Shown here piece after piece: positions 1-32,000 of a stretch of 32,000 bases of DNA. Position 1 is the first letter of the stretch. Each line of letters starts with the position of its first letter. The translations under genes and the position numbers were made by a program. This stretch comes from Akkermansia muciniphila ATCC BAA-835 (lineage in GTDB: Bacteria; Verrucomicrobiota; Verrucomicrobiia; Verrucomicrobiales; Akkermansiaceae). Under the pieces are notes generated by a model. It was not told the DNA's origin. It saw nothing but the letters and a program-made list of their open reading frames with translations, and did not search any database. Location: assembly GCF_000020225.1 (NCBI RefSeq), contig NC_010655.1:390001-422000 (forward strand), read 5' to 3'.

Positions 1-250
1 CCTTTACGATGCCTTCAATCTGCGTTAGCTTGGCATGAAGTTGGTAATTCTTCTTCTGATGCGCCAGCCACGCACGTGGCGAAGCGGTGGCTTTCAGCCA
101 TTCGTTCACCTCCACTTGGAGCAATGTCGAAATAAGCACATCAATCTTTCGGGTATGGATGCGGATAAACAGAGTCGCGGTATCCTTTTTCAAGTCCTTG
201 TTGCGAACATGAAACGGTGTCAATTTTTTCGGAGAGGGTGTTGTTGCCAT
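1..250 (-). CDS. Partial integrase-like (tyrosine recombinase, Arm-DNA-binding-type N-terminus) protein; only the N-terminal ~83 aa are in the window and it runs off the left edge
   Basis: It is absent from the ORF track because it has no stop in the window. The reverse complement from the ATG at 250..248 reads MATTPSPKKLTPFHVRNKDLKKDTATLFIRIHTRKIDVLISTLLQVEVNEWLKATASPRAWLAHQKKNYQLHAKLTQIEGIVK and stays open to position 1. A basic N-terminus, a TLFIRI-type strand and ISTxxxVxxxxW resemble the N-termini of Bacteroidota/PVC-type site-specific integrases. Hand-counted GC for 1-240 is ~48%, lower than the neighbouring genes. The catalytic domain is not visible, so the call rests on family resemblance only. 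Confidence 0.45.
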   Translation of the reverse strand, partial: MATTPSPKKLTPFHVRNKDLKKDTATLFIRIHTRKIDVLISTLLQVEVNEWLKATASPRAWLAHQKKNYQLHAKLTQIEGIVK

Positions 251-269
251 ATATTTGTTTGTCGTTAAA

Positions 270-391
270 TTTGAATGTCGGCTTTCACAGTTGTTCCCTG
301 TCAGCCACTTTGGTTCTGCAAATATAACAACTCAAACTGCCATTTGTCAAATCGGGTCACCACGCAGGTCACCACGTTTTTTGAATGACGG
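270..391. repeat. Direct repeat TTTGAATG(T/A)CGG, two copies exactly 110 bp apart (270-281 and 380-391)
   Basis: Read directly: tttgaatgtcgg at 270-281 and tttgaatgacgg at 380-391, an 11/12 match. It lies in the ~37% GC spacer upstream of the integrase-like gene. Confidence 0.6.
355..376. repeat. Tandem direct repeat GGTCACCACG x2 (355-364 and 367-376, 2-nt spacer)
   Basis: Read directly: ggtcaccacg ca ggtcaccacg. Confidence 0.7.
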
Positions 392-456
392 TGAAATTCC
401 AAAATTCAGTCGAAATTTATATTGCGTTATTATTCAGTATTTTGCATCCAGTTCAA

Positions 457-481
457 ATTCATCTTGATTCACCTCAATTCA
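457..481. repeat. Three ATTCA motifs phased at exactly 10 bp (457-461, 467-471, 477-481)
   Basis: Read directly: attcatcttg attcacctca attca. The helical phasing resembles iteron or arm-type protein-binding sites. Confidence 0.5.
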
Positions 482-523
482 CAAACTCAAGTTCTGTTGG
501 AACCACGCCACGGAAAAATCCTT

Positions 524-1159
524 TTAACAGAATTGATTTCCGCACAATTCTTCCAGAATACCGTAAAAACGGCCCACATGCACCCCGTCCACCAGCACAT
601 GGTTTGCCTGAATGGCCACGGGCATCACCATCCTGCCGGAAGCATCCGCCTCCATCTTCCCCCAATGGATGAGGGGAAAGTATTGTCCCCGAAACACTCT
701 GTAGGCGCTGGCCACCTGTGTGAATGGAATCCACGGCAGGCAGCTGAATACGGCGATATCCGCCCTATGGCACGGATTCGCCTGGGCGGGAGCAAGTTTG
801 GCAGCCTGCACAAGAGGAACGGCATGTTTCAGGAAATCAGACAACTCCATCCGGTATTCCACTAAAATCTGAGTGAATTCTCCATCCGCAGCCAGCACTG
901 GAACCAGGGCATCCACGGACTCATACTCCCATACATCCCCTTCCTCCACCCGCTGGCGCAGCTGGGGCACCCTGTTCAACGCCTTCAGCAGCACAAACAG
1001 GCACAAAATGAAAAAGGAAACCCCCTCCCGTTTCGCATAACGGTACAGGGCATCCACCCGGACCGGGGACGTAATGGAAAACATGGGGCAGTCAAACGTC
1101 TGGAAATACTCATAATGAGACTTTCGAGGCCAGGAAGAGATTTCTATTTTCTTTTTCAT
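524..1159 (-). CDS. cat: Chloramphenicol O-acetyltransferase family protein (type A CAT-like), 211 aa
   Basis: The N-terminal ISSWPRKSHYEYFQTF matches the CAT motif (D)ISQWHRKEHFEAFQ. The C-terminal MPVAIQANHVLVDGVHVGRF matches the catalytic MPLAIQVHHAVCDGFHVGR, with the catalytic His and following Asp conserved. The length is typical of CAT (~210-220 aa). Confidence 0.85.
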   Translation of the reverse strand: MKKKIEISSWPRKSHYEYFQTFDCPMFSITSPVRVDALYRYAKREGVSFFILCLFVLLKALNRVPQLRQRVEEGDVWEYESVDALVPVLAADGEFTQILVEYRMELSDFLKHAVPLVQAAKLAPAQANPCHRADIAVFSCLPWIPFTQVASAYRVFRGQYFPLIHWGKMEADASGRMVMPVAIQANHVLVDGVHVGRFYGILEELCGNQFC

Positions 1160-1335
1160 GCACTTATTTTCTATTCAGGGAAGGCTCCCCGTTTCACAAC
1201 AGCTTCTTTCCTTCCATTATTCCCCGGCTCTACCGGAAATTCCAACCCGGCTGTTCCCAGCGCCAAAGCATTGATTAATGCTTCTATTTATTCAATTATC
1301 AACTATGTTGCAACAAAGAACATCCTGAATGCCCC

Positions 1336-4161
1336 CTACCCCTCGCGAACGGAAAGCAAATCCGTTACGGACGCATGCTTCATGCGCCACGCAGGCAGAA
1401 GGCACGCCAAGGATGAGAGGGAAAGCACCAAAAGCACAGCACAGGCCAGATGCGCCCAAGGCATCGTGACAGGAGGAGTAACGACGCCGAAGTGATAGCC
1501 GTATTCCAAAATCTGGATGGAGCACCAGGCGCCCAGGACTCCCAGCACAAGACTCATGACAACGGAGCACAGGGAAACCATCAGCGTTTCCGCCCAGAGC
1601 ATCCGCATCACCATGCCGCCCGGCACGCCCACCGCACGCATCAATCCAAACTCCCGGCGGCGGGACTGCACGGAAGCCAGGACGGTGTTAAGTACGGCCA
1701 GAACGGCGATCACCATCATGATGATGGGAAGCTTGCTCATCGTAAAAATCACATCGTCCCCGCGGCTGGTAACGCTTCCTCCCAGGCTTTCCCGGGTCAG
1801 GGCCTTCACCAGAGGCTTGGCGCCTTCCCCTCCGTTTTCCTGCTCCCGCACCTTCATCAGGGCGTATTCCCCCAGGTCGTTCTGAAGTTCCACGTTGCTG
1901 ATCCCCGGAGCAGTATCCCCCCAGATAAACTGGAATCCCTGATGAGCGTATTCCTCTTTGAGCCAGCGTTCATCGGCAATCGCCAAAGCGGCAACAAAAC
2001 CCCCGCGGCGCACGCGCATTCCGCTGGTCTTGGTCAACCAATGCCAGCCGGGGAAGGAAACTATTCCCGCCACCTTCCAGGGTTCTCCCCGTACGGCGCC
2101 ACCCCTGCCCCGGCCGCGAATACCGGCAGAGGGCTCATTTCCGGAACGGCGTTCCCGGGAAGACGGATTAACCAGCATCAAGTCATCCCCGACCTTCAAC
2201 CCCACCGTCCGTGCAAACGTGTCCGGAATCAGGAGAGAACGGGTGGATTCCAGCATGGCATAAGCCTCCTGCGGATTTCCGGAAACAAACACGGGGTTGA
2301 ACAGCGGATGGCTCCCCCCGGCCATCTCCGCCACGGGAATGCCGGCCAGTACGATGGAACGGTTGCGCATCCCGGAAAAACCGGGGCTTTTCATCTGTGC
2401 CGGAGCAATATCCGGTTCATCCACGTAGATGGGATACATTCGGGAATTCCGCAGGCTGGGGCGCGCCATCAGCTCCGGAACATCCGCAGATTTGAACTCC
2501 GTATGCAGGAAGGAAACCAGGGTTCCGGGTGTTGACGTATCCGGGGAAAAAGGAACCAGCATGGAATAGCCCCATGTCTGCACCCCCACAAAAAGAGAGA
2601 GGCCCACAGACATGGATACGGCAGTTCCCACGGAACGGCTGAGGTTGCGGCTGAGCTGCATTTTCAGGAAAGAATGCGGAACGTGCAGCAGAAATCCGGT
2701 AATCCATGCCCCGGCCCACTCCGTCACGCGCACGAAGGTGGGGGCCAGAAACAGCGCACCGGCTACCAGGCCGGGGTAACCCAGCCAGAAAAATATCCAT
2801 TTGCGCGTTTCTACCTCCAGGCCCGGCAACAGCAGGGCCGCAGGCTGAAGACACACGCATGCGAGGCCCGCCACGACAGACCACACAGGAACACGGCTCA
2901 CCTTCCCGATGAATCCGGAGGAAGGAACGGCCGCTTCCAGCGGAGACTGGCGGGAAGCGCGCCACGCAGGAATAATGGAAGCCAGCAAGGCCCCGCCCAC
3001 AGCGCATACGGCGGCGGTTAATACTGTGGACCAGGTCAGCACGGGTACAGAGGCAGAGCCTTCCTCCAGCAGGTACACCAGGAAAAAGCCTGCGGCCAAC
3101 CCTCCCAGCAATGCCGGAATGCACAGAAAAATCCCCTCCCCTGCAATCAGCAGTGCAATTTGCATGCGCCCCAGCCCCAGAGCACGCATCAGGGCCAGTC
3201 TGCGGGCACGTTCGCTGACGCCAATGCTCAACGTTGTGAAAATAATGAAAATACAGGAAAACAGGACAAGCCAGACGGACATTTCCGCGCTATCCTTCTG
3301 TGAACGGACGGCCCGGTCGCTGGAAAGCCGCCGGATGATGGAATCCGTATCCGCCACCGCAGCGGAAGCCTGGACCAGCTCCTGCCGGAAATTCTCAGCA
3401 AATTCCTTTTTGTCCACCCCTTCCTTGAGCTGAACGTAAATCAAATTAGGGGCAAAAGGCTGCCCCGTAATTTTCTCGCATACCTTCACGGGCACAAAAA
3501 GGGAGGAAAAAGCCGGGCCGGACATGCCGCCCGGCCCCATAATGACGCCGGGGGTGGCCTTGGCCTGCTTGACGATGCCCACAATCTTTACGTCGTACAC
3601 ATGCGTTCCCACGCGCACGTTCATGACAGTCCCCACTCCCGCGCTGAAATATTTGGCGCTTCCGCTGCCCAGCACCCCCTCCATGGCTGAGGAGGAAGCC
3701 ATATCCGGCCAAATTCCCTCTTTCAATTCATAAGGACACTCCACAGCATGGTTTCCCACCAGGATGGGGCTCTGGGGAGGAATTCCCATGCGGTCGCGCG
3801 TCTGCTCGTCAAAGCTGCCCCGCTCATTTCCGCAGCCGATTTGGAGGCGCGGCACCTGGCACGCGGCGTTCACCGTTTCCACAAGGGGAGAGGCGGCCAG
3901 ACGGGCGGGCAGCTCCGGGTCACGGAACTGCGGGTACTGTCCGGGAGGAAGGGGCCCTTTGGGAGACTCCGGCACCAGGCAGAGGTCATAATTCCCCATA
4001 TAGGCCTCCGCATCATTGTCAAACTCCCTGACCAGCGTATCATAGCTCCCCATCATCCATACAATGAGGCTGACGGAGACAAGGATGGCGAACACGCTGA
4101 CAGCCATTCGGCCGGGGTTGGCGCGCAGATCCCTCCAAATCAGTTTGAACATCAACGTCAT
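1336..4161 (-). CDS. ABC transporter permease with two FtsX/MacB-type domains and two large periplasmic domains, 941 aa
   Basis: The N-terminus MFKLIWRDLRANPGRM followed by a TM helix is typical of FtsX-family permeases. There are two FtsX-like helix bundles (..LALMRALGLGRMQIALL.. and ..EFGLMRAVGVPGGMVMRML..), each preceded by a long extracytoplasmic stretch. Its start overlaps the upstream ATPase stop by 4 nt (ATGA). Confidence 0.85.
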   Translation of the reverse strand: MTLMFKLIWRDLRANPGRMAVSVFAILVSVSLIVWMMGSYDTLVREFDNDAEAYMGNYDLCLVPESPKGPLPPGQYPQFRDPELPARLAASPLVETVNAACQVPRLQIGCGNERGSFDEQTRDRMGIPPQSPILVGNHAVECPYELKEGIWPDMASSSAMEGVLGSGSAKYFSAGVGTVMNVRVGTHVYDVKIVGIVKQAKATPGVIMGPGGMSGPAFSSLFVPVKVCEKITGQPFAPNLIYVQLKEGVDKKEFAENFRQELVQASAAVADTDSIIRRLSSDRAVRSQKDSAEMSVWLVLFSCIFIIFTTLSIGVSERARRLALMRALGLGRMQIALLIAGEGIFLCIPALLGGLAAGFFLVYLLEEGSASVPVLTWSTVLTAAVCAVGGALLASIIPAWRASRQSPLEAAVPSSGFIGKVSRVPVWSVVAGLACVCLQPAALLLPGLEVETRKWIFFWLGYPGLVAGALFLAPTFVRVTEWAGAWITGFLLHVPHSFLKMQLSRNLSRSVGTAVSMSVGLSLFVGVQTWGYSMLVPFSPDTSTPGTLVSFLHTEFKSADVPELMARPSLRNSRMYPIYVDEPDIAPAQMKSPGFSGMRNRSIVLAGIPVAEMAGGSHPLFNPVFVSGNPQEAYAMLESTRSLLIPDTFARTVGLKVGDDLMLVNPSSRERRSGNEPSAGIRGRGRGGAVRGEPWKVAGIVSFPGWHWLTKTSGMRVRRGGFVAALAIADERWLKEEYAHQGFQFIWGDTAPGISNVELQNDLGEYALMKVREQENGGEGAKPLVKALTRESLGGSVTSRGDDVIFTMSKLPIIMMVIAVLAVLNTVLASVQSRRREFGLMRAVGVPGGMVMRMLWAETLMVSLCSVVMSLVLGVLGAWCSIQILEYGYHFGVVTPPVTMPWAHLACAVLLVLSLSSLACLLPAWRMKHASVTDLLSVREG

Positions 4162-4904
4162 AAGGCGTCATTCAGCGTACGTTCATAGAAGGAGGACAAT
4201 TCCGCAGGACCGGCAAATTCCGCTGTGGATCTGTCGTCCACAATGCTGCCGTCCTTGAGTACGATTACACGATCCGCCCACATGGCTACGTCCGGCGCAT
4301 GCGTCACCAGGACAAAAGCACAACCTTGCGCACGATGCAAATCCCGGAACAAATCTCCCATAAGCCGGGTATTTTCAGAATCCAGGTTGCCCGTAGGCTC
4401 ATCCGCCAGCACCAGAGCGGGACCGGAGACCAATGCACGGGCAATCGCCACGCGCTGCTGCTCCCCGCCGCTGAGCGTATCAGGCATGGCATGCCGACGG
4501 TGAGACAGTCCAACCTTTTCAATCATGGCGTCCAGGGCGGCGGGAGCCACCCTCCTGCCTCCCGCCAGGGACGGCAACAGAATGTTTTCCTCCACGTTCA
4601 AGGTGCCCACCAGGTTAAACATCTGGAAAATGAACCCTACACGGTCCCGCCGGTACACCGTCAGGGAGGCATCCGACATGGAACCGAGATCCATCCCATC
4701 CACCGTCACCGTGCCGGAATCCGGAGCCAGCAGCCCTCCCAGCACGTTCAGCAGAGTACTTTTTCCGGAGCCGCTTGCGCCCATCACGGCGACGAACTCT
4801 CCCCGGTTCACGGTAAGGCTGATATCTTTCAGCACAGTTATACTCCCGGAACCGGATTTGAAACCGCGCTTGAGATGGCTGACGGAAATGACGGGGGAAC
4901 TCAT
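4158..4904 (-). CDS. ABC transporter ATP-binding protein (LolD/MacB-type), 248 aa
   Basis: Walker [11 protein letters not shown]-loop, signature [15 protein letters not shown], Walker [13 protein letters not shown] and H-loop VTHA are all present. Confidence 0.92.
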
Positions 4905-4919
4905 GGCGGAAACGCAAGG

Positions 4920-7127
4920 TTAAAACGTGGTCTTCAGGCCTACTTCAAACGTGCGCGGCTCTCCCACCGTGCACTGCACGGCATGGCGGGTGGACTGCAC
5001 GTACTTTTTATCGAAGATATTATACACAGCCAGCCTCAGCGTGGCATCTTTCAGCCATTTGGATTCCGGCAGGGGGATTTCCACCGTAAAGTCGAATACG
5101 CTATAGGAGGGGATGGTGTAGTTGTCCGCAATTTTTGCGCCCCGGAACGTAGCGTAATAGGAATCCTTGCAGCGGTAGCCCAAGCCCAGCACCGTACCGT
5201 TCAGCAACCCTCCGTCAATGCGGTACTTCTGCCAGAGGGCCAGAGCATTCGGAGCAATCGTGGGATACACTTCCCCGGTGGTCCGGTTCTTGGTGCGGGT
5301 GTAGGTGTAGGAAAGATAGGAACTCCAATTCTTGGTTATTTCCCCGTTCAGGGAAAGTTCCACGCCTTCCGCCCTCTTGGAGCCGTCCGAATAGTACCGG
5401 TTGGTATATCCGTCTATGGCAACAGGCGTATTATTCTGGATGATGTCAAACCAGGAAGCGGAAAACCACACCTTATCAACCGGGCTGACCCGGAACCCGA
5501 ATTCCATCTGGTCCGTACGCCAGGAATCGGTCAATTCCTTCCCGTTTTCATCCAGATACCCGAAGTTGGGGGCGGAGGTACGGGCTGCGTTGGCGAACAA
5601 CGCTACGCGTTCGCCGAACATGCGGGTAATTCCGAAGCGGGGGCTCCACGCAAACGCATAATTATTGTCCAGGCTGAAATGCGCGTCACCGCGAACGCCG
5701 GCCAGAAAACGCCACTGTCCATAACTGAGGACATCCTGCAGCAGAAAACCAGCCCTCTGCACCACGGTATCCGTCGCATTGGCGCCGGAATAATCGCGCC
5801 CTGCAGGGAAAAAAGGAGGAGGATTGTACAGGGAAAAATAGCCGTTCGTATTTGCGGTGGCGTTTGTCACCAGGCTGGAACCGTCTCCATAAGTGCTGCT
5901 CCCCGTGTAAGAAACGCCCATTAGGGCTTCATGCTTCACCTGCCCGGTCTTAAATTCCGCCAGTGCGTTGGAATAAAAATTCCAGTTGATATTCCACTCG
6001 TCGCTCCAGGCGGCTTCATATTTGGCCTTTCCGGAAGCAATCATCTGGTTGTAATAATCCGCCGTGCTGGTTCCTCTCCCAGCGGAAGAGGAAATGCCCC
6101 AGACATTATAGTCCACATCGCTGTACCCAATACCGCCGCCAATGCGGATCGTCCATATCTTTTCCAGCTTGCGTTCGAAATCCAGCATCGCCAGCAGGGA
6201 TTTGGAATTAAGCCTTCCGCTCGGAGAACCGTACCAAGCGTCATACGGCCCCACAAAATGGCCGCCCAGCACAGGGATGCCCATGGTCGTCGGAGAATTC
6301 TGATACTGGAAACTGGTCGTCAGCACCGTCTTGGTGCGGGAATCATGCTGCCAGCGGAAAATGGGGGACACCGTGTACTTCTGGCCTCCGTTGGCTCCGT
6401 TGCTCAGCCAGAACGGGCGTTCATACTCGGCGGCTACCACCGTGCGCAGGGCAAATCCATTCGTTTCATCCCCCCTGTACCGGGTATCGTCAATCGTTGC
6501 GCGGTATTTCTGCCCGTGATGGGAAAGGCGGGCGTAAGCCGTCAACTCCGTCCGTTCCAGGAAATCAGGCTCCTTCAGGATCAGGTTGATGGAACCGCCG
6601 GCGCCGTATGCCCCGAGCGTACTGGTCTGACCGCCGGAAATGGAACCGATGGGGCCTTTGACAATCTCAATATTTTCTATCAGGGACGTATCCATGCCAT
6701 ACCCCATGCCTCGCGGGAGGGGCATATTGCCGATCTGAACATCACTGCCGGCAAAGCCGCGGATGGTGTACTGGTCCGCCGTACGGGACAAAAGCATGTC
6801 CCCACCCGTATTGACGGAGGAATCCATACGCAGCGCTTCCACCAGGGAATCGGACCCCTTGGAATCCATCAGGTCCCTTGTAATGACGTTTACCGTTTGC
6901 GGAACTTCCTCCGTCTTCATGTTCGTGAGAGTAGCGGAACTGACCGTTTCCGCCCGCAGGGACCTGGAACGGATGGTCATCACGCGTTCCGGCATTTCCT
7001 GCACGCCTTCCTCTGCGGCGGCGGCCTTTGTCTCGGCATAGGCAGATTGTCCGAGAACAAGCAGGCTCCCAATGGCGGCAGCACGGTGCAGGCCGCGCCC
7101 CTGGCGGCGATGGCGGGGGGTATTCAT
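4920..7127 (-). CDS. TonB-dependent outer-membrane receptor (siderophore/metal-chelate type)
   Basis: It has a plug domain (..[22 protein letters not shown].., IEIVKGP), a long beta-barrel with many aromatic-x-aromatic strands, and a terminal ..FEVGLKTTF ending in Phe. The preferred start is Met at 7127 ([33 protein letters not shown], a signal peptide). The maximal ORF extends to 7178, and 7142 is another possible start. Confidence 0.9.
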
Positions 7128-7185
7128 GTTGGATAAACGCATAGGGGCAAGTATAGGACGGAACAAAAAACCGTCCATTCCCGTT

Positions 7186-7204
7186 TGTTAACAATTTGAT
7201 AACA
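7186..7204. promoter_or_regulatory. 19-bp near-perfect palindrome TGTTAACAATTTGATAACA (9-1-9 layout); candidate metalloregulator (Fur-family-like) operator upstream of the TonB-dependent receptor
   Basis: Read directly. Comparison with its own reverse complement gives 16/19 matching positions. It is AT-rich, sits 59-77 nt upstream of the preferred receptor start, and has the same length and 9-1-9 symmetry as classical Fur boxes, though the sequence differs from the E. coli consensus. Confidence 0.35.
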
Positions 7205-7261
7205 GACCGTTCCTTTTCCTTCCGGCAAAAGCGCATCTGATGGCAGAACGGCCCCGCCCTT

Positions 7262-8149
7262 TCACAAACCCAATGCCTGCGCCCGGCTCTCCGCCGCGGC
7301 CTTCAGCCATTCCCGCAATGCCTCCTTATCCCCTGTAGCCAGCCAATTCCTCACTTGTCCCAGCTGGGACAGGGCTTCATCCAGACGCTCCAGAACAGCA
7401 GGAGCATTTTCCTCCAGAATTTCAGCCCACATGGACGGTTCCCCCATGGAAACGCGGGTAGTATCACGGAAACCTCCGGCGGATACCAGCCCCAGCAGCT
7501 TCACATCCCCACCGTCCAGGGCGCTGTGGACGCACAGGGCAGACAAAGCATGAGGTATGTGGGAAATGCGTGCCACGGAAGAATCATGATCCGCCGCTTT
7601 CATCCGGATGCAATGGCAGCCCACACGCTCCCAGAACCTCTGGAGCAACAGCAGCACATCTTCATGCACATGCTCGTCATTCGTCAGGATGCAGGTCGCA
7701 TCCCGGAAGAGGTCCCCGGAAGCATGCTCCATACCCTGCTTTTCGGAACCGGCCATGGGATGGGAGCCGATAAACGCCACGCCAGCTTTCTTCAGCACGG
7801 AGCCCACGGCCTGGTGAACACACCCCTTCACGGAACCCACATCCGTTACCAGTACTCCCGGTTTCAATAAAGGAAGCATATCGGAAACAAGGCGGGGCAT
7901 CACGCCAACCGGGGTAGCCAGCACAACCAGATCCGCCCCCTCCACCACCTCTTCCATCCGGGTGGAAGCGACATGGGCGGCTCCGGAAGAACGGGCATAT
8001 TCCAACGGTTCTTCCCTCCTGCCCCACAAGCGCACGTGCACATGCGGCAACTGCTTCCTGACGGCCAGCGCCAGGGACCCGCCCAGAAGGCCGGGGCCGA
8101 GAATGGCGACGGAGGAGAAAAAAAGCTGCTTTCTGGAATATTCTCTCAT
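7262..8149 (-). CDS. tyrA: Prephenate/arogenate dehydrogenase
   Basis: It has the Rossmann motif VAILGPGLLGGSLALAV and a prephenate-dehydrogenase-like core (GSHPMAGSE, ISHIPHALS). The preferred start is MREYSRKQ at 8149. The maximal ORF to 8230 would abut or overlap the upstream gene. Confidence 0.85.
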   Translation of the reverse strand: MREYSRKQLFFSSVAILGPGLLGGSLALAVRKQLPHVHVRLWGRREEPLEYARSSGAAHVASTRMEEVVEGADLVVLATPVGVMPRLVSDMLPLLKPGVLVTDVGSVKGCVHQAVGSVLKKAGVAFIGSHPMAGSEKQGMEHASGDLFRDATCILTNDEHVHEDVLLLLQRFWERVGCHCIRMKAADHDSSVARISHIPHALSALCVHSALDGGDVKLLGLVSAGGFRDTTRVSMGEPSMWAEILEENAPAVLERLDEALSQLGQVRNWLATGDKEALREWLKAAAESRAQALGL

Positions 8150-8229
8150 GGATTTACAGGGAAATACATCAGCGCCCCGGAACATCGGCATGTTCAGGGG
8201 CGCGGCGTGATCTCGTTGCGGCGGCCGCA

Positions 8230-8790
8230 TCAGGGCACGCGGAACTTCTTGATCTCGTTGGGGAAGTTGGTGTCCCGCAACACCGTCCCGGAGGGATACG
8301 GCTTATTGGTGCTCCTGTTCAAAATCTTGATCTTCTTGGTACGGTCATACGGGCTGACCACCACCGTGGGATCCGCCGTAGGCCACGCCACCGGGATGGA
8401 AGAAGAAGCGGGAGGTTCCACAGGCCTGGGGGCGGCAATGCCGGAACCGGAGGAGTCACCCACGGGATTAGGAACGACGGGCTTGGGAACAACGGGAGCC
8501 GGAGGCGTGATATTGTTGGCCCCGCCCACCATATTGCTGATGGTTCCGGAATTGGTCCGGGCGGGGTCCGGGTTAAACCCGGAATTCTGCCCGGCCATCG
8601 GGTCCAGAGAATTTTCACGCTGAATATCATTCAACAGGCTATTGCCCTGGACGCCCATAGCGCCGGACGGATAGACATTTTCCGTAGGATAAATGCCGAT
8701 GGGGCGTTCATTCACGCGCTCCGTTTCACAGGAAGGCAGAAGAATTGCACCTGCGGCCAGCAGCACGCCTATCGTCGGGGAAGTATTCAT
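8230..8790 (-). CDS. Pro-rich hypothetical lipoprotein, ~186 aa
   Basis: The internal Met at 8790 gives MNTSPTIGVLLAAGAILLPSC, a signal peptide plus lipobox (LPSC). The mature part is low-complexity and Pro-rich (PPAPVVPKPVVPNPV). I recognise no family. Confidence 0.6.
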   Translation of the reverse strand: MNTSPTIGVLLAAGAILLPSCETERVNERPIGIYPTENVYPSGAMGVQGNSLLNDIQRENSLDPMAGQNSGFNPDPARTNSGTISNMVGGANNITPPAPVVPKPVVPNPVGDSSGSGIAAPRPVEPPASSSIPVAWPTADPTVVVSPYDRTKKIKILNRSTNKPYPSGTVLRDTNFPNEIKKFRVP

Positions 8791-9266
8791 ATAATCTCTC
8801 TTCAGGTGATAGCTTTCTGCCAGCATCCTACGGTCCCGCAACCTCATGTCAACCATAAAGCCTGTTTGCCGAACCTCTTCATGACAAGGAATCTTCGGCT
8901 TCCGTCCCCGCACGCGGGCAAAGCCGCCCGAACAAACGCGCTCGCCGCATTTCTTTTACCCATCGGCAGCGCCGGAACAGCCCTGGACGGACTCAACAAA
9001 AGGAAGAGCCGGAAAACGGCACAAAGACGGAACAACCATCACTCTTTATCAACAAGCGCTCCAACAGGTACTCCTGCCGCAGCCTTATTCGGAAGAAGCC
9101 GGAGCTCCATTCCGTTCGCCAGCGGGAAGAGACGCTTCCCTCCCGAACATGCCGCACCGGCCTCCGGCCCTCCCCTGCCCGCCCTCTTCAAAAAACCGGA
9201 AAAAACGCTTCCCCCTCTTCCCGGGAACGCGCCTGTACGGGAACAGATTATCCTTCCCTACCCCCC

Positions 9267-11933
9267 ATGATCTGCTACAATCCGCCCCACATGGATGACG
9301 TACAGACATCTAAGAAAAAAATGCCCTCAAAAAAGGAATGGAGGGGATTTTATTCCCTGATTCTCATTCAAGCCCAGAACGCTTTCAATGAAAAAGCCGC
9401 CCAGTTCCTGCTGATTCCGCTGGGCGTCTGGCTGGCTTCCACCAACGCCGCATACGGACCGGATTCCTGGGTCAACTCCCTCCAGTACATTCTGGCCTGC
9501 ATCTTTGTTCTGCCCTATATTCTGTTCTCCCCTTTCGTCGGATGGCTGGCGGACTGCTTCTGCAAGGCCCGCATCATCCAATTCATGTCTTTCCTACAGA
9601 TTCTGGTACTGGGGGCCATGCTTCTGTGTTATAAATACGAAAACATTGAAATGGCCGTTTTCTGGTTCTGCGTCTTCTCCGTCCAGGCGACCATCCTGAG
9701 TCCGGCCAAAAAGGGAGTGGTCAAGGACATGGTAGGCTCCCGGCAGCTGGGCTACGCTTCAGGGCTGATGGAAATGAGCCTCATCCTGTCCATGCTGGCG
9801 GCCCAGATAGGCATCTTCGCCTGGTTCGACATCCTGCAAGTCTCCTCCAATGACGGCTGGGAAGCAGCCGCTTTCCCCACATTCATCCTCACCTGCATCG
9901 CCGTTCCCGTAGCCATTGCGTCCCTTTACCTCCCGCGGTATCCGGCCAACCAGACCAGAAAATTCGAATGGAAGCTCTTTTACGAACATTTCGTGCAGCT
10001 CAAGTATCTCTGGAGCCAGCGGGATTTGAGGCTCAGCGAAATCGGTGTTTCCTACTTCTGGTTCCTGGCCGGAGCCCTGATGCTCATCTCCCTCCAGATC
10101 GCCCAGGAACACCCCATTGACGGCACCGGATTCAGCATGTCCGCGGCCATTCTCATGGCATGGCTCAGCGGCGGCACGGTGGTAGGCGGCGTCATCGCCT
10201 CCATCATCTGCCGGAAAAAAATTGAACTGGGGCTCATCCCCCTGGGCGCAATCGGCTTTACTATCGGGTGCATGTTCATGTCCTTCTTCGCTCCCGGCTC
10301 CCTCCCCAGCAACATCGGGTTCGGCATCACCGGGGCTTTCGCCGCCGCGTACCTGGTGCCGTTAAACGCCCACCTCCAGGACAATTGCGACCCCTCCAAC
10401 CGCAGCACCGTAATCGCCGCCGGCAACCTGATGGACTGCCTGATGGGGCTGGTGGCCGTCGGCTTCCAGCTCATGCTCAGGAACATCTTCTCCATCCAGA
10501 ACCAATTCTGGGTGCTGGCCGCCCTGGGCGTCGTCATTACCATTGTGGCATTCCGGCTTATTCCCCGTGAATTCATCCGCATGATGGGCCTCTGGATCAT
10601 GAGGATTGTCTACCGCTCCCGCATCATCCACCAGGACCGCATTCCGGAAGACGGCGGGGCCGTTATCGTCTCCAACCATGTCACCTACGGGGATGCGCTG
10701 TTCCTTTCTCTCATTTGCCCGCGCCCCATCCGGTTCATCGTGGCGGAGGAATTCGTAGCCATCCGCTGGCTCGGCTGGATTCTGGAACTCTTCAACTGCC
10801 TGCCCATTTCCTCCCGTAATCCGCGGGAATCCCTGTCCAAGGCCATCCAGGCCCTGAAGGCCGGAGAAGTCATCTGCATCTTCCCGGAAGGCCAGCTCAC
10901 CCGCACGGGAACCCTGTGCGCCGCGCGCCGGGGGCTGGAAATGCTGGCGAAAAAATCGCGCTGCCCCATCGTGCCCATTTACATGGACGAACTATGGGGC
11001 AGCATCTTCTCCTACTCAGGCAACCGTTTCTTCTCCAAGGCGCCTCTCCGCGTTCCCTACCGTTTCACCGCCGCCATCGGAGAGCCCATTGAGCCTGATG
11101 CCGTCAATCCCCGCATGGTCATCAACACGCTGCGGGAGCTATCCTCCACATGCCTGGAAATTGCAGCCAGCATCGGCAGGGATGCCATCCTGAACCATCT
11201 GGAGCGCATCGCCCACAAACCTCTGGTCTTCTCTAAAAACGCGCGGCTCTCCGGGTATGAAATAGCGGAATGCCTGATGAACGACACCGTGGAAGCAGAG
11301 CATCCGGAACTCAGGAAATGGCTGTCCACCCTGCTGGACAGCACCCGCTCCCAAAGCCGCCTGTGCGACTTCTGGATGAACGCCCAGCAGCTGGAACGGG
11401 TGAACTCCCTCCAGCCCCGGGAACTGCTGCTCACCAGCGTAGGACGAGAAGAAGTCCACGAAACGGTGGCCGCCGTCCTGTGGCCCATCCTCACCAGCAC
11501 TCCCGTTTACCTCATCAGCGACGGGGACCACAGCATGCCGGAAGGCATCAGGCAGATAGCCGGCTCCGATTTCCTGCGCCGCAGGCTCTACAGCCTGGTT
11601 CCGAATACGCGCACGCCGTTTTATGACTTCAGCGGTTCGGGCGACCTGGTTCTCCCCAACATCGGATGGAGGCCCTGCTTCGCCACGGACCGCGGCATTA
11701 TCCTGGCCATGTCCATGAAGAGAAGCGTCTTCAAGCTGGATGACGGCACCGTGCAGCTCGGCATGCGGGCCAGGACAAGAGGTCGCCTCCTCCCCGGCTT
11801 TTACCTGAATCCCCCTCTTTCCAACGTCATCGCCGGGGCTACCCTCTCCACCCCTTATTCCCTGCCGCCCAACCTGTATCTGGACGAGTCGGGCTTCCTG
11901 GCGGAACTTCAGTCTTCCAACCATGAACAATAA
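9267..11933 (+). CDS. Fusion protein: MFS transporter (LplT-like) + PlsC-type acyltransferase + ~250-aa C-terminal region resembling a truncated adenylate-forming domain, 888 aa
   Basis: Residues ~25-435 form about 12 TM helices with an LplT-like N-terminus (QAQNAFNEKAAQFLL). The acyltransferase HxxxxD motif is H471-VTYG-D476, and FPEG is at 539-542. The C-terminal part begins like an acyl-ACP/CoA synthetase and ends with NLYLDESGFLAEL (compare the DEDGYL motif), but no (S/T)SGTTGxPKG P-loop is seen. The start could also be Met9 (9291) or Met19 (9321). Confidence 0.8.
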   Translation: MICYNPPHMDDVQTSKKKMPSKKEWRGFYSLILIQAQNAFNEKAAQFLLIPLGVWLASTNAAYGPDSWVNSLQYILACIFVLPYILFSPFVGWLADCFCKARIIQFMSFLQILVLGAMLLCYKYENIEMAVFWFCVFSVQATILSPAKKGVVKDMVGSRQLGYASGLMEMSLILSMLAAQIGIFAWFDILQVSSNDGWEAAAFPTFILTCIAVPVAIASLYLPRYPANQTRKFEWKLFYEHFVQLKYLWSQRDLRLSEIGVSYFWFLAGALMLISLQIAQEHPIDGTGFSMSAAILMAWLSGGTVVGGVIASIICRKKIELGLIPLGAIGFTIGCMFMSFFAPGSLPSNIGFGITGAFAAAYLVPLNAHLQDNCDPSNRSTVIAAGNLMDCLMGLVAVGFQLMLRNIFSIQNQFWVLAALGVVITIVAFRLIPREFIRMMGLWIMRIVYRSRIIHQDRIPEDGGAVIVSNHVTYGDALFLSLICPRPIRFIVAEEFVAIRWLGWILELFNCLPISSRNPRESLSKAIQALKAGEVICIFPEGQLTRTGTLCAARRGLEMLAKKSRCPIVPIYMDELWGSIFSYSGNRFFSKAPLRVPYRFTAAIGEPIEPDAVNPRMVINTLRELSSTCLEIAASIGRDAILNHLERIAHKPLVFSKNARLSGYEIAECLMNDTVEAEHPELRKWLSTLLDSTRSQSRLCDFWMNAQQLERVNSLQPRELLLTSVGREEVHETVAAVLWPILTSTPVYLISDGDHSMPEGIRQIAGSDFLRRRLYSLVPNTRTPFYDFSGSGDLVLPNIGWRPCFATDRGIILAMSMKRSVFKLDDGTVQLGMRARTRGRLLPGFYLNPPLSNVIAGATLSTPYSLPPNLYLDESGFLAELQSSNHEQ

Positions 11934-12390
11934 CTCCTCGTCAACCCGTCTTCCCATCCCGCAGTATGTAATGACGCTGGCGCACGCGGCAGCCCTGCGG
12001 TCGGAGGACCCGTACCGCAAGGTGGGAGCCGCCGCCCTGGATGCGGACAACCGCGTCATCGGCACCGCCTACAACGGACTGTATCCCGGATTCAAGGCTC
12101 AGGACACCTTCTGGGCCAGCCGGGAAGAACGCCAGAAATACATGCTGCATGCGGAAATCAACCTGTGCAGCCTGTTCCGGAGGGGGGAAGCCAAGGTGGT
12201 GGCATGCACTACGATGCCCTGTACCTCATGCATGCAGGCGCTGTGTGCCCATGGCGTAAAAACCATTTATTACTGTGAGCCTTATGACAAATCCGAAGCT
12301 CCTGCCATCGCCAGCCTTTACGGCGTGGAACTGATCCAGGTTACGGACTATCCTCTCAGCCGGCACTTCCCCCTTGTCCTGGACAGCTGA
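11923..12390 (+). CDS. dCMP (CMP/dCMP-type zinc) deaminase, 155 aa
   Basis: The zinc-binding motifs HAEINL and PCTSCMQAL are present at the canonical spacing. The start overlaps the upstream stop by 11 nt (ATGAACAATAA). Confidence 0.85.
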   Translation: MNNNSSSTRLPIPQYVMTLAHAAALRSEDPYRKVGAAALDADNRVIGTAYNGLYPGFKAQDTFWASREERQKYMLHAEINLCSLFRRGEAKVVACTTMPCTSCMQALCAHGVKTIYYCEPYDKSEAPAIASLYGVELIQVTDYPLSRHFPLVLDS

Positions 12391-12401
12391 TGCCCGGAAA
12401 A

Positions 12402-12863
12402 TCAATCCCGGTGTACGCGGCATGTCCAACCAGCCATGGAGCGGGGAACGCCGTCAATGGCAGGGTCCAAATCAAGACCGGTTTCCGTAATGGTGCCCGA
12501 AGTAATGACGCCCGCATTCCGCCCGGCGTCGTCAAAGGCAATGTTCACATTCGCCATGGTACAGGCGGAGCTGCTGTTGGCTGCCGGAGCAATATTCAAT
12601 ACGCCGGCATTCTCCCCGCTATTGAACCGGTACGTATAAACCCCGTCGTACACGGCTCTTGTATCCATTCTGATAACATCCACGTCCTGCCCGCTGAACT
12701 GAAGCTGGAATAAGATGCTTCCTCCCTCAAACAGGCTTACCTGCTGTCCGCTCAGGGAAGTGTTCCCGTCGTCTCCGGATTTTCCCGAACCTCCGCCGCA
12801 CCCGGACAACAATCCGCACACCGTCACAGGAATCAGCAACAAGACAGGGAACAACTTTTTCAT
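12402..12863 (-). CDS. Small hypothetical lipoprotein (family member 1), ~153 aa
   Basis: The Met at 12863 gives MKKLFPVLLLIPVTVCGLLSGC-GGGSG, a signal peptide plus lipobox. The mature part is beta-rich and shares features with the ORFs at 29403 and 29947. Confidence 0.6.
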   Translation of the reverse strand: MKKLFPVLLLIPVTVCGLLSGCGGGSGKSGDDGNTSLSGQQVSLFEGGSILFQLQFSGQDVDVIRMDTRAVYDGVYTYRFNSGENAGVLNIAPAANSSSACTMANVNIAFDDAGRNAGVITSGTITETGLDLDPAIDGVPRSMAGWTCRVHRD

Positions 12864-12945
12864 TCCCGGAAAAATGCACAACAGAAAACCACAAGTCAAG
12901 TATACTCAACTATTATTGCATTTTTCCAACATTTTTTAACATCAC

Positions 12946-12973
12946 AAAAAAAACCGCCTGTTTTCACAGGCGG
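12946..12973 (-). terminator. Rho-independent terminator of the OsmC-family gene
   Basis: The 8-bp stem ccgcctgt (12954-12961) pairs with acaggcgg (12966-12973) around a 4-nt loop. On the minus strand it is followed by a run of 8 U (A8 at 12946-12953 on the plus strand). It lies 23 nt downstream of the stop at 12996. Confidence 0.8.
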
Positions 12974-12995
12974 TCTCAAGAAAACACGGAAGCGG

Positions 12996-13403
12996 TCAGC
13001 CAACCCACTTCCAGGTAATGGGTATTTCAATATCAGGGTGCAGGCTGTGCTTGACCGGGCAGCTCAGAGCAGCCTGTTCCAGCAGCTTCCTGTCCGGATA
13101 ATCGGACGGAAGAGGAACGGTAATGACGACTTCCAGCTTGCCGATACGGCGGGGATCCGCATTCATGTGTTTGGCCACTTCCACCGTCATGCCTTCCAGA
13201 TTAATCCCCTTACGTTCGGCAACAATACCCATGATCGTGCTCATGCAGCCGGCAAGCGCCGCTCCTACCAGGTCCGTGGGGGAAAAGGACTCGCCCTTGC
13301 CGTTGTTGTCCACGGGGGCATCCGTGGAAAGCGTGGCCCCGGAAGGTTCATGAACCATGGAACAATGGAGGCCGCCCTCGTACGTCGTTTTAGTTTTTAC
13401 CAT
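12996..13403 (-). CDS. OsmC/Ohr-family peroxiredoxin-like protein, 135 aa
   Basis: The size and the two conserved Cys contexts (LAGCMSTIM and ALSCPVKHSL) match the OsmC family. Confidence 0.85.
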   Translation of the reverse strand: MVKTKTTYEGGLHCSMVHEPSGATLSTDAPVDNNGKGESFSPTDLVGAALAGCMSTIMGIVAERKGINLEGMTVEVAKHMNADPRRIGKLEVVITVPLPSDYPDRKLLEQAALSCPVKHSLHPDIEIPITWKWVG

Positions 13404-13466
13404 GGCCTTATTTTATACAAGGCTCCCCGCCATGCAACACACAAACATTGAATCCCCCCGTTCTTT

Positions 13467-15797
13467 ATGGTAACCGCCTTTGCTATGAGAAACTTTTTGA
13501 AAGCAGCCGTCGGCTGCCTGGGCATGATCGCCGGGTGTTTCAGTACGGGGGAGGCCCAGGACTTCGGAGGCATGAGCTTCGGGGAAGCGGGAAACTTTGG
13601 TCCGCCCCAGACATCCGGTTCCTCCAAGGCCACTGTCACCTCCTATGGAGAAGCCTCCTTCGTCATCGTGACGGAGCTGGCGCTGCCGGACCACTGGCAC
13701 GTTTACTATAAAAATCCGGGAACCGTGGGCCTTCCCATGGAAGCCGCTCTCCAGCCTGTGCCCGGCTTCCGGGTGGAAGGCCCCTTCTGGCAAATCCCGG
13801 AACTGGAGAAAGGGCTTGTGGATTTTTACGGATACAGCGGAAAAGCCAAAATGGCGTTCCGGGTGACTCCGGAAAAGGATGCCCCCCCGGAAGCGACGTT
13901 CATCACCACCATGACATGGCAAATGTGCGCGGAACAGTGCGCCGCCCCGGAAACCAAAAACTTCAGCGTCACACTGAAGCGCGGAGACGGGCAGACAGCC
14001 CCTGACGCGGCGGAATTGACCGGAAACATGGCAGGGCTTGCCGCCCCCGACTGGGCGGAAGGGCTGAAAGCCCGGATTTCCCAGGAAGGGAAAACCGTCA
14101 CCCTGCACCTCAGGACAAACGGACGCCCCGTTCCGCAGGATTCCGTCTATTTTTTCTGCAATCAGGGGGAAATCAACCCTACCACTCCCCAAATCTTCAA
14201 AAAACTGGATGACTCCAATTATGAGCTGTCCATGCAATTCAATGACACCACGGACGGCCTTTACCCCAACAACCTGCCGGATGCAGACAGGGGAAAACCG
14301 CTGACCAGCCTTTCCGGCATCCTGCGCGCCGGCAGGGAAGGCATCATCATCACCGCGGACGACCGCCCCTTCTCCGGGGAATCTCAGTCAACAGCCGCCG
14401 GAACGGAATCCGCCCCGGAACCTTCCGCTTCCATCCCCGCTCCTCCGCTGATGGGCCTGGGGGAAATCATGTTCTTCATGTTCATCGGCGGCATCATCCT
14501 CAATGTCATGCCGTGCGTCTTCCCGGTAATCGGCCTCAAGATTATGGGATTCGTCCAGCTGGGAGGGGGGGAACGGAAAAAAGTGCTGGCCCACTCCCTT
14601 ACCTTCGTACTGGGCATCCTGATTTCTTTCTGGCTCATTACTGCCATTCTGATTGCGCTGAAAGCGAACATGTTTGACTGGAGCGCCCCAGCCGGCCCCG
14701 GCGTGTTCAGCGGAGACTTCTGGCTGGGCCGCGGCGCGGAGGGCGTTGTCAACTGGGCGTTCTGGTTTGAAAACCCCTGGGTGAATTTCTGCCTGCTGGG
14801 CCTGATGCTCGCCATGGGGCTGAGCATGTTCGGCGTCTTTGAAATAGGCGTCAAAGCCACGACCATGGGCAACGACCTCCAGCACCGGAAGGGTTATGCC
14901 GGCTCCTTCTGGTCCGGCGCCCTGGCTACGGTCATCTCCACCCCGTGCAGCGCTCCGTTCCTGGGCCAGGCTATCGGCGCGGCCATGCTCCAGCCGCCGC
15001 TGGGCATCGTGCTCTGCCTGACCATGATGGGGCTTGGAATGTCCCTTCCCTACATCATTCTGGGAGCCTTTCCCGTCCTGACCAGATACCTGCCCAAACC
15101 CGGCGCATGGATGGAATCCTTCAAGCAGTCCATGTCCTTCCTGATGTTCGGCACCGCAGCCTACTTCCTCTGGATTTACATGGCCTTCTTTGATGCAGAA
15201 AACCATCCTCAGGACATCCTGTTCCTCTTCTTCGGGCTTGTGCTGTTTTCCATGGCCTTTTGGGTATACGGCAGATGGTGCCCCATGTACCGCAGCAGAA
15301 AGTCCCGCATCACGGGAGGCATCTTCTCCGTAATCTTCCTGCTGGCCGGCCTGTACTACATGCTCCCGCCGGAAGGAGCAGCCTGGTTCGGCCGCGGTTC
15401 CGCCCCCGGGGCGGCGGAGTCCGCCGCCGCAGCACCCTCCCTTCAGGAGGAAGGAAACATCTGGATACCCTGGAGCCCGGAAGCCATGCAGGCCGCCCTG
15501 GACGGAGGGAAACCCGTTTATGTGGACTTCACGGCCCGCTGGTGCTCCACCTGCCAGGTCAACAAGGCCTCCTATACGGATGAAGTGCTGGCCGCTTTCA
15601 AAAAATATGGCATCGTCATGATGAAAGCGGACAAGACCCGCACGAACCCCGCCATTGACCAGGAACTTAAAAACCTGGGGCGCACGGCCGTTCCCGTCAA
15701 TGCCCTGTATCTTCCCGGCAGAAAACCAGCCGTCACCAGGGAACTCCTGTCCCCGGCCTACCTGCTGGAATTCCTGGAAAAGGAAATGGAACGCTAG
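13467..15797 (+). CDS. DsbD/ScsB-family thiol:disulfide interchange (protein-disulfide reductase) protein, 776 aa
   Basis: It has a signal peptide, then a long N-terminal periplasmic region (WQMCAEQC). The CcdA-like membrane core carries the two conserved Cys (NVMPCVFPV and STPCSAPF). The C-terminal thioredoxin domain has WCSTC. The start could be Met7 (13485). Confidence 0.9.
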   Translation: MVTAFAMRNFLKAAVGCLGMIAGCFSTGEAQDFGGMSFGEAGNFGPPQTSGSSKATVTSYGEASFVIVTELALPDHWHVYYKNPGTVGLPMEAALQPVPGFRVEGPFWQIPELEKGLVDFYGYSGKAKMAFRVTPEKDAPPEATFITTMTWQMCAEQCAAPETKNFSVTLKRGDGQTAPDAAELTGNMAGLAAPDWAEGLKARISQEGKTVTLHLRTNGRPVPQDSVYFFCNQGEINPTTPQIFKKLDDSNYELSMQFNDTTDGLYPNNLPDADRGKPLTSLSGILRAGREGIIITADDRPFSGESQSTAAGTESAPEPSASIPAPPLMGLGEIMFFMFIGGIILNVMPCVFPVIGLKIMGFVQLGGGERKKVLAHSLTFVLGILISFWLITAILIALKANMFDWSAPAGPGVFSGDFWLGRGAEGVVNWAFWFENPWVNFCLLGLMLAMGLSMFGVFEIGVKATTMGNDLQHRKGYAGSFWSGALATVISTPCSAPFLGQAIGAAMLQPPLGIVLCLTMMGLGMSLPYIILGAFPVLTRYLPKPGAWMESFKQSMSFLMFGTAAYFLWIYMAFFDAENHPQDILFLFFGLVLFSMAFWVYGRWCPMYRSRKSRITGGIFSVIFLLAGLYYMLPPEGAAWFGRGSAPGAAESAAAAPSLQEEGNIWIPWSPEAMQAALDGGKPVYVDFTARWCSTCQVNKASYTDEVLAAFKKYGIVMMKADKTRTNPAIDQELKNLGRTAVPVNALYLPGRKPAVTRELLSPAYLLEFLEKEMER

Positions 15798-15812
15798 GAC
15801 GTCTTGTCATGC

Positions 15813-15831
15813 GGGCGGCAATCCGCCGCCC
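15813..15831. terminator. GC-rich hairpin between convergent genes; possible bidirectional terminator lacking a U-tract
   Basis: The 7-bp stem gggcggc (15813-15819) pairs with gccgccc (15825-15831) around the loop aatcc. It lies between the dsbD-like stop (15797) and the SGNH hydrolase stop (15873). There is no T/A run on either side, hence the low confidence. Confidence 0.3.
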
Positions 15832-15872
15832 TCCCTCCAGGCCATGCCGGGCAGCAGGAAAACGGGGAAAGC

Positions 15873-16604
15873 TTACCCTTCCCCGTTCAACAGCGGCAGC
15901 AACGCGTCCGCCCATGCCTGATAACCCTTCTCCGTTAAATGGACATGATCCTTGAACATGCCCTCCCTGAACGTCCCGTCCGGCTTCAGCAGGCTGCCGT
16001 TAATGGATAAAATAGTGGTCCTCGGAAGCTCAAGCCTGCGCAGCAAACGGTTAATCTCCTCCTGCCTCCTGCGCAATGGGCTATCGGGATCGGGGCCGTA
16101 GGGAGTCACCTCCATCAGGATCAAACGGGTCTCCGGAAATCTCTTCAGCAGGCGTACGGCTATCTCCCGGATGCCCTTCACCGTCTGCTCCGCGGGCTGC
16201 CGCCCTTTCCACAGGCCGATATTATTCGTCCCGGCCAGCAAAATGCAATAGCGCGGAGAAGTTCTGACTGCCAGTCCCGTATCTTCCATGCGCCACAGCA
16301 TGCTGTCCGTCCTGTCCCCGCTCACTCCGAAGTTGACCGCCTTCATCGGCACGAACAGCCTCTTCCACAGCGCGGAACCTTCCCGTTCCCAGCATTCTGT
16401 AATGGAATCCCCCACGAACAGAATGCCGCATTCCTTCCCCAGCAAATTTTCCCGGACCGCCTTGTAACGGGCCGGAACCCACGGCTGGGTATTCAGTTTG
16501 GGAACATCGGGCGGATCCGGAACCTCATCTGAAGGTGCCGCATACACGGCAGAAGAAGCAAGGGACAACAATAAAAAAGCGGCGGAAAAAACAGAAGCAT
16601 TCAT
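15873..16604 (-). CDS. Secreted SGNH/GDSL-family hydrolase (esterase/acylhydrolase), 243 aa
   Basis: It has the signal peptide MNASVFSAAFLLLSLASSAVYA. Block I is FVGDSITE (catalytic Ser), block III is AGTNNIG, and the C-terminal DHVHLT supplies the catalytic D-x-x-H. Confidence 0.8.
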   Translation of the reverse strand: MNASVFSAAFLLLSLASSAVYAAPSDEVPDPPDVPKLNTQPWVPARYKAVRENLLGKECGILFVGDSITECWEREGSALWKRLFVPMKAVNFGVSGDRTDSMLWRMEDTGLAVRTSPRYCILLAGTNNIGLWKGRQPAEQTVKGIREIAVRLLKRFPETRLILMEVTPYGPDPDSPLRRRQEEINRLLRRLELPRTTILSINGSLLKPDGTFREGMFKDHVHLTEKGYQAWADALLPLLNGEG

Positions 16605-16655
16605 CTTTTTCCGAATACGCGGCCCGGAAAAGCATTCTTTCCCCTGCCGGGAAAA

Positions 16656-17249
16656 TCATGTTCTCACCGCCTTGCCCAATACATCCAGAGGCTGGCCGGA
16701 CAAATTCAATTCCTTTACCAGAAAACGGACAATCAGCAGGCTTGCCAGCGCATCATACAAAGCGTCATGCCATCGGCGCGCAGGAAGCAGAGCCTCCACG
16801 GAACAAGTCAGCCCCAGGGCGCCGCACAAAGAAGACAGGGAATAATCCGCCAGACCGGGAACGCACATCCGGCCCAGGGCCAGCGTATCCAGCCACGGGC
16901 CGAAGCCGTGGCCCGGAAACCGGCGCAGGAACTTCCGTTCCGTGGCCGGATTATGCCCCACCACCACGGCCTGCCCCAGCCGGGAACGTATCTCCGGCCA
17001 CAGGGAGGGAAAAGACGGGGCATCCGCCAGCATCTCCGTAGTAATGCCGTGCACCTGGGAGGCGGACCATAAAACCGGCTTCTCCACCGCAATATAGGAA
17101 GTCCACAACTCAGGCTCGTCCTCCAGGCGGGGACATGCGGCTATGCCTATCTGGACGGGCTGGTCCGTCTCCCCCCGGGCCGCTCCGGCGGATTCAAAAT
17201 CAATGGCGGCGAAATGCAGGCCGCCGATTGTATCCGAAAGCAGAGGCAT
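16656..17249 (-). CDS. DnaQ-like DEDDh 3'-5' exonuclease, ~197 aa
   Basis: Exo I is AAIDFES, Exo II is GHNPATERKFL (the usual Asp is Glu here), and Exo III is WHDALYDA (H-x4-D). The preferred start at 17249 is 1 nt after the mutS stop codon (17251-17253). The maximal ORF reaches 17273. Confidence 0.75.
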   Translation of the reverse strand: MPLLSDTIGGLHFAAIDFESAGAARGETDQPVQIGIAACPRLEDEPELWTSYIAVEKPVLWSASQVHGITTEMLADAPSFPSLWPEIRSRLGQAVVVGHNPATERKFLRRFPGHGFGPWLDTLALGRMCVPGLADYSLSSLCGALGLTCSVEALLPARRWHDALYDALASLLIVRFLVKELNLSGQPLDVLGKAVRT

Positions 17250-17250
17250 A

Positions 17251-19752
17251 TCAGAACAACTCCAGCTGAGCATATTCCCCGGCAGGCATATCGTCTTCCA
17301 TATCCGTATTCTTGGCTCTCGGTTCCGCCAGCCGGGAGCGCTCCTTCCTCCGGGGGCGCGTGGAATTCATCTCCAGATGGGACAGGATGGCCTTGGCGCG
17401 GTCCACAATGACGGCAGGCATGCCGGCCAGTCGGGCCACCTGGATGCCGTAGGACTTATCCGCCGCCCCCGGCACGATCTTGCGCAGAAACACGATTTCC
17501 TCCTTCCACTCGCGCACGGCCACATTGTAATTCTGCACGCCCTGCCTGGAATTGGCCAAATCCGTCAGCTCATGATAATGCGTGGCGAACAGGGTGCGGG
17601 ACTTCAACTCGTCATGCAGGTACTCCGCCACGGCCCAGGCAATGGAAAGCCCGTCAAAAGTGGCCGTGCCTCGCCCGATTTCATCCAGAATAATCAGGGA
17701 GCGCTCCGTGGCATTATTCAGAATCAGGGAGGTTTCGCTCATCTCCACCATAAAGGTGGACTGGCCGCGCGCCAGGTCGTCGCTGGCTCCCACGCGGCAG
17801 AAAATGCGGTCCACCAAACCGATATGGGCGGACTCCGCCGGCACATACGCTCCAATCTGGGCCATCAGCGTAATCAGGGCCACCTGGCGGATATAGGTGC
17901 TCTTGCCCGCCATATTGGGCCCGGTCAGCAGAATAAGGCGGTTTTCCTCCGGTTCCAGAAAAGCGTCATTGGGAACGAACACATCGCCGGAAACATTCTG
18001 CTCAATAACGGGATGACGGCCATTGACAATGCGCAGGGTCATGGAATTGTCCAGAACGGGGCGGCAATACCGGTACTGCTGGGCCCCCTCCGCCAGCCCC
18101 AGCAGCACGTCCAGGTCCGCCATGGCATCCGCCGTAATCTGGATATCGTCAATGTGGCGCCCCACTTCCTCGCGCAACAGGAGGAACTGCTCATACTCCA
18201 CCTGGCGGGAACGCTCGTCCGCCCCCAAGATGGTATTCTCCATCTGCTTGAGTTCCGGGGTAATAAAGCGCTCCGCATTCACCAGCGTCTGCTTGCGCTG
18301 GTAATCCGGGGGCACTTTATCGTAATGGCTCTTCGTTACTTCAATGTAATAGCCGAAGACGTTATTGAAGCGGATTTTCAGGGAATCAATTCCCGTGCGC
18401 TTGCGCTCCTTCTCCTGCAGCCGTGCCAGCCACTCCTTCCCGTCGCGGGAAGCCAGACGCAATTCATCCAGACCGGCATGGTACCCTTCCCTGATGATGC
18501 CTCCCTCCTTGATGGTCACGGGAGGTTCATCCACCAGAGCGCGCTGGAGCAAATCCACCAGCTCATCAAAGCAGCCCATGCGGGAACGGATGCTCTCCAG
18601 CATGTCCCCGCCGCCGGGCAGGGATTCCAGATCATCCCTGAGCGCGGGAATGCGCGCCAGGGAGGAAGCCAGCGCCTGGAGGTCGCGGGCATTCCCGGCG
18701 CCCTGGGAAATGCGCCCCGTCAGCCGCTCCATGTCCCGCACATTCTTCAGGCTCTCCCTCAGCTTGCTCATCAGGTAGGGTTCCTGAAGCAGAACGGCGA
18801 TCACCTCCTGCCTCGCCAGGAGCTTTTCCAGATCACACAGGGGGTGGAGCAGCCAGTCCCGGAGTTTGCGCGCGCCCATGGGGGTGCTCGTCCTGTCCAG
18901 GGTCCCCAGCAGGGAAAGCTTCACGCCGCCGCGGGAATCCACCAGGTCCAGATTCCTCTGGCTGGCCTGGTCAATCAGCACGGCGTTCTCCGTGGCGCGC
19001 ACGGAAATGCGGCGCAGGTGGTCCGTGGGGCGGCGGAGCTGGTAGCCCAGATAATGGAGCACCGCGCCGGACGCCCCCAGAGCGGCGGTCATCTCCCCGC
19101 AGCCGAAACCGTCCAGGGAATGCACCCGGAAATGGTTCAGCAAATTGGGAATGGCCGTGGAAGGCAGAAAAGTATATCCGTCGTAATAAAGCGTGGGGTG
19201 GGTTCCGGGGAAGCAGTCCGTCTGCTCGTCGCTGACCAGGAGTTCGGAGGGATTGATGCGGGACAGCTCGTCCAGAAGCAAATCCATGTGTTCGAACTGG
19301 GCCACGGAAAATTCCCCCGTGGTATGGTCCACGCATGCCAGGCCGAAGCGCTTCTTGTCCTTGTACAACGCCACAATGTAATTATGGCGGGAGGAATCCA
19401 GCAAATTCATATCCGCCAGGGTTCCGGCGGAAATCACGCGGGTCAGTTCCCGCTCCACCAGCTTGCCCGGCTGCGGAATGGTGGTCTGCTCCGCAATAGC
19501 CACCCGCTTTCCTCCCTTCACCAGCCGTCCGATATACCCTTCCGCGCTGTGGTGGGGCACCCCGCACATGGGAATACCGTGGCGCTTGGTCAGCGTCAGG
19601 CCCAAAATGGCGGAGGCCTCCTTGGCGTCCTCAAAAAACATTTCGTAAAAATCCCCCAGCCGGAAAAACAGCAGCACGTCTTCCGGCAAGCCCTTCTTCA
19701 TGCGAAGGTACTGATCCATCATCGGGGTTGAGGCAGGTCCGGAACTACTCAT
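17251..19752 (-). CDS. mutS: DNA mismatch repair protein MutS, 833 aa
   Basis: The N-terminal mismatch-binding region is TPMMDQYLRMK..FFRLGDFYEMFFEDA. Walker A is GPNMAGKSTY and the MutS signature is STFMVEMSET..DEIGRGT. The extreme C-terminus is QLELF, a beta-clamp-binding-like pentapeptide. Confidence 0.97.
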   Translation of the reverse strand: MSSSGPASTPMMDQYLRMKKGLPEDVLLFFRLGDFYEMFFEDAKEASAILGLTLTKRHGIPMCGVPHHSAEGYIGRLVKGGKRVAIAEQTTIPQPGKLVERELTRVISAGTLADMNLLDSSRHNYIVALYKDKKRFGLACVDHTTGEFSVAQFEHMDLLLDELSRINPSELLVSDEQTDCFPGTHPTLYYDGYTFLPSTAIPNLLNHFRVHSLDGFGCGEMTAALGASGAVLHYLGYQLRRPTDHLRRISVRATENAVLIDQASQRNLDLVDSRGGVKLSLLGTLDRTSTPMGARKLRDWLLHPLCDLEKLLARQEVIAVLLQEPYLMSKLRESLKNVRDMERLTGRISQGAGNARDLQALASSLARIPALRDDLESLPGGGDMLESIRSRMGCFDELVDLLQRALVDEPPVTIKEGGIIREGYHAGLDELRLASRDGKEWLARLQEKERKRTGIDSLKIRFNNVFGYYIEVTKSHYDKVPPDYQRKQTLVNAERFITPELKQMENTILGADERSRQVEYEQFLLLREEVGRHIDDIQITADAMADLDVLLGLAEGAQQYRYCRPVLDNSMTLRIVNGRHPVIEQNVSGDVFVPNDAFLEPEENRLILLTGPNMAGKSTYIRQVALITLMAQIGAYVPAESAHIGLVDRIFCRVGASDDLARGQSTFMVEMSETSLILNNATERSLIILDEIGRGTATFDGLSIAWAVAEYLHDELKSRTLFATHYHELTDLANSRQGVQNYNVAVREWKEEIVFLRKIVPGAADKSYGIQVARLAGMPAVIVDRAKAILSHLEMNSTRPRRKERSRLAEPRAKNTDMEDDMPAGEYAQLELF

Positions 19753-20010
19753 AAATAACGGTGAAAGAGTAATCCGATTGCGGCTTCAAGGCAAGGTTGG
19801 AATCTTGTTAGAACCGGGGCTCCACTCCCCTTTTCCAAGGAAAAGCCAGGGAAGAATCATCCAAAGCCCCGCAAAGAAAATGCGTTGCCTCTGCCATTAT
19901 CGCGTCTTTTCTCTTCCTCTCCGGAAACAGGCCCTCATGCGGAAGAACCCGGCCATGCAGACCGCCATCTTTTTGCGAAGCGCGGCAAACAACAGGCCAT
20001 TTATTCCAGA

Positions 20011-20046
20011 AAAGAAAAAACCGTGCCGCAACCGGATGCGGCACGG
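20011..20046 (-). terminator. Rho-independent terminator after rsfS (end of the ftsH-rsfS unit)
   Basis: A perfect 10-bp stem ccgtgccgca (20021-20030) pairs with tgcggcacgg (20037-20046) around the 6-nt loop accgga. On the minus strand it is followed by UUUUUUCUUU (aaagaaaaaa at 20011-20020 on the plus strand). It lies 22 nt downstream of the rsfS stop. Confidence 0.85.
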
Positions 20047-20067
20047 TGTGAAGTCAGATTGGAGGAA

Positions 20068-20418
20068 TTAATATTCCACCACGGGGGCATCCTTCCACAG
20101 GGTGTCCATTCCGTAGAATTCGCGCGTTTCCTGCCCCATGATGTGAACCATCACGTCAATGTAGTCCACTACGGACCACAATGCCACAGGCGTATCTTCC
20201 ACATAAGTGGGGAGGGCTCCCGCCTTTTCCCGGACGGCTTCTTCCAGCTCCCGGATGACGGCGCGCAGATGGGGGACGGACAACCCCGTGCACACTACCA
20301 TGAAATCCGTCAGGGAAGACATGCCCCGCAAGTCGTACACCCGCACATTTTCGGCCTTGGCGTCATCCGCGGCGCGGGCGCACATCCTGGCCAGTTCCAT
20401 CGCATCGTTGGCTACCAT
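20068..20418 (-). CDS. rsfS: Ribosome silencing factor RsfS (iojap-like), 116 aa
   Basis: The size and the motifs ..VYDLRGMSSLTDFMVVCTG.S..H..A and DYIDVMVHIM..E.REFY..LW are typical of RsfS. It starts 21 nt downstream of ftsH. Confidence 0.9.
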   Translation of the reverse strand: MVANDAMELARMCARAADDAKAENVRVYDLRGMSSLTDFMVVCTGLSVPHLRAVIRELEEAVREKAGALPTYVEDTPVALWSVVDYIDVMVHIMGQETREFYGMDTLWKDAPVVEY

Positions 20419-20439
20419 ATTCGATTCGTTTCTATTGAA

Positions 20440-22890
20440 TTATTTCTTTTCTCCGCCGTCCTTGCCGAACTCATCAACGGGATTGTAGGAGAAGGGGGCC
20501 CGTTCCGCCTGTTCCAGTTCCTCTTCCATCTTCCGTTCTTCAGCGCCGTCCGCGCGGGTCTCTTCAGCTTCTTTCTTCTCGTTATGGCCGGAATCATCCT
20601 TCCCGGGCTGTTCCTCCACTTCGGAAGGCATGGGGGGCGGAGTCACCCTGGCGGGAGGGTTTTTCATTTCCCCGTATTCCAGAATATCCATGACCTGGGA
20701 ACCTTCCAGCGTTTCAAACTCCATCAGGGCCTCCGTCAGAATGTCCAGCTTGTCCCGGTTTTCCGTCAGGATGGCCATGGCGCGTTCATAAGCGCTGTCC
20801 ACCAGGAAGCGGACTTCCGAGTCAATCAGCTCCGCCGTGGATTCGGAATAATTGCGGGAACGCGTCCCCAGGTCGCGGGCAATATAAACTTCTCCCTGGT
20901 GTTCTCCGTACTCAATCAGCCCCAGTTTTTCGCTCATGCCGAATTCGCACACCATGCGCCGCGCCAGGTTGGTGGCGCTCTTGATGTCTCCGGTAGCACC
21001 GCTGGTCACATCACCAAAAACGATTTGTTCGGCGCAGCGCCCGCCCATCGCCACGACGAGCTGGTCCAGCATTTCGGACCGGAGCTGGTGCATCTTGTCG
21101 TCGGAAGGAAGCCACATGGTCATGCCGAGGGCCCCGCCGCGGGGAACAATGGTCACCCGGTGCAGCGGCTCGCTGTGCGGTGTTTTCAACAGGCAGATGG
21201 CATGCCCCGCCTCATGCACGGCAGTAATGCGGCGCCCCCGTTCGTTAATCGCCAGGCTGCGGCGTTCACGCCCCCAGCTGACCTTGTCGCGGGCTTCTTC
21301 CAATTCGGCCTCCGTAATCTCCTTCAGCCCCTTGCGGGCGGCCAGCAGGGCGGCTTCATTGACCAGGTTGGCCAGCTGGGCACCGGAAAAGCCGGACGTG
21401 CCGCGGGCAATCCGCTCAAAGCTGACTCCGGGCGCCATCTTCACTTTTCTGGCATGCACCTGCAGGATCTGTTCGCGCCCCCGGACGTCCGGCAGGTTCA
21501 CCACCACCTGCCGGTCGAAGCGGCCGGGACGCAGCAGGGCCGGGTCCAGAATGTCCGCACGGTTGGTGGCGGCAATCACGATTACATTGGAGTTGTTTTC
21601 AAAACCGTCCATCTCCACCAGCAGGGCGTTCAGCGTTTGTTCCCGCTCGTCATTGCCGCCGCCCATGCCGTAACCGCGCTGGCGGCCCACGGCGTCAATT
21701 TCATCAATGAAAATCAGGCTGGGCGCCGTCCTTTTGGCCTGTTCAAACATATCGCGGACACGGCTTGCCCCCACCCCCACGAACATTTCCACAAAATCCG
21801 AGCCGCTGATGGAATAGAAGGAAGCGTTGGACTCCCCGGCAATGGCACGCGCCAGCAGAGTCTTGCCCGTACCGGGCGCCCCGACCATCAGCACGCCGCG
21901 GGGAATGGTGGCGCCCAGATCGCGGAATTTTTCCGGATTGCGCAGAAACTCCACCAGTTCCCACACTTCCTCCTTGGCTTCGCTGATACCGGCCACATCC
22001 TTGAACGTCACCTTGTTCTTGTCCGGGGAGATGAGGCGCGCCCGGCTTTTGCCGAAGCTCATGGCCCCCCGGGCCCCGCCGCTCTGCGCGCGGAACATGA
22101 AGAACAAAATCACCAGAATGAGCACGATGGGCAGCAGATTCAGCAGAATGCCGCCCCAGGAACCGGATTCACGCTTGAACTTCGTATCCGGCCCCAGCAG
22201 CTGCTTGACGCGGTCTCCCTGGAACTCCAGGGTAAAAGGCACTTCCACACGTTCAAAACGCTGTTTGTCCACGGAGGCGTCTCCCGTAGCCGCGGGCCAG
22301 ATGCGGGTGACAATCTGTCCGACCAGCACGTTCTGGTTGCCGTCTTCCGCCAGGATGATGCCGTCCTTTCCTCCGGCGATGCGGCCTTCCAGGGCCAGGC
22401 GGTTGAATTCTGGCACGGAAAGCTTCTGAGCTCCCTCAGGAATGAGGGAAACATTCTTTCCCTCTTCCGTCCGGTACGGGCTCTCCACCACCCTGTAGCC
22501 GGAAAGTTCATTCAGCAAAGGCTTGTCGCGGTCCGGAAGGGACATGGAATAAGTCAGCGCAAAGGGGGTCATTTCCACCTTCGGCTGAATTTCCTTCCTG
22601 TACACCAGCGCGTGAATAACGCCTTCGGAACCGTTCTCGCTCAGCACCACTTCCACGGGGGCCTTGGGGTCGTTCAGCACCACGCGCCCCGCCTTATACT
22701 GGGCTTCAAAGGATTCCAGATTTTCCTTGCGGGGGCCCAACCCGAAAGATTCAGGGGTGAAAAAGCCAAACGCAAGGACGCCTACAATGAGAAGTACCAT
22801 GACCCACACGCCCCAGTTGGGGGATTCGGGCCTGCCGGAGCCGGGAAATTTGGGAGGACGGGGAGGACTGGGTGGCATTCTGTCAGACAT
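20440..22890 (-). CDS. ftsH: ATP-dependent zinc metalloprotease FtsH, 816 aa
   Basis: There are two TM helices (~26-44 and ~245-266). The AAA module has Walker A GAPGTGKT, Walker [10 protein letters not shown] and an SRH ([18 protein letters not shown]). The zinc motif is HEAGHA. Confidence 0.97.
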
Positions 22891-23054
22891 AATGTGGTTA
22901 GCACACAGAAGTTAATGAATAGGGCGGCATGATACGCGAGTCCTTGTAAAATAAAACTTTTTTCCGAGACATGCCATACAGCCGCCGCAGAACGGGCCCG
23001 CACCGTTCCGGGCCGGGGCTCTTCCCGGCAATAAGGCCTTAACCGGCGCAGGCC

Positions 23055-23852
23055 TCATTCCCGCTTTCTTTTTCTGCGCCGCCCCTCATGGTTCGCGCTT
23101 TCTCCGTTCATGCGCTGCCGGAGACGCCGCTTCCACTGGGGCATCCTTTCTTCCGCCGGGGCCGCATGGGAACCGGCATCTTCCCGGCTCTTTTCCTGCC
23201 AGGCCCCCTCCTCCTGCGCGTTCAGCCGCTCCCGCCGCCTCTGCTCCTGGATTTCCGCCAATTTTCTGGCGCGGCGGATTTCCACCCGCTTGCTCACCTC
23301 CCCGTGGGCGGAGGTCACGCGCCAGGGGCCGATGCGGCGGGGATAGGTAATGGGTGCGCAAACCAGTTCCGCATCCAGAAAACGCATGGACCCCACCAGC
23401 AGGTTCTTGACATTCGCCAGCAGGCCGCCGTCCGTCCAGACGCCGCCCATGCCCATTTCCAGCAGAAAAGCCAGATGCAGCGTCTCCGCTCCCGAGGCCT
23501 GAATGGAAAAATCCCTCAGGGAAATGCCCTCCGCCGGCTCCTCGTCCGGAGCGGCCACGGAAGCGGCCCGGAGGAGGAACATCGTATCCCGAACCTTGCG
23601 GCTCAGGGCGCAGACCAGTTCCCCCACCTTGGGCCGAGCGTCAAAACGGTAATCCTTCACTTCCACCAGCCACAGATCCCGGCGTTCCGGATGATACAGC
23701 AGAAAATCCATTTCCTTGCATCCCCCGCAGAAATTCTGCGCCTGCCGGGCATAATAATCCGAACATTCAATGCGGCACACCACGTAGCCTTCATCGATCC
23801 AGAAACGGTGGACACCCTCCACGTAATAAGCTTTTGACGGCTTATGACTCAT
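23055..23852 (-). CDS. Hypothetical protein with a Cys4 cluster, a PD-(D/E)xK nuclease-like core and an Arg/Lys/Glu-rich C-terminal tail, 265 aa; candidate effector of a two-gene system
   Basis: The Cys cluster is C26-x3-C30-x11-C42-x2-C45. D49 sits in MDFLLY and E64-V-K66 in LWLVEVKD, the spacing and hydrophobic context of restriction-endonuclease-fold cores. The last ~80 aa are highly charged (..RRARKLAEIQEQRRRERL...KRRLRQR...GRRRKRKRE). The start lies inside the 3' end of the upstream ATPase gene. The ORF itself is solid; the functional call is inferred from motifs only. Confidence 0.6.
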   Translation of the reverse strand: MSHKPSKAYYVEGVHRFWIDEGYVVCRIECSDYYARQAQNFCGGCKEMDFLLYHPERRDLWLVEVKDYRFDARPKVGELVCALSRKVRDTMFLLRAASVAAPDEEPAEGISLRDFSIQASGAETLHLAFLLEMGMGGVWTDGGLLANVKNLLVGSMRFLDAELVCAPITYPRRIGPWRVTSAHGEVSKRVEIRRARKLAEIQEQRRRERLNAQEEGAWQEKSREDAGSHAAPAEERMPQWKRRLRQRMNGESANHEGRRRKRKRE

Positions 23853-24918
23853 AACTCAGCTTCAAATACCTGTCCGCCTGTTCGATTTCCGCTTCAAGAG
23901 ACTCGACAGGTCCCACGTCCTCCAGGGATTCCCCCCAGGACACCCTTACCCCGGAACGTTCCCCCCGCGGCACGCTCATCCCGAAAAACTTTCTCTGCAC
24001 CATGGCATTGCGGGGTTCGGAAAGCTGAATCATCAGCTCCCGCAGCAGGAACAGGCTGTGGGAGGACAAAATAACCTGCACCCCCGTCTTGGCAAGCCCC
24101 GTCAGGGTTTTCACCAGCACGGGCAGGTGGGAGGCGTTCAGATTCATTTCCGGTTCATCCCAAAACAGGACGGAACCTTTTTTCACGGAACCGTTCCGGA
24201 TCAGGTAGCTCAGCGTTCCCAGCCTTTTGAATCCTTCCGCCACCAGGCTCATTTCTATCGGCTGCTGTCCGGGACGCTGCAAAAAGAACCGCCCGTCACG
24301 CTTCACCACCTTCCCCCCGATGATTTTTTCCAGCCTGGCAACCACGCGCCCGGCATCCGTACTGATGGGCTCCGCTTCCGCCTCCATATCCAGATAACGG
24401 CAGAGGTCCCAACTGCCGCCGTCCAGAAATTCGGGGAATCTGCTTCCCACCTGCACAAAACTCGGATAAATGGTCAGCACCTCCCGCGCTGCCAGGAACA
24501 CCACCGGCACGTTCAGAAAACGCCGGGGCATTTCCCGGATGCTCAGCCCCTCCTCTTCATGCCCCGCCTGGAAATCAAACACCAGGTTCCCCATGCCCTC
24601 CGGCACGCCGTCCCCCTCCATGGAGGCCTCCACGCGCGCATGGGCGTTTCCCCGGTTCCGGGCCGTCAGCCCGGCCAGCCCGCGGGACGCGAACACCCGC
24701 ATCAGGTCTTTTCTGAGCCGCTGCTCCTCCGCCCATTTTTCCGGCAGGGATTTTCTCCCCCCGTCAGCGCTCCACTTGGCCACGGTATAGCATAATTTCA
24801 GCAAATGGCTTTTGCCGGAATCATTGCCTCCCACCACCACATTGATTCCCGGAACAAACTCAAAATGCTCTCTCCCGGGAAACACCGTCACGCCGCTCAC
24901 CAGTAGGTCATGTATCAT
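23842..24918 (-). CDS. Small ABC/SMC-like ATPase (AAA_15/AAA_21-class) with no fused effector domain, 358 aa; candidate sensor/motor of a two-gene system
   Basis: From the Met at 24918 the protein begins MIHDLLVSGVTVFPGREHFEFVPGINVVVGGNDSGKSHLLK, with Walker A at G30-S37. It has the signature-like SLVAEGFKRL (224-233), Walker B VLFWDEPE (250-257) and H-loop SSHS (285-288). The track ORF reaches 25272, but those extra 118 codons run across the menB start and look non-protein-like. Confidence 0.8.
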   Translation of the reverse strand: MIHDLLVSGVTVFPGREHFEFVPGINVVVGGNDSGKSHLLKLCYTVAKWSADGGRKSLPEKWAEEQRLRKDLMRVFASRGLAGLTARNRGNAHARVEASMEGDGVPEGMGNLVFDFQAGHEEEGLSIREMPRRFLNVPVVFLAAREVLTIYPSFVQVGSRFPEFLDGGSWDLCRYLDMEAEAEPISTDAGRVVARLEKIIGGKVVKRDGRFFLQRPGQQPIEMSLVAEGFKRLGTLSYLIRNGSVKKGSVLFWDEPEMNLNASHLPVLVKTLTGLAKTGVQVILSSHSLFLLRELMIQLSEPRNAMVQRKFFGMSVPRGERSGVRVSWGESLEDVGPVESLEAEIEQADRYLKLSYES

Positions 24919-25129
24919 ACCGTTCCCAATGTAGCACAGAAGCGCAGGCCGTAAATGACAAAAGCCGCCAGCTGCCGGCCACCGGGGAGCCTGCCGGAAA
25001 AACACCGGAAACAACGGGGAAAACGCATACGGCCGCAGCACCGCCCCATCCCCCGCAGGTTCCGGACATACCCGGAAGGCGGCGCATTTTAGGCTTCCCA
25101 TTGCCGGGCGCCTTATTAAAGTAATCCGT

Positions 25130-25954
25130 ATGAGCGCACAATGGATCACCGCCAAGGAATACACGGACATCAAGTATGAAACAACGGACAACGGCAGCAT
25201 CGCAAAAATCACGATCAACCGCCCCCACGTCCGCAATGCGTTCCGTCCCCTGACCGTGCATGAAATGCTCAACGCCCTGAACGCCGCTCATGAAGACCCC
25301 AAGGTGGGCGTGGTCATCCTGACCGGGGAAGGCCCGGACGCTTTCTGCTCCGGAGGCGACCAGAAAGTGCGCGGAAATGCCGGCTACATCGGTGAAGACG
25401 GCGTGCCGCGCCTGAACATTCTGGACGTGCAGCGCACCATCCGCACCATGCCCAAGCCCGTCGTCGCCATGGTGGCCGGATACGCCATCGGCGGAGGTCA
25501 CGTCCTCCACGTCGTCTGTGACCTCACCATTGCCGCGGACAACGCCAAATTCGGACAGACAGGGCCCAAAGTGGGCTCTTTTGACGGAGGCCTCGGCTCC
25601 TCCTACCTGGCGCGCATTGTGGGCCAGAAAAAAGCGCGGGAAATCTGGTACCTGTGCAGGCAGTACGATGCCCGGCAGGCGCTGGACATGGGCCTGGTCA
25701 ATACCGTGGTTCCCCTGGAGGACCTGGAGGAGGAAACGCTCTCCTGGTGCCGCCAGATGCTCCGCCACAGCCCTCTGGCCCTGCGCTGCCTGAAGGCATC
25801 CCTGAACGCCGACTGCGACGGGCAGATGGGCCTGCTGGACCTGGCCGGCAACGCCACCCTGCTCTATTATATGAGCGAGGAAGCGAAGGAAGGCAAAAAC
25901 GCCTTCGTTGAAAAACGCGCTCCGGATTTTTCCAAATTCCCCAGACTTCCGTAA
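25130..25954 (+). CDS. menB: 1,4-dihydroxy-2-naphthoyl-CoA synthase, 274 aa
   Basis: It has the crotonase fold with MenB-specific blocks: [58 protein letters not shown] and the C-terminal [10 protein letters not shown]. Confidence 0.95.
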
Positions 25955-25973
25955 CCTCCCCCTCCTCCGCACC

Positions 25974-26804
25974 ATGGCACCCAGCTCCGACAATGAAGGC
26001 GCCCCCCGGAACGGCACCGCCGGCAGGGAATCCCTGCGCGACCTGCCGGAACATGAAAACATCGTGGAGCATTTCTACGATCCGGAAGATCAGGGCTCCC
26101 GGGAAAAACCCGTCCGTGAAAAAACGCCTTTCTCCCTGATAGGCAATCTCATCTTCCTGCTGACCATAGCCATTCTGGCCGCTATTGCCTGGCTGGTTTA
26201 CTCCTCCTGGTGCCCGCAGAAAACGGACGACCTGCCCGGCTTCCGCCAAAGGGAAAACGCCCCGGATATCCCCAGAATCCTGAAACAGGCCATCAACAGG
26301 GACGCCTCCGTCTCGTTCTCGGAAGAAGACATCAACCGCTACCTGGCTTCCTCCATCCATCCCCAGCAGCACGGCACCCTGGCCATCTTCGCCACCAACC
26401 CGGCGGCTGGCATCCGTCTGCACGGCGGCAAGGAACGGCCGGACGGAACCATCGGGGAAGGATACATGGAAATCATCATCGAACGCTATACGGGCATCGA
26501 CTCCCGCCAGACGATTTCCCTGTTCCTGACGCCCTTCCAATCCCTGGATCCGCACAATTACATGGCGGTGCAGACCCGCTTCGAATTCTACAATGACGAA
26601 ACGCTGCCGGGAGGAATCCACGTGGGGGGCACCATCGGCAGCCTTTCCGTTCCCCAGGGTTACATGATTTTTCTCCTGCCCGCGTTTGAAAACCTGCTCC
26701 AGGCCTACCTGCCGCTTATCCACATGATTGAAGAAAGCGGCATGGGCATCCATATCAGTGAAGGCAGGCTGAACCTGACGCCTCCGCAAAAGCGCACGCT
26801 GTAG
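25974..26804 (+). CDS. Hypothetical single-pass membrane protein, ~276 aa
   Basis: The preferred Met at 25974 lies 19 nt after the menB stop. The longer ORF from 25908 would overlap menB. It has an acidic N-terminal ~70 aa, one TM helix (FSLIGNLIFLLTIAILAAIAWLVYSSW) and a ~180-aa extracytoplasmic domain. I recognise no motifs. Confidence 0.55.
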   Translation: MAPSSDNEGAPRNGTAGRESLRDLPEHENIVEHFYDPEDQGSREKPVREKTPFSLIGNLIFLLTIAILAAIAWLVYSSWCPQKTDDLPGFRQRENAPDIPRILKQAINRDASVSFSEEDINRYLASSIHPQQHGTLAIFATNPAAGIRLHGGKERPDGTIGEGYMEIIIERYTGIDSRQTISLFLTPFQSLDPHNYMAVQTRFEFYNDETLPGGIHVGGTIGSLSVPQGYMIFLLPAFENLLQAYLPLIHMIEESGMGIHISEGRLNLTPPQKRTL

Positions 26805-26874
26805 CGGAAGACCGCAGGGCCTTCCGCAATCACCGGATGCCCTGCCGGGCAATGCCCCCTTCCGGCCCCGGCAT

Positions 26875-27903
26875 TCAATTTTTCTCCAGATCCCTGACCA
26901 TCAAAGTCATATACTCCTCAGGCCAGGAATGGGTAATCTGACCCGCATCATTGAAAACCGCCACCAGGCGGATGGAATCCCTCCCATCTGAAAGCACCAG
27001 CACGGTTTCATCCTTTTCAAAATCATAACGGGGCTTGCCCAATTTGAATGCCGCACTCCTGCGGTCCGTCCTCAGCCACGCGCGCGCCTGCTCCATCGTC
27101 AGGCCACGCAGCGCCCGGGCATCCCTGAAAACGCGCCGCGCCGCATTCATCGCCGCAGGGCTGGAAACCACCATGCCATCCCGGAACGGGCGGGTTCCCC
27201 ACATGCGGTCAATATCCCGGTCCAGCGCGCCGCCCATCCCCCCGGAAAGGAAAAACACGGCTGCGGGCCAAGCCAGGAAAATACCCGCAGCCCATATTGC
27301 CAGCCGTTTGCGGCTTCTGGAAAGAGCCGCTATTCCCTGGGCTATTTTCCCCCATTTTTCTACCAGTTCCCGGTCCGCATGCCCGAACAGGAAATTCACC
27401 TGCCTGCGTTCTATGCCGCCCCGCAGTTCAGCCACCGTCTTTCCCTTTTCGGGCGCCAGATCCTCCAGCGTAGGGCTTCCTTCCACGAAGTGGCGGAAAA
27501 TCCTGGGCCACAGCACGGGAATAACCGCAAACCGGATTGCAAGCAGAACCAGGCTGCCCACCAGGCAGCCGCTTATCAACAGAATGTCAAACGAACGGCT
27601 GAAAAAATAGTCCGGATTCCACATCCAGATAAAAGGAGCCGCCAGATACATCCCCAGGGAAAATAGGCACCATGACCAGACTATGGCGGAAAAACGGCTG
27701 GCCGCCACAACCACCCCCAGCAGGAACAAAAAGGCCCCCAGGGCAATTCCCCACGGAAACGCCCCGTAAATGGCGGCCGGAAAAGCCAGAATCATCAATG
27801 CCGTACCCGCGGGCTGCCGAACTTTTTGCATATCCGGAACATAGCACAAGCCCTTGAAAGCATCAAGAAAGGAAGCCCCCGCAGTCACACAGGGACTGTT
27901 CAT
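26875..27903 (-). CDS. Hypothetical polytopic membrane protein, 342 aa
   Basis: It has several hydrophobic helices in the N-terminal half, a charged loop, another TM helix (LAIWAAGIFLAWPAAVFFL) and a ~120-aa soluble C-terminal domain. It starts 11 nt after the TolC-like gene. An alternative start is Met25 at 27831. Confidence 0.55.
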   Translation of the reverse strand: MNSPCVTAGASFLDAFKGLCYVPDMQKVRQPAGTALMILAFPAAIYGAFPWGIALGAFLFLLGVVVAASRFSAIVWSWCLFSLGMYLAAPFIWMWNPDYFFSRSFDILLISGCLVGSLVLLAIRFAVIPVLWPRIFRHFVEGSPTLEDLAPEKGKTVAELRGGIERRQVNFLFGHADRELVEKWGKIAQGIAALSRSRKRLAIWAAGIFLAWPAAVFFLSGGMGGALDRDIDRMWGTRPFRDGMVVSSPAAMNAARRVFRDARALRGLTMEQARAWLRTDRRSAAFKLGKPRYDFEKDETVLVLSDGRDSIRLVAVFNDAGQITHSWPEEYMTLMVRDLEKN

Positions 27904-27914
27904 CCTCCCCCGCC

Positions 27915-29204
27915 TTACTTCAGCCAGCCATATTCCATGATGAGGGCCGCTTCCACCTCCGCATTCTTGGAAGCTTCATTATCCAGGTCAGCATACATTT
28001 TCCTGATATCCTTCCTCTGTTCCAGATATTCATCTCCGGAAACGGATAATCTGGACTCCTTGAACGCGATTTCCTTCATCAGCACCCCCTGCCAGAGCTC
28101 AAACCTCCTGCGGCTCTCCAGCAACGCGGCTATCTTGATACGCCGCCGCTGCAGTTCCATCACCACTTCGCGCTGCAGCAGTTCGTGGCTTTCTTTGGCC
28201 GACTTATACTGGAACCAGGATGTCAGGCGCGTATCCAGTTCTTCCCGCAGGCTCATGTTCACCTTCATATCGCCCGCTCCCGCAAAAAAACCGCCGTACG
28301 TCCCGCCCGTGCTGGAAAACAGGGTTGGGCTGTAAAAATTAATATCCACGGACGGGAAGAACTTCAGTTTGGCATTCAGCACCTGGAGGCGGGAAGCTTC
28401 CAGCTCCATGGCCACCATCGTCACCACCAGCAGATCCAGCTGCCGGGACGCCGCCCTGTACCTGCCCCAGTCCAGCCTGGGCATCGTTTCAGGGTTCACC
28501 AGCCACCGGGCGTCCATATTCCCCAGCAACACGGCAAACCCCTGGGAAATCTCATTCAAATTCCGCTCCCGTTCCAGGTCCAGCTTCTTTTTCTGGACGC
28601 CATCATCGTCATAAGGCAGGGAGCTCAGCTGGTTATTGTAGCTGATCTGCGCGTTCCGGTAGGAAAGCACCTGCTGGTACAATCTGGCCACCAGCTCCCT
28701 TTTTTTCATCTCCAGCGTCTTTTCCGCCGTATAAACAGCCGCCTTGGCGGAATAATAATCAAACGGGATCTGGGTGAGGGACGGCATGTTGAACAGAATG
28801 TTCGTATTGTATTCCACATCGCTGGCCGTCACCCTGGCCAGGTCGCTCAATTCCTTGGTCAGCATCCAGTCCAGATTGACTCCGGGGATAATCTGGGTAA
28901 AAACATTAACGACGGAACGTTTCGTCGTCTTGAGGGACTGCTCCGATTTTTTCAAGTCAATGTTCCGCTCCATCATCATCGCCAGGGCCTGGTGCCATGA
29001 GATTTCCTTCCGCGGCAGCTGCCGCCAATCGGGAACGGCATCCATCCTGGCCATCAATTCCCCCGCCTTTTTTTCCATGTGCCTGTCCACGGAGCAGGAG
29101 GCGCATACCGCCGTACAGAGGCAGAAGCACAACGCAGCCCTCAGCCATGCCCTTTCAAACAGGGAAAACAGGAAAGAACGGACAACAGGAGGAAACGGGA
29201 ACAT
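27915..29204 (-). CDS. TolC/OEP-family outer-membrane efflux protein-like, 429 aa
   Basis: The N-terminal signal has several Cys and may be a lipoprotein signal. ISWHQALAMMMERNIDLKKSEQSLKTTKR resembles the typical LxLxEAlxxAlxxNpdL start. Two repeats of long helical segments are each followed by P-[ST/GV]-[VL]-x-[IL] strand starts (IIPGVNLDW and FFPSVDINFY). The call rests on pattern only. Confidence 0.55.
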   Translation of the reverse strand: MFPFPPVVRSFLFSLFERAWLRAALCFCLCTAVCASCSVDRHMEKKAGELMARMDAVPDWRQLPRKEISWHQALAMMMERNIDLKKSEQSLKTTKRSVVNVFTQIIPGVNLDWMLTKELSDLARVTASDVEYNTNILFNMPSLTQIPFDYYSAKAAVYTAEKTLEMKKRELVARLYQQVLSYRNAQISYNNQLSSLPYDDDGVQKKKLDLERERNLNEISQGFAVLLGNMDARWLVNPETMPRLDWGRYRAASRQLDLLVVTMVAMELEASRLQVLNAKLKFFPSVDINFYSPTLFSSTGGTYGGFFAGAGDMKVNMSLREELDTRLTSWFQYKSAKESHELLQREVVMELQRRRIKIAALLESRRRFELWQGVLMKEIAFKESRLSVSGDEYLEQRKDIRKMYADLDNEASKNAEVEAALIMEYGWLK

Positions 29205-29351
29205 ACAGGCCCCTTGTTACATAGCTTCTGCCCCTGAAAAGTCAAGCATCAACACGGCAGGAGGGGAAAGAAGGAAAAAGAAGTCCTGGAGCGCAGGGAA
29301 TTCGGTTTTTCCTTTCCCCGTGTAAAAAATACCTCCCTCCTGATTCCTATC

Positions 29352-29376
29352 TTGACAAATCATGTGTGATATCACA
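29352..29376 (+). promoter_or_regulatory. TTGACA hexamer (29352-29357) followed by the perfect 12-bp palindrome TGTGATATCACA (29365-29376) in the divergent intergenic region
   Basis: Read directly. The palindrome halves TGTGAT/ATCACA recall CRP/FNR-type half-sites (TGTGA..TCACA), but with almost no spacer. It lies 27 nt upstream of the lipoprotein start at 29403. I found no convincing -10 hexamer at canonical spacing. Confidence 0.3.
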
Positions 29377-29402
29377 GTTTATCGGAAAATTATTATCCTT
29401 TT

Positions 29403-29918
29403 ATGATGCGTCCTTTTCTTACCTCTTTGTCCGCGGCCTGCTGCTCCCTCGGCATTCTTACGCTGGCCCAATGCGGCGGAAGCAGTTCCGATGCCGAGGG
29501 CCTGGCGCCCTCCACCATCGGCAGCAAGGTGTTAAACATGCAGGTAACAGGCATTACGGATGCCGCCATAACGCTTCCCGCCATTTTTGACATGACCACC
29601 GGTGACAACGGGGCATTCATCATCCAGACGCAAGGGGAAAACATGAACATGTGGAACGGGGCAGGCATTTATTCCTACACCAAAACCGGGAAAAACACTG
29701 CGGAGCTGAGCCTGTCCTACAACAGAAACAGCGGTTCGTCCTCGGAACCCAACACCCTCATGAGCACCATCAGGATTCCCCAGTTAACCTTTGAAAACGC
29801 CACCCATGCTTCTTCCGGGGAAGGCGGCGCCAGCATTTCCTACATGCAAGCGCAAGACAGGACACCCATCCCCATCGACGGCATCACCATCAGCGTCAAC
29901 ATCATATCCCAGTCATAA
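29403..29918 (+). CDS. Small hypothetical lipoprotein (family member 2), 171 aa
   Basis: The N-terminus is MMRPFLTSLSAACCSLGILTLAQC-GGSSS, a signal peptide. The lipobox is atypical (Gln at -1), but the post-Cys GGSSS is shared with the paralogues. YSYTKTGKNTAELSL resembles YTYRFNSGENAGVLNI in the 12402 ORF. Confidence 0.6.
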   Translation: MMRPFLTSLSAACCSLGILTLAQCGGSSSDAEGLAPSTIGSKVLNMQVTGITDAAITLPAIFDMTTGDNGAFIIQTQGENMNMWNGAGIYSYTKTGKNTAELSLSYNRNSGSSSEPNTLMSTIRIPQLTFENATHASSGEGGASISYMQAQDRTPIPIDGITISVNIISQS

Positions 29919-29946
29919 AAAAATTCTTTCCTTTATCCATCAAATC

Positions 29947-30429
29947 ATGAATTCCCGCCTTTATATTCCCGCTTTAATTACTCTCGGGCTTGGGCTCCTC
30001 TCCGGCTGCGGCGGATCCAGTTCCAGCGAACAGGCCTATCTTCCCATTGGTCTTCAGCGCACGTTGGACATCACGCTTCAGGACGGCAAGCCTTACGTCT
30101 TCTCCTTCATCATCGCCTCAGAAAGCACCGCCACCATTTACACCGGAACCAGCCCGGCCGCCTCAACGGCATCCCTTCATGTCGTCAACTACAAACCAGC
30201 TTCCGACTCTGCGGAACAAATAGGCTTTTACTGGTCGTCCAATGACGGGGAAACAACCAGCAATCTGGATGCCCTCGTTGTCCTGTATAATCCCCAGAAT
30301 ATTTCCAAAGGCATCGGTTCTGCCACCTGCAGCGTCAGAGACGCCGAATATACTGAAACGGAAACCCAGCAGGATAACTGCCAGGCGGTCATCAGGGATT
30401 TCAGAGTGCCCCCCAGCTCTGATCAATAA
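29947..30429 (+). CDS. Small hypothetical lipoprotein (family member 3), ~160 aa
   Basis: The internal Met at 29947 gives MNSRLYIPALITLGLGLLSGC-GGSSSS, a canonical lipobox. The longer track ORF from 29791 overlaps the preceding gene and is Pro/Ser-rich junk. Confidence 0.65.
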   Translation: MNSRLYIPALITLGLGLLSGCGGSSSSEQAYLPIGLQRTLDITLQDGKPYVFSFIIASESTATIYTGTSPAASTASLHVVNYKPASDSAEQIGFYWSSNDGETTSNLDALVVLYNPQNISKGIGSATCSVRDAEYTETETQQDNCQAVIRDFRVPPSSDQ

Positions 30430-30446
30430 GCCCTTTCTTCCTACCT

Positions 30447-30481
30447 CCCTTCCCGCCCCCATGGCGGGAAGGGATTTTTTT
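30447..30481 (+). terminator. Rho-independent terminator after the tandem lipoprotein genes
   Basis: The 11-bp stem cccttcccgcc (30447-30457) pairs with ggcgggaaggg (30463-30473) around the 5-nt loop cccat. It is followed by a T7 run (30475-30481) and starts 18 nt after the stop. Confidence 0.85.
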
Positions 30482-30592
30482 ATCCATTATCTCTTCCTGC
30501 CGGAACAGAGACGGCCTTTCCCCCAGACCGCCGGCAAAGGCGGACATGCCGGAACGCAGACAAAACCGGGAACAGCCCCGAAGCCCCATCAC

Positions 30593-31738
30593 TTACTTAA
30601 GCACTTTCCCTATGGGGCGGCAGGCGGAAAAGGCAACCGGAATGGAGGAAAGAAGAACACACCCCGCCAGGGAAATTCCCAGCAGCCACAAATCCTGCCG
30701 TATATCGGCATAAGTCAGGACGGAGTTTCCCAGCTTAAAGAATTCCCCCAATACGATTCTCTGGGTTTTCATGAACGCCCAGACGGCTCCCGCAAAGGAA
30801 ACGCCAATCAGAAACGCGTTTTCCACGATAAACGCCATAATCAGCAGTACAGGACGCACCCCGAAGCTCTTCATCAGCGTATAGACATATTCATTCTGAC
30901 GGAATTCCATGGATGCCAGGGCTGTAAGCAGAATGCCGACGATCACGGCGATGCCGAGGGAAAACCCAGTCCTGCACTCCGTCTGGTTGCCCATCAGCAC
31001 TTCCAGCCTGTCAAGCAGCCCTACGTGAGTCTGAACCATGGTCATGCTGCCGTCATAACGCACCATGTTGTTCAGCACTTCTTCTATGCCCCGAATGCGG
31101 GCCGCCGTCATTTCATGCACCCGGATGATGTAGCGGCAATTTTCCACGGGGACCTCCTGTCCGGAACTGAAAGTTCCTTCCGGGGCCAAAATGACTCCGG
31201 AAGGATACAGCCTGCCCAGCAAATGACCCTCCGGCAGAGGGGAGGCATTCAGGGAAAAATCAAAATCCGCTATGGTAACCGTACAAGGCCCCGCCTGCAA
31301 CGGGCTCCGGGAGGGATTGTACAGGAGGACGGTAGCCACGTCCTCCAACCCAAGCGCGGAAAGAAAGGAACAGGACTCCATGTTGTATTCCAGGATGGGG
31401 AATACTGTCTTGCCCACGCGCGCCACGCCCGCACGGGCATCATTCAGCACCAGGACGTCGCAGCCATACAGGGAAGGCAGTTCATGCTGCAGCAAATTTT
31501 TCTTGGAAGGCTCACCGTCGCGCACGGTATCAAAAACAATAATCAGGTCCGCCCCGTTCTTCCTGATTTCATCATGCAGCATTTTGGCGGAGAGGACATA
31601 ATTGGCGAGAAAAGAGAGCGCGCACAGGGAAAGGAAGAAGGCCACCAGAATCCGTGAAAGGGGGCTGGCCGGGCGTTCCTTCCAACGGTGGAGAGTATCT
31701 TTAAAGAGATACAGACAGGTTAAAATCAATGATTTCAT
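30593..31738 (-). CDS. ABC transporter permease, FtsX/MacB-LolE type, 381 aa
   Basis: It has an N-terminal TM helix, a ~210-aa extracytoplasmic domain and a C-terminal three-helix FtsX bundle (..[30 protein letters not shown]..). Its start overlaps the upstream ATPase gene. Confidence 0.8.
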
Positions 31739-32000
31739 GGGTCAGGTCAAACAGCCGGGAATCATGCGTGCTCAAAATGCAAATTTTGTCAGCAGGGTAC
31801 TCCCTGATCAAATTTTTAATGATTTCCGTATTACCGTCATCCAGGCCGGAAGTAGGTTCATCCAGCAGCAGCACATCGGAATCCTTCATCATCGTGCGGG
31901 CAAGAGCCGCCCGCTGGGCCTGGCCGCCGGACAAGCTCCCCGCCTTTTTATGCCTCAGAGATTCCAGGCCCAGGCGGGCAATCAAATCATCCGCCCTCCG
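31701..32000 (-). CDS. ABC transporter ATP-binding protein, C-terminal part only (runs off the right edge)
   Basis: The signature [15 protein letters not shown], Walker [13 protein letters not shown] and H-loop ILSTHD are present. The reading frame stays open to position 32000, so the Met at 31985 in the track is internal. Confidence 0.85.

Follow-up and report, generated by a model that had tools for sequence, protein, structure and literature searches.

The closest described relatives of the locus analysed here are defence systems in which an ABC ATPase is paired with a separate effector. HEC-02 (Hma-embedded candidate 2) consists of an ABC ATPase and a NERD-like PD-(D/E)xK protein, and is included in PADLOC-DB v2.0.0 (bioRxiv 10.1101/2024.01.29.577857). 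The Dickeya HEC-02 system, placed in E. coli, was reported to cut plaque formation by orders of magnitude for at least two phages, and phage defence required both genes. The small subunit, HEC-02B, was described as NERD-like with a (D/E/Q)xK motif, its model having been aligned to a NERD model, and HEC cassettes were searched for in all genomes, with or without Hma association (bioRxiv 10.1101/2024.01.29.577857). The same study described two sister systems with related ATPases, HEC-01 (ABC ATPase and DUF4276/Toprim) and HEC-03 (ABC ATPase and PIN). In PARIS, as described in one source, the ATPase forms a scaffold that sequesters the nuclease until it is triggered (PMC11464382).

We analysed a pair of genes in a 32,000-nucleotide stretch of Akkermansia muciniphila DNA (the window). 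With a probability of about 0.7, the pair represents the HEC-02 family in A. muciniphila, as a coupled, bicistronic anti-phage module. It consists of two minus-strand ORFs, at 23842..24918 (358 aa, ATG at 24918) and 23055..23852 (265 aa), and all features given below with coordinates lie on the same strand. The first ORF (23842..24918) is classed as a HEC-02-type ABC ATPase gene from its PADLOC, BLASTP and Pfam matches; the second encodes the nuclease-like partner. The ORFs overlap by exactly 11 nt (ATGAGTCATAA, 23842..23852), a segment holding the stop codon of the ATPase gene and the start codon of the partner gene, and translation of the partner is probably coupled to that of the ATPase through this overlap. 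Gene coordinates gave the same 11-nt overlap in all Akkermansia orthologues, while the spacing in distant relatives, including the Dickeya pair, lay between a 4-nt overlap and a 4-nt gap. Such tight coupling characterises the family as a whole and goes beyond Akkermansia.

The products are identical to A. muciniphila ACD04189.1 (ATPase) and ACD04188.1 (partner). The ATPase ORF can be extended upstream to a TTG at 25272, but would then run into menB; the start of the 358-aa form matches that of GenBank ACD04189.1. The G+C content is 60% in the pair and 57.7% in the window, with no compositional break. When the menB–ATPase spacers of seven Akkermansia genomes were aligned, the last ~55 nt, directly upstream of the ATPase start (24919..24973), were conserved and the middle differed in length and sequence. 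The conserved segment probably serves the pair as promoter, leader or ribosome-binding region, and is put forward as a candidate from this alignment; a scan of the relevant spacers for consensus promoters and terminators gave no score above shuffled expectation. Literature searches by accession (B2UMY2, ACD04188/9) found no mention, and a search for a survey of Akkermansia defence systems found none that was relevant.

The ATPase contains a Walker A motif (P-loop) GGNDSGKS (residues 30-37, 24808..24831), an ABC signature-like sequence SLVAEGFKRL (residues 224-233, 24220..24249) standing where the canonical LSGGQ would be, a Walker B motif and D-loop VLFWDEPE (residues 250-257, 24148..24171) and an H-loop SSHS (residues 285-288, 24055..24066). 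Invariance was scored on a 10-sequence family alignment that included Dickeya HEC-02A and a homologue embedded in a BREX operon. In this alignment N32, G35 and K36 of Walker A, A227, E228 and G229 of the signature, L251, F252, W253, D254, E255, P256, E257, N259 and N261 in and after Walker B, and H287 of the H-loop were invariant. Walker A and the signature are 186 residues apart, with two large inserts between them, and the protein ends shortly after the H-loop. Pfam matches were to AAA_21 (7e-17) and AAA_15 (5e-10) only, SMC_N and AAA_23 being below threshold, and a Pfam search of the ATPase and partner found no Toprim, HNH or helicase domain. The ATPase gave no match in the PDB as a single sequence; searched as a profile, it gave matches restricted to the P-loop end or the Walker B end.

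The HEC-02 ATPase models of PADLOC matched this protein, PDLC04146 over its full length with an E value of 4e-69 (residues 1-354 against positions 1-342 of 344), PDLC04213 with 6e-61 and PDLC04214 with 2e-41. The next-best ATPase family in PADLOC was AriA, with a partial match at 5e-17, and PD-T4-4_A, NsnB and GajA also fell far below HEC-02. BLASTP comparisons were made with the reference pair of Dickeya dianthicola NCPPB 3534 (WP_024108366.1 and WP_024108365.1; sequences from Table S2 of the preprint). The ATPase aligned end to end with HEC-02A of this validated pair (33% identity over 350 aa, E 2e-56), and the partner aligned with HEC-02B over 95 aa (32% identity, E 5e-13), with the D...ExK residues invariant. 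In PADLOC the partner matched PDLC04145 with an E value of 1.2e-15 over residues 11-105, and gave two weak matches centred on ExK. A profile search with the partner retrieved 767 representatives, almost all of 165-185 aa and matched over profile positions ~8-180; the whole N-terminal domain, beyond its first 95 residues, is homologous to them. PDLC04145 was matched by all 41 of the relatives sampled (best 8e-69). One apparent relative, P0153 (3962 aa, 59 matches), was rejected as a tandem-repeat protein whose weak repeat scores add up. These alignments establish that both proteins are homologous to those of a two-gene system validated in defence.

A sequence-only reading of this DNA had proposed an undescribed system of the defence class in which an ATPase is combined with a separate nuclease, with an effector unlike that of any named system. 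The class assignment stands, most probably as defence, but the undescribed status does not, as HEC-02 matches both genes and the partner in particular matches HEC-02B by model and by BLASTP. HMM searching, which that reading had suggested as a check and as a possible refutation, assigned both genes to the named system HEC-02 (PADLOC). The claim of a candidate new system fails because PADLOC-DB v2.0.0 already lists HEC-02, and plaque assays in the 2024 preprint validated it. A truly undescribed two-gene system whose resemblance to HEC-02 is superficial might still be proposed on the grounds that the partner exceeds the HEC-02 small subunit in length by 95 residues, carries a Cys4 cluster and a basic tail as extra parts, matches PDLC04145 as a single sequence over residues 11-105 only, and has no Pfam match. 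However, the ATPase is homologous to HEC-02 ATPases from end to end, the long-form profile retrieves short forms (positions 8-180) that PADLOC identifies as HEC-02 small subunits, the catalytic residues and gene order are identical to those of HEC-02, and intermediates exist, such as a tail-less 176-aa homologue from Verrucomicrobiota with three of the four cysteines. Such a reading is highly improbable, and at the level of family membership these sequence comparisons already refute it.

The nuclease-like domain of the partner, residues 1-185 (23298..23852), is the part homologous to the HEC-02 small subunit. Its putative catalytic core, D49...E64-V-K66 (MDFLLY...LWLVEVKDY, 23655..23708), was assigned from conservation and model topology. 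Residues E12, D49, E64, D67, K86 and E132 were invariant in the short-form family alignment and K66 was kept in at least 90%; D49, E64, K66 and D67 are all present in the Dickeya and BREX-embedded homologues. In the predicted structure D49 stands directly before strand 50-54, ExK lies within strand 59-67, and a helix follows at 76-100. This modelled arrangement, in which a beta-hairpin bears D...ExK and a long helix comes next, fits that of PD-(D/E)xK proteins. The AlphaFold2 model of the domain had a pLDDT of 86.5 and a pTM of 0.86. Foldseek found nothing significant, whether the PDB was searched with the full-length and trimmed models or BFVD with the trimmed one (best E 0.059 for the PDB, 5e-3 for BFVD; TM-scores 0.2-0.35), so that assignment of a nuclease fold rests on motif, topology and family homology. 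The weak Foldseek matches were used only qualitatively, as enrichment in PD-(D/E)xK nucleases: in both libraries most were nucleases of this kind (Hjc, Mus81, EcoRV, cap-snatching endonucleases, Shedu, and phage proteins labelled PD-(D/E)XK, RecB-like, Cas4 or restriction endonuclease). Two other matches were set aside, HYExAFE for the partner in Pfam/NCBIfam (E 0.046) as noise and TRIM5 for the partner profile in the PDB (E 0.16) as spurious. Scans of IMG/VR and PHROGs and a tblastn search of GenBank phages yielded no partner homologue.

The partner, of 265 aa, is, judged by these alignments, a rare long form of its family that has gained a Cys4 cluster and a tail. All four cysteines of the cluster, C26-x3-C30...C42-x2-C45 (23718..23777), are conserved among long forms at a level of at least 90%; further cysteines occur at 81 and 165. 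Three of the four are missing from Dickeya HEC-02B, and the 176-aa Verrucomicrobiota homologue (35-36% identity) lacks only C30 of the cluster. From its sequence the Cys4 cluster is probably a structural metal site. Fe-S nucleases of the PD-(D/E)xK fold (Cas4/AddB/Dna2 type) have four cysteines that staple the nuclease core, one on the N-terminal side of the catalytic motifs and three on the C-terminal side. This type is excluded for the partner, in which cysteines 26, 30, 42 and 45 all lie within 20 residues and N-terminal to D49, and the C-x3-C...C-x2-C spacing suggests a zinc-type site rather than Fe-S. The basic, helical C-terminal tail, residues 186-265 (23058..23297), is specific to the Akkermansia-type long form and is missing from the family norm of ~170 aa and from the validated HEC-02B. 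Its 80 residues include 25 K/R against 14 D/E, helices are predicted at 188-228, 239-248 and 255-264, and the motifs P-x-WK-x-R and G-x-x-x-N-H are conserved. The tail possibly has a role in nucleic-acid binding or oligomerisation. The sequence-only reading was accurate in its description of the two genes: ORF coordinates and lengths, the 11-nt overlap, all motif positions and the 186-residue insertion were confirmed, as were the Cys4 cluster (Cys 26, 30, 42 and 45), D49...E64-x-K66 and the basic tail (25 K/R) of the partner and, by Pfam, the AAA_15/AAA_21 class of the ATPase with no fused Toprim, HNH or helicase domain.

The pair lies alone among housekeeping genes. Downstream on the same strand are rsfS-ftsH, followed beyond rsfS by mutS and an RNase_T-type exonuclease gene, also on this strand, and the upstream neighbour menB is divergent. 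Pfam searches of 20 other main ORFs of the window found no mobility or defence gene, bearing out what had been said of a lone position between ftsH and menB, and no tRNA gene was found in the window. The site between menB and ftsH was occupied by the pair in 6/6 Akkermansia species (genomes fetched through FtsH) and in 24/24 A. muciniphila contigs fetched through MenB, regardless of the pair. Across Akkermansia species the ATPase had a dN/dS of 0.03-0.07 and the partner one of 0.08-0.12, and for the pair both dN/dS (0.03-0.12) and dS were indistinguishable from those of FtsH and MenB. The pair is under strong purifying selection. Defence genes are usually patchy in distribution, and the genus-wide conservation of this pair is atypical for them.

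Occupation of one site throughout the genus, constraint like that of FtsH and MenB, and neighbours that are all housekeeping genes, with mutS and the exonuclease gene close by, favour the view that a HEC-02-derived pair has been domesticated and now acts in the cell's own DNA metabolism (repair, processing of recombination intermediates or chromosome surveillance) and not in defence. Such a new role could lie behind the basic tail and Cys4 cluster of this lineage, and the closest solved relatives of the ATPase by sequence (profile against the PDB) are Rad50 and SMC heads. Those matches, however, span the P-loop end only, the ATPase is without coiled-coil arms and the partner is not Mre11/SbcD-like. 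The sole family member tested is a defence system, and isolation from defence genes is typical of a pair of this kind, because HEC candidates are generally not enriched near other defence genes (bioRxiv 10.1101/2024.01.29.577857). Distant relatives also speak against domestication. Those with 36-56% partner identity occupy five different contexts, none adjoining ftsH or mutS, and one adjoins an integrase-flanked type I R-M system. A functional link of the pair to ftsH was rejected, as distant pairs never adjoin this gene, and since the distant relatives sit in varied contexts the synteny in Akkermansia reflects lineage history and not functional linkage. Further family members are found on plasmids. 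One related pair lies inside a BREX-1 operon on a Methylomonas plasmid; its partner has no significant pairwise similarity to the Akkermansia partner (E 0.47), and the pair was kept as a distant family member on ATPase and motif alignment only. The sequence-only reading had set conservation throughout the clade, combined with a lack of association with defence islands, against a defence role; the conservation is indeed universal within Akkermansia, but distant relatives occur on plasmids, in BREX-1 and beside type I R-M. Universal conservation in Akkermansia does not argue strongly against defence, and we consider domestication outside defence quite unlikely.

An AAA_21 ATPase gene was found directly upstream of the partner in 5/5 additional distinct genomic contexts, and the two genes are strictly paired in every context examined. 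Together with their overlapping layout, this invites comparison with an addiction module resembling toxin-antitoxin pairs, in which a nuclease toxin is restrained by the ATPase, loss is lethal and no defence is provided. A related pair on a Pseudanabaena plasmid adjoins RelE/ParE and PIN toxin-antitoxin genes, and the Akkermansia pair is stably retained with no mobility gene. Addiction is compatible with housekeeping-level selection on both proteins throughout the genus, but does not by itself explain it; in the validated homologue defence depended on both genes, and its cloning and expression in E. coli were possible. Such behaviour is also compatible with abortive-infection defence and does not exclude it. 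As an explanation that dispenses with defence, addiction seems decidedly improbable.

Under the preferred reading, that the pair is a HEC-02 module, its mode of action can be proposed by analogy with PARIS and Septu and from the proposal of the HEC authors. The ATPase, a stand-alone ABC-type protein resembling Rad50 and SMC heads, would form a complex with the nuclease and keep it silent. Its variable inserts may sense a phage-derived trigger, whereupon ATP binding or hydrolysis would license the nuclease to cut nucleic acid. The partner would act as a small protein of restriction-endonuclease fold (NERD-like PD-(D/E)xK) with a predicted active site at D49/E64/K66, and its target may be phage DNA or a host target, cut in the manner of abortive infection. 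The ATPase motifs and the predicted catalytic motifs are intact in the Akkermansia pair. By this analogy we infer the roles of sensor and effector, the substrate, and protection of Akkermansia from the phages that infect it.

A. muciniphila is prominent among human gut symbionts and is a candidate for use as a live therapeutic, and its repertoire of phage resistance bears on strain stability and on phage-based manipulation. An intact module of HEC-02 type is present in the type strain and in every relative sampled, which provides a concrete gene pair for deletion or mutation. A universally retained, constrained variant with a Cys4 cluster and a basic tail is a point of comparison for the mechanism of HEC-02, and can be used to ask whether certain defence cassettes turn into core genes. 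One speculative and, in our view, unlikely outcome is that the long form is a HEC-02 module turned into a fixed core pair of the genus, its Cys4 cluster and tail directing it to a target or role other than that of the plasmid-borne, BREX-embedded short forms, either as a permanent first-line immune sensor in a host with few known phages or as a domesticated complex for DNA surveillance or repair.

Compared with known systems, the pair resembles PARIS in combining a stand-alone ABC ATPase with a separate nuclease effector (AriA and AriB in PARIS), and PARIS is a plausible model, by analogy, for how it works. The AriA model PDLC02980 matches the C-terminal part of the ATPase (residues 195-292, 4.8e-17), but this match covers part of the protein only and falls short of the HEC-02 match by more than 50 orders of magnitude, and AriA chains in the PDB match the ATPase profile around the P-loop only (E ~2e-4). 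AriB is a Toprim protein, whereas the partner is PD-(D/E)xK-like and has no Toprim match in Pfam or PADLOC; membership of PARIS was rejected on these grounds. Septu and retron-associated PtuA-PtuB share the two-gene layout of ATPase and nuclease, and in PDB sequences the ATPase profile has PtuA chains among its best matches, although over the first ~60 residues only (E ~1e-7). The Septu effector is an HNH protein, whereas Pfam found no HNH in the Akkermansia pair, and PtuA models were absent among the best 25 PADLOC matches; Septu was likewise rejected. The ATPases of HEC-01 and HEC-03 carry inserts different from those of HEC-02; HEC-01A models match the ATPase weakly (4e-7), the HMM scores are far below those for HEC-02, and the partners differ in being Toprim-like and PIN proteins. 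Gabija GajA and OLD were rejected on local PADLOC model matches of 1e-5 to 1e-8 and the lack of Toprim. With NERD nucleases (PF08378; the NERD-REase of PglW and Nhi-type proteins) the partner shares D...ExK, placed by the model on a beta-hairpin within a predicted core of restriction-endonuclease type, and in one source the A. massiliensis orthologue bears the name NERD domain-containing protein. The partner nevertheless lies below the gathering threshold of PF08378, Pfam giving neither NERD nor any usable family at E <= 1, and NERD matches occurred in only 4/41 relatives, all below threshold (best E 0.0077). From these profile searches the partner is NERD-like, and not NERD by the Pfam criterion.

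The likeness to HEC-02 extends to both proteins and to their arrangement. Both pairs comprise two adjacent same-strand genes, overlapping or abutting, with the ATPase first, and neither has any further domain. The ATPases share Walker A, the AEG signature, FWDEPE-N-N, the H-loop and a C-terminal DRY, and the small proteins have the same E...D...ExKD...K..D residues. The Akkermansia partner differs in length (265 aa against 169 aa in Dickeya), having the extra 80-aa basic tail and Cys4 cluster. The Akkermansia pair also lies outside Hma, BREX and R-M operons, alone amid housekeeping genes, although embedding in such operons was a discovery criterion of HEC-02 and not a requirement for membership, and it is fixed and syntenic throughout the genus, with housekeeping-like constraint. 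By sequence the pair is a real but divergent member of an already described system, and its unusual points are its fixed genus-wide site and the extra parts of its nuclease partner.

The two genes lie on the minus strand and overlap by 11 nt (ATGAGTCATAA). The ATPase gene runs from its ATG at 24918 to the end of its stop codon at 23842 and encodes 358 aa, and the partner gene (23852 to 23055, 265 aa) begins at an ATG within the last ATPase codons. The ATPase contains the motifs GGNDSGKS (residues 30-37), SLVAEGFKRL (224-233), VLFWDEPE (250-257) and SSHS (285-288), and matched AAA_21 and AAA_15, and no other family, in a Pfam scan. The partner has cysteines at positions 26, 30, 42 and 45, the residues D49, E64 and K66, and 25 K/R among its C-terminal 80 residues. 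The overlap, the four ATPase motifs, the Cys4 cluster, D49, E64, K66 and the basic tail are all as the sequence-only reading had described them. The two proteins match ACD04189.1 and ACD04188.1 (UniProt B2UMY2) of A. muciniphila ATCC BAA-835 residue for residue, and the exact sequence of each was found in at least 1000 contigs. No family was returned for the partner in the Pfam scan. A weak NCBIfam match to HYExAFE (NF038001, E 0.046) covers residues 43-72, exactly the D...ExK segment, and might represent a remote PD-(D/E)xK relative or noise.

Both proteins were compared with the defence models of PADLOC-DB v2.0.0. Three HEC-02 ATPase models matched the ATPase, the best of them end to end at 4e-69 and the others at 6e-61 and 2e-41; the next-best family was AriA, at 5e-17 and over residues 195-292 only. 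The partner matched PDLC04145 at 1.2e-15, in a single-sequence match limited to residues 11-105, which takes in 36% of the protein and 55% of the model, and two further HEC-02 small-subunit models matched weakly at the ExK motif. Two labels are exchanged in this database: PDLC04146 ("HEC-02B") is a 344-position ATPase model and PDLC04145 ("HEC-02A") a 170-position small-protein model, opposite to the paper, where A is the ATPase and B the NERD-like protein. The other HEC-02 models follow the published naming, with PDLC04213/04214 for A, the ATPase, and PDLC04216-04229 for B, the small protein.

HEC-02 consists of an ABC ATPase (HEC-02A) and a NERD-like PD-(D/E)xK protein (HEC-02B). It was discovered inside Hma systems; the version cloned, from Dickeya dianthicola NCPPB 3534, lowered phage plaquing in E. 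coli, an effect that needed both genes (bioRxiv 10.1101/2024.01.29.577857). Using the tested Dickeya proteins as references (Table S2 of bioRxiv 10.1101/2024.01.29.577857), we found 33% identity over 350 residues between the ATPase and HEC-02A (E 2e-56), and 32% identity over 95 residues in the catalytic region between the partner and HEC-02B (E 5e-13). A multiple alignment brought together the window pair, its Dickeya counterpart, a pair embedded in BREX and five additional relatives. Invariant in the ATPase are the P-loop, the AEG signature, FWDEPE-N-N, the H-loop and D-RY near the C terminus, and E12, D49, E64, K66, D67, K86 and D89 of the partner are invariant or nearly so. By homology, we class the pair as a divergent long-form member of HEC-02. 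The sequence-only reading had proposed an undescribed system of ATPase and nuclease: the class holds, but HEC-02 models match both proteins, which at the level of the family refutes the claim of novelty.

Because the HMM match covers only residues 11-105 of the partner, the rest of the domain was tested with a profile built from 45 long-form sequences and run against a set of 1.84 billion representative proteins. This search yielded 767 relatives, 343 of them at E <= 1e-10. Nearly all are 165-185 aa long and match profile positions ~8-180, indicating that the whole N-terminal domain of the partner is homologous to the short-form family. PDLC04145 was matched by 41 of 41 sampled relatives (best 8e-69), and a second HEC-02 small-subunit model by 39 of the 41. 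Full-length long forms (~250-270 aa) account for only two to four of the 767 representatives; the 80-aa basic tail is thus a narrow lineage-specific addition, and so is the Cys4 cluster. One hit, the metagenomic protein P0153 (3962 aa), was rejected: it consists of ~59 near-identical repeats of ~66 residues (…MEMDVVLYEQSNQTIFVMEVQHH…), and its score of 2.8e-59 is a repetition artefact, the sum of weak repeat matches at profile positions 44-69.

Each of the four cysteines is kept by 90% or more of the aligned long forms. The Dickeya protein has the first only, and a 176-aa Verrucomicrobiota homologue has three. The C-x3-C...C-x2-C pattern, with all four cysteines N-terminal to the active site, is most simply read as a putative structural zinc-type site; in this position the cluster differs from the iron staple of Cas4/AddB. 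The basic tail could serve in nucleic-acid binding or assembly. Some A. muciniphila metagenome variants (P0002, P0003 and P0147) have a 356-aa partner, in which the TGA stop is replaced (…KRKRECGLRR…) and readthrough continues across the spacer towards ftsH; they carry a naturally occurring stop-loss allele of the basic tail.

The partner was modelled confidently with AlphaFold2, both at full length (pLDDT 88.7) and as the domain 1-186 (pLDDT 86.5, pTM 0.86). In the predicted structure D49 directly precedes strand 50-54, and E64-x-K66 lies in strand 59-67, which is followed by the long helix 76-100; this modelled placement corresponds to the classical PD-(D/E)xK order. For the tail, a 41-residue helix and two short helices are predicted. 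The partner models, for which Foldseek gave no significant match in PDB or BFVD, likely represent a nuclease fold. Weak matches were mostly to proteins of restriction-endonuclease fold, among them Hjc, Mus81, EcoRV, arenavirus/bunyavirus cap-snatching endonucleases, Shedu and phage proteins labelled PD-(D/E)XK, RecB-like, Cas4 or restriction endonuclease. By Pfam's criterion the partner falls outside the NERD family, which it does not match; 4 of the 41 relatives match it, below threshold only.

The surroundings of the pair are housekeeping genes. Downstream, on the same strand, are rsfS and ftsH, then mutS and an RNase_T-type exonuclease; upstream is the divergent menB. A Pfam scan of the 20 other main ORFs of the window identified no mobility or defence gene, in agreement with the earlier description of a pair at the ftsH-menB site with no adjoining mobility gene, and the window has neither a tRNA gene nor a break in composition. 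At 524-1159 (minus strand) is an ORF with a chloramphenicol-acetyltransferase (CAT) family domain (PF00302, 1.4e-20), adjoining a MacB/FtsX-type ABC exporter pair (1336-4904). Conserved Akkermansia ORFs matching no Pfam family are found at 25908-26804 (plus), 26875-27903 (minus), 29403-29918 (plus) and 30242-31657 (plus). The first of these, as listed, overlaps the menB 3′ end by 47 nt. Gene callers place its start further downstream (276 aa in L020-L023), so the longest-ORF rule probably created this overlap. A 1015-aa ORF antisense to ftsH (19885-22932, plus) and several ORFs of 245-384 aa antisense to or overlapping the pair and menB were not treated as genes, being typical of stop-poor frames opposite real genes in DNA of ~58-60% G+C.

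To sample the pair without bias, loci were retrieved through neighbouring genes, using in the case of FtsH its lineage-specific N-terminal domain. The pair was present between menB and ftsH, with the identical 11-nt overlap, in all six Akkermansia species representatives retrieved through FtsH, and both genes were intact in 24 of 24 contigs read through the identical MenB protein. A seventh genome, Akkermansia-like but more divergent (its partner is 76% identical), again has the pair upstream of ftsH, but another gene takes the place of menB. Nei-Gojobori dN/dS was 0.03-0.07 for the ATPase and 0.08-0.12 for the partner, compared with 0.06-0.10 for FtsH and 0.03-0.05 for MenB, and the synonymous divergence of the pair follows that of its neighbours. 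These values therefore indicate that the pair is inherited vertically under strong purifying selection.

The spacers are conserved in part. Among Akkermansia species ~55 nt before the ATPase start are conserved, and the rest of the menB spacer is variable. The 164-nt spacer between the partner stop and the ftsH start (22891-23054) is variable in the half nearest the partner, and its last ~85 nt before ftsH (~22891-22975) are almost invariant in eight Akkermansia genomes, suggesting that this segment is probably ftsH's own promoter or leader. Consensus scans of the spacers flanking the pair gave nothing convincing. A GC-rich 8-bp hairpin with no T-run (~22988-23010) follows the partner stop and was not called by the terminator scan. 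We read the pair as a bicistronic unit in its own right.

Outside the genus the contexts vary. Partners at 36-56% identity always have an AAA_21 ATPase directly before them and occur in five unrelated neighbourhoods, one of which adjoins an integrase-flanked type I R-M system. In that locus (L013:8766-16499, GCA_964418985.1) hsdR, hsdM and hsdS lie directly downstream of a 55%-identical pair and are bracketed by two Phage_integrase genes, a layout resembling an invertible, shufflon-type hsdS locus. ATPase homologues of 27-33% identity are found on plasmids. On Methylomonas pLM6 a pair is embedded in a BREX-1 system, with brxC on one side and pglX on the other, and in Pseudanabaena another pair adjoins RelE/ParE and PIN genes. 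The pLM6 operon (L018:1225-12933, Methylomonas koyamae) has two embedded extras, the HEC-02-like ATPase with its 165-aa protein and, between pglX and pglZ, a separate PDDEXK nuclease-domain gene. No partner relatives were found in phage collections. The picture is of a two-gene cassette that is mobile at large evolutionary scale and now fixed in one genus. Genus-wide fixation and constraint suggest a domesticated housekeeping role, against which stand the variable, plasmid-borne and BREX contexts of the relatives and an architecture that is not Rad50/SbcCD-like; we consider it unlikely that the pair has become a core module with a domesticated or shifted function.

The pair is homologous to a validated two-gene defence system and keeps its ATPase and D/ExK motifs intact; its two genes are obligately paired, tightly coupled and under purifying selection. 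For the mechanism, the HEC authors have made a proposal (bioRxiv 10.1101/2024.01.29.577857). A pure addiction module is possible too, and addiction would be compatible with abortive-infection defence rather than exclusive of it. What remains of interest in this HEC-02 member is its core-gene behaviour in Akkermansia, together with the extra Cys4 and tail elements. Following that proposal and the scheme of sensor ATPase and effector known from PARIS and Septu, an ABC ATPase dimer would act as sensor and regulator through its variable inserts and would control the likely PD-(D/E)xK effector, which, once activated, would cleave nucleic acid.
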